DNA of 64,000 nucleotides from Calcarisporiella thermophila CBS 279.70 (taxonomy: Eukaryota > Fungi > Calcarisporiellomycota): positions 1,209,531 to 1,273,530 of the forward strand of contig NW_027192194.1 of assembly GCF_041956535.1 (NCBI RefSeq). The letters are read 5' to 3'. Positions 1-64,000 of the stretch are shown here, in pieces. The notes beneath the pieces are model-generated. The model worked only from the letters and a program-made list of their open reading frames with translations, did no database searches and was not told where the DNA came from. Every line of letters begins with the position of its first letter. Position 1 is the stretch's first letter. The position numbers were made by a program, and so were the translations under genes.

Positions 1-584
1 CGTTCTCGCGTGTGAGCTGCTCAATCTCTTCACGCTTGGCGCCATTCAAGCCAGTGACGCAGATGGTGAGTCCAGCGAAGGGAGGCAAGAGGTATTTCTC
101 CAGGATCTGGCAACATCATCGAGGCTTTAGCAGAGCCCAACACTATAGAGAGAGGGATAACATTTACCTTGGGTACATCAATTTCTTCGCCTGTGAGCCA
201 CCGATCATAGATAGAAAAGATCGCCTCAGGCTTCACCACTTTCACGCTAAATCGGATAGCAACCTGCAACCACAACACCAACAACACCATGGGTGGAGTT
301 AATTCACTTCATGTTTGATACTTATCATTCTCTTGAATGGGAGCCCAGACCTTGTATTTTTCCGAGCCAACGGCTCGTGCTACTACATGCGTTACATCCC
401 GCGTGAAATTAGGATCGCAGTTTCCCCCTAGCTCCTTTACTTTTCGAGAAACTTCGATCTGGGGAACATGGCGAGATAAGTGACCAAGAGCTGCAGCAGA
501 GACCGGAAGAGATGGAATTACCTTTTCATGGAAATCAAGTCCAGTGCAACACATCACTAGATTGGCAAACGGTCTGCTGGGCAT
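1..584 (-). CDS. Tandem BRCT-domain protein, Cut5/Rad4/Dpb11/TopBP1-like (5' part only; runs off the window start)
   Basis: Spliced translation MPSRPFANLVMCCTGLDFHEK|IEVSRKVKELGGNCDPNFTRDVTHVVARAVGSEKYK|VAIRFSVKVVKPEAIFSIYDRWLTGEEIDVPK|ILEKYLLPPFAGLTICVTGLNGAKREEIEQLTREN. Two consecutive BRCT repeats (PF.gl.ic.TG ... GG ... THvVA ... S.KY). Confidence 0.85.
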
Positions 585-653
585 ACTGTCTTTGGCATTT
601 CTGTCAAAGTCCCTGACAATACTCAATTGGCTCTACAAGACTGGAAATAAAAA

Positions 654-690
654 TTTCGCGATTCAAATAATAAAAAAAAACAATACGCGT
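654..690. promoter_or_regulatory. SCB/E2F-like TTTCGCG (654-660) and MCB ACGCGT (685-690) upstream of the BRCT gene
   Basis: Motifs read directly, 70-105 nt upstream of the ATG of a DNA-replication/checkpoint gene. Function is inferred. Confidence 0.35.
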
Positions 691-1009
691 TGCATTTTAA
701 GGTGACTGCGCCTTTGGGTCATTGGGTGGCAAACTTCAGTACTCTCCAAGGAGTAGTAAACTATGCGAATTTATGAAAATGGGAAAGAAGAAGAAGAAGA
801 AGAGGAAAAAGAGTAAGCGAATGAATACAAAATGGATAGAAAAACCATGGATAGGGTAAAAAAAAAATGAAGTCAGGAAAAACCTAGGACAAAGTTAGAA
901 AAGTGGACAAAATAAGAGCCAAGAAAGGGTAAACGAGCACACGACCACTGTATAAAATAGTAAGGCAGTTTAGAAAAGAGGCATCTAAGTTTTCTCAACC
1001 ATGGTAGTA

Positions 1010-2074
1010 TTAAGCGATAATTTCCTCGCTCCTCACTCGCCAAAGCACATGACGTCTCTCGCCAGCATCTAATCCACATTCGCTCAGTGCTCGCCGTATC
1101 TTTCTCCTACGTGCATTCAGAAGCGCATCCACACGATCCGAATGAGGGCGGCCCGAAGTGCCGGATTGAGGAGCGGCCACGGAGGCAAGGATGTCTGCCA
1201 CGAGCATGTCTTGTTTGATGAGAAATTCGCCGACGCTGGCAATCGTCTCGCAGACGGTCTGCAGTAGCAGAATCGGGAAGCTAAGGAAAACCCTATTTTA
1301 GCGCGATCAGCGGTTGAAAGACTCAGTCATGCATCCTTACTTTCTGGGATCCTTCAGCAGCATTCTCAGTCGTCCCGATGCCCACAGGGAAGACCATTTA
1401 TTCATTTTATGCTGCTGAAGCTGTTGCTCACGATGGTGTTCGAGCTCCTGAAGCAGCGATATCCGAATGGCTTCTTCGACACGAGGCGAAAGATTGGAAC
1501 TGCTGGCTGAGCGACTAATTTGGTGAGAAAGGGCTTGTTCGACGGATGCCAATGATGGCCCATCCACCTATTTTCACAATGATCACGAATTAGAATCGAT
1601 CGCGAATGCTAATGATCGAGTTCATCCCATCATTACCGGATGCTTGGAGCCGAAATTGCGCATCTCCAAGATTTCCTTACATAAATCCTGCCAGAATGCC
1701 GAGAGGGTAAGGGACAAATGGTCTACCCCGGGGCCGTTATTTCTGTTCAGCGCGTCTAACGATAATTCGTCCATCTCCCTCTCTGTCGCCCCCACGCTCT
1801 CGACTCCGTTCAATTCATGATAATTTTCCTCAGTGACCAAATCATTGGGGTGATCTGCTTCACTTGTCGAAGGTGACAAGATGGAGGGTGAAGAGAGTGC
1901 ATCTGGCGAGAGGAGATTCCAGTCTTCCTCGCTGAGGCTCGCCCATTGGCCGCCAGCATGCACCAGGTTTGCAGAGGGAGAAGTCCGAACCCAACCATCA
2001 CTGAGGGAATCGTCTTCGTCACTGGTGGAGAAGGGGACACGCCTGTGGGGCGTTTGCTTATAGGAGGTCGCCAT
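1010..2074 (-). CDS. Hypothetical protein with acidic, Ser-rich disordered N-terminus (about 3 exons)
   Basis: ORF pieces 1622-2086, 1337-1567 and 1010-1207 join through GT-AG introns (e.g. ...LLKDPRK|gtaagg...ctgcag|TVCETIASVGEFLIKQDMLVADIL). No family recognised. Confidence 0.6.
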
Positions 2075-2713
2075 CCGGGAGAACAAGGAAATGAGAGAAC
2101 AACGGATGAGAAGGAAGAAGGAGCAGCCCTTACCCCTAGTATATCGGCTAATATGGTAACTCCCAAGTAGAATGGAATCTATAGGTTTTAGGCGAACGAT
2201 GACTGGCCAAAGATGGTATTATGGTCATATGACTTCACGTCACTTGGCGACTTTATTGTGATGTGTGGGGTTTTACAGTCTTCCTCAAGTGATAGATTCA
2301 AAGAAATGATGCTTTTCAAATTGGATAACTGAAAAATAAAGAACAGAGGACAAAGAAAAATAAGCAAAGATCGAGAAAAAAAAATAAATGGAGTGTTAAG
2401 ATAGAGAAAGTGAACAGAAGAAACAAGCTAAGAAAAAAGAAAGATAAAAATCAAACAGAACACTGCAACCCAGAATACGGAGGATATCTTCTCTTTATAA
2501 ATAATACAGGCCAGAAGAGAGCGAAAGAAAAAAGGGGGAAAAGAGTAGAGTAGAAAGGAAATATATATAGAGATAAAAAAAAAAGAATAAGCTAGTCTCA
2601 TATAAATAAAACAGTTAAAAAAATAAAGAAAGCATAAAAACAATTCAAATGCAGGAAAAATAAGCAAACGGAAACCCGGAATAGTAAGTTCGAAAAAAAA
2701 GGGTAAAGCCATA

Positions 2714-3342
2714 TTATAGCACTATACACATTCCACATTTTGAGGATGGCCGCTTCTTAGTAAGGTCTATAATCCAGTAAAACGTCAGTAGGTTAAGAAC
2801 CAGCAAGCGGAAAAGAGAACTTACCATCGTCGTCATCCTGAAGATTACCCCTTATTAATAAGTGAACGATAGTCTGACCCGATTTGATCCCATTGGCTTT
2901 TGTAAATAATAAAAATTATCCAATATGAGTTTCTCGAGAATCATGAGAGACAAGTAATGAGGATGGATTACATTCCAGTGTCGTGGAGTCATCTAAGAAG
3001 CGCCCCAAGTGTAAAAGTCTTAGATTACTTGCAGAGGGCGGTTTCTCACTAATCCACTCTGGGATTACGGGGGACAATTAGTCATTACAGATCTTCTCTG
3101 CAAGTAGTCGCCTCTATCAGCCTACCTTTTGGCCACTGCTCCAAAATCCCCTCCTTTACCTCCTTTACTGTCTGTTGTGTCGTGAAATCAAACGCTGAGC
3201 GCTTCCCCGACACAAGCAGCAGTGTGAGAGTAACAAGTGAAGGAGACGTCACTTGCTCCGACAGGTTCGATTGCTCCCGAAGCTGCTCTTCCTGGTTGAT
3301 CGAGGGTGTTTTTGGATGGTCTTCGGGGCATGATTCTGACAT
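2714..3342 (-). CDS. Membrane-anchored ubiquitin-fold protein (UBL3/MUB family) with C-terminal CaaX
   Basis: 4 exons: ...VTLTLLLVSGKRSAFDFTTQQTVKEVKEGILEQWPK|EWISEKPPSASNLRLLHLGRFLDDSTTLE|SNGIKSGQTIVHLLIRGNLQDDDD|DLTKKRPSSKCGMCIVL*. Ubiquitin-like fold motifs plus C-x-x-CIVL lipidation tail. Confidence 0.88.
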
Positions 3343-4072
3343 CTTTTTATTTTTTACTGCCACGCCGTGAAAAGACCAAAATGATTTATCCACAATGGAA
3401 ATGAGAGAAAAAAAAAACAGAATAGAACAAAAGAGGCGTTTTAGATATTAAGATTTAAAGATGACTAAAAAAGAAAGTCGAAATGCACCTCTATTTTGCC
3501 AGAAATCAATGGGCAGGCTTTGAAGGCTAATTACCCACCCGACAACATTCCCATTGGCTAGAGGGATCATTGATTGCCTTCTTCCTGCCTCGCTCATAGA
3601 ATGGAGACGACAGATCCTAGTAAATTATAATAATACATTTCGCTAATTGATAAGATGGATTCTTTTTCAGTGTGCTATTATTAATGAACTCTGAATTCTG
3701 TAACGGTCGTGGTGAGTCACACAACTCCTGATTCTCGGAACTCCTCATAACCAGGACATAGTCCCACCAGCACATGCATCAGTCGAGCCTTTCTGATAAT
3801 GGCTCTGTTCACAAACCCTTGAGCCCTTTTAATTATGCATGGGCTTGGGAATGTGCCCTCTAGAAACAATGGCTACATCAAGAATAGAGGTAACTTGGTG
3901 CTATGCCCCGCAACTCAAAGGAGTTTGGAAATAAACCATGAGGCATGTAAAGAGTAAAGAAGGGAGTAAAAAGGGATGCTGCAGCCTTGGGTCAGTGGGG
4001 GTCCCAATATTTGCATAGAAAGGGATATAATGCTGGTATATCAGCATTCTTTCTGTGCTTGAGATCCAATCT

Positions 4073-6149
4073 TCAAGGTTGCCTTTTCATCGCGGTCCCC
4101 CTCCTTAACAATTTGGGGTAAATCTTTCTCCACAACCGTATACACCCTGCCTCCCTGAGCCATCCTAGCTCTTCCCATTCTCTTGCGTGGTCTTTCTCAA
4201 AATAATCGAGATCTTTGCCACAAGTCTCTGGAATAAGGGGAGTCAAGGCCGCCCCCAACAGCATTACCACCGCAAAAATGCCCAGCGTCTGTGGCAAGAA
4301 CGCGTGCTGGCCGGGTGCGCCCCCATGCTCCACCAACGAATTGAAACCAAAGGTCGAGACAATGGCCCCCAATTTTCCAAACGCGGCGGAGATCCCATGC
4401 GACGTGGCGCGCAGGCGGGTGGGAAACACCTCGCCGGGAAGAACAAAGGTGGTGGTATTGGGGCCGAAGTTGAAGAAGAACTGGAGGAACGCGAAGAGAA
4501 CCACGAAGAGCGCGGGTGTATTGTTGTGGATTTGGCGAAAGAAGATCGAAAGAACCAAAAAGATGACCGCGAGCATGATGAACCCGATGTATTGGATGGG
4601 CTTGCGGCCTCTACATTGGGACAGAAAGAGGTGCGTCTAGGGTTAGTTCACGCTCTCTGAAGGAGGACAGCTGGCAGGACACTCCAGCCAACTTACATTC
4701 GCTCGATGAGGAACACCGAGGTTATATAGCCAGGGATCGCGCCCAAGACCGAAATGATCAAGTTGCCCACGGCTTGTCGAAACAAATCGTTCCATGGGTC
4801 ATCCCCCCCCGCAAATCCGGTCGCGTTCAGAACGAAAGCCTGGTTGAGGGATAGCCCATAGAACGCCACGTCGAGCAAGAACCACGTCCCTGCTGTGCCT
4901 ATGAGCACTCTCAAATTGGCCCAGCGACCAAAGTGGTCGAGGACGCATCTGCGGTGGGATGCTCTTCTCTTCTTCCGGTCATCGCCACCTTCCTCTTCCG
5001 GTTCAGCTCGAAACTCTCCTCCTGCCTCTCGCGGGGTAAGTTGGCTCTGAGGCTTTTCTTGATCTTGCCGCTGCTCCCCCCTCTTCTCCTGCATCTTCTT
5101 CCATTGTTTCTTCGGCACTCTCACGCTCTGATAGGCCATCTCCCCAAGCTCCATGTCGTTGAGAACATCCACGGCATACCGCGGGGTTTCTGGCAAAACC
5201 AACCGCTGATACACCGTTAGCATCGACGGTACCGCACCCAACCCAATGCACATGCGCCAGACATAGTCAATGTTGAACTGGTCAGCTTCAATGGCGCCAC
5301 GGAAAGCAAGAAGAAGGAGCACGGTAACGAGCGAGGCGACAAAATTGCCGATTCCCTGCATCGAGAAGACCACCGCCATCATCTGACCCCGACGGCCGCG
5401 AATGGCCCACTCCGAAGTAATGGTGGCGGACCTATTGGCAGAGTAGAGGGGTTAGGCACTGGGCTGAAGACATGAGCTAAATAAACATTTCACTATTACA
5501 TTGGGTAGTCTCCCCCTATTCCAACTCCGAGGACAAACCGCCAAAAGAACAAAAAGGATATCGCAGAGAGCCCGCGCACTGTCGAGGCTGATGTGGCACA
5601 AAATAGGGTTGACACGACTATAATAATCAGCTCCACACCATAAACCATTTTTCTCCCATAAGCTGCCGCATTTATCAGACATTAGTATCGAACACGGAAT
5701 CTTGGGGCGCATGGGTGAAATTACCATCGCCAATGCATCCAAACATAATCTGCCCAATAAGCGATCCAAACGTCACCATACCCTTGAGTGGGCCTTCGAT
5801 GGAAGCTGGCATCTTTCCATTATTATTCGCAAAGTAAACATATCCCAACATGGGCACTGCGAGGTTCATAATGAAAATGTCATAACTAAGAATAATAAAT
5901 AGATTAGACACCAGCATGAGTCCCATGGTCTATTGCCATAAACAAGAGGAGTGTCAGGGAACTTTACGCGTCGGTGAAAAACCCAACCGAACTTATTAGG
6001 ACGGTGCGGATTTGCTTCCATGTTAGCGTCTCCGGCTGGTCGAGGGTCTCCAACGGTTGACGGCGCGGTTGGAGAGAGGAATGTATCTGTGCAAGTGGGG
6101 AAATAGTAGGCTCGGAGGAATGGCGTCGATAGGCGGGGTGCGATTGCAT
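4073..6149 (-). CDS. PHO84: Phosphate:H+ symporter (MFS, PHO84/PHS family)
   Basis: Motifs GFFTDA|YDIF, GRKMVYGVEL, WRFVLGVGIGGDYP, LPETPRY, WFLLDVAFYG, FFFNFGPNTTTFVLPGEVFPTRLRATSHGISAAFGKLGA across several exons. Confidence 0.93.
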
Positions 6150-6708
6150 GCTTTACAGAGGCGGTGAAAGACGGATAGAGAGGTTGCTCCCAGACAGAGG
6201 AGATATATTGCATTTACCAAAGAGAGTGGTATTACGATTTGTATTTATCTACTCGGGCCAATACACTTGGCGTGCAATATCCCTCTTTCCGCTTCGGGAG
6301 AAGAATCGCCCGAGGCATAGAGTATTTGCACTCAAAAGGGTCTAGGGCCCCCTCCAGGGTCCTACTGATGGGGAATCAGGCTGATCCCTCGTGTTCCCCC
6401 TAGGGCAACACAAACACGAGTAGAAATCAGGCCTGATGTGTGGGTTTGGGCGAGCTCTACCTTGTGCCGACATTTGCTTTTTTAATTCAACTCCACCCAA
6501 TTTACAAGCTGGAGATGGCAGGATTTTATTAGATTCGGTCGGAAGAAATACAATAGGGCTGCTTTGCTGAGCTCGCTTTTCCACACAGAATACACCTGAG
6601 TGCATTGGCAATAGTATAGAATTAAACATCCTGGAGCTCCGGCTCCTCTAAAGTTTAGCCTACTCACTTCACAAATACGTGTTAGCGCCGGCAAAAGCAT
6701 CTCTTGCT

Positions 6709-7360
6709 TCAGTGGCAAGCCATCGAGCGCGCCGCACTCTCACCCCCGAACAAATAGAATCCTATGCCCGTGCCAACCACCATGCTTATCATGAGATAAG
6801 CGTTGAACGTCATGAAAACGAGCATGAGCATGAAGGAATAACCAACGAGAAGCGCGTACCATATGCTCCTCCATAACTGCTGTCTTTTTGTGCTACAGAT
6901 ACCAAGCGGTGAGGATTTTGACCACCAAATAAGGCGCTTATCAGTTTACCTGTGTCTTCTACTGCTGCTAGACTCGCTGTCCACGTAGCCCTTCTTTGAC
7001 TGCACGAAGAATGGGTATTAAGAGAATCCCTCTCTATTTTTGCCAAGGAAAACTAGAGGATTACCTTGGTGACCTGCTGGTCATATCGAGATGAAAGCAT
7101 TTTCAACCATTCATATCCCACTGCCAATGCAGCTACAGCAAGGCATGACAACACCATGTCAAAGGCGCCGTTTATTCTCCACCAAGAGAAAACAACACAG
7201 ACCCCCTCAAGGTCATAGTTAAATATCATCTACAACCAAGAGAGCTAAGCGTAGGATCATAATAGACTCTGAATGCGTGTCAAGGAGCATTTACCTTCAT
7301 CGAGCACATCATGGAAGGATCCATGTCATGGCCCATGTGATGCATATGGCTGTGGTCCAT
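6709..7360 (-). CDS. Ctr-family copper transporter (Ctr2-like), absent from the ORF track
   Basis: Spliced: MDHSHMHHMGHDMDPSMMCSMK|MIFNYDLEGVCVVFSWWRINGAFDMVLSCLAVAALAVGYEWLK...QQLWRSIWYALLVGYSFMLMLVFMTFNAYLMISMVVGTGIGFYLFGGESAARSMACH*. Met/His-rich N-terminus, MxxxM (MLVFM), GxxxG and terminal CH. Confidence 0.92.
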
Positions 7361-7641
7361 TTCTCAAATCGCTTCGGAATATTTGCAGGATAGTGGGATA
7401 AGAAAAATTAAACTATATGCGTGACTATTCCCCAGTTTCTCAATTATTCGAAAATAAAAAAAATACGTGTTCATCCATTATTCGAGGCATTACCTCCATT
7501 CGCAAAAGAAATACTGGAAGATGAGAATGGGGATAGACATATTAAAAAAATAAACATGTTTTATTATTATTATGTTCTTTTACACATCCCACAAAAAACC
7601 CATACTATTCGAACAAGAAAATAGGAATGAAAATCTACTCT

Positions 7642-8069
7642 CTAGCCTTTTGTGAACTTTCCGTAGATATGAAGAGCAAATACTGAAGCAATGAACGCCA
7701 GAGACAACACAAGAACCACAACGGGATCCCTACACGTAATAGAGGCAGAATTACTATCCAGTACATAACCATTCATCCAGAAAGAGATGGACAATCATTA
7801 CACTCTAAGTCCAGGAGAATCATCGGTATAGATCCTCATCATTGTCGAAGTGCTACCTCCATGTGCGCCACCTGATGACGAAGAGCCAGAACCAGCTGAG
7901 GTGCGGGCGACGGCACGGCGGCGAACGGTACCCTTGGGAGTGTCAGACTATCGAAGCGGAAATAGAAGAGAGGATACAAATTGAGATGATGCAAAATGGA
8001 TGCAATCGCGCCGCCGGACGAAAGATTTCTGGGATTTGATGAAGAAGCCCAGAAAGGATCACTTACCAT
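7642..8069 (-). CDS. SBH1: Sec61 translocon beta subunit
   Basis: ATG-only first coding exon, then SDTPKGTVRRRAVARTSAGSGSSSSGGAHGGSTSTMMRIYTDDSPGLRV|DPVVVLVLSLAFIASVFALHIYGKFTKG*. YTDDSPGLxVDP signature. Confidence 0.95.
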
Positions 8070-8296
8070 CTTATATTATTCCGGAGTATAAAGAAAGGAT
8101 CGAGCCTCCACCAATTTGCAGACAGAAAAAAAAACTACTTTTTGGTAAAGCAGCGAGAGTCAAGGGGGAGAATAAAATAATAGTGAAAATTTACCGCTGG
8201 CGACAGATGATTGCTCCAAATACCAGTTAAGCCACCCAAAGACCCTACAAAAAATTAAATAACGAAACTCGACAGCCCAGTATAAACAGTTCGACC

Positions 8297-9105
8297 ATGG
8301 CCGATCATCATTACGATCCGAATACCGGCTACGACCCTAATGCCGCAGCATACTATGCTGATCCATCCTCCTACGATCCCAACTCGGCCGCCTACTATCA
8401 GCAATATTACGCCAACTACAACTACTATGATCCCTCCTACTACGCTCAAGGTGGCGAATCCTCGAGCGGCGCAACCTACGATATTAACGCACCTATTGTA
8501 GATCCTTTCACTGCCGCTCCAAAAACAACATCGAGCACAGGCACAGATAAGAAGGGGAAGAAGGATGGCGCCGAGAAGAAGAAAAAGAAAGTCATGCGCG
8601 TTGCAGGTGGGGAGATCTGGGAGGATCCCACCATGGAAGAATGGGACGAGAGTTAGGATCTTTGCTTGGGCTCGCATTCTCGCGTGCATTTTACTAACAC
8701 TTTTTTCGCTCCCTTCTTAGACGACTTTCGGCTGTTCTGCGGAGATCTAGGGAAGGAGGTCACCGACGAAATGCTTGCTCAAGCATTTTCCAAATATCCC
8801 TCCTTTTTGAAGGCCAAGGTGATCCGCGATAAAGCGGCCAACAAGAGTAAAGGATACGGCTTTGTCAGCTTTCGAGATGGGGATGATTTTGTGCGCGCGT
8901 TCAGAGAGATGAATGGTAAATATGTGGGAAACCGGCCCATTAAGCTGCGCAAGAGCACGTGGAAGGTGAGCATCTCAACATTTGGTGTGCACCAGGCCAA
9001 GGGGACCGGGATGATTCACACTTTGTTTTTGATACCTAGGAAAGAACTTTGACGACCAAGAAAAAGAAAGAGGTCCAACGACTTGCCCCATACGCAAAAC
9101 GGTGA
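8297..9105 (+). CDS. RBM42-like RRM RNA-binding protein
   Basis: RVAGGEIWEDPTMEEWD followed by RRM DFRLFCGDLGKEVTD...KSKGYGFVSF...EMNGKYVGNRPIKLRKSTWK; 2 introns; Tyr-rich low-complexity N-terminus. Confidence 0.9.
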
Positions 9106-9367
9106 CCTCCTCCCCTCGCTATTCTTGTAGACATCCATTTCCATCTCTATACACCCATCCTCTTCCCCTTCCCCTCCCCCTCTCTGTAATCATAGTCCCG
9201 CCTAATTCAACAACAGGTTAAAACCTATTATATTAATATCCATGAGATAACTTGTGAAGGTTATAGAACATCGGAGAAGGAGGGGAAAAAATGGTGCAAT
9301 TAGAAAAACATATAGGTATTCAAAAACATTTCCAAGGGGACATCCCATTAAGATTCCAAGAAAGATA

Positions 9368-10860
9368 TTATTCTCTATTCTCCAGGCTGTTTACGAGCCA
9401 TAATGCCAGCATCACCACCCCGCTCATTAGCGGGATGGCCAGCACTCCATAGCTCCAAAAAAGAATCCGCGTTATCTCCTCCTCGTACGTGTTCTCCACC
9501 TGGACCATCTGGATAAGGTTGATAGCGGTTGGACTACATCCCAGTAATATCATCGCCACCACAAAGGCTGGATCGTGGGCAAGCGGGGAAGCCCCTTCGC
9601 CCAAGAGGGAGAAGAGCGCCACCAGAGGGATGATGATGAGGGGCATAATGGTGCGGGCAGCGAGGACAAATTTCACGGTCAAGGCCACCTCTCTGGGATT
9701 TCGGGAGCTAGGCGAAGGATGGACTTGAGCAGCAGAAAAGTCGTTGATTTGCGCTCCAAGCGTGACGAGGATGAGGGGAACAGCAGCCGACCCGCAGGCT
9801 TCGATCGCCTTGGTGAAGCTCGCGTAGACGGGATAGCTGGGGTCGTAAAAGAATTTCTGTACCCCTGGGATGAGTGCAACTAATATGGCCAGTAATGCAG
9901 CATAGATAGGAGGATTCATAAAGGAGAGGAGCGAGTGGATGATCCTCGAAATGCAAGATTTAGTGGATTGTAAGAGAGAACGAGTGCGTGGATGCTGAGG
10001 ACGGCTATATACAAGAAGAGGGTCCGTCTCGCCCCTGAGTAGCGAAGGTTGTTTTCTAGCTACCTCGGTGGGAAGCTGCTCTAACGTTGTTGGAGAGATG
10101 AACGGGTATGGCTCGGCTTTTTCGGGAGGCGCGAGGAGTTTGTATCCATAGCTCCAGCGCAGAAGATTGCTGAATATACCATAGAAAATGACATAGGACA
10201 GGCCTCTGCTCAAAAATTCAATCGTGTTAGTCGACGTCGCGGGACCAAGGGGAGCAAGGGGGGAGGGGTTACCTTTCTACTCCCTGCCCACTTCTGGTTT
10301 CTCCTATTATGGCACTATTCTGCGCCAAGCTTTGCATCAGCGCGATGGGCAGCGAATTCGCATTAGTCAGTACAATGGCGGCGGTGGCAACACGCCGATG
10401 CTCTTCCGAGAGTTTAAAGATCCTCGCCCCAACCTGGGCAATGAGCCATGCTAAACAGAAAAATAGACCGTAAAACATTGGTATCGGCCAAAGAGCGGTA
10501 AACGATGTTGGGGTTAGGGTAGGCGCGATCTTGGCAAAGAGCAAGCATGGAGAAAACATATAAAAGTTGACGTTGGAGAGATTCTGTTCCAGGTAATGGG
10601 ATGGGTTAGAGGCCGCGAGGGTTAGCATGCGGGACGATGGAACAGAGGACGGATACCTTCTGGGCCGTTCTAGAAAGAAGGCCTTGCCTGGCTAAGAAGA
10701 AGCCAGAGCCTGTGATGACGGCCACCTCGCATAACGCCTGTTCCAAAGAATTCCAAGAGCCTCAGAAAACCATAGGGGGAAGGGGTGAAAGCATGCGCAA
10801 GAGCCCCTTACCTTGAAACTTGTGAGTGCATATTCAAAAAAGCTCATTAGTCGATGGCTC
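9368..10860 (-). CDS. Auxin efflux carrier / Mem_trans (PILS, ECM3-like) membrane transporter; start codon not resolved
   Basis: ALCEVAVITGSGFFLARQG, NLSNVNFYMFSPCLLFAKI, NANSLPIALMQSL, RGLSY...SNLLRWSYGYKLL, MNPPIYAALLA, AVPLILVTLGA, SPTAINL. Confidence 0.85.
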
Positions 10861-11856
10861 GCAGATAACTTATAGATGGGAAGCTATGGGAAGTGATTAC
10901 AAACGACCATGGAAGCATTCTCGAACCACTCTCCCCCACAGTTCCTTTTGATTCTCATTAATATTCGGTTCTAAACTAAATTTGGCCAATAACGGTGGGC
11001 GACTGCAAACACGCAATTTCGCCAATAAATTTCCTCTTCCATGCTTTTCTGTATCGAAGTCCAAGCGCATGGTCAGATGGGAGACCATTTCTACATGCTC
11101 CAAGGATTGCGACAAGCCGGTACTGTAGTAAGAGTCTCTGTACCGGGTTGGTTGTCGCTGCGGTGCTTTATTTCTGAATGCGAGCATATTCTAATAAGGA
11201 GTTTTCTCTTGGCCGAGGATCGCTCAGGAGGCGTAGCAAAGGGGTGCAATAGCGTGCTCTTTACATAATTGGTTTTTTTTTTTCCCAAAGAAGTGTCCAA
11301 GCATGGCGCTGCCGGCTTTTTATCTAAAACGTGCCCTTGGAATTATCCTTTTCTCGCGAATTGTCCGACAGCCGGAGCCTAACTTTGTCGACATAGCCTA
11401 TCAACTTGGCGCAACATTGACGCTAACCCTGGATGTCCTAGGGCGCCTTGCCCTGCAACCCTAAAATGCTTTGGTAAACATGCCTATTGGGGCCGGTTAA
11501 TGGCGGCCGAATTATGCGCAAAGGCCACTTTTATTCCACCATTGGAAGAGAGGGGAAGTCTGCCACATTCCCCACTCTTATAAAATTACAGGCACCAGAG
11601 CAAAAAAAGGAAAAACAAAAACAACATTAGGGAGGCGTCAAGAAAAGATGTTAATAAACAAGCCGGAGAAGCAATAGAAAATTCAACCCAGTCAAACCAT
11701 TAAAAGTGGAGAATACTATGAAAACAATCATATCTACATATTAATGCACGTAAAATAAAAAGGTAAGCCTCTCTTCGATGCCGCGCGCTAATACTAGAGG
11801 AGAGTGGGAGAGAGTAGAAGCATGGAGGAAGAGCAGCTCTGAACATCAAGACTTCA

Positions 11857-12255
11857 TTAAAGGTGGTGGCAGGTCCTCTTGTGAAAGGTCAGGGTGGTCT
11901 TTCGCGAATAAGCTTTGTCGCAGTCGCCAATGTCGCAGCGGTAGGGCTTCCTACCGGTGTGAATGCGGCGATGACGGGCCAGAGAACTGCTGTCGCTGAA
12001 ACGCTTCTCGCAATGTTCGCACTGGTGAGGCCGCTCACCCGTGTGCGTGCGCACGTGCACGGTGAGGGCGGAGCGTTGGATAAAGCTCTTACGACAGCCG
12101 CCGATGCAGCACTTGAATGGGCGCTCGTCATTGTGGATACGGCGGTGCCGCGCGAGGTCCGAGCGTCGAGAGAAAGCCTTGTGACAGCCGTGCCATTCGC
12201 AGCGGAAGGGCTTCGTGATCACGTCATCAATGTGGATGAGCTCGAGGATGTCCAT
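11857..12255 (-). CDS. Small C2H2 zinc-finger protein (4 tandem fingers)
   Basis: Four CxxC/CxxxxC...HxxxH fingers with HNDERPF, HTGERPH and HTGRKPY linkers; TATA-rich sequence upstream near 12523. Confidence 0.9.
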
Positions 12256-13944
12256 GGGAATAGAGCGAAGCAGCCAACAATGTCAAATGAGTGGAAAAGG
12301 GTTTGGAAAGGAGTGGACTCAGAACTAAAGCAAAACTAACGGGCTAAAAGACTAACCAACGACCGAACAAACAGATTGACTGACTGGCAGGCTGACAGAC
12401 AAACTGATAAGGGGCTAAACAGTGGAGACTGAGGGGGCTACCGAAATACAACTGACACTTATTTACAAAGCTATGAAAAGAAAAGAAATAAAACCGAAAA
12501 AAGCTGTGCTCCTCCATGGGCCTATATATATATCTGCTGGAGGGGCGCCACCGTTTTTTATTTCTCTCTCTGGGGCTAATCTCAGAGAATGGTAGAGCTG
12601 CAATTATGAGATGGAGACAGATGGCAGTTTCAGAGAGTCTAAGTTTATATTGTATGTGCCAAATAACGCGTCGTTGCCTCGTACTGGCTGTGTCCCCCCA
12701 CCATGCCAATCCTTTCCCCACCCTGTTCTCTGGAGAAGATGGCGATAAACAAGGAGAATGCCGCGACTTTTTGGAATTTAAAGTTTCATGTAATTATTTT
12801 TGTCCTCATTGTCCATCCTTCGCTACTTTTGGCGCAGTTTGGGCCGATCCTAAGGGATTAATTTGGGGAGAATGAGGCCTGAGAGTTTTGTTCGCATAGC
12901 AAAATAAAACAGAAAAGAAAGAGATAAATTTGATCTCTGTTTATGGTCTCGCCACACTAGCTAGAAGAGTCGATAAGAACGTTGCTCTTTCGCGATATGG
13001 AATTGCTTGGCCAAGCTCTTCTAGCCCTTAGAAAGCGCTGCCCACTCTCTCAACAGATGCATCTCCTTCCCCTTCCCCTCCTTCCCCTCCTCCTGTTGTT
13101 GCTTCCCCCACCCGCTCCACTTCCCCACCTCTCCACCCACACCAGCGCAATGGTAATGCTGCCCAAGGTAAGGAGTAATAGCGTGCTTAAACTTGCATCC
13201 ACAGACGGTGCTTCCGCTAACCTAATAACCCTGTGCATCCCGCGCCTATTGAGAGGGGGGAGGGGGGATGGTGGGGAAGCGGAAAAGACCCAGACCGTTT
13301 TAATAAAACTTGGATTTTCTTTTTGCTTCTTCCCTTAATAATCACATATTGCCACATTCGAAAAAAAGTTCCCCGCAAAATATGGGTATATGGCAAATCT
13401 CCCTGCCTTTTCATAAAGACTAAATCAAGCACGCACCGCCAGGAGTGGGTGGGGGGTTAAATTAAGCACTTCTTCTGGAGAGAAACCGTGCTTTTACTAT
13501 ATTAGATGATGCTGGCTCCATTGATTTGAACTAAATTAAAAACGTCGCTGCGTCACACTCTTACCCTGATTGGAAAAATAAATTAAATTTCTTCCGATTT
13601 GGGAATATTTGATCGAATCGCTGAGCTTGAGGTAGATGTAAAAATAAGCATATGAAATTGGATCATCTTTGATACATGAGCTCCAACTGATACATTTTTG
13701 CTCAGCTCGCCAGAGGGGAGAGGGAGGGAGACGGCAAATGCTGCTGCTGATTGAACCTCGTGCAAATGAAATTTTATTTTAACGTCTTGTAATCAACCGT
13801 TTAATTATTCAAAGTTTCCACCCTCTTACACAAAATAGACCCACCGACAAAGTAGAGCCAAGAATATGAAAAAAAAAGCAAAAATAAGGGGAAACCAGAT
13901 CCAACCTGACAAACGAACACAAAAACAAGTGTCCTGCTAGTTTT

Positions 13945-16900
13945 TTACGCCATAAATCTTCTTTCTCTTAGCCATTCGACAATGTCGTCTCGATCCCTAT
14001 CGCTCCACCGTGCTCCCACACGAACCATCTCTATACTCTGTGCCAAATGTCGCGAGTATTCTCTGGTGTCCTTTTTTGAAAAGAACTCTTCAATCTCCTT
14101 GGCCTTCGCCTCTGTTGTGAAGGAGCTTGTTGCAATCTTGACTACATATCCCAACAGCTTCATGGAATGGTTGTATCGACCAAGGAGTAAATGCCATTTC
14201 TGTTGGACAAACTCCCAGAGTAGGGCACGGCTCTGAGGGCAGGAGGTGGACAAAGCAACATAGACATGATGTATATCTTGAACCTTCACTTGTGACCCCT
14301 GGACGGTCAGCTCTAGGAGGCGCCGAATGAGCTCAGGCTGCTTCGTGTACCCGAGTGCTTGCAATGCTGCAACCTTCTGGTCGGCTAAAGGGGCTTCATT
14401 GAATATTTTCAGGACTGCCCCGAATTCCCTTTCGCCTCCGTGGGCGACCACTATCTCATATGCAACTGCTCGAACATTCGGGTGCAAAGCCGTCTCGTCT
14501 TTCTCATTGACGAATCGGTCAAATCGTCGCTTTGCCTCCGCCACTACGTCGGATACGTTCGCATGACCAGCGCTGCGAAGCATGAGGGTCCTCAACAAAG
14601 TGGTCAAGTAGTCTTCCTCCTCCAGATAGTCCCACCCCAATCGCCTTGCCAAACTCGAATAGAGTTGATGCTGAAAGCCTCGTAAACTCTTGCGCACTTG
14701 TTCGGGCTCCTCAAAGAGTACTCTAGAAAGTGTGCTAAGGCGCCCAGTGATCTCCTTCCACACAATATACTCAGTCTCCTTTTCATAGCATAAAATCAAG
14801 CTGAGGAGGTCGCTGGTACGCATGTGCCCACTCATGACCAGTGCCCCCGCGTCAGCTAAAAGCCCGACTCGCTCCCTCGTTGATTCAATTTCTCCTAGTT
14901 GCACCGCCATGCCCAATCTAGCTAAAAGGTTAGATGTGTAGAGGACGCGGTAGAAACCTGTGTGGTCATGATTCAATTTGAAGTATCGTTCCACACTTCC
15001 CTTCACAGGCAACCCACGCAGGCGCACACTTCGCTCCATCAATATGGTAGAGTGCTTGGTCCACTCCTTTTTATTGTACGTCCCACCAACCGCAATATTC
15101 AAAGGAACCCACCACAAAATCCGGTCCTCTTCTGCTTGAACATCTCCCGTAAGGAGATATCTGTGCTGCTGGATCGACACCTCACCTCCCTCATGCTCAA
15201 TCACTTTCAGCACTGGATAGCCCACTTGCCTTGTCCATTGCGACATAAATGAACCCACATCCACGTCGAATTCTTCGCTAAGAGCTCGCCACAAATCCTC
15301 GGTGGTGGCATTGCGATAGGCATGACTTCTAAGATAGCGCCGAACTCCATCCAAGAAACAATCTATCCCCATCCATTCGCTGAGCATGCGAATAACCGAT
15401 GCTCCTTTAGCATAAGAGATCATGTCGAAAATCTTTTCCAAAGATATTAGCCCATACGGAAAAAAAGTTCTTTGTGTCCCGTTCATTACCTGATTAATTT
15501 CCGCTGCCGTGCTCACCGGGACATCAATCGCATGAGACGCACGCATAGCGTCTAGTTGTAGTCCATTCTGCATTACGTCCATAATGAACTGGGTCCATAT
15601 ATCCCAATCTGGGAAGATTCGGTCAACGGCGAACCAGCCTGCCCAGGTAGCAAATCCTTCGTTGAGCCAAAGCTCATTCCACCAAGTCATGGTTACCAGG
15701 TTACCAAACCATTGATGCGCCGTCTCGTGGCTTCAATAAGAAGGTTTATGAATAAAATATATATTGTCTATGATCAGTATCAGCAACGGTCGCACATATT
15801 TTCGGAACGAATGCAATTTACCAAATCACTGAGGCGATGTATTGCTTTTGCCTTGCATCGGAAGTACTCTCATCATATAGGAGAAGGTTCGTTCGGTAGG
15901 TCACTAGACCCCAGTTCTCCATAGCCCCCGATTCAAAATCGGGTATGGCAACTTGGTCGTACTTGGGCAATGGGTATGGAGTTCCAAATGTCTGCGCAAA
16001 GATTTCCAGCGCCTTGCATCCGATATCTAGTGCAAACTGCCCATGCTCTTTGAGTCCTGGAGGGGTGTACACCCGACAGAGTACGGGTTGACCGCCGTTT
16101 GGCTCTCCTGTTGTGGTGGTCTCGATATATTCTAGCTCGCCAACAATGAAAGCGACCAGATACGTGCTCATGACAGGAGTACGTGCAAAACAAACCTCTT
16201 TCTGGCAATCGCCAATGGAAACCTCGGAGAGAATGTTCATGTTGCTGAGGGCCGTCATATGTGCGTCAACTACCAAAACGATATCAAATGTTGCTTTAAG
16301 AGCAGGCTATCGGATTGGTGACACGTATTAGTGCCCTTGAGCTTGGGGTGCGATATTCGGGCCTACTTACCTCATCCCAACAAGGAAAAGCACGCCGAGC
16401 ATCTGTAGCTTCAAATTGCGTCGACGCCATATACCTTTGGATAGAACATTAGGGGATTCTCCGATGTTCGTATGGTGTGTATTGTATGCCATCTAACTCA
16501 CCTCACTTTTTCATCCGCGTCTTTATACGAGCTCCGATAGAATCCCCGCATTTGGTCATTGATCTTTCCCGCAAACGCCAGTTTGACATTTGCTTTGGAA
16601 CTAGAAGGAAGTGCTTGCACTAATCTTAGCTTCACGACTTGTCGGTCTTGTTCATGGATAATCTGACTAACATCTTGGCTCTGATAAGTCTTTATGGCAA
16701 GGTTTGTCACAGTAGCCGCAGTAACCTCAAGGTCGCAAGCATTCAATGCTATCTCCGTGGTATCTTGGTGGATCTCAATCCTATTATTAACAACGATTCA
16801 TAAGTAATCTGTGTGGAACCATGAATATCTATGATGGAAGGAGAAAAAATTTCTGGAATCTCACTCCACAATCTCTTCGCCCACAAAAGAAAAGTCGGTG

Positions 16901-16980
16901 AAATTAGGTATTAGCTTAAGGCTATAGTGTATAGGTCGTACGTTAAAGGGGAGGTTAGCCCCTTCTTGGATGGAATTCAT
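13945..16980 (-). CDS. M1 family aminopeptidase (APE2/puromycin-sensitive type)
   Basis: TQFEATDARRAFPCWDE, GAMENWGLVTYR, HETAHQWFGNLVTMTWWNELWLNEGFA (HExxH-x18-E), SYAKG, ERAP1-like C-terminal domain. Confidence 0.95.
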
Positions 16981-18127
16981 GTGCCAGAAGACGTGAAATT
17001 CTGCTTCCTTTGAGGTAAGTCTTCTTGGAATGAAACAAGTTTATTCTGAAATGAGTAGAGTCAATGTTGCAATTAGCTAGTCGTGATTCTGAACTATGTA
17101 ACAGCTGAAGGCGGGTACACAGGATAGGAAGAGAATAGATAGAAATTTGTCCGACTGCCAAGACAGAGAAAGGAAATTGTTTAATTATTAGCAAGTGGGA
17201 ACTATTTCACAGCAAAGATCAGTTCAGATGACTGTGGGAATTTGGATTTCTGAGCAAGATGTGACAAATAATGATAATAGAAATACATATAAAAATAGAC
17301 GCGATAACTCTAATCTTTATGTAAAATAAGTTTTCGACGCTTGTGACTGTGCTTGTGCTTTTGCCAGTGTTAGTGCTTAATCAAAAAATAATAAAAGCAG
17401 AACGGGCCATCTGTAGATAAGAAAAAAAGCACTCACCCAAAACCATCTTAGGCTTGCTTGCATAAACTATCATGTGGCCATTCTAGGGCAAAGTGGAGCC
17501 AAAATGGCATGCGATTAAATTGCATTCTCCTAAACTCAGTGAGAAGAATTTGCCAAGAATCTATAAGCCATATCACCCGCCAGATCTGGATATCCTAAAC
17601 TTGCCAGTTGTTTTATCTGCTTCTTACTGCGAGAGAAAGCGGATCACCGTCGCTGCAGGGAGAAGGAGCGTGAACAAAAGGCTTCAATCTGAGGTCTATT
17701 CTTGTTAGCTGGAGAGATTGACTATGACAATGGCCAATAAGATAGTTCATTTTGCAAATAAAATAATCCCAATAAAATAAAAAACATGTAAGAATCAATG
17801 CAGCAAGAGCAAACGCGGATATTAAAATGGAAAACATGGCAAATAGAAGCTCGAAGATCGAAATATAAAAATGATTAAAAGAGGGGGAAAAAATATGAAG
17901 ATATTGAAAATAGTTTAAGCAAATATACGGTCAACATTTATACAATAGGATAAGGAGAAAAAGAAATAATAAGCAATGAATATGGAAAAAAACCTATATT
18001 AACACGAGGAAATAAGAGAAAGCGAATAAATGAAATAAATACAAGAACAGAAGGCTCTGCATCAAAAGACATATTCAATGTTCGGTTTATCGTCCAGAGT
18101 TCCAAAAACGAGTGTGAAAAAAATTCA

Positions 18128-21000
18128 TCAGGGGGATATTGCTTGGATCGGCTCTAATCTAAACTTCACCTCCTGTAGTCTGCCGGTAGGCTGCCAGTCC
18201 TCATATTGGGCCTGGAGACGTTCCAGCTCCTGTCTCAGCTCGTCATCTCCCAGAATCTTTCTATCATCCATGATGCCTCGCATGGCCCATGGCAAATAAA
18301 AAGGGTTGTTGCGCGAACGGACGCGAAATTCCCCCGCTCGCAAACCCAAGTTGTGATGCGAGGGAGTAGGCCCTTCGAGGAGGTATCGCACGGCAAGCGA
18401 GTACACCTCCAACTCTTCGTATATAGTCGAGTGGGCTTGATCGCTATAGATGGACCCCCCCAAGGCCTCACTCAAGTGTAGAAGGAGCCCATGATCGGAG
18501 ATTCCATTGTTGCGGAGTCGTAGGGCAAACACAATCAGCCCTGTGAGGAAGTCGGCCTGATAGATATGCGCGTCGATATACACGGCGCGCAAAATCGCGG
18601 GATGATCGATGCCGTGAATGATGGCGGAATAGAGCGGCACCACTTGGTCCTGCATCGACCCGACCAGGACAATCTTGATGTTGGCGCGAAGCATGACATC
18701 GAGGGCGTGGAGGAATTTTTGCGAGATGTCGGTTGAGAAATCCATAAAGTCAAAGAGCTCCCTCGCGGCTTCGCCTTCAAAATACTATGGATGAAAATAC
18801 TGCATCAGCAACCGGGGGGTATACAGGATTTTTATCAAAGCCTTTTTTTTCACCTTCACAAATAAATTGCTCTTTAAACTAATAAATGGCCCGTGTCCGA
18901 TTCCAGCCATAGCTAAGAAGCACATCTGTTGACGCGCAGGCTGTATTTTCCTTTCTTCTATCAGCTGCTCCACCAATAGGGCCGACACAGGTGTTCCTTG
19001 GGAATGGGCGACGATGAACACCACATCTGCTTCTAGCAAATTGCGGCACCATGTTTCATTTTGGTAAAGATTGCGCTTGAGAAGTTGCACGCGATCCTCG
19101 ACTTTGCCTTCGCCTTCGAGCGGAATCTGAGAGATGGAGTGATCCGGAATGGCAACGCCGTAATGGTCACGGAAGTAATTGGCAAGTGCACGTTTGAAAT
19201 TGAAAGCGAATCGGGCAGAAGTTCCTGTCGGCTCGCCAAGCACAGATCTCACCAACTTTGCAATATTAAATTCCCCAGGTCAGTGAGCATTCGAATTGGA
19301 GTTGGAGGTACAGTCCTTCTACTCACCTTATGTGGGAACCACCCATGGACTGCCAACACCGCATACTTTTTGTCTAAATCGGTGCGCGTCATTCCGCCCA
19401 AATAGCGGGACAATTTTCCCTCTCGGCCAGCGAAGAGTCCGTTGACCGCGTGGAATGCATATTGCACGAGTGTATTCGGCTGCGCACGTCGCGCATTGGG
19501 GAACTGATCCTCGAACCGCGGCAACACTACATTCTTTTGATTTGCCCCGGCTCGCAATCCTGATCCGAACCATCCAATGGTGGGGGCAACAAGTGGCCTA
19601 TTTGCCTCTGCCAAACTCTGCGTTTTATTGCTAGAAGTGTCTGCCATTTCTGCTTTATTAATTGGTTCTGTGGTGGAGGTGGTTGCGACGCTTTGTGCGT
19701 CCGCCTGCTGCTCAATGTGTGCAGTGGCGGTGACAGACCGTCTGCTGAAAAAAGACAACTGCCACCAATGAGAGCTTTCCTCGAGAGCTTGCTGGTCCTC
19801 AGCTTCAGTGGTGGAGGTTTCCGCTTGAGATTCCATAACCGTAGTCTCTGCGGTCGTTGTTGTGGTGTTATCCTGCCTCTTTTGCCCCGAAGTCTCCAAG
19901 GTTAAGGAAGCGTCTGTCGTGACTACAGTCTCGGTGACTTCATTGCCCGCTATGGATCCTTTCCATCCCCATACCCAACTCCCTCTCGTTTGTTGGGCTG
20001 GCACGGCAGGAATATCGTCGGTCGATTGCTCTGGCTTTCCTTGGGATGCGTCGACAGGAGGTGCAGGCGGTGGTTGTGTAGAGGCCGTAGGAGTAGCCTC
20101 GATAGGCTTCTCTACGCTTCTACCACTCCTAACGGATAAAGCATCGTCCTCAACTACTCGAATTTTCTCTTTCAGCTGAGCAACACTAGTCGAGAATGTT
20201 GCCGTCTTCGAGACAACATTCCCCGCGGCACTCGTATTGCTGATCTCTGCGATCCCTTTCGAGCGCGACATCCACGAGCTTACGGATGACCCAGAACCCG
20301 ATCGATTGCGCTTTGCAGGTGATGAAGAAAATGGCACGGGGGTATTATTCATGCTCTGACTTGGTTCTGCAGAATAGGGAGTAGCAGAAACTCGGCCGAT
20401 GGGAAGGGAGGGTACGGATGATATATCAGAGATCGGCTTGTGCGCAAGAAATGCGGTGAGGAGGGAGGCAGAGGAGGACTGTTTTGTGAGGGAATGATTT
20501 GGCTCGGGGGCGGGGACAGGATTATGTTGATTGTGAGATCCTTGCGGTAACTCTTTTCCTTGCTCTTCAGCTCCCTTTATGATCCCTTTCCCAGCCTCTT
20601 CTTTATGCTGTTCTGGTAGAAGCCTTTCTGAAGATGTCGAGGATAGTTGCAGAGGAGAGATACGTGATGAATGGCGATGCCACCAGAACCAAGCCAAGCC
20701 CGACTGAGCTGAGGCCATGGGGGGTGCTTTCGTGGAAGAAATGTCATCATTTTTTTCTTCTCCATTCGGTGTAGCAGTAGCGGGTATAACATCATGTGAT
20801 GTATTAGCCATAACCGTATCCTCTTCTCTCACTGGAGCTCCATTAGCCTGTTGCGGTTGATCAGGTTCCTGCTCAGCTACGATCGTTTGCTCAGTTTCGC
20901 AGTGGTCCGGCGGATTTAAGCTATCGTTTGGGCTTGGTCCATTCTGGTGCGAATCAGTAGAAGTAGTGCTAGTACGATTCCACAGAAATGAGAAGGCCAT
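18128..21000 (-). CDS. Conserved fungal protein, YML020W-like (alpha/beta-hydrolase-like C-terminal domain, long disordered N-terminus)
   Basis: VHGWFP, VLGEPTGTS, IPLEGEGKVEDRV, VAHSQGTPVS, MAGIGHGPF, GSMQDQVVPLYS, NPFYLPWAMRG; 2 introns. Confidence 0.75.
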
Positions 21001-21271
21001 TGACAGATATAAGGAATAAGAGAATATGAGTTCGAAAGCGGACTGAAAAGATAGAGTGATGGATCATACGCCACTGGCTAAAAAAAAAGATCGAATTCAG
21101 ATGAAATCCTTCAGCCCAGAATTACTCGGTGAAGCAATAAAAAAGAAGCGTAAGGGTTTTGATTATTTTTCTCACTCTCAAGCAAGCTCTGAACTACACA
21201 GTCTTCTCCCACACCCATATCCTAGCTGTGTTTTATTTTTATTTTCCTATCCGAAATACAAAAAGAAAACA

Positions 21272-23030
21272 ATGGCTTCGCAGCAGCATGCACGCTGTAG
21301 TACCCCTTGTTTCGAGAATTGTCACATTCACGGAACACCCAATCTCCACTACCATCACCACCACAATGTACGTGTCGAGGAAGAACTCCACAACAAAGCC
21401 CACATTGACTACTCCAAAGTCTCCATTCTTTGGAATCCTCCTGTGCCTGTCATGTATGAGGAAGCCCTGCGGAGTGAACCCGGGACCGTCATCTCGGCGT
21501 CGGGTGCCATAGTCGCCACCTCCGGAAAGAAGACGGGACGTTCGCCTAGGGATAAGCGTATTGTGGACGAGGAGGAATCCAGCCAGGATATTTGGGTAAA
21601 CTTGCACGCGCTCCTTTCCATTAATAAAATTTAATTCTCTCCATTCCTCTTAGTGGGGACCGGTTAATATGCCCATTTCGGAACGTGTTTTTATGATTAA
21701 CCGAGAGCGAGCAGTGGACTATCTCAACACTCGCGAGCGGTTGTATGTCTTTGATGGATTCGCGGGCTGGGATCCAAAGTATCGCATCAAAATTCGGATT
21801 GTCGCAGCACGCGCATACCATTGTCTATTTATGCGCAACATGCTTATCCGTCCGACACCCAGCGAACTGGAGACCTTTGGAGAGCCAGACTTTACGGTTT
21901 ACAATGCGGGAGCCTTCCCGGCAAATCGCTATACAACCGGCATGACCTCGACCACAAGTGTTTCCATCAATTTCAAGAGTAAGGAGATGGTGATCCTGGG
22001 GACCGAGTACGCGGGGGAAATGAAAAAGGGCATATTTACGGTGATGCATTACTTGATGCCAAAGACTGGGGTGGTCTCCCTCCATTCGTCTGCGAACGAG
22101 GGGCGAAATGGGGATGTGACGTTGTTCTTCGGGTTATCTGGAACTGGGAAGACCACGCTCTCCACCGACCCTCAGCGTCGACTTATCGGGGACGACGAAC
22201 ACTGCTGGTCCGAGAACGGCATCTTCAACATCGAAGGGGGGTGCTACGCCAAGTGTATTAACCTCAAGGCTGCCGATGAGCCGCAGATCTACGGCGCAAT
22301 TCGATTCGGGAGCGTCCTCGAAAACGTCGTGCTCGACGAAGAAACCCGCGAAGTCAATTACGCCGACTCCTCCTTGACGGAAAACACCCGCGCCTCATAT
22401 CCGATCGAATATATTCCTGACGCGAAAATCCCTTGTCTGGGAAACCACCCTAGAAACATTATCCTACTTACCTGCGATGCTTTCGGGGTTCTTCCACCCG
22501 TGGCCAAGCTGACCCCCGCGCAGGTCATGTACCATTTCATCTCGGGATATACGGCCAAGATAGCGGGGACGGAGGAGGGCGTTGTGGAGCCAGAGGCAAC
22601 CTTTAGTGCTTGTTTCGGGCAGCCCTTCCTCGTCTGGCACCCGATGAAGTATGCACAGATGCTTGCCGATAAGATCTCCCAGCACAGTGCGAATGCATGG
22701 CTCATTTCCACCGGTTGGACCGGCGGCAAATATGGGGTTGGAAAACGCTGCCCGCTCAAATACACGCGCGCCATCATTGATGCAATTCATAGTGGTGAGC
22801 TCGCCCAAGTGGAGTACGAAACCTTCCCGATCTTCGATCTGAAGATTCCTAAGAGCTGCTCTGGAGTTCCCTCGGAGATTTTGAACCCTGTCTCGGTGTG
22901 GAAACACACCTCCGGCGAGAATGCATTCTACGAGCAGCTACGCAAAATTGCTAACCTCTTTGTCGAAAACTTTAGGTTGTATGCGTCAGAAGCCTCGACG
23001 GAGGTCCATGAAGCTGGACCCCGCCTGTAA
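21272..23030 (+). CDS. PCK1: Phosphoenolpyruvate carboxykinase (ATP)
   Basis: [27 protein letters not shown]-loop [31 protein letters not shown]; one intron near 21596-21653. Confidence 0.97.
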
Positions 23031-23337
23031 TTCACTTCTATGTATGTTATCTAGTATATATGATTCTGTATATGTATGTTTGTAATCAAATTGTCTTTGT
23101 TCTGTCCCTTTTATTTTGCATCTCTGTGGACTACACTCTCTCTTTTTGTTTTAAGAATGCATCAACCCCCATATATTTAATAATAATTTAAATTCCTCCG
23201 CTTCAAGTAGGACAGCAACTTGACTGCTATTGTGACTGCGATCTCTATGGAAATGGAGGTAAACAAATCTTTGGAATTCATTTCGCTCGAGGATTTTGGA
23301 TACATCCGTCAATCTATTTTTGTTTTTCCATTGAGCC

Positions 23338-24981
23338 ATGGGTCATCGTAGAGTAAGTGGCCATGGAATTTCTTTGCTTCTAATTACAATGTATTCTAAT
23401 CAGCAGCATGTTTCTCTTTTGCATTTCTAATCAATGTAGAAGAAGAAGAGAACCCACGTCAAGCCAAGCGACGATCCCAACGCCCCCAAGCCGCCCAAGT
23501 CCTTTGTCATACGCTCTGGAGCAGTGGGTCGATCCGTCGCAGCCTTGTCTCGAGATGTCCGAAGAGTCCTTGAGCCAAACACTGCAGCGAAACTCCGTGA
23601 ACGCAAGACTAACAAGCTCAAGGATTTCGTTGCTGTTGCAGGCCAGCTCTCTGTCACCCATTTCATGATTTTCTCGCGTACAGATGCAGGCACTAATCTG
23701 AGAATAGCCCGTGTGCCACGAGGCCCAACCCTGACATTTAGGGTGACTAAATACTCTCTAACGAAGGATGTGATTGCAAGCCAGCGGAATCCAAAGAGCC
23801 CGGGGAGCGAGTTCAAGACAAGTCCCCTCTTGGTTCTGAACAATTTTGGAGGAGAGGAAAAGGCTCTCAAACTGATGACGACGATGTTCCAGAATCTGTT
23901 CCCTGCCATCAACGTGCAAACGGTAAGATTAGGATAATTTTGGGACCGAGTCTCGTTGGCCTCGCATCTAACTATTAGCTTTTCATTGATTATTTTGTCA
24001 ACAGATGCAATTGGCAGACGCACGCCGCATCGTTCTCCTCAACTATAACAGCGAGACCAAGCGCGTTGATTTCCGTCATTATAGCATCCATGTGAAACCG
24101 ACGGGCATCTCCAAATCCGTGAAGCGCGTGATCAATCTTAATGTTCCCAGTCTGGGTGATTTCCAAGATATCAGCGAGTATGTTCTCCGCGAAGCCCACG
24201 CTTCGGAATCGGATGTCGAGGACGCAGGAGAGTCCAATGTCGTTCTTCCGCAGCATTTCCCGGGGAGAAACAATAGACAATCGGAGCAGAGGGCCATTCG
24301 TCTGGTGGAACTAGGGCCACGGATGGAGTTGAAACTCTTGAAGATTCAGGCTGGATTATGTGAGGGCGAAATCCTCCACCATGATATAATACAAAAGACC
24401 CCCGAGGAGGTGCGGGAAATGGCACAAGCGAGAGAAAAACGAAAGGCTGAAGCAGCAGAGCGTAAGAGGGCTCAAGAAGAAAACGTTAAAAGAAAATTGG
24501 AAGAGAAAGAGAAGCACCGGATTGCGACGGGAGGAAAGAAAAAAGAGGAGGAGGAGGAGGAGGAAGAAGAAGTAGAAGATGAGGAGGAGGAGGAAGAAAA
24601 AGTAGAAGATGAGGAGGAGGATGAAATGGGAGAAGAAGAGGATGATAATGAGGGCATGATCGGAGATGAGGATTTGAATGAAGATTTATTTGAAGGCGAC
24701 GACAATGAAGATGAGGAAGTAGGGGAGGATGGGGAGGAAAGCCAAGCATCAGACAATGACAATTTATTTGATGAGGAAGAGTTTATTGGGGGATTAGAAG
24801 GAGCTAGAGGAAATGAGAGTGGGGAGGAGGAAGTGGAAGAAGAGGCCGAGGAGAGTGAAGAAGAAGTAGAGGCTCCAAAAGGTGAGCGCGCTTTTATTGT
24901 GTTGTAAAATACGTAGTATACTAACCCTTATTAATTCAAACAGCTCCACCGCGCAAGAAGCCAAAGAGAGGTCGCCGATAG
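23338..24981 (+). CDS. SSF1: Brix-domain ribosome biogenesis protein SSF1/Peter Pan
   Basis: PKSFVIRSG, EPNTAAKLRERKTNKLKDF, RVPRGPTLTFRV, PLLVLNNF, AIRLVELGPRMELKLLKIQAGL; acidic tail. Confidence 0.93.
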
Positions 24982-25125
24982 GCTATAACCATTCTTTTAT
25001 TTTTCATTCTCGTGTATTTTGGACTTTATAATAAAAGCATTTTTGATTCTCTCTAAAAATGCCGAATCATAGGCTATATTATTCATACCCTATTTCAATC
25101 TCAAACAAGCCATCTAAATAATTTG

Positions 25126-25144
25126 ACGCGTCTAAATTTTCGCG
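25126..25144. promoter_or_regulatory. MCB (ACGCGT) plus TTTCGCG immediately upstream of PSF3
   Basis: ACGCGT at 25126-25131 and TTTCGCG at 25138-25144, 24-42 nt before the ATG at 25168. Confidence 0.35.
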
Positions 25145-25167
25145 ATTTTTTTTATACTTTATAATAT

Positions 25168-26103
25168 ATGGGGGACGAATATTATAACATAGATTCCATT
25201 CTCGCTGAGACTCAGGTATTCAGATTCCCTGCTAATTCTAAAATGATATACCAGATCTAAAGATCTCCCCAATCCTTCTAAAGAGAGTCCAAGCGGGCTT
25301 CAATCAAGATGTAGAGGGCATTGGCTGGCTCATTGGCGAAGAAGACGAGGCCAAAATATCAGCAGGCAAAAAAGTCGAGATCCCTCTGTGGCTAGCGGAA
25401 GGCCTTGCAAGATTTGGGTAAAATAAATATATGTTTCGATACACCTGTCATCTTTTTCAGAGAATTTTGAGATCAAATTACTCAATGGATTTATTTTTGC
25501 ATGATAGTCGCGATTATGATTATGTGCAGCTCTATCTCCCGAAATTTTTAGGCCCGCGTGGCATGGCCAATCTTAGCGCGGGACCCACCAGTATTAATTT
25601 GCGACAACTCTGTTCGTATTATTTCACATTTGGGATGAAAATCGTGGAATTATTAGACGACAAGAAACTAACCCAATTACTAAGAACTGTAAGTGTTAAT
25701 ATAGATTTTTTTTTAAGGCCGAGAAAGGAGAGAAGAAAAGGTAGAGAAAATGGCTAATACAATGATATCCTTTTTCACAAGACTTATCGCGTACGATTAC
25801 GCGAAATAATGGACCGTTCCCAGATTGGAGGCGATTTCTTCCAGGACCAAGGCTTTATCGAGAAGTTGGACGTGATGGAACAAGAACGTCAGTTACCACT
25901 TTGCCGAAATCTTTGGTCGATGTATATGCTGACTTGGCAGAGCTCTTTTTTTTTTTCCTTTAGTATTGCGGGTGGGCATCGAAGCGACTAATCAATTCCA
26001 GTCATGGTGGGAAAGGAGCGGCGGGGAGTTGCAGGCAGCAAGCGTTCTTCGTGGCCCCGCATGGCTGGCATACAGTGAGAGATCAGCTGGTGAAGATAGC
26101 TGA
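25168..26103 (+). CDS. PSF3: GINS complex subunit Psf3
   Basis: MGDEYYNIDSILAETQ|...KKVEIPLWLAEGL...NLSAGPTSINLRQLCSYYFTFGMKI...RLREIMD...FIEKLDVMEQE; multi-exon. Confidence 0.88.
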
Positions 26104-26184
26104 CGAGAAATTTTTTGGAAATGTTTTTATATATATTTAGCGTGTATATACGATAATCTCAATACAAACAAATCTAAAAGCCGT

Positions 26185-26837
26185 CTAATCAAAAGAATAC
26201 CCCAGCTCGCGTGCAATTTTCTCTACCTTGCTTGTGAGCGCATCTATTGATACTTGAGGGACGCCATTTTCAGTCGATTTCGCGCACCCCTGCGTCGCAC
26301 AGGTACCACTACACTGACTGACGTTTTTGTCTTCCTTTTCGGGAAGGAAATGATCTTTGGTGAAGAAATGCTCAACACCAAGGCTAGAAAGTTCCTTTTC
26401 CAAAGCCTGAAGTTCAGGAATCACAGCGCAAGATGGCAGTAGGATGTCTGGATTCTGGGTATGGAATTTTAGGAGAGTGCTATTAAATAATCCATGAGCG
26501 ATGGCAAATGAGTGAGATCTGGATGATACAAAATCTACTTTATGATCCCACGTAATCGCCCCACTTTTCTGCCAACTTCCAATCCCTCTCGAAAGCCGCG
26601 GTCAAAACCCTGCTGTAGTGTATAGTTTTTTCCTTCCGTGATTCCTTCCCGATATCCAGCCTAGAGAGTAAGGAGCGGGATAAATAACTGTTACCCAGAC
26701 GGAAAACAAAAAAGCATTGCAATGAAGAGTACATCAGAGTGGATCTGATGGAGACGCGACCATTCCCGGTTAGCCATCTCTTTTTCGAAACCGCCATGTT
26801 CCTCGCCGTCGGATGCCCATACGTCATCGCCCGACAT
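26185..26837 (-). CDS. YAE1: Yae1-like protein (deca-GX3 motif; cytosolic Fe-S assembly adaptor family)
   Basis: Spliced MSGDDVWASDGEE...REWSRLHQIHSD|AGYREGITEGKNYTLQQGFDRGFREGLEVGRKVGRLRGII... The ORF track shows the wrong frame for this part. Confidence 0.85.
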
Positions 26838-27070
26838 GGTGGTTGTACTGCTGACTTGTGAGCAACCAAAAAGAAATTAATAGACATGAGAATGATCATG
26901 CAAATAAATGTCACAAAACGAGTCACATAAGACATAATTTTGTTCCTGACGGGTGACGATCCGATCAAACGGTTTTTCATTTTTCAGTCCTCTACATATA
27001 TGCATATACAACCTCATTTCCCGCTTCATCATTTCTTCATTCCGAAATTTCGTAAAGTGTGTTCCATGTA

Positions 27071-28621
27071 ATGGGAGGCTTCATACTATGGTTACTGTGC
27101 CTGTGGATGCTTGCCATTCCGGCCAACGCCGAAACCTGCTTCGATATACCTAACCCCCTCTCGCCTTCCAAGCGCGTCGCCGTGTCGTGTCCCCTCGAGT
27201 CCAGGGCAAACTCCGCCAGTGTTTCCAAGGCCTTCGCCCAAACACAGCCCTCCCCCTCCTCCGTCACCAATTACTTTCACTTCGATATCACTTGCCAGGC
27301 CTCCCCAGAACAATGCTCCTCGGCGAACGAGCTGCTGCGACGAGCAGGAGAGATTATCTCAGAAGTGGTCGAACTGAAGCAGCCGGTGTCCGTCAACGCC
27401 AGCTTTTTCGCATTTTGTCGCGAGCTGAGCATTTGTCCTGAACGGTTTGTGACACTAGGGGGCGCTGCACCCGCAAGAGTGTTACCCGCGTTCGACTCGG
27501 AGGACGGGGTGAAGAGGTATGCAAATTGAATGGCCCCCTGCGGTCTATGTCCACCCAGCCTCACTCACCGTATTCCAATTCTCTTCAGATTGATACCCCA
27601 AGCATTGGTAAAGCAGCTAGGACTATACCAGCACCCCCAATACAGCCAGTTCGACATCCACGCCATGTTCAATTCTGAAGCACCGTTTTGGTTCAGCGTA
27701 CGTGTTAGATGGCCTTGGACCAAGCAATAGTAAGAGATTAACGCTTTCTACCCCATAGTCCTCCGGAACACCAATACAAAAGAACCAGTCGGACTTCCTC
27801 TTTGTAGTTGTTCATGAACTGATTCATGGGCTTGGGTTTGGATCAGGGTGGTCGGATTATGTGCACGAGGTAAGAGACCAACGGTGCCCGACATGGTTTT
27901 CCATGCAAGACACTTCCCCATCTCACCCTCCTCTTCCCCATGCATACGCTAGGTTCCCATCGCACTAACGCCTGATATCGGTATTCTTGGTGGTCGTAAC
28001 GCCCCGTATACCTTCGATGGCTTCTACGAGTTCATCTTCGACAAGTTCCTGGTCACCCTCCCGGACCTCTCACGCCTCACTACAAAATATACCCGTCTTC
28101 TCAATGAGATTCCCGGCATCAACTCCACCTTCCCAACCATTCAAGACTTCGTCGCCAACCTCACCAAGTCACCAGAGTATATGAGAATAGGAAGCGAACT
28201 ACTGCAAATAGCCACTTCCAAAGGCAAGCTTGGCTTTATGCCGGTGGGAGGTTCTCAAATAGGTGATGTGGTGGTGCTGGAGACGTCGTTGAAACCCTTC
28301 TCCGATGGCTCGTCGGTGTCCCACGTAGACTACGCAACCTATACCAACACAAGCGATTTCCTAATGCGATTTGTGCAGGACCAAGGGGTGAGGCTGGAGG
28401 AAGGGATCTCGCGTGGAGGCGGGGCCCACCCCATCGGCCCGAAGCTTAGAAAGATGCTAGCCTCGCTCGGCTATGTGGTGAAGGAGGCTGGGTTGGAAGA
28501 TAAGCCACCGTATGTGGACGGAAAGGCGGTCTCGGGGGTGTTCTCCTCCTCGCAAAGGATGCCCAGCACAGCAGGATGGTGGGTGGGATGGATTGCACTC
28601 CTGAGCGCCATGATGCTATAA
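27071..28621 (+). CDS. Secreted, probably GPI-anchored zinc metalloprotease-like protein (HExxH)
   Basis: Signal peptide MGGFILWLLCLWMLAIPANA; DFLFVVVHELIHGLGFGSGW in an internal exon (about 27790-27870); GSSVSHVD...FLM; hydrophobic C-terminus after SSS. Confidence 0.75.
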
Positions 28622-29647
28622 ACCTTGCTTTTTGCTGTGGAATAGACGCCTGTTTTCTCCCCTCCTCCCCCCCCCCCATTGTTCATGTTATGTAACCGTG
28701 TACATTTATATACAGCATTAGCTAATAGATTTTGTTGCAAGAAAAGAGGCTAGGGCTAAAACTAATTGAGGGAGAGAGGGAGATGGGGGAGGGGCACACT
28801 CTATGTCTGATGCACAAACCATGCAGACCATGCAGCGTCATGCAAGGGATAGGATGGACAGAGCTCCCTCCCCTTCATAGCGGAGGGAAGCTGACGACCT
28901 CTCTCCCCTTCCGCTCTTCGCGCGAGGGCCTCGAAGGCCATGTCCGCGGGAGGGGGGGGGAGGGGGTTGGAAACTGCAGTCGATTTCTAATTTTCCAGAG
29001 CAGCAATAGATTTGATACAACATGGGACTGTGTTCCGTTACGCGCTCGGAAATCGTTTCTCGACACGGCTGTCATCTGATCAAAGAAAACCTAACCTTCC
29101 CATACTCTATTTTGACTGCCCAAACCTTGTTGGTTGGTCGCTGCTAGAACCTCTTGGCCACGACAAGGCCGGCGAGGGTTGCAGGATTGAGTTAGCTTTG
29201 GCAAGAGGCTTTATTCACTTTCTCACTATGCTCGTTTCCCGTTGCAAAAGGAAACGGGTTATTTGTTGAGTGTCTGCAAAAGCCTAAGCTCTCGAGCGGT
29301 TTTTCATGCTCCACAACCTAGAGCGCTTGTTTGATTGAGGGCATGAGCTCGATTTATCTCTCTTATCATGCAACCTTGAATGATGGAAGTAAGTTCTCAG
29401 ATGCTTTTACCCGCCCTCGCCGTTAGCCTCTCCCCCTCTTCTTTCCTTCCTTTTTGTTCTTTCTTCTGAATGAGAGCACAAGCGTGTGCGAGAAGCAAAT
29501 GGGAGCGTTCTCTTTTCCGGAGGGCCACGCGGAGTGTAGGGCGGAACATAATTTCACACCCCCGTGTTACCCTCGCATCTTAAACTGCCTTTGTATATTC
29601 ATGCCAATGAATGCGAGCTGGACACCGTGTGTGCAAGTTAGAAATAT

Positions 29648-29654
29648 TATATAA
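29648..29654 (+). promoter_or_regulatory. TATA box of Cys-rich microprotein gene A
   Basis: TATATAA about 135 nt upstream of ATG 29788, followed by a pyrimidine-rich leader. Confidence 0.5.
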
Positions 29655-29787
29655 GACGCCCATTATCATCGGCCCTATTTATTTTTCCTTCCCTCGCTCC
29701 TCCTGTCTTCACTTTCCCTCCTCTCCGGCGACCTTCGAGACTGCGGCAAGAAGAAAAGAAGAATTCCCAGAAGCCAAGCAACGAACC

Positions 29788-30021
29788 ATGTCCGAGATAG
29801 TGTGGGTTCCCTTTCATTTCTGCCAAAACTGCGGAAGCGGGTGGCGAGGGAGCGGGTAAAGACAAGCTCAAGGCGACGGCGGGGAGTCTCCCCTTGCTAA
29901 CCATATGTTTATGCCCAGATGCTGCCACTATCCAACTCCCAACACCATCCTCGTTTGCCAGACCTGCAGTGGCCAGTATCCGGGCCACTACACCTCGTGC
30001 TTGCACACCTATGGCATGTGA
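29788..30021 (+). CDS. 56-aa Cys/His-rich putative zinc-binding microprotein, paralog A (exons 29788-29855, 29919-30021)
   Basis: MSEIVWVPFHFCQNCGSGWRGSGCCHYPTPNTILVCQTCSGQYPGHYTSCLHTYGM*. 63-nt GT-AG intron with GCTAAC branch point. Paralog at 44336 has the same intron position. Confidence 0.88.
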
Positions 30022-31696
30022 AGAGGTGCAAGGCGTCGTGTCCCCTCTGCCCTCTCTCCCCCCTTCCCCCGTTTACGTCGCTGGCACGACAAAAACATCC
30101 ACGCAAAACCTCCCCCTCTATGTAGTATTTATTCCCATATCTTCAGTAGCCTCTCCCTCCAAAAAAGATCACTGCACATGAACCTCCTCCTCATTTTTCG
30201 TGTATATTTCTATGCCTTTGATAGCTATCGATAGCGGCTGTGTGTATACTTTATTCATCTCAGGCTCATTGCTACCTGTGTTATTGTTCATTTCATTAAT
30301 TAGAGAATAACAAAACGGAAGCGGTAAAGTTGAAAATTCTCTCACGTCATTCCTCGCCCCACCCCGGTTTGGTGTATCACTCCCCCAATAGCCTTTAATT
30401 AAAGGCTAAAGCCTGCAGTAAATTGGATCCCCAATTCTTTAATGCTATCGGCTTTCTCCACTCATTTTCAGCCACATCTAAAATTCCAGGCCCTCGGAAG
30501 AGCGTTATTTTTCCGATGGCAAGTGATCCTTTGAATTCCGAAATTTGGCGGCATAAGTTGCTGCATGCGAGGGCCTGCGATTCCGCCTTTTTAGCAGCGG
30601 GAAGCCCTTAGGCCTTTTGCGCGGCCTTGGCTTCTCCGAGTGTATTCATAGTCCATTTTCGCCGTTACGAAAAGAGCCCTCCTCTCATGCAAGCGTGCAG
30701 AGAAACCTTGTGCTCCTCTCGTTGACGTTCCCCCCCCCCTCCTTACGTAATATCATGGAGAGTAGCGCTTGATCTAGATTGAATATGGCTCTACGTTGGT
30801 AGGGAGAAATCCTACTCAATAAAAAACCAGAGTTTTCAAACCATAAATGTACCGCCTATTGGGAATGGCATATTGTTTTAGGCGTTGTTTTCGCGCTAGT
30901 GACTCAATCGCCCTTTCCCCATTTCACAGAAATCAATCATTTTGTTGAAACGGGAAAAAAGGCGACTAGGAATAGCGTTCAGGCCATCATCAGTTGATTC
31001 CCGACCTGCATTCGACTTATCTCCCCTTCCAATGCGTCTCCTGGGGGGCTTTGGATAAGACGCCGACCCACCTACTCATCACGTGCGGCGCTCGGAGCCA
31101 GACGGAAGGATCCATCTGCCATATGGATGCCGTGCATGAACTTTCAACCCTCCACTTTCTGCTCCCTCTGCGGACCGCAGGCGCACACCTTGAATTTTGG
31201 GGAAAATCAACCAACTAAGCCATGCAGACAACGTGGAAATTCAATCCGCGAGCGCCAATAGAAGGGCCGTGGCTTTTCAACAAACTGGTTTGGCATTGGC
31301 CGGCGTTTCGTGGTGAGGATGCGGGATCGGATTCGGATCGCTCGCCAGTACGAGGAGAACGCAGCTGGGATATGTGCAGAAGAAAGCTGATCTGTCGAGC
31401 TTTTTATTACCGTGGAGGCTGTATTTTTTTCTCACCCCTAGGGCCACAAGCCAGGAGGAGTCTTGATATATTCGCTGTTGACGAATCATTGCGCTTGGAC
31501 GCGAAAAGAATTTAAAGAACGAAGCACCACTCTCTCCCGCATACTCTAACACCAACACTTCGGAATCTAAACAAATAGAGCCGCCGCTCTCTCCAACAAT
31601 AAACCTCTTTCTTTTTCGATCCTCCTCTACTCCATTCGTTCTTGCTTAATCCCCTGCTCATCTCCTTTCGCAGCAATCTTCCCCCACAGCCCTGAA

Positions 31697-33181
31697 ATGG
31701 CCCGACTTTACCTCCTCCTTGCTGCGCTCGTGGCTGCTGCCTCTGCCCAGAATACTCCATTGGCCAATCCGAATTGCGTCAATGCATTCGACCCGAACGC
31801 CAAGTATTTCAAGTATGAAACCAAAGGTAACTAGTACCAGACTGGATGGCATCAGGATATTATGGCCCCCTCAACCCTATTCCCCATGTCATGTCTAGTG
31901 GACACGGCGTCCCTTTTCAGTATACAGTACTTTAATAACTACAAGCTTGTGTCAAACAAGTATTCTAATCAGACCTTCGCCCTCGTCCAATGTGGCACTC
32001 CGCGTCCAGCGAGTATCCCAGCGAATATGACTGTTTTCGAGATTCCTGTGAGCCGAGTTGCGACACTTGAAACTACAGCGACCGCCTTCCTAGACTACTT
32101 GGGCGTCGTTGACACTATCGTCGCTTTTGACACAGAATCCGCCGTCACCTCTCCATGCCTACAAAAAAAAAGGGAGCAGGGCTCAGCTAGAGCAATTCCG
32201 AGCAATATAACCGAAACAAACCTGCTGCTTTCCAATGTGGATGTGGTCTTTGGGGGCTCCTTCTTCCCCAAGGATATGAATCTGACCAAAGCGGTTTATA
32301 CAAGCGAAGTCCAAGATCCTGGACCACTTAATGTAAGTTGCCATTTCATAGGGCTGCTTCGAAAGAGGGGCCTTGTTATTTATATTCCGGCGTTTTTCAT
32401 TCCATCTTTCAACCAATTGATTCGATAGCGTGCGGAATGGTTGGAGTTCTTTTCTCTGTTCTACAACTTGGAAGAGACGGCCGAAAAGAAGACGAGAGAC
32501 ATTAACAACAACTACAACTGCTTCAAGAATGGCGCTGCCAAGGCTAAATCAAAACCACTGGTCGCCTGGACTTCCTATTTGGCCCCGAGTGAGTTCAACA
32601 ATAACACCGCAAGCTGGAGCATCTCGACCGCTGCCTACAAGAAGCAGCTGACGGAGGATGCCTCCGCCCTCTTCCATGCGCCCACCACCTTTAACTTCAA
32701 TAGCTCCGCCGCCTTCCTCGAGGCAATGAAGGAGGTAGACGTCATGATCGATGAGACGTTTATCGCCAGAACTATGGACGATGTGCTCAAAAACTATGGC
32801 ATTAGTGACGCTGGGGCGTACAAATTCACGAAATCGCAGCAGGTATACCGCCTTGACGGTATTCAATCCACAGGAGGTGGCTTCGACTGGTTTGCCACTC
32901 CCGTTGTGCAGGCAGATGCGACCCTGGAAGCGCTGATCTACGCACTGCACCCGGAAATGAAGAACGGCAAGAGCACCCGGTGGTTCCGCAACGTCGCTAA
33001 CGACCCCATTTCAGAAAGCACTCCTGGGAGCTGCTCGGATGTCAAAGCTGCTGCCACTTCATTAGCAAGCAACTGCCAGTCTCTGACATTTACCACGTCG
33101 GCCGCATCCTCTCCCGCTACCGCCACTGCTCTGACCGTGTTTAGTGCGGTACTTGCTGCGGTGACTGCTCTATTTGCGTAG
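31697..33181 (+). CDS. Secreted/GPI-anchored periplasmic-binding-protein-like protein (Fe-siderophore/cobalamin SBP fold; CBA1-like)
   Basis: Signal peptide MARLYLLLAALVAAASA; FSIQYFNNYKLVSN, LVQCGTP, IPVSRVATLETT..AFLDYLG, VTSPCL, DPGPLN|RAEWLEFFSLFYNLE, DVMIDET, GGFDWF; Ser/Thr/Ala-rich stalk plus hydrophobic tail. Confidence 0.8.
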
Positions 33182-33852
33182 GGCTAGTTTGTGAAGAAAA
33201 TACTCCGGCTCCAGTTCCCCCTTCGATTGCCTGGGGGAGGGGGGAGGGGGCAAAGACTCTCCTTTAATTAATTTATAGTTCCTTAATGATTCTAGTATGT
33301 GTATTTAAGTATATTAATGTGAGGCTTTGAGGCTCTGAAACCTCTGAAATCATGAATGAAGTGCAGCGGCTCTGGTCCCCAACTAGCATTGCAAAATACA
33401 CCGAGAGAAATTCCTGGTATCCTGATCATATGTTGGCTATAAAAGTGTTAATGCAGATTGGATCGATGACCAATCGCTTGGCTTATGTTTTGCCTCAGCC
33501 TCGGAACAAAAAAAAATTAAGCTTAAGGAGTCAAAAGAGAGGAAAAATAACAACGGATAGCAGTTACCACACTTCATTTTTTTCCATTTTTCCATTTTTC
33601 CATCTATTCCTTCAAAAATCGTTACGAAACCAATGGCGGTATAATAATAGAAACATCATTACAAATTGAAAGAACCTCCGTCTCCAACCTTTGTTTTCTC
33701 TTTATTTGTCTTTGCTAATCGCCTAAGTTTACACCCCCCCCCCCCTTTTATTTTTATCTGCTTGATTATTTTATTTTTACTCTTTGATTTGCTTAACAAC
33801 CGGTCAAAGCTCAAGCTGCATTTGTCATACTGGATCACTCTGCTAGCAGGTC

Positions 33853-36800
33853 ATGCGCGCCTTTGGTATAGAACAGTGGCACACTGTTCTCTTCTTGCTT
33901 TTGCTCGTAGCCACGCTATTTGTTTCTCTAGTAGACGGTATGTTTTAATTCATAGCCACCCCCATCGTGTTTATTTTTATTTGCTCCATTTCATCAGCCC
34001 GATGACTCTGGCATTCACTATCATATTAATAATGTGCATATTCCACATGCTTTCCCCATAGGCGATTCACAAACGGATCGTCCGCTTTCCAGAATTGAAT
34101 TTGTCGCCCAACCTACTTTTAAAATACTACCGCGACTAAACACTGAATCATCACAGCTTCACAAGCGTTCTTCCCTGCCGCTTGAAGAGAACCTTCAACA
34201 CGATGATGCGGTCCTATTACGTTTCCGCGCCTACGGTCGCATTTTCCACCTTCACCTTGAACCCAATCTTGACCTTCTACACCCCGATGCTTCCTTCGCG
34301 ATCCACGACCCTGAAACTGGGGCTGTGAAATGGGAACCCCTTCGTGCTGAGGATCATCTAGTGTATAAAGGATGGGTTGCAGATGATCACAACACCCACC
34401 AATGGTACGAACGGGACGCGATTGGAATCGTGCGTGAGGAAAATGAGAAGTGGCGTGAGGGTGCGTTGGGATGGGCAAGAATTGTGGTCCACAAGGACTC
34501 CTCGCGGCCAACTTTTGAAGGGGCATTTACGCATATGGGCGAGCTATACCATGTGAAGCCGATTGAAACTTACAGCTTGACGAAGAGAAGTGAGGATCCA
34601 TCCGTACAGCATTTATTTGCACGGGGTTCGGAGCAGAGCGCCGCAACAATGGTAATTTATCGAGACTCTGACACTGTACCTGAAGCTCTTATGAAGCGCG
34701 ACACTGCCATCATGGGGCCTAGCTTATCCTGCGCCATGGACGAGTTGAAATACAACCATGTATTGCGCTCGGTCCCGCTTGAGCAGCGCTTCTCATCCCT
34801 CATCGGGGCTCCCATCCAGCACGATAATTATCTCCCGCTGGATTATACCTTCAGCCCGCTAGAGAGGCGAAAACCTCTCCTCTCCACCTTTCCCTCTCTC
34901 TCGCTTGAAAGGCGCGCACCCGCTCCCCCGCGGCAGTTGGCCGCGACGGGGTCTCAGGGATGCCCAACCTCAAAAAGAATCGCCTATATTGGAGTTGCGG
35001 CCGACTGCACTTATGTCCGTAGCTATACTAATGTGGAAAATGCCCGGCGTCAGATCATTACCGACTTCAACCAGGCGTCCCAGGTTTTTGAGCAGGCATT
35101 CAACGTCGCTCTCGGCGTGATCACCATTGATACCCGCCCGCCCCCATGCACTAATGGGGCTGACAAAAATGCCACGTGGAACCGCGATTGCTCGGACGCC
35201 TACAACATCAACCAACGGCTCAGTGATTTTAGCCAGTGGAGAGGATCTCTTGGAGAAGATGGTGCGGCACTATGGCATCTGATGACGCAGTGCAAGTAAG
35301 TGTTGTTGCGATGAAACTTTCTACCTCCGCTTCTCCATCCCCCTTCCCCTATTCACTGAAAAATGGGTTCATGTATTTAATTTTTATGTTGTTCCTTGGC
35401 TAGCTCCAAGTCGAGGGTGGGGATAGCGTGGTTAGGACAGCTATGTACCTCTTCGGCAAGTAAAAACGGGGGTAGTAGTGGAGATAGTACGTATTCTCTT
35501 TCTTTCTAGACTCATCCTGCTGAAATTTAACTCGTTTTATGTCTTGGTGAATGCCCATTTGAAAGGCATCGAGATGAGCGGGGATGAATTCGTGTCCGGT
35601 ACCGGTGTTTCATCCATCACAAGAGATGAGTGGAAAGTCGTCGCGCACGAGATAGGGCATGGTTTTGGTGCGCAGCACGATTGTACCAGTGCAGATTGCC
35701 CTTGCCCGAGACCAGGGGAACCCCACTGCAGCCGGTGTTGCTCGGCCACCCCACAATGTGATGCCAATGGACAGTTTCTCATGAACCCCACGAGCAACAC
35801 CAGCACCAACCAATTCTCACCATGCTCTTTAGGGGAAGTTTGCGGGACCATCCCTAGCAAAGGATTTTGTTTGCAACCGCCCGGGTTGAGGAGAACCGAG
35901 AAGCTCGCCATGTGCGGGAATGGAATATTGGAGGAGGGAGAGCAATGTGATGCGGGGCAACAGGGGAGCGAATGTTGTAACCCGGATTGTACGCTCAAAC
36001 CTGGAGCGGTGTGCAGGTAAATAGCCCGCAAGAGTGCTTTGTGTGTGGGTTGGAATGCGCACGTGTACTAATATCCTCCATCTGTTTTCTTGGTACCTTC
36101 ATTCTAGCGATGCCAACAGCGAGTGCTGTGAAAAGTGCCAACTCAAGCCGGCAAACACGGTGTGTCGCCCTGCGATCTCCAGCTGTGACATCCCCGAGAC
36201 CTGCAATGGCACCAGCCCTATGTGTCCCGATGATAAACGCGTTCCGGACGGGACGGACTGTGGGGCCAACGGATTAAAATGTGCATCCGGTCAGTGCACA
36301 TCGCGTGACCAACAGTGCGCCTCCCGAGGCAACATGGGGGGTGGGCGTGCCAATCTCACCACGGCGTGCAACTTCCAGGATGGATCCTGCGCCATTACTT
36401 GCAATGACCCGGGACGGCCCGGCACATGTATCCGATTGAGCGGTAACTTCATCGATGGGACACCGTGCGGATATGGCGGGAAGTGTTTCCATGGACAGTG
36501 TCAGACGGGCAATGTGCTTGACGTCGTGAGGGACTGGTTCAACCAGAACAAGCAGATTGGAATTCCGGTGGTTGTGGCGCTGGGTCTTCTGATACTCCTG
36601 GTGCTTTTCAGGTGTGTTTATTTGTGCTTCCAACGAAAGCCCGCCTCCAAACCAATTGCGGTGCCGGTCGCATTGACCCCGATGCCGCACTACCCAGCCA
36701 CTCCTTCGCATTACCCGCCTCCCCCGCCCCCGCCTCCCGCCGCCTATAATGCGAACATGGGACGGGAGAGTGGTGCGACGAGCACTGGTTGGGTAGATCC

Positions 36801-37155
36801 AATGCCTTATAATGGTCCATATGGGGCACCGCCGGTGTACCGCTCCCCTACCCCCAACAGCAACACCCACTACAGTAACCACACCCCAATGCCCGAGCCA
36901 TACTCTCAGCAATATCCCCCACAAGCTTCCCCTCATTCGTTTACCCAACGGCGTGGGTCGTCTGCACCGGTGACGGAGCACCGCCCGGATGGAATCGATC
37001 ACTCGGGATACAGCCCCTACAACCCGCCCGAGCCTTTTTCACCCTCTCCGCCCCCGATCCCATCCCCTACCCCCCCGCTCCCGCCCCCTCCGCCTCCACA
37101 TCGACATCAGCGTCATCCTCCGGGATCTCCGCCCCCTGCCGGAAATACCAACTAA
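33853..37155 (+). CDS. ADAM-family metalloprotease (prodomain, reprolysin, disintegrin, Cys-rich, TM, Pro-rich tail)
   Basis: Signal exon MRAFGIEQWHTVLFLLLLVATLFVSLVDG; HEIGHGFGAQHD zinc motif with Met-turn FLMNP; CGNGILEEGEQCDAG; CDIPETCNGTSPMCPDD; TM IGIPVVVALGLLILLVLF. Confidence 0.93.
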
Positions 37156-37757
37156 AGGAGAGGGAGGCGAGGAGGCCCTTTTCTTTCCGGTTGTATTTTA
37201 TTTGATCTTATTTACTATTATTTCGCAGGATTTTTATTTATATACCGTTCCCTCTTCAGCTTATTTTGAGAGCCTTGACTCTTTCTTTTCTTTCCCATTC
37301 TCCTATTGTCCCTAAGTTTTTCTCTCCTTCTCTTCACCCCACCGTTTTTCTTTATTATTATTAATCTGAAACTGTACTTATTCACTTTTCATTCTTGGTT
37401 TTTGACTCGGTTCTGTAAAGATCTCTATGAATGCCCAGTTCCATCCCCACTAACAATAGAACTCATTTGTATTAAACCCCCTTTCAATCTTTTGCACAAT
37501 GGCAGTCAATTTTGGTCTAAGGGGGATCTATCCATTGATCCCCTCTAGGATGCAGTTTTTTCTCTCCTAGATGAGTCCGTTTTTGCTATGGCTATCGAAG
37601 TTCGGTTGATGTCCAAATTCTATGTTGTTTTTATTTCATCCGCAAAGCATACAATACAAATGTTCTAATTCTAGCTCCTTCCAGAGGCTCTATTGAGAAG
37701 TTTTTCGGCCCCACCTGGTTGCTCTAATGCATTGACGAAGTTCTTGACTCCTCCGAA

Positions 37758-38285
37758 CTATTTCGGCCCGGCTGGCTTCCCAGGACTCTGGCTACTCTCG
37801 TCTCGGCCCTGGTTATTAGCCAAATCTCCGGCGACCTTCTCTGCACCTCTGATGGTGCCTTTAGTTATCGCCCCCGCCGCAATCTCAACCGCCGGCTTGG
37901 CTAATTTCGACCCCACTTTAGATGCAGCCCCCAAGCCAGTAGCCAGCCCCACACCCTCGATGACGCCCTCTTTGACAGAGTCAATTCGGGATGCCGTGTT
38001 ATCTATATGTGGAGTTCCGGTGATCTTTTCCGAGAGTGCTTTGCCACCATGATTTCCCAGCGTACCTCCCACCACGGCACCGCCTAATGCACAGAGGGGA
38101 GCAAGCGGAGCGCCTGCTACCGACGTCAAACATGCGGTAGCCCCTATTCCTGCGCCTGCAAGGGCACCACCGGCGGTGGAGCCAGCTTTTATGAGCCCGT
38201 CCTGGGTAAAAAAGTCGGGAGAGGGGGTGGGAGCCCCATAGGATACAGAGATCGCAGCGAAAAGGATGAGTAAAGGCGTCTTCAT
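37758..38285 (-). CDS. Small secreted glycine-zipper protein (intronless)
   Basis: Signal peptide MKTPLLILFAAISVSYG followed by a GxxxG array AGSTAGGALAGAGIGATACLTSVAGAPLAPLCALGGAVVGGTLGNHGG. Confidence 0.7.
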   Translation of the reverse strand: MKTPLLILFAAISVSYGAPTPSPDFFTQDGLIKAGSTAGGALAGAGIGATACLTSVAGAPLAPLCALGGAVVGGTLGNHGGKALSEKITGTPHIDNTASRIDSVKEGVIEGVGLATGLGAASKVGSKLAKPAVEIAAGAITKGTIRGAEKVAGDLANNQGRDESSQSPGKPAGPK

Positions 38286-39178
38286 AGTTGGTGTTAGAAT
38301 CTTGGTCGAATGCACTCACCTTCGTCCTATTTATAATGGTTTACCATGATATGCTCGAAGATAGACGTATCGAGACACCATGCTGCTATTCAACATTATT
38401 GGTACTTCAGAATCATTTTGTATTTGGAGCCCCTTTTTAGTTTTCTGCGTAGAATTGGAGCATGTATTCCTGTAACTAGCGCATCCCTATTACATCTTGC
38501 AGTTGAACCGAATTTGTCCATCCAAATTTCCTCATAAGGCAAGAACTTGGATTGAATTCTCTGGCAAGCTCCGCCTTTGGCAGTCAACATGTTACAACAG
38601 ATAGATGGATATCGGTTACGAACCTCTCGTTATCGTATTCCTCTGGACTAGGACAATGTAGTCCACGAATGGTCGGTAGCCTACCTGCCAAGGTCAGCTT
38701 GCAGGCTCACAATATGGCTAACAGTTCCAACAAGGACGGGGGAGCATGCGTCAAATAGAGATATTTCACTAACAGATAAGAATAACACAGGAAGGCAGCT
38801 GGACCCTTAGATGCAATGATAGGCAGGATGAACTCAGCAGTGGCAAAAAAGACGGCAGATAAGGGACAGAGTATGGAAACGTGAACAATAAAACTAGCCG
38901 TCGTTATTCGAATTTATTATGTAGCGTTGGGTAGCAAAGCCTTTGCATTCAGGCGATGCGTTTTCTGTAGGGGCATTGCGAGGGCTCACTTAGTAGCCGT
39001 TTTAATAAAGGGGATTTTCGAGGGAGTCGTTTTAGTAGAAGAAAGTTTATTCAAATATCCAGTAGAGCTCCCAAACATAGTTGATCCCAGAAGCAAGGAA
39101 ACCAAAACTTCTCACAACTATCTTGGTTAGGCTGTGAGGGTAAGTCACTATACTAGATACAACAAGCCAGGAGAGGGC

Positions 39179-40129
39179 TTAGTACAGGCGCTGGGGCTTG
39201 CCCATGGTGGACTTGATGAAGAGGGACTTGACGTTTTGCCAGTTCTTCTTGAGGAGCGAGACGAGGAAGTTGATGGAAAGCATGATGTTGGCAACAAGCT
39301 CATCCTCAGTCATCTGCACGTGACCGACGGCAACACCCAAGCAGAGCACCTTCTTGAGCTGGAACTTGATGGTGGAGCGCTGCTCTTCGGCCTTGGCGAG
39401 AAGGTTGTCGGAGTGCGAGACGGGAGTGGGGAATTTACCAGCCTTCTGGAGACCGGGACCAAGGAGACGGGGGATCTGACGGATAAGGGCATCAGAGGCA
39501 AGGAAAGCGTCGTACTTCTTGGCTGTTGGAGGAGGGGGGGGGAGAGAAAGTGGGGATGTGTCAGTATCTCATCGAGAAGCGGAACAAAATGTAGGGAGAG
39601 CTTTCACTAACCGAGCTTCTTGACGAGCTTCTTGTTCTTGTTGAGCTTCTTGAGGTCATCGACCGACATGAACTCAAGACCGACCTCCTTAGCTTGATCG
39701 CAGTGGAAGGCATCGGCAAGGATGCACACGGACATCTTTGGGCGGGGAACATTGGGGAGACTAAATACAAATAAAGCAAAGCCAATAAATTGACCGTTAG
39801 CCAAAATGCCAAATTATACATCAGGAGACGAGAGGGATACATACCGGACAGTACCGCTGAAACGCTTGTCCCTCTGGGGATCGTAGTTCTTAAGACCGAC
39901 CTGCAATTCAACAGTCTCGGTGAACTTGCGCTTCTTCTCCTCGGATTGAGTGAGGATAGCACGGACGGATTCCCTCACAGCACTGACTGACACTTTACTG
40001 TTGAATGGATTAGAAACGAGAGTTGATTAGTGCATGGTGTGGAAATTGAACTTATAGATATGGGGAACTATAGCGGAGGGATGGATGGATGGATGAATGA
40101 ATAGAAGGGCGAGTTGACACATACCTCAT
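39179..40129 (-). CDS. RPL1: 60S ribosomal protein uL1 (L1/L10a)
   Basis: [30 protein letters not shown]|[25 protein letters not shown]...[14 protein letters not shown]|[10 protein letters not shown]...[13 protein letters not shown]...[12 protein letters not shown]. Confidence 0.96.
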
Positions 40130-40395
40130 GATGGATGTTCCTGTATTTCAAAGATGAAAAGGAAGGAATCTTTTCTTGCTGCTGTTTTCGCGAAATATCA
40201 AGCCCTTGGATTCTCAGCCACTACAGTCACAAATTGGTGCGGCAGTATCGGAGTAGTATGGGGGGGGGTAGATTAAGGAAGTATCAAGGAAATATCCACA
40301 TTATCCCTAACCAAGAATCAAAAAGTCGCGTCTCGTCGAAAAGATCTTAACTCATAGTAGCGGGGAAGTAGAGAGAGTGTGTGAGAAAACCAATT

Positions 40396-43040
40396 ATGAC
40401 CACATCTCATCTCAGCAACACGACGCTTGACGTTCAATATTTGCGCGAATTAGCGCGTAAGCAACTGACCGATGTCTTGGATTCGGTAAGTTGATAATGA
40501 CCAGTTCCCTCTGATCCTTCTGCGCACTTGCCTGGGCTTTAGTTTCTTTCGATGTCTAATTTCCACTGCTACCCTGTTCTCTCTAGGTGCGAGGGAAAAA
40601 AGCTCTCGTGTTGGATCCTAGTTTAAGCGGTCCGCTTAGTCTCATAGCTGAATTCAGCTATCTTAAAGTAAATGAGTGAAGAATTTGAATGAATTTATTG
40701 CGCGGAAATAATATAACGTACGAGATGATTAAATAGGAGCATGGAGTCGAAAAGATTTACCATCTTCAGCCTGGTCCTTTGGAAACCGATTGCCAAAGTC
40801 TACTCTACATTTGCCGAGCTCAGATCAAGAACATGAAACACCTTGCCTCCCACATTCACCACCACACCTCCACGTCATCTCCCTCACAAAAATACGATTA
40901 CCACCTATTTTTTACCCCTAGAAGAACATTGATATGCGAGCGGGTGCTGGAAGAGGAGGGGGTCCTGGGCGAGATTACCATGGGCGAGTTCAAGCTCGAG
41001 TTTATTCCCTTTGAGGACGATGTGATATCCTTGGAAATGGAGAATTCTTTTCGCGAGTTGTTTTTGGATGGAGATACCACTGCAGTTTACCAGGCGGCTA
41101 AAGCACTCATGTCCCTGCAGGGGATGTACGGGATAATACCACGGATTGTTGGGAAAGGAGAGTATGCCAAGGTAATAGCCGTTTGGTAGTATCCGAATAT
41201 TTGGACGCCCGGTTTATTTTTCTTCCATGCTCTAGCTACTTGCTGATATGCTTATCCGGATGCGCCGGGAAATGGCCGCGGACGATGACTCTACTCTGGT
41301 TAGGTCGCCCACCTCCCCCCATATTGATTCGATCATCATTCTTGATCGCTCTGTGGATCTGATCACTCCTCTCTGCACCCAGCTTACCTATGAAGGATTA
41401 ATTGACGAAATCTGGGGCATTCGCAATGCGTGTGTGGAATTCGACACCTCCGTGGTTGGCACCCTCAGCCCCCCTCCGAAGGTGTCTGGCTCCAGTTCTT
41501 CGGCTACCGCGCCGCCCCCCGCAAGCAAGAAGCGACGAGTACAGCTGAATTCAGGGGATCGGCTGTACTCCCAACTAAGAGACTTGAATTTTGCGGTGGT
41601 GGGCGGATATTTGAATCGGGTGGCCAAGAGGATTAACGAGAACTATGAGGAGCGGCATCAAGCGAAAACGATCACGCAGATCCGCGAGTTTGTCGGGAAG
41701 TTGGGGGACCTACAAGTAGAGCATCAGTCCCTGCGAACGCGTAAGTGGGGATCGCCAATATTAGAAAGTGGATGGGGAGGTATTGATTTTTGCGTCCGCC
41801 TTGGGGGGCATTTTCTTTTCTTCCACCTAGATACTGGGATTGCGGAAGAGATTATGGCGTACACGCTGTCGGAAGATTTCAACAAAGTGCTCGAGGTCCA
41901 ACAAAACCTGGTGGCGGGCATCGATTCGACAGCCCATAGCGATTATTTGGAAGAGCTTATCAACAAACGCGCGCCACTTGTTCAGGTACTGCGGCTGCTT
42001 TGCCTACAGAGCCTCGTAACGGGGGGACTGAAGCCTAAGGTGTATGATCACCTGAAGCGCGAAATTTTGCAGGTTTGCCGGCTTTTATCCAAGAGACATC
42101 GTCCCCCCCTTTTTTTGATATCGAATACGTTTTCATGTAGACCTATGGGCACGAGCACCTACTCACGCTTTCCCGATTGGAGGATTTGCTACTTTTCACC
42201 AAGCAACTTCCGGTTCGGCCCACCTATCCCCAAGTGCGCAAGTCTCTACGCCTGATTGTCGATGACGTGAATGAGCATCAGCCCAACGATATTTCGTACG
42301 TGTACTCAGGGTATGCCCCTCTGAGCATCAGACTGGTGCAGTGTGCGGTGCAGCGACCGGTGGCGAGTGCGGGTGGACCCATGGGGGTCGCTGTGAGCGG
42401 CGGGGGAGGTAGTGGCGGAAAGAGCGGGGTAGGGTGGCGAGGATTTGAAGACGTGCTGCGGATGATCCCGGGTAAAGCTTTCGATGAGGTGCAGCGGGTG
42501 GAAGATGGCCGAAAACATTTGGCATCACGTGAGTATTGAGCATCTCGGGTTACCGATCGATAAAACCTACCTGTCTCCTTATTGATCTCTATCTACCTAA
42601 TTCAATCTAAAAAAAATTCCCGTCCATCCCAAAAATTATACAGACGCAGCGGGCACTCCTCGCATTACTCTTGTCTTCTTCCTCGGCGGCTGTACCTATA
42701 CTGAAATTTCCGCAATCCGATTCCTAGCACAGCAGGAAGAAGGTAATATTTCCATCTCTGGAATCCCCCTCGCCCTTTTAATGGTTTCGCTGTTTATCAA
42801 TTTATGCTGCCTGATGAATAATGCCTTACGTTCGATCATGCTCGCTGACCTTGTGCTTTTATGTTTGCTTTTTGCCGGATAGCGCAACGTGAGTTTGTAG
42901 TTGCGACCACGCAGCTTATTAACGGGAACACCCTAATGTCGTCGTTGATGGAGGAGCGGGGGGCACGAAAGGAGGGCCACAGGGAAGCGGGCGGGAGTGG
43001 CCTAGGGGGAGGAGGCACCGGAGCTGCTGCGGCCATGTAA
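40396..43040 (+). CDS. VPS33: Vps33 (Sec1/Munc18 family, HOPS/CORVET)
   Basis: VRGKKALVLDPSLSGPLSLIAEFSYLK|EHGVEKI, FTPRRTLICERVLEEEGV, IILDRSVDLITPLCTQLTYEGLIDE, DISYVYSGYAPLSIRLVQ, LVFFLGGCTYTEISAIRF. Confidence 0.95.
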
Positions 43041-44157
43041 ATGTTAAATAGGCCTCATCGGTCGGCCTCATGTTCGCGTTCCATTTACCGAACAATAACC
43101 TTGTTTGCAGTGATACTTTGATGTTTTTATTTTAAGTGTGAGAGCTGTGTATAGGAGTTGATTTCTTCCCCTCCTCCATTTCTGTTTTTATTTTCTTTTC
43201 CACCATTTCTATTTGCTATTTGCTATTTGCATTCCTACTTGGCTCAGACTCCATATTGGCGAGTTATTGTTTGGACTGATGAGAAGATTATGCATTTCAT
43301 GGAAGAAGCACATGGAGATAGACAGATCAACTCTATTCCTCATGGATATTGCAGGCCATCACTTTTAGCTCTCTCTCTCCTCCTTCTCCTCCACCACCTC
43401 CTCCGCCTTGTTCTTCTTCTTGTTCTAGTTCTCGTTCCTGTTCCAGTTCCATTTCCTGTTCTAGCTTCCTCGTTGTTTGCTTCATATTTCCCTTATTGCA
43501 AATAGAGTTACAATCTTCGGCCTGGATTCCATGGGTTAGGATATTTACAGTGGTAGAAGGGGGGAAGGAGGGAGGGGAGACGAGCGGGAGAAAACTCTAT
43601 CTTTCTCGTGCTAGCACATATTTTCTTTTTCATTCCTGCTCTCCCCCTCAAGGTTTTTTGATCACGTCCAACCTTGAGAAATCTTCTCCTCCTTTCATTT
43701 CATGTATCCAACCTTATTTGCAAACGTTTTTTTTTCTCAAGTACGGCGCTTCCGCTTTATTGTCAGAGGAAGTTTCTCAGCGAGTTGATCTGGCCCCATT
43801 TAAGCGAAGGGGGGAAAGGGGGACGTGCAGGCTCCAGAGCTGCAGCGTGCCCGGCAACCCCAATCCTCCTCCCCACATGCATGGTGCTCACCATGGCTGC
43901 GTGCGGATGGAAAAAAAACACCTTAAAGCACATTAGATTGCTTAATTTCATAAGTCAAAAACCTTGTTTCTCTCGCAGTAACATGCCCACGAAGTCTATC
44001 TGAAGCCCCTCACTCCCTCCTTTGGGTGGGAAAAAAACCTAACTCAGCTCTTCGCGGCGAACCGTAAAGTGGTTTTCCCCTGTAAGCTATCCTGCCCAAG
44101 TGCACCGTTTTGTCATGTCGAAAATCCTAATTTTTTCAACCACGGGCCATCTTGCAG

Positions 44158-44165
44158 TATATAAA
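44158..44165 (+). promoter_or_regulatory. TATA box of Cys-rich microprotein gene B
   Basis: TATATAAA about 175 nt upstream of ATG 44336, followed by a pyrimidine-rich leader. Confidence 0.5.
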
Positions 44166-44335
44166 GCATCAAGGGCGAGGGCTCGCGACATCTCACTTAG
44201 CCTTCGATCCCCTTCCTCCACTCCCGCCTCGCTTGGTAGCCTTAGCGCCGCCCTCCTCTGTTTTTCTTCTGTTTGGCTCCTCGCCTCTCCCCTGCACGCG
44301 CGATCCGAAGCACCCCTCCCGCGAAGATACCCCCC

Positions 44336-44576
44336 ATGGCCGAAGTCGTGTGGATCCCGTTCCAGTTCTGCCAAAATTGTGGAAGCGGTTGGAAAGGCGT
44401 AAGGTAAGCCGCGGTTGAGTGCGGGTATCCCCCCCCCCCCGACGGATAGGCTCATCTCCGCCTCTATCCCTGTGATTAGCTGCTGTCACTATCCGGCCCC
44501 AAACACCATCCTCGTTTGCCAGACCTGCAGCGGCCAGTACCCAAGCCATTTCGCCACCTGCCAGCAACTCTACTGA
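44336..44576 (+). CDS. 54-aa Cys/His-rich putative zinc-binding microprotein, paralog B (exons 44336-44403, 44480-44576)
   Basis: MAEVVWIPFQFCQNCGSGWKGVSCCHYPAPNTILVCQTCSGQYPSHFATCQQLY*. 76-nt GTAAGC...TAG intron at the same codon and phase as paralog A. Confidence 0.88.
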
Positions 44577-45167
44577 GCCGCCATCCCATGCCGTCCACCC
44601 TTCTATCCTGTATCTATATTTAATGACACAAACATGATCACGCTGGGTTAAATAGAACAGCTGTATTATCCCCTCCATGGACATTGACTTTGATTCTACT
44701 TTTTCTTCTTCTCTCTCTTACAAATTAATTGGCTCATGCTGAAGGATATTGCTTAGACTTTTATCTCATTATTGTTCTTTTCGTGCTCTGTATTATCTTT
44801 TGTGCATTTCGATTATTCTCATCATGCCCCTCCCCCCTCCTCGCCCATCCCTATATCCCCCTCATCCTCTCTCTATATCATTTGCTGGATGGCCCTTTGT
44901 CACCCATTCTTCCCCCCCCCCCCCCCTTCCCATAATGGGAGCCCGTAGTTGCTGCTCTCTTTCCTGTTCAAATTACTTTTGCTTAAATAAAAGGAAACTT
45001 TATTTTTTCGGCCCTAAGTAGGGGCCATAACGGCCGTCTTTTCCAGCGTCGAAGCCACACCCCGGAAGAGATGCTGCAATGAAAATCTTTCGCATGATAA
45101 CAATGTCCGGGAGGCAGCCCTTCCCAGTCCCTTGAACCCTAAAGTGTATCCAAAGCGGAGATGGCCC

Positions 45168-46576
45168 CTACAGCTCTACCACGACTGGCGCATATTCCCC
45201 CTCCTCCTCCTCGTGCTCCTCGGCTTCCCGCTCCGCAGCCACCTCCTCAGCAAGATCCCAGCGGAACCGCTGGCGCAGAAAGCCTTGGAAGGACGTGAAC
45301 TTGGCATGGAGCGAGCCGTCACCTGGGAGGTTGCGGGCGAGTTTCTGCAGCACAAAAAGAGGCGGGGTCAATGGTTTGCGAGTAGGGAGACGCCAAACCT
45401 CCTGGCGGACTCACCTTGAGCATGGAAAGAAGGAAGTTGTTTTCAGAAAGGATATCAGAAAAGAAGTCCTCGGGGCATTGCGTCAGTTGTTGCTTTAGTA
45501 TCTCTGTAGAACCGTCAAAAAGAGATTAGATTAGCTTTCTCCGTGCGACATGGCAAGGAGCTGCTCCCAGAGGGTTAGAATTGGTGTACCTAAGAACTCA
45601 ATGTAGAGGGTCGAGCCGTATCGAGCGATGGCCTCCTGTGATTGGCACACCAGCTGGACCAGTAGCTTCCACTGCGAAAGTCCCGAGAAGTTCTGGCCAA
45701 TGAGCAGGCAGACGAAGCCCAGCTGCAGTTCGCCCAGGAGCTCTCGGTAGTCGCCATTGTATTCGCGGCGGATCACGTCCTCCAGCAGCCAGCTCTTGTC
45801 GACGCTCCATCGCGTCACCTCTGTGCCCGTTGCTCCGGGCGGGTACGACCGGCGCAAGTCTATGGTGGTGAATTCGACGCCCTCCTCCTTGTCGAGCGCT
45901 TCTCGAACCTCTCTGTCACTCCTATCCTCGCGCCTCACCTCCTCCACTCTCCCCGTTCTCTCCCCGTCCTGAACGCCCAGAAGTCCATCATGAGGAAGGA
46001 CACGAGCGAGCAGTCTAGGCGTGATGTAGTTGGTGAGCTGGCACCACTGTTGGTAGAGCGTGGGCGGGTTGAGTGGGTATGCCCCCAGAAACGGGTCCAG
46101 CTGTTCGAGATTGGCGCGGTATCGCGCGAGATCCTCTGGAGAGAGAGCCTTTGGCACAAAGTTCTCAGTTTCTGCGTCCCATCCTCGTACCATGATCTAA
46201 TGATGCGGCGCGTTCCAATATGGAGGTCATCAGAAGAGGTGGGGTAGCTAGCCATGACGCGATTGCACTTACCTCGCCTGATTCGAAAAATTTAAAAAAT
46301 CCAAAACGCATTCCACTCACGCCTTCTTTACTAGTTGCACTAGCGAAAAAGATCAAAAATGTTGGCTTCAATTATCCAGGATCGGACACAGGAAGCTGCA
46401 AAAATTTACCTCCAGTAGACAAAGTGGAGCCCTGGGGGCACTAGCTTCATTCCTTTGAATTTTGGCCCCACTGTCCAAGACTGACAATCGATTCCGAATT
46501 CAAGCCGCGGCGGGGCATCGAAAAACAGTAGAAAGGCACCCTTATGGAAAAGTGCATTGGCCTTCTCTTGATCCAT
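45168..46576 (-). CDS. AAR2: AAR2 U5 snRNP assembly factor
   Basis: EFGIDCQSWTVGPKFKGMKLVPPGLHFVYW, MRFGFF, LDPFLGAYP, WCQLTNYIT, EVTRWSVDKSWLL, LLGELQLGFVCLLIGQNFSGLSQWK. Confidence 0.92.
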
Positions 46577-47384
46577 GTCACGTTGATCAACCTTGTTGAT
46601 CCTCACTTTTTCCTTTTTACTCCCTCGATGTTGTGACTATTTGTGACTGCCCAAGCGCATCCTTCCATTTTTTTTGCGTGGCTCGTTGTCCATGTATGCA
46701 GATTAAAGGGAGCACAAGGTCTGAAAGCAGCACCCGATTTTTGCAATTCTCGGTTCCAGCCAAGGCACGTAATAGTGCTAGTGTAATAGCCACGTTGACA
46801 GGATAGAAAAATTAGATAGAAGGAAGTCGTCGGGAGACGGACCGACATAGTTACCGTTGAACATGCTGCTCCCATCGAATAGGCCATAATTGTTCTGATG
46901 CAATCACAAAGGGAATGCGTTCTATGATATAAATAGCATATGATCTGTCATCACAAGGTTTATGTGCCACTTCTGGTAAATTAGATGTGGCAGTAGCAGA
47001 GTTCAACCATCCGATCCTAAAAAAAATGGTTTTTCGCGTTCATCCATTTTGTTGTTACAAAGTTTTCTAAAAACGCGTCAAAATTGAAGATGGGGAAGAA
47101 TATAAATGCAGATTTTAAATTGATAATCAAGACAATGCAATGGAAACTAGGAGAGATCATAAATTATAGTTCGCTTCTATCGACTGTCCTCAATTTTCAA
47201 ATTGCTCTCACTTCACGTAAGGGAGAATCTTTATTAGCAGAAAAGAAAAAGTATTATAAATGCAGCGCCGTGGAACCTTGTTAGTATGGCGGAGCTTTTG
47301 CAGGATGCAAGGGAGATGGACGTTCTTTGCGTAATCATCTACCTTCTTTTCTTTTCCCTCTTTCACTTAAAATAATTAAAGTGA

Positions 47385-47441
47385 ATGTGGCCCAAAGTGA
47401 TTGGCCGATCTGTTCCCCCACCCAATCAATTTGGGCCACAT
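47385..47441. promoter_or_regulatory. Inverted pair of ERSE-like elements (CCAAT-N9-CCACA) in the BiP promoter
   Basis: Left arm 47385-47404 atgtggcccaaagtgattgg; right arm 47422-47441 ccaatcaatttgggccacat. 19/20 inverted match, 17-nt spacer, 108-165 nt upstream of the KAR2 ATG. Confidence 0.65.
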
Positions 47442-47548
47442 CGATTTCGAAAATAAAGATAAAAGCGACTACTTGCGAGCTCCTCTCTTTATTCTTCTTT
47501 CTTTCTTGTCATAGTCCTTCTCTCTTTTTTTTTTTACACTTTTCTTCA

Positions 47549-49668
47549 ATGAAGAATCGGTTCCTCTTAATTGTACCGCTACTGGCGGTACTTCTCCTTA
47601 TCGCCACACCTATTGTTTTCGCACAGAACGACAAGCCGAATTATGGCACTGGTATGCACACTACCCTGTAGTTAATGCTAGATGGGATATTCTGACAAGC
47701 TTCTGTGATTTTAGTCATCGGTATTGACTTGGGTACAACATACTCTTGCGTTGGTGTTCAGAAGAACGGTCGTGTTGAAATTATGTAAATATCTGTTCAT
47801 TTCTGTTCGTTCAAAATGGTATGGCAATTTGGATAGCTAATCTCATCCACCACCTCTTTAGCGCCAATGACCTAGGAAACCGTATTACTCCTTCTTACGT
47901 CGCATTCACCGACGAGGAACGTCTCATCGGTGATGCCGCCAAAAACCAGGCCCCCGCCAACCCCACCAACACTATTTATGACGCGAAGCGTCTTATTGGA
48001 CGCAGGTTTGATGACCCCGTCGTCCGTGAGGACGTCAAGCGCTTCCCCTTCAAGGTGGTTGAGAAGGACTCGAAGCCCGCGATCGAAGTCACTGTCAAGG
48101 GCGAGCGTAAGACTTTCACCCCCGAGGAAATCTCCGCCATGGTACTCACCAAGATGAAGGAAACCGCTGAGGCCTACCTCGGTAAGAAGGTCACCCATGC
48201 CGTCGTCACCGTGCCCGCCTACTTCAATGATGCTCAGCGCCAAGCAACCAAGGATGCCGGTGTTATTGCTGGCCTCACCGTTCTCCGTATTCTCAATGAG
48301 CCCACCGCCGCCGCTATTGCGTACGGTCTTGACAAGACGGGCGGAGAGCGTAAGATCCTTGTGTATGATCTCGGTGGTGGTACTTTCGATGTCTCTCTTT
48401 TGACCATTGATGACGGTGTGTTCGAGGTGCTGGCCACATCGGGCGATACGCACTTGGGTGGTGAGGACTTTGACAACCGCGTTATTGACCATTTCGTGAA
48501 CCTGTGGAAGCGCAAGAACTCCGAGGACATCACCACTGACTTGAAGACCATGGGCAAACTGAAGCGTGAGGTTGAAAAGGCCAAGCGTGCTTTGTCGTCC
48601 CAGATGTCGGTGCGCGTTGAGGTCGAGTCTTTCTTCAAGGGCAAGGACTTCAGTGAGACGCTTACCCGTGCCAAGTTCGAGGAGCTGAACAACGACTTGT
48701 TCCGCAAGACGCTCCGCCCTGTCGAGCAAGTGCTCAAGGATACCAATCTCGCCAAGAGTGACATCGATGACATTGTGCTCGTGGGTGGCTCTACCCGTAT
48801 TCCCAAGATCCAACAGCTCCTTGAAGACTTCTTCAACGGAAAGAAGGCCTCCAAGGGAATCAACCCCGATGAGGCTGTTGCGTATGGTGCCGCCGTCCAG
48901 GGTGGCATTCTGAGTGGTGAAGAGGGCACTGAGGACTTGATTCTCCTCGACGTCAACCCATTGACCCTTGGTATCGAGACCACCGGTGGAGTGATGACCA
49001 AGTTGATCCCCCGCTACACCACCATCCCCACGAAGAAGAGCCAGATCTTCTCCACGGCGAGCGACAACCAGCAAACCGTCCTCATCCAGGTGTTCGAGGG
49101 TGAGCGTGCCATGACCAAGGATAACAACCACCTCGGCAAGTTCGAGCTTACTGGTATTCCTCCGGCTCCTCGTGGCGTCCCGCAGATCGAGGTTACCTTC
49201 GAGATCGATGTGAACGGTATCCTCCGTGTGTCCGCTGTCGACAAGGGCACCGGCAAGAGTGAGTCGATCACCATCACCAACAACAAGGGCCGTTTGTCCG
49301 CCGAGGAGATCGAGCGCATGGTGAAGGAGGCCGAGCAGTATGCCGAGGAAGACAAGGTGTTCCGCGAGCGTGTTGAGGCCAAGAACGGTCTTGAGAACTA
49401 CCTCTACACCCTGAAGAACCAGGTCAGCGACAGCGCCGGTCTTGGCGGTAAATTGTCGGAGGAGGACAAGAAGACCATCTTGGATGCCGTCAAGTCGAAG
49501 ATCGAATGGATGGACTCGTACTCTGCCAGCGCAACCAAGGAGGACTTTGACGAGAAGCGCGAGGAGGTAGAGAGCATCGTCAACCCCATCACCGCCAAGA
49601 TGTACGGACAGGGTCAGCCTGGCTCCGCCGAAGGAGAGGAGAAGCCACCATCTCACGATGAGTTGTAA
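47549..49668 (+). CDS. KAR2: ER Hsp70 chaperone BiP
   Basis: Signal peptide [25 protein letters not shown]; [41 protein letters not shown]; C-terminal HDEL. Confidence 0.98.
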
Positions 49669-50016
49669 AAAAATTATACAATAGGAGATACATATTTTTT
49701 GTCTTTTTTTTATACTGCAACGGGATTCTTTTTTTATGTTTGTTTATTTTTCTAAAATTTAAAATAGAAACATAATTCCTTATATTTGGCAAGAGTATGG
49801 ATAGCAATGGAGGGGGTGGACATATCAAAGCTGAACATGGGATAAACCAGTAGGGTTCATTCGAGGTGGAATTGGAAGAGGGCGAGAAGCTAAATGACTC
49901 TCTTAGGTTTCTTGTTAGATGTGCTAGATGGGGCAGGTGCGCCTCACTAAGCCCGAGTTATTTAGAGTTGTCTACACACTTGAGCCCAGATACATTCGAG
50001 TGGAAGGGTTGTAGGA

Positions 50017-51045
50017 CTATTGGCTCTCATATTTTCGACGAGCCAACGCATCGATCAAGCTCGGAAGGACTAGACGGAGGCCCACTGCCCCCCAATAGTA
50101 ACCCGGCTGAATCACCTCTCTCTCTCGTCGGTCCGAGGCAAGCATGATGCGCCGTGCACACTCTTCGGCGGACAAGGCACCCTTGGAGAGCCAGCCTTTG
50201 GACTTCTTCGGTGCAACGACATCCTGGCTTACCCCTTGCGAATCCAGCGCCGAAGCACGGAGAGCGGTGTCCACTCTTGCGGGGCACACGACGCCGATGT
50301 GGACTGCTGGCTCTTCGACGCGCAGCGAATCAAAAAACCCATTCAGCGCGTGTTTGGTGGCCGTATAGAGCGCGCGTTGTGGAGAGCCTATCTTCCCGGC
50401 CACCGAAGAGACCACCACAATATTGGGTGCCGCAGACTTCTCCTTCATCATGCCTAGAAACTTTCGGGCGAATGCAATAGGCGCCCGCACATTCGTGTCC
50501 ATTATGTTCTCATAGGACTGCCAAAACATGTCATCGGGAGTATCCATTACCTTGCGTGTCGCGATCACTCCAAGGCAGAGGATGAGCGTGTCGATGTGGC
50601 GGAATTGCGGGTCTTCAACAACACGATCAAAGCAACGTGCAATATCATCGTGCTGTGTGGCGTCGCCCGAAATGGCTAGGCATCCGGAGGCAGGAGAGAG
50701 TGTCGTACATTCGGCGCGCAGAGATTCTAATTCTTGGGCTCGCCTTGCGAAGAGGGCTAGGTTGGCTCCGCGTTTAGCATAGAGGAGGGCTAATGTAAGG
50801 CGGCCGTGGATTTAGCAAAGGCACGCGATTTCCTCGGGTCTACAGTCCAAATAATAAATATAGATATGCACACACATACCTAATTCTCGACCAATTCCGC
50901 TGCTGCATCCCACAATGAGCACACGTTCTCGATTTTGTGGTATGATACGACTTCGTGCTGTTGCGTTTGAAGCGTATAGGGTAGCGGCAAGGATGGAAAC
51001 GCTAGTAATGGCAGTAGCCGCCAGAGGCCAGCTGAAGTCGAGCAT
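50017..51045 (-). CDS. Short-chain dehydrogenase/reductase (DHRS7-like), N-terminal membrane anchor
   Basis: VLIVGCSSGIGREL (GxxxGxG), MDTN, VVSSVAG, YTATK (YxxxK). Confidence 0.9.
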
Positions 51046-51211
51046 ATTACCTTCTATTTTGCCTTGGAATTTCAGAAGGATCTCATCCGAATAAAGAAAA
51101 CAAAGCGCAGCGAAATCGCAGTATCCTCGTTTCTACACGACTTTGGCCACCAACTTTATTTAGCTTTAGTTGCATGGCCAGCAAAGCCTAGGGATTGTGA
51201 CATTGCGAATC

Positions 51212-52561
51212 ATGCTTGCCTTTCGAGCTCTCAGATATAGATCGCTACGATCCATCCCACGGCACTTCCCTGCCACTCTTCAAAGCCCTGCTCCCAAATC
51301 TCTCCTCGGGCTCCGCCCCGCTCTCGGACACCGTCACCAGTCCAGTCGCCCCAGTTCCAGAGGGGTCAGCTTTCCTCTCCCGCTCATCCTAATTGCATCG
51401 GGCCTCACTGCGCTTTCATATGGCCTGTACCAATACTATACATCCGCCATTCAGCGATATCCTCCCACCGTGCGTTCCCTGTTGCGAAAGGCCATTTACT
51501 ACCAGAATTATGGGCAGAATCCCCAGCGGTCGGTCGAGTATTACCGCTCAGCATTGGATGAGGCGATGAAGGATCCTCAATTGCATGTAGGAGAAGATCA
51601 TGTCACGGGAATTATGATACAGCTGGGCGACCTTTTAGAGCAACTGGGAAGAGTCCCGGAGAGCATCGCCGTGCTGTCCCAGGCGCTTGAGGCTATGATA
51701 CACACTCATGAAGGCGGGACACCGCGCGAGCTAGAGGAGGGCGCAGCGCGTATTAGAGCAGTCAGCATTGCGCAGCGTCTTGCCCAGCTTCACTTGCAAC
51801 TAAAACAAGATTCGGATGCCGAGCGACTACTGACCTGGTCCGTCGAGCAACTCCTGAAGCCTTTGCCGAGGCACGAGGGGAGCGAGGAGCGGGTCATAAA
51901 GGAGTGGGAGCTTCCAAAATGGATGCGGCCCGTGGATCTGGGGGGTGCCTTGGAGAGCTTGGCGAGTTTTTACGCGCAGCGGAAAAACTACGAGTAAGTA
52001 AGGGTAACCGGGCGGCAGCAGGTTCCCCTTGTCTCGCTCTCCCATACCCACTCTTTCAATGTTTTCATCGCTGGCTGATATTTGGTGTCTTGAATAGGTA
52101 TGTAATCCCTCTCTATCAGCGAACCCTCGACTTGTTACCAAAGTCAGACTGCCATGCTGCCGTCCTAATGTGCAATCTCTCCGAGGCATATGCAAGTAAG
52201 GGTGACCTTGAGGAGGCGCGCAAATGGGCAAGTCAGGGCCTTTCGGTTGTCGAGTCGTCTAAAAAGCAGAAGAGGCATGATAAAGAGTGTGATGAGGCTT
52301 GCGGGGTTTTGCTGTTTAACGCGGGAATGGTACACGAGGTAGGATTAGCATGCCATGGTCGCTTAGTGGTAGCGGACTGATCTTTCTCTGCTTGCTCAGA
52401 TGTCCGGAAACCTGGAGCAGGCCAGGCATTTCTACCAGCAGTCGAAGGAGTATGGGCGTGCCCACCGTTTCCCCGAGTGTGTACAGGAGGCGGACGCTGC
52501 GTTGCGGCGATTGCAAACGGCCAAGCTCGTCAACAAGGATCATGGTTTATTGAGGCAATAA
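51212..52561 (+). CDS. Mitochondrial TPR-like protein, Mgr3-like
   Basis: Arg-rich presequence, TM segment LILIASGLTALSYGLY, YPPTVRSLLRKAIYY...HVTGIMIQLGDLLE, helical repeats; 2 introns. Confidence 0.65.
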
Positions 52562-52809
52562 ATCTCTAGAAGATAGACAACAATATATTATAATTCATCT
52601 GTGCTTTCAACATCAAAAAAAAAACTCAATAGAGGAAGAGGTTGATCTTATTAACCCAGGGAGGGGTGTATGGAAAATTCGAGGGAGAAAACAGAGGAAA
52701 TAGGTAGGGAAACAAACAAACCAAAAAAAATAGGAAACAGATATAGTTTATTTCGAAATCAAGGTGGATAAAATGATCTGTCAAATCAAGGATAAAAGAA
52801 AACGTGTTA

Positions 52810-53801
52810 TCACTTCTCCAGCAAAGCCTTCTTGACGGCTTCTTCCTCTCTCTCCTCCTCCAACCCCTCCTCCATCTCCGCGGGAGTGATCTGGATGATG
52901 GGGGTCGACTTCTCGTGCGCCTCGTAGTAGATGACGTCTTCGGCTGAAGCAGGGGTGTAGTGGGCGGGCGCCATCGTCGCCAGCACCATCTTGCGGATGC
53001 ACCAGAGGAAGAGGAAGATGCTGCTACCGAATGCGAAGGAGAGCAGGCCACGAACCCAGTTGTCCTGCTCCTCCCACCAGGCAGCCGCGTCGTCCCAGCA
53101 GGTCGCCATGGACGAGCCCAGCAGGCTGCCGTCGCCCAAGTCGGTCACGTCAACAAGGGTAGGGGCGTACTTGGTCACACGGCCAAATCCATCGATGTCA
53201 ATCAGCTGCTGACCAGCCTGCGTCTGCACCACCGTGGTGCCGTCGATCTCCACAATGCGCTCCAACACGGTAATGCGCCGGATGTGGTCACCCAATTCAT
53301 TAGTGATGTGCTCGGCAGATGTCTTGACCTGCACACTCACAATGCCACTCCGGGCAAGCGCCTCCTCCACCTCGGCCTTGACCTCTTCAGTCTGGACGGT
53401 GGGGGTAATCACCTTGGCTTCAATTTGCACCTTGTTCAATCCCAAGCCAACGGGAACTCCATTGAGCAGGACAGAGTCATCCTGGACATCAAAGCGCATG
53501 TTGACTGTCATGATGCGCTCTGCCAGAAACTGTCCCTGGTCATCAAGGATATCGTCCTTGCGCTCGACGCTCACAATAAGCTCCTCGGAATCCAAGGAGA
53601 CGGGAGAGGTGGTGACTCCCATAGTTGTGGTGGAGATGTCCTGAAGGGGGGCCGCAGCGACCAGCGCTAGAATGGGGACATTGCAAAAGCAGGGTCAGCA
53701 TGGCTCTGGCCCATCATGGCCCTAAATTACACTAGATGCATGACGAAAAATGGCTTACCCAAGGATGAGGCTAAACTTAGCAATGCAAGGAAGCGCACCA
53801 T
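52810..53801 (-). CDS. Uncharacterised type I membrane protein (signal peptide, beta-rich ectodomain, TM, acidic tail)
   Basis: MVRFLALLSLASSL|ALVAAAPLQD..., TM GLLSFAFGSSIFLFLWCI, C-terminal EEEREEEAVKKALLEK. Strong codon bias (antisense frames are open). Confidence 0.75.
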
Positions 53802-54479
53802 TTTCTCAAGAGATTTTTTTTTGATTTTCTGATCCTAGTACTATATAAAAGTGTGCAAGGGCTGGCTAAAAAAAGAACAGGATGGTGAAAGGAGAGTAAA
53901 AGGGGGGAGCCTCTGAAACAAAAAAACTATTAAAAAGGGGAAGAATAGAAAAATAAGTGATGGAAAAAAATGTGGGTAAAATTCCAAAGCGACCCAGCCC
54001 ATAGAAATCCTCCATAGAGTTCGGCGTCACAGAAAAAGCCACCATTAAATTGGAACTTGGTGGAGCCGAGTGGTGCACTAGGCCACCGGGACTTCGCACA
54101 CATTAAGGTGAGCACATACCGCTTGAATGCCAAAGCCAAACAGTACGGTGTCTAGCACATCTTCAATAGGATGTGAAATATGAGAAATATCAATAGTCAG
54201 TGCATCACGCATTTTTACCCTTATTATAAGCCCTCCGTATCCGAGGGCTACGCCAAAGCTTTATTATGAGGAGACCGGGAACTAGTCAAAGGAAGGCGTG
54301 AATTGGAAGTCACGAAACACAAAGTTCAGCAGGCATTGTATAAATTTTCGTTTTATTAAAAAACATACAAAGATAAAATAAAGGTAGACGGAGAGAAAAG
54401 AAAAAAAAAGCAGAATATGCAACATAGGTTATATATTTGACAAGATGATATATAACTAAAAACAAAAGAAAAGGCCCTT

Positions 54480-56146
54480 TTACTGTTGTTGACAACTGAT
54501 ACCCTGCCCGCCATCCTCTTCCTCGTCTGACTCGTATGCGTTGCCAGAACGGCCACCTCGAGATTCGCCAAACTATTTGCAGGAATACAAGAGATTAGTG
54601 ATTCGAGGCCCCATCGAATGGCAGTGTTCCGGCGATGCCTTACCTTGCTCATATCACCCTTCACCAACTCCACTTCGTCCACAATTTCGTGACTCTCCTC
54701 CTTCACTTGCCGTTTGGGCAACATCGCCTCCAACTTTTGTAAGAGCTCAAGGCCGGCCCATCCGTCATTGGGGAACTCGACCTCAAACTCAATGTATAGA
54801 TCGCCCTTGTCAATGGGGCGCTTGTACACCGGCATGCCCTCCCCATGCACAATTCGGATATCTCCCGGGCGAATGACCTTTCCGGGGGGCTGCGTTACGT
54901 GCAAAGCGCGCCCATCGAGATGTGTGCATATAACTCTGGAGAAGCCACAGAGGGCCTCTGCAAGGGTAATCTTCACATGAATCAGAAGGTCATCTCCCTC
55001 TCGCTCAAACACCTCATGGGGCCGCTGCTCTAGCACGAGGATAACGTCGCCAGTCTCTACGCCCGGCTGCTGATCGCCCTCGCCCGCCATGATCACCTTT
55101 TGGCCGTTGCGCATTCCCTTCTCGATAAATACCTCCAGGAATTTCTTCTCCTTCACCGTCTTCTCGCCTTTACACTTCTTGCACCGATCCTTCTCCCGCA
55201 CTGATTCACCGCGCCCCTCACACGTGGAGCACATCACCTGCATCTGTTGGACGATGCCCGGGCCAATTTGGCGCATCGCAGTCTTGAACCCATTGCCATC
55301 GCAGCCTTGGCACTTCTTCGGACTAGCACCAGCTTTGCAGCCCTTTCCGTTACATAATGGGCAGATGACGTCCTTTTCAAGCGCAAACTTGGTCGATTTT
55401 CCATTGTACAAGTCTTCAAGCGTGACGCTGAAATGGTGAATCAGGTCCTCCCCTTGGCGCGGGCCACGTTGGAATCCTTCACATAAAGGGAGTCAGTAAC
55501 ACTAAGCAACTACAAGGTGGGATGCACAGGAGACAGATATACCTCCCATTCCGCCCATTCCACCCATCCCGCCCATGCCGCCAAATAGCGAGGAAAGCAA
55601 ATCGTCCATTGAAGGGCCGCCACCATTACCACCCAATCCCTCCTCGCCATAGCGATCATAGATCTCACGCTTCTCTGGATCGCTCAATATTTCGTATGCA
55701 TGACTGATATTTCAGGAAAAAAACGGCATTAGTACTAAGATGCTGATAAATGCTACAAGATTTTACCTGATTTCTTTGAACTATACGGGTATAAAAAAAA
55801 GAGACATAAGAGAATACAATCAAAACGAGAGATGGGAATGCGGAGGACTAGAGATTAACATACGCGTTCCCCTTCTTCCGGATTCTTGTCGGGATGGAAC
55901 TTCATTGCCTGAAAATGAGGGAATATCAGAAGATCTGCTCTGTGATTTCCTTCATACACCCAATACTTACAAGCTTCCTATACGCCTACACGAATGGGCA
56001 GCCAAGCCGTTGAGAATTAGATGAGTCATATTCTACACTACACATCCCAGTGGTGTTCCGTGAGAGAAGATAATTACCTTCTTAATCTCTGATTCAGTGG
56101 CATCTTGGGATACACCTAATACGTCGTAGTACTTTCTACTGCTCAT
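54480..56146 (-). CDS. Type I DnaJ/Hsp40 (Ydj1/Mas5/Xdj1-like) with CaaX
   Basis: J-domain KYYDVLGV...AYRKL|[12 protein letters not shown]-rich linker, four CxxCxGxG-type repeats, C-terminal GISCQQQ*. Confidence 0.93.
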
Positions 56147-56708
56147 GATTTCGTTTTATTGTATATGTGGGTAGTTTTAGTGAGATCCAAAATGCGATCT
56201 GGTAAATCGAACTTGATTATCCGTTGTTTGCGGGAGTGACTGTTAATTTAATGAGGAAAGGTCAGGTTTACGTTTGTACCATTGAGGAGGATGAAACGTG
56301 AGATATATATGGAAAGGTTTATCTCTAATAGGCTAGGTATATTTTCTTCAAATTAAATCCGAAAACAGTTCTTTGGTTATATCTGCTGTAGAGCGGTGGA
56401 ACCCAATAGTGGCCCACTATCAACGAAGTCGACGCAGGCCTAGCAGAGATTGCATGTGATTTCCACTTCACCCGGTAATAATTTAACCGAGCATATACTC
56501 GTGAGGAGACACAGCCTACTGTAGCTCCTTAACTAGAAGTCGGTGCGAGAGGGAAGTGGTCGGCGCGGTCCTAGAGTGGGCAGCAGAAAAGCGAGCGGGC
56601 TGCTTGGTTTGTCTGGCATTGGTACCGCAACAAAAGCTTCAGCCTTCTATGGCAAGATTACACGAATTTGGAGCTATGATCCTCATTGCTCTTGTGGAAT
56701 TGTTCTAA

Positions 56709-58641
56709 TCAAGATATTGCTGGCCGTAGTAATTTCCCATTCTTGCCCGCCATTGCAGCATCGAAATCTGAATCGGATTCAGAGTCTCCCGAATCACTAG
56801 TGGTGGAAGAGTCTGAATCAGAAGTCGAATCGTCATCTTCAGAGTCTGGCTCGTTTCCCTCCACATAGTCGCTATCCGATTCGTCGTCGTCATCGTCGTC
56901 ATCGCCAAAGGTGTACTCATTACTAACTGGTTTTTGTGAAAGGTTCAGAAGCTGAGGTTCTGGTCGAGATGACACCTCTGATGACGCGAGGGCACATTCG
57001 TTGTCCTCTGACCTGGATGCTATGGTAGATGGCGGGGCCACTGGAAGAATGTTGCGCGAGTCCTCTACAGCTACTGGTATACTGTGAGAAGACTGAACAT
57101 TGGTGGCAGAGTTCGCGCATGAGCTCTGCTCCATAGAGATGTTGCACGAAGAACCGGAGCTCGAGGACTCAGTCAACATGCTCTCGTTATCGGAATCTGA
57201 ATCATCTTGATCATCAAAGTCACCGTTGAAATCAGCATCATCTTCATCGTCCTCATCATTTGAAGCAATATCCGCAATGGTAAATTGATAGCGCAAAGAG
57301 CCGGAGCTCGAGGACTTAGTCGATATGCTCGTATCATCGGAAACTGAGTCATCATGATCATCAGCGTCACCATTGAAATCAGCATCGTCTTCATCGTCCT
57401 CATCGTTCGAAGGAATATCCGCAATGGTAAATTGATAGCGCAAAGAGCCGGGGCTCGAGGACTCAGTCGACATGCTCTCATCATCGGAATCTGAATCATC
57501 TTGATCATCAAAGTCACCATTGAAATCAGCATCGTCTTCATCATCCTCATCGTTCGAAGGAATATCCGCAATGGTAAATTGATAGCGCAAAGAGCCGGGG
57601 CTCGAGGACTCAGTCGACATGCTCTCATCATCGGAATCTGAATCATCTTGATCATCAAAGTCACCATTGAAATCAGCATCGTCTTCATCGTCCTCATCAT
57701 TTGAAGCAATATCTGCAATAGTAAATTGATTGTGCGAAGACTGGGGTATCTCGAGACTTTCGCTTAATGTTTCATACACATACATGTCGGTTGCTTCAGA
57801 GTTAATCCGGCGAGATTTTCGATACCTGGTTTCCGAGAAATCTGAGGAATCTGAATCGCTTTCCATGGATAATACAGAGAGTCGTTTATGGTCACCAGCA
57901 GCAATAGCCCTTTCCATCTCATAAGTCTCGCACTCTTCAGCCAGTTCACGAAAACACTCAATCCTGTCCACTTTTTCCTATAATCATTTTTTTTAAAAAA
58001 AGGCTATTAACATATGCATCAACAAACGCAATTCTAATAAATGTATTATATACTTTAGTTACTGATCCATCTTCCCACCGAATATCATATGTGATTCTTC
58101 CACTAGGAGAGAGCGTACGGCCCACAATCGCTTTTGCTTTCCTCTTGCTATCTGTGTTCGTCCTGCCTCTTGCATCCAGTTGCTGATGAGACAGTTCTTC
58201 TTTCGCTTCTTCGAGTTTTGTTCCACTGGCTGCATCCCTCGTTTCAGGAGTTTGCGTAGATTGCCTCTCGACTTTTGCTTTATGGATCTCAATCCAAACC
58301 TCCTGCTGTGGTGCTTGTTCATAAAATTGTATCCCATTCTCTTCACCATCTTTTTTAATTTGGCTCGATGCCCACCACCACCATCCAGGGCTTTGTTTCA
58401 AATTAAATCGATCGCATAAATATTCGATCGTCTCCCGCTTTTCCTCTCTTTTCAAAAAAGGAGAAGTAAGGCGTCGTTTTGCAGCAGCACAGTATCCATT
58501 TGGCCCTTCTCGTGAGATCTCCTCGGCGAGCTTGTCCATTATTTGCGCGTAGAGTTGCGGTGACATAAGATCGTTTGGATCGGAATTTGCAGATTTATTG
58601 GTATCAGAGCCTTCTACGATTCCTGGAGATGCGTCTTTCAT
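56709..58641 (-). CDS. Acidic tandem-repeat protein with a degenerate chromo-like segment
   Basis: ORFs 57958-58641 and 56709-57971 join via an intron (VTK|gtatat...tatag|EKVDRIECF). AKAIVGRTLSPSGRITYDIRWEDGSVTKE resembles a chromo fold. Four 49-aa D/S-rich repeats follow. Confidence 0.6.
57150..57728. repeat. Coding tandem repeat, 147-bp unit, about 4 copies
   Basis: The anchor aatggtaaattgatagcgc recurs at 147-bp spacing. Unit QFTIADIxSNDEDDEDDADFNGDFDDQDDSDSDDESMSTESSSPGSLRY. Confidence 0.95.
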
Positions 58642-59947
58642 TATGCCTTTTAATATATCTACGCAATTTTACAACATTCAATTCCAGCAGATGGAGATTA
58701 GAATTTAAAATCAGAGTTTATAATCGCGTACAATGGAAAATGGAGAATTACCTTTGAAGTACTTGAGAAAACACCCAAATAAGGTATAAAGCTGACCAGA
58801 CAACGAAAATAGAGTGTACGACAAAATTCATTGATCATTACGTCACCATAATTTTAGGTCTAATGGAGAGAGAAATCAACGTTTGATGATACTGGAGGGA
58901 TTACTTGCAGTAAAGTCTACTTCAAGCGGCTTTTTATAGATTGCAAGTCCAACTTTGCTCCAGCAGGGTCTTTGGGCTCATATGCTCGCAAAGAGCCTGA
59001 ATTGTATTATTATTATATTATTGTCACAATGAGCAGCTAGCAGTTTAGTTATTCAATTGGAATCATGATATAACACTTTATAAACAATATGCTTACACAG
59101 CCCGAATTGCAGTCATAATGAACACGCCGCTGTGGCAAAAGAGGCTCAGAGCTCTTCAGAGAACTGGGTTTAGTGGGAATCAGGAGGAAATGTATCTCGA
59201 GTCTATTCCATGACTCCGATTGACAAGTTCGCCACCTGCCAAAACAGTCGAAATCTTATTCAAATAGACAGCAAATGCAATGGAGAATATCCATTATATT
59301 AGAATAGAATTCAAGTCCATACATATTCGATATTGCTGTAAGGGTTTGCAGCTTTACTTCTAGAATCGTTAAAACCTCAAGGGCAATCTCGTTTTGAGTG
59401 TCGGCTGAAACGTGGGGATAGAAATGTGGAAAATTAACCGCATGCTGTTCCGGGATGTAGCCATCTGCAGGGCTGTCTAGTTCGACCCGTTTTACGCGCG
59501 TGTTCGAGCTATGGTGACATCAATGAATGGTCAAGATCACGTGACCGACATCACTTCATCTGCAACTACGCCACTCGACCAGTCCTAATTGCCTCACTCG
59601 CCTTGGTTCAAGAGCAAGAGTGTTCAACGCAATTGTCGTGTGGATGCGAAGCGAGAACGAAGGATTTGGTGCCTGGTGATTTGCAAACCCATTCTATTTC
59701 TAGGACAAACTATACAAGATTTTTGGAGATTGGCTTCAAGGTAATTTCTTCAACTGCCACTTCGATGCAACTCCCATTACAAAATGACAGCCAGCACTAT
59801 GCGGCTACGGCCCAGATTATGCTGATCAGATGTTGTATTTGTACTTAGTTATACTTAGAGAATGAAACGGACTGTCGACTGAATTGACTCGCGATATCCA
59901 AATCAGAACGATTACCTTATTGCTTTAATCAGTATATTAAGTAAATA

Positions 59948-61030
59948 ATGCCAGGTGTATCCATTGAAGGGTTGAAAACACGCGTGCGTATTGTTAAATT
60001 CCGACTTCGAGAACATTCAATAATACTTCGATCTACTAAATCCGAGCGAGAAGTGAGAAATTTTGAGCGAGATCATTTTATACGGTGAGTTCGTGCTTGA
60101 GCTCTCCGCATGTTGCATTTCATGGGACTGATTTAGTGATTATGCTAGACTACCTGAAGAGTATCGTATGTTTATTTTTGGTACGCACTTTTTATTAGGG
60201 TGGGTATTTTGAAGGCGGATGCTTATTCTATCTCCCTTTCCCTATTGTTAGATGTTGCGAATGGAGGCAAAATAGGACCGTGCTGTGCAGATGGTCTCCT
60301 TCAACTTGGTGCTGTTCCCACACGTTATATTCAGACGCGCGAACGAGTTCTTGCTGACATGCAGCGGCCCTTCCCTCTGACAATGGCTACTGACATATCT
60401 CGGAATGATCCACAGTTCGCGCAGGTCGCGTGCGGATTTCTCCTGCTTGGTCGAGGACTACAGCGGTTTCGCCGGTCAGGCGCTGGGCGGGATGCATTTT
60501 GGATTCTCGTGGTAGAAGGTGCCTGCAGGGGAGAGGTGTGGTGGCAAGACGACCTGGGTTTCCGCCCTTGCGAACCGCGGAGACATTTTTTAGATTGGCT
60601 AGAGTATTGGCTTGATGGCGGGCGGGATTATTTTGGGAAAGCGGGTGTAGAGAACGGGGTTTTAGGAGAAGGGACTGGTCCAGTGAGGAGTATCGTTGGC
60701 GACGATGTCATGGATGGCATGGAAGAGGACGAGGAGGAGAATGGGGAGAACGAGGAGGATGAAAACGAGGATGACGAGGACGAGGATGAGGAGGGTGATT
60801 TCTATGTTGAGGAAGGGGACGAGGATGATGAAACAGACGAGGATAGTGAGGACGAGGACGAAGATGAAGGATATTCGGAAGAATCGGATCATGACGTCGG
60901 CATAGGCTTAGGGACAGAGAATAGCGATAGCCTTGTCTGGGAGGAAGAGGGTGATGAAGAGACGAACGACGGGTACCTCCCAGAGGCAAGTGAAGTGAAC
61001 ACTGGGGAGCGGAACCGACTGCTCGTGTAA
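59948..61030 (+). CDS. SMI1/KNR4 (SUKH superfamily) domain protein with acidic tail
   Basis: Spliced SEREVRNFERDHFIR|LPEEYRMFIF|DVANGG...GFLLLG...WILVVEGACRGEVW...HFLDWLEYWLD, matching the SUKH pattern E..i..fE......LP.eYr.F....NGG. The 5' end could extend further upstream. Confidence 0.8.
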
Positions 61031-62089
61031 ATTTCATCTGTGTATTTGTGATGCGGCCCAGGACTAATTACTCCAATATTGAAGAAATCTATGTTTCGAT
61101 AACATGTCTAGAACTGTACAGCTATGCTTCTGTTTTTTTTTCTCTCTTGCAGTTTATTTTAAGCCTTCATTTAATATACGGATCGATTTTATTTTATTTT
61201 TGGATTTTGTTTTGTTTTGCCAAAATGACAGATAACGGAGGACGCTTGAAGTGCGATGGAGGAGCCCGGCTTAGTACAAGTTGGGCCAGTGTCTCTTGAT
61301 ATTAGAAATGCCCTCGACAACTAATATGCTCCGATTCTACAACCTACAAGGCACACAATGGTTAGGAATCATTTCTTGTCACCTTGAATGTTGGGGGGGG
61401 GGGGATTAGTACTGGAGGCATAGCCGAAATTACTCATGCTTCAAAGCTTATTGCTTGTTTATGTTTATTCCCCCCCGTGCCTTGTGCTAATAAACATACA
61501 TATTAAGGAAGATTCAGAAATTCGGCTCAAGGGATATGAGTGGGCATCCAATGGATTCGAAGTTGCTCGGGTTTGAATACACCGTATGCATCCCGTTTCT
61601 CCACAGCACCTCTTCCTCCTCCCAAGTGCTCAAGAACAATGCCGCCCTCCAACATGCTGCTTTCAATATAACATGGTCCTACATTGCTGCGGTACGATGT
61701 GGCGGGCAGAGATCATTCTAAGATTGGGATTGATGAAAGCAAAACCAGCTAGACAAGAAAAGTGAAAGCTTAACCAGACCCACTTGTCGGCGGGGTTAAG
61801 TTGATCTTGGCGCACATCCGGATCGCAGCCCTTTGCGCTGTTATGGGATGCAATTGCTAATTTTCTTCATTACCTCCGCCTGTGTGGATGGTTTGAATTT
61901 GTTTTAGCATTTCCCAATTAGTAAAATGAAAATTAATACCTAGTGTTTCAGGCTAATGATTTCCTCTTATATACAGAGGGATCGATTTATATTTAATAAG
62001 AGAAAACACAAATAAGATCCTCCCGTTCCAATCCACCATCCCCTCCTTCATCCTACCATTACGCGCCTCCCTCCCTCTGTATCTAATTA

Positions 62090-63378
62090 ATGGAGTCTGA
62101 GAAAACATTCCATCAGCGGGCATGGTTTCGCCGCACCGTCATAGTGGCCATCCTCGTGGTCATTTGTGCAGGAATCACCATCCCGGTCTACTTCGTGTAC
62201 ATGACGGAGGGTCAAAAGTTCCAGAGTTTTGTTGAACGAGTCCCCAGTGGAGTCGCAGACTATATCCTAGTTGAGGTAAACTGGAATGCCCTGCGGTCTT
62301 CTCCGCTTCTCCCGCGATAACCTCCGGCCTTTTCTGGTTGCAGGCTACTATAAGCAGTGTCAATTTGGATGATCGAATCTTTAAAGCACACATGGAATTT
62401 ATTCCCCAGGGAAGATTAGCGGGCCCCCACGGGGTTCTGACCGTGCCTGTTAATCTGAATCTATATACGGAGACGGTCGCATTCCCCGCCAATGAAAACA
62501 TGTAATGTCCCGCTTTTCTAACCCGTTTCACTGTCGGCCTAACTCTTGTCCATATTTTTATGGCTATAACAGGAGGACCATTGAGAAGTCATTTTCATAC
62601 TATCAGGGCAACGTCGTCGGCTATCCTTTCGATCAATACAAGGGCTATTTTGAAATGTACGCTCATTTTAGTCAGAACTTATCTCTACTCGTACCGCTCG
62701 GACTCAAGCTGGATGCTTCGCTACATACCTTCAAAGTTACCCCAACCCTGAGGCAGTTTTCTTTCGACACTGAAAAGATCGGAATAGACCTGCTAACAAG
62801 GCGCTCCAACACGACCATCGGGTTCAGTATTTGGGTGCAAATCATCATGTGGGCTCTAGTATGTCTCTCTGTCACTAGGGGGTAGATGCTTCGTTCACCA
62901 GATCTAACTCTGCCTTCTCTCTTTTATTGCCCAGGCTTTGTCACTTGCCTATGTGACTGTCCAGGCCATAGTCAAGCGGCGTCCTGTTGATGCACACTTT
63001 TGCTCCCTGGGAATTGCCATGCTTTTCGCCCTGCCTGCGCTCCGCGAGGCACAGCCGGATATTCCCAAGACGGGATGCGCGGCCGATGTCCTTGGCTATT
63101 ACTGGAACATGGCCATCATTGCGGGCAGCTCCATCATGGTCATGCTTACTTTTGGGCTGAGGTGGAAAAAAGGCGATCCGGAGCACCACCATCACCATGG
63201 TGAGACAATGCCGTCTCGACCAAGGCAAGAGATGGACTACACGGAACGACCCATGACCCATGCATACCCCTATATACCTCCCGAGGGACAAAGATATGCC
63301 CCCTCTTTTGCAAGCTCTTCCTATATTCCAAGGGAAGAATACGAGAAACGCATTTCAAGTCAACGCTCTCTTGTATGA
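62090..63378 (+). CDS. DUF4436-like membrane protein
   Basis: N-terminal TM, beta-rich loop with GYPFDQY, RRSNTTIGFSIWVQIIMWAL, AMLFALPALREAQPDIPKTGCAADVLGYYWNMAII; 3 introns. Confidence 0.75.
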
Positions 63379-64000
63379 TCACCGTGAGGAACCCGCCTTA
63401 GATAAGGCTCCCTACCTCTTTCGAACGTACTCTATATCCAATCTTCTGTTTCTATTTCCTTCAGCATATTTCTATTTCATTCCTTGCTCCATTCCCATCC
63501 AAATATAGATATCTCAGTTCCATAAGGACTTTCTTTCACTTACTCGCGCTCCCGTTTTCCCATGAGCAACAAAATTAGTCTATTCATCACAAAAACAAAT
63601 GTTCCAGAGGCGTAGATTGCTGCACATATATATATAAAACGACTAAACGTGAAGAAAGAAAGAAAGAAAAGAAGAGAGAAAACAAAGAAAGAAAAAAAAA
63701 AAGTGGTATTAAAGCTATGCCTGTGCTGCTGGAGCCAACCCAACCCGTAAATTTCCCACATCATACACGATGTAATGGCTCTTTAAAAAGGCCACGCCCA
63801 AAAGCCAGACGCCATCCTTGGTCCCCACCAGGGATGAAAAGCAATATCCATCTCGGCTCTTCACCTGCTCCCTAATCAGGTCTCTATGGGGAACTTTGAA
63901 CTCCTTGCCGCTTATCCAGAAGGTGAGCTGGCTCTTTGTTTTGGGCGGGTTGCAGGGGACTAGCCAGCCAAGCCGGTCGTCATGAACGGACCCGGGGAAG

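Follow-up and report, generated by a model that had tools for sequence, protein, structure and literature searches.

The genome of the heat-loving fungus Calcarisporiella thermophila (Mucoromycota) harbours nine genes, which look real, for a family of stand-alone microproteins of 53-62 amino acids. Eight cysteine and histidine residues recur in each, arranged as C,C,X,Y,C,C,H,C (9/9 members in our alignments). Genes A and B lie in the 64,000-nt stretch of DNA that was analysed (the window), and the remaining seven loci are intronless paralogs; a sequence-only reading of the window had proposed a family of two, here corrected to nine. As to the molecular role of these proteins, the reading we favour, with about even confidence, is that of a folded mini-domain holding two zinc ions and binding to partner proteins. 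The two spliced genes are built as follows:

29648..29655, + strand, TATA box of gene A, 140 nt 5' of the ATG
29788..29855, + strand, gene A exon 1, encoding the E-x2-W strand and the first CxxC knuckle
29856..29918, + strand, gene A phase-2 GT-AG intron of 63 nt (GTAAAG...CAG), with a branch-like CTAAC
29919..30021, + strand, gene A exon 2, encoding the CC pair, the second knuckle L-V-C-x2-C-x3-Y-P-x-H-x3-C and the stop
44158..44165, + strand, TATA box of gene B, 178 nt 5' of the ATG
44336..44403, + strand, gene B exon 1, in agreement with the public protein P0001
44404..44479, + strand, gene B phase-2 GT-AG intron of 76 nt (GTAAGC...TAG)
44480..44576, + strand, gene B exon 2 and stop

Most of what had been said of the two gene models holds. 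Exon 1 measures 68 nt in both and is followed by a phase-2 GT-AG intron at the identical position, both TATA boxes are in place, and the upstream intergenic gaps of approximately 1.17 kb and 1.3 kb exceed the 1 kb claimed. The unspliced frames both end in a stop after 23 codons, and the spliced products have 56 (A) and 54 (B) amino acids. Gene B contains a second GTAAG donor at 44399, the use of which would shift the frame. The description of the genes as unannotated does not apply to gene B, the exact spliced product of which is P0001; none of the seven intronless members is present in a collection of 15 billion proteins.

A and B are real genes under purifying selection. Their first 50 residues are identical at 38 positions, as previously counted, and against the approximately 14 synonymous codon differences claimed we counted 15 over 53 compared codons. 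The dN/dS ratio proposed as a check is 0.12, far from 1 (pS 0.61, pN 0.14, Fisher p 1.3e-7), while introns and 500-nt flanks reach local scores of 14-23, equal to background, and are thus unalignable, as had been stated of introns and UTRs. Two copies of the C-terminal motif are present in the window, against none in 20 shuffles. Among paralog pairs, pS is near saturation and pN/pS is 0.2-0.6 (26 of 36 pairs computed), a ratio biased low because the compared blocks were picked by motif. The nine genes fall into two subfamilies with synonymous sites near saturation, and the family is old. The absence of a signal peptide, and with it an intracellular product, is also supported.

The nine-ligand motif described as invariant stands for the A/B pair and fails for the family, in which eight ligands are retained and His26 and Cys24 vary in paralogs. 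The X,Y pair is CC in A, B, C9 and C18a, H-x3-C in C25a and C-x6/7-H in subfamily II; in three members the first knuckle is CxC and not CxxC. Residues other than ligands are also conserved, namely E-x2-W, an L-V/I pair preceding the second knuckle and an aromatic-Pro pair following it. A and B consist of 12.5-13% Cys and 14-15% aromatics, with K+R and D+E each equal to 1. Three further candidate loci were dismissed: C21 has no motif ORF, C19 is a chance match, and C4:873k is eL40. A stretch of C7 near 190.7 kb may hold a decayed copy.

Composition bears on whether these proteins could be metal buffers or metallochaperones resembling metallothioneins, the thiols of which store or pass on Zn or Cu, with gene number adding capacity. 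They are small, Cys/His-rich, multi-copy and devoid of a signal peptide, ligands 3-4 alternate between C and H, and profiles often miss metallothioneins, a polyphyletic group (PMC4755600). However, the fungal metallothionein candidate described there has 25% Cys and no aromatics (PMC4755600), against 10-17% Cys and 6-9 aromatics per chain across our family. Moreover, residues other than ligands are conserved, a beta fold is predicted, and no Pfam metallothionein was matched at E<=10 by the seven intronless members or at E<=1 by the four exons. This supports the view that the product is not a classical metallothionein. Buffering is thus unlikely, and less likely than a two-zinc domain that binds partners.

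Promoters and neighbours bear on the same question. A TATA-like element lies 76-281 nt upstream of 8/9 genes, and a promoter motif search found nothing in common except TATA and A-tracts. Against the buffering role, upstream metal-response motifs are not enriched (MRE 7 vs 5.4, CuRE 4 vs 5.7, ZRE-like 2 vs 2.0). In its favour, gene A lies amid metal-related genes, comprising CBA1-like and HExxH genes taken from the earlier reading and the following:

34034..37155, + strand, exons of an ADAM (M12B) metalloprotease, downstream of gene A

Gene A's C18 paralog likewise sits upstream of an ADAM gene, and we infer that this linkage reflects an old segmental duplication. Two other features could suggest a redox or heat switch, in which the variable first site, with its vicinal Cys pair, would release zinc upon oxidation and reshape the protein for stress control in a thermophile: site 1 ligands vary and include neighbouring cysteines, and two members lie near Hsp70 genes. 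The STRE-like CCCCT is also somewhat commoner upstream (25 vs 13.6, a comparison without composition correction), but C-rich promoters explain this excess and HSE is not enriched (6 vs 6.9). The Hsp70 neighbours differ, one being ER-type and the other cytosolic, and no homology to known redox switches was found, leaving such a switch very unlikely. The neighbouring genes form no consistent pathway. A transposon-derived zinc domain was considered and rejected: no terminal repeats were found around A or B, and, apart from the ADAM and Hsp70 neighbours, no homology links the sequences flanking the nine loci.

The AlphaFold model of C25b has a mean pLDDT of 82, with values of at least 90 over residues 11-40; pTM values are 0.51-0.55 on 5-7 sequences. 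The C25b model comprises strands 9-15 and 33-39, each long strand ending in a CxxC knuckle, and a helix at 52-59. The C-terminal half aligns with double-zinc-ribbon repeats with an hhalign probability of 82% (N-terminal half, 13%), and shape matches to it in the Atlas have an rmsd of 2.6-2.8 A over 23-24 residues; an internal repeat test was not significant (12/100 shuffles attain the score). As read from DSSP strings alone, the two strands would pair antiparallel, each running into its CxxC or CxC knuckle. Two structural zinc sites would result, one made up of ligands 1-4 and the other of ligands 5-8, at either end of a small beta ribbon. The two metal sites proposed earlier are thus probable, as predicted sites. 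That the zinc is structural is suggested by the retained E-x2-W, L-V/I and aromatic-Pro residues and by a charge close to zero in A and B.

A partner-binding two-zinc domain might then dock through an exposed hydrophobic edge strand and act as a small adaptor, activator or competitive inhibitor, and paralogs with a promoter of their own might serve different conditions of expression or different partners. There are precedents: AfTrm112, with 60 amino acids, uses a beta-zipper to activate its partner (PMC7641767), and deletion of stand-alone zinc-finger microproteins in Haloferax gives phenotypes (PMC6562870). Caution comes from the same organism, in which 5/14 such proteins lack zinc and AlphaFold2 was unable to predict site geometry (PMC11241148). 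A bolder reading, which we regard as doubtful, is that of a new two-zinc mini-fold, in which a pseudo-symmetric beta ribbon bears a knuckle at both ends and the first site takes CC, HC or CH interchangeably. On that reading it would be widespread and unannotated in early-diverging fungi and belong to a larger zinc-finger micro-proteome of protein-binding regulators, paralleling in eukaryotes the haloarchaeal microproteins.

Could the proteins instead bind single-stranded nucleic acid in the manner of CCHC zinc knuckles or eL40, using their conserved aromatics to stack on bases? Site 2 (C-x2-C-x6-H-x3-C) has the CCHC set and eL40-like spacing, Trp and Tyr/Phe are conserved, and subfamily II members carry 5-7 K/R, their C-terminal helix being basic. 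However, A and B have a single basic residue each and C25a has none, the eL40 match (probability 40%) is confined to the knuckle, and the spacing differs from the C-x2-C-x4-H-x4-C of retroviral-type knuckles; we consider this role quite unlikely. We give least credence to a cross-brace, in which, on the pattern of Trm112, Kti11/Dph3 or rubredoxin-type ribbons, the CxxC pairs would share one metal and ligands 3, 4, 7 and 8 the second, making an enzyme activator or electron carrier. In its favour, AfTrm112 is the top PDB profile match (6zxw_H, E 0.014), and subfamily II carries the C-x-C-G-x2-aromatic motif of CSL fingers. Against it, the Trm112p and CSL models match only the genome's true genes (for CSL, PF05207, three matches on C1 and C15) and 0/9 family loci, H-x3-C replaces the C-terminal G-I-P strand of Trm112, and fold searches returned none of these folds.

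For the homology searches, A and B were used exon by exon, with the natural intronless paralogs as full-length queries. These searches found no homologue outside the C. thermophila genome. This holds for word-index protein searches, a metagenome scan, the ESM Atlas (all values under 0.9) and an HMM search of 1.84 billion representatives, which otherwise matched a repeat protein of Marchantia, a DZR protein and a dubious ORF. In DNA-motif scans of viral, metagenome and prokaryotic contigs, the inspected matches were chance or off-frame. A confident match to a characterised family, named beforehand as fatal to novelty, did not emerge: Pfam, NCBIfam, PHROG, PDB and fold searches gave nothing significant, and we found no description of this family in the literature. 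So far, the family is confined to one species.

Standard annotation largely missed this entire multigene family, a well-supported example of such an oversight. Its two-zinc scaffold is compact and probably heat-stable, and the CC/HC/CH swaps that occur naturally at one site would make it a useful system in which to study the plasticity of zinc sites. Should homologues exist in other early-diverging fungi, a regulatory layer of stand-alone zinc-finger microproteins would extend to eukaryotes, beyond haloarchaea.

Compared with known systems, the claim that no recognised zinc-finger class is involved stands in that no catalogued family matches, and falls in that the C-terminal half is a recognisable zinc-ribbon-type knuckle. 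Since this half has the spacing of double zinc ribbons and eL40, with His as its fourth ligand, the building block is known and the family is not. Like double zinc ribbon and Zn_Ribbon_1 (PF12773, PF13240), it shows, in the C-terminal half only, C-x2-C-x10-C spacing with a hydrophobic-Pro after the knuckle (C-x2-C-x3-hydrophobic-Pro-x5-C). Unlike them, it consists of stand-alone proteins of 53-62 amino acids, has a conserved His inside the loop (CCHC), is missing the closing pair's second Cys (the last Cys is followed by x2-C in no member) and has no Pfam match. From eL40 (C-x2-C-x10-C-x4-C), a separate gene in this genome, it differs by lacking the fourth Cys and the basic tail. With Trm112 (PF03966), of which C. 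thermophila has its own gene, it shares the L-V-C-x2-C-x3-F/Y-P knuckle and 20-22 residues between CxxC pairs; however, it has four extra ligands, no C-terminal I-x2-G-I-P strand and no PF03966 match. RING, PHD, MYND and LIM-type cross-brace fingers gave no Pfam match, with LIM, PHD and ZMYND11 appearing only at E>3. Fungal metallothioneins (Binz and Kagi families 8-13) are likewise small, Cys-containing, multi-copy and intracellular, but our family has approximately half their Cys share, many aromatics, a conserved hydrophobic core and a predicted beta fold. The haloarchaeal C(P)xCG microproteins HVO_0758, HVO_2753 and HVO_2901 are also stand-alone, shorter than 70 amino acids, with two CxxC motifs and several genes per genome, and our single-domain proteins, below 70 amino acids and with two CxxC-type motifs, have the size and architecture of stand-alone zinc-finger microproteins. 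Ours differ in being eukaryotic, in the intron of two genes and in eight ligands that include His; as the matches are not significant (E 0.13 and 0.36), we present the likeness as an analogy and claim no homology.

The microprotein family is real, hitherto undescribed and made of a known kind of part. Two members, genes A and B, lie in the window:

Gene A: exons 29788-29855 and 29919-30021, + strand, product of 56 aa
Gene B: exons 44336-44403 and 44480-44576, + strand, product of 54 aa

In both, a first exon of 68 nt is followed by a phase-2 GT-AG intron, just as the sequence-only reading had placed them, and the unspliced frames stop after 23 codons. The TATA boxes assigned to each gene are present 140 nt (A) and 178 nt (B) upstream. 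Compared exon by exon, A and B encode the same residue at 39 of 53 codons, 15 of these 39 being synonymously different (about 14 had been counted by hand), and the proposed purifying selection on the peptide was borne out by their divergence (pS 0.61, pN 0.14, dN/dS 0.12, Fisher p 1.3e-7). No alignment was obtained between the introns and flanks of the two genes, as also noted before for introns and UTRs. Within the window the C-terminal motif is present at two places, and 20 shuffles did not produce it once. Chance is ruled out for this pattern.

PMC11393059 lists the genome of Calcarisporiella thermophila, a thermophilic fungus of the Mucoromycota. Gene B had been called unannotated, wrongly, since its exact spliced product is already public as protein P0001, found at E 1.9e-20 by an HMM search with the intronless paralogs as query against 1.84 billion representatives. 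P0001 thus represents an independent gene prediction with the same intron. Gene B has GTAAG donors in tandem (44399-44408): the upstream one would lead to a frame shift, with 47 codons read into exon 2, and the downstream one is that of P0001. The protein collection contains no exact copy of any of the seven intronless paralogs. Between A and B lie ordinary housekeeping genes, namely a spliced uL1-like ribosomal protein gene (39179-39993, - strand; uL1 named from translation only) and a Sec1-family (Vps33-like) gene (40779-43040, + strand).

Whole-assembly searches converge on nine family genes rather than the two originally described. They fall into two subfamilies (split support 96/91, the tree region being exon 2), with paralogs named after their contigs:

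Subfamily I: A and B (window), C18a (C18:441.8 kb), C9 (366.8 kb), C25a (268.1 kb)
Subfamily II: C23 (131.6 kb), C20 (570.3 kb), C25b (394.8 kb), C18b (358.1 kb)

All nine are stand-alone frames of 53-62 codons from an ATG, eight of them with a TATA-like element 76-281 nt upstream. The intron is restricted to A and B; C18a (L003:1498-1690, - strand; G000:C18 near 441.9 kb) carries a 4-residue insertion exactly at its position. The family is old, since most members have diverged almost to saturation at synonymous positions (pS 0.6-1.0). An upstream ORF of 4 codons ends 2 nt before the C18a ATG, and about 540 bases of its far promoter region are N (L035:5500-6200; G000:C18 near 442.5 kb). On contig C7 (G000, 190702-190740, + strand), the N-terminal pattern is matched but interrupted, after the Trp and before the first Cys, by an in-frame TAG; this may be the decayed remnant of a tenth copy or may be chance.

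An ADAM protease gene lies a few kb downstream of both A and C18a, on the same strand in each case. These two ADAMs are each other's closest match over most of their length (58-65%), which suggests that a segment was duplicated long ago. Six ADAM (M12B) genes are present in the genome (C4, C9, C11, C18, C20, C23), five of them on contigs with a family member: adjacent on C4 and C18, and 33 kb (C9), 68 kb (C23) and 344 kb (C20) away. This sharing of contigs may reflect old paralogons. As for Hsp70 genes, an ER-type gene (window 47550-49668) lies 3 kb downstream of gene B, a cytosolic one (L037:6361-8280) is divergent from the C23 member at about 1.3 kb, and the intronless Hsp70 adjoining one paralog is KAL1916427.1 / XP_069247699.1 of C. 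thermophila. The proximity to gene B and the C23 member is probably coincidental.

Constant in all nine members are E-x2-W, the first C-x1/2-C and one more Cys, then a Leu before the second C-x2-C, followed by Pro, His and Cys; the second half always reads L-[VI]-C-x2-C-x3-[YF]-P-x-H-x3-C. The middle ligand pair is CC in A, B, C9 and C18a, H-x3-C in C25a and W-P-C-x6/7-G-H in subfamily II. The nine-ligand motif first proposed is therefore reduced to a conserved set of eight, because C18a and C9 have F or T in place of the His26 it included. Eight ligands are enough for two tetrahedral sites. The sequences establish that the frames are conserved and under selection, and that eight ligands and a hydrophobic scaffold are kept in them; the absence of a signal peptide was confirmed. 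AlphaFold models were read from secondary-structure strings. The C25b model (seven sequences, mean pLDDT 82) has strands at 9-15 and 33-39, a single bridge after each knuckle (a CxxC or CxC zinc-ligand turn) and a C-terminal helix; that of C18a is weaker (71). Their registers suggest antiparallel pairing of the two long strands, which would bring ligands 1-4 together at one end of the ribbon and ligands 5-8 at the opposite end. A cross-brace ribbon seems very improbable. The halves of the protein look alike, with no statistical support for an internal repeat.

No homologues were found outside the C. thermophila genome in searches covering mainly annotated or prokaryotic/metagenomic proteins, with the intronless paralogs as the full-length queries. 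Since these missed at least seven of the nine members even in their own genome, restriction to a single lineage does not follow. That no recognised zinc-finger class applies holds for Pfam, PHROGs and NCBIfam, which gave no significant match, but the C-terminal half aligns with double-zinc-ribbon repeats (82%), a His standing for the missing last Cys. PDB profile matches are weak and confined to the knuckle (AfTrm112 E 0.014, ATRX E 0.018, eL40 E 0.2). Models of the Trm112 and CSL families match only the genome's true Trm112/CSL genes. A hypothetical 1107-aa Marchantia paleacea protein (P0002, KAG6542040.1) has seven zinc-finger-like repeats, W-x-C-x2-C-x-W-x-Y-P-N-x-H, and its knuckle resembles the C-terminal half of the microproteins (83%), probably through a common knuckle pattern. 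Fold searches yielded no significant match (best Z 2.3, Foldseek E>0.8), although with a domain this small that is no proof of a new fold. The genes are solid and the modelled mini-fold may be new, all of this so far in one species.

What might these proteins do? A metal buffer or chaperone is doubtful: at 10-17% Cys and 6-9 aromatics per chain the composition misfits a metallothionein (comparison PMC4755600), as the sequence-only reading had recognised from the aromatics, and the upstream regions of the family genes show no enrichment of metal-response motifs. Nucleic-acid binding, mainly by subfamily II, is improbable, and a redox switch slightly more so. We give about even chances to a module that binds a protein via its edge strand and modulates it, because A and B carry almost no charge and the residues conserved besides the ligands are hydrophobic. 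Two structural zinc ions would hold the small beta ribbon stable, with the caution that zinc was absent from 5 of 14 predicted fingers in Haloferax (PMC11241148), and the module would dock by its edge strand on the protein to be modulated. Working precedents, by likeness of action and with no membership claimed, are zinc-finger microproteins of Haloferax, deletion of which alters biofilm, swarming and stress phenotypes (PMC6562870), and AfTrm112, which activates its enzyme by a beta-zipper (PMC7641767).
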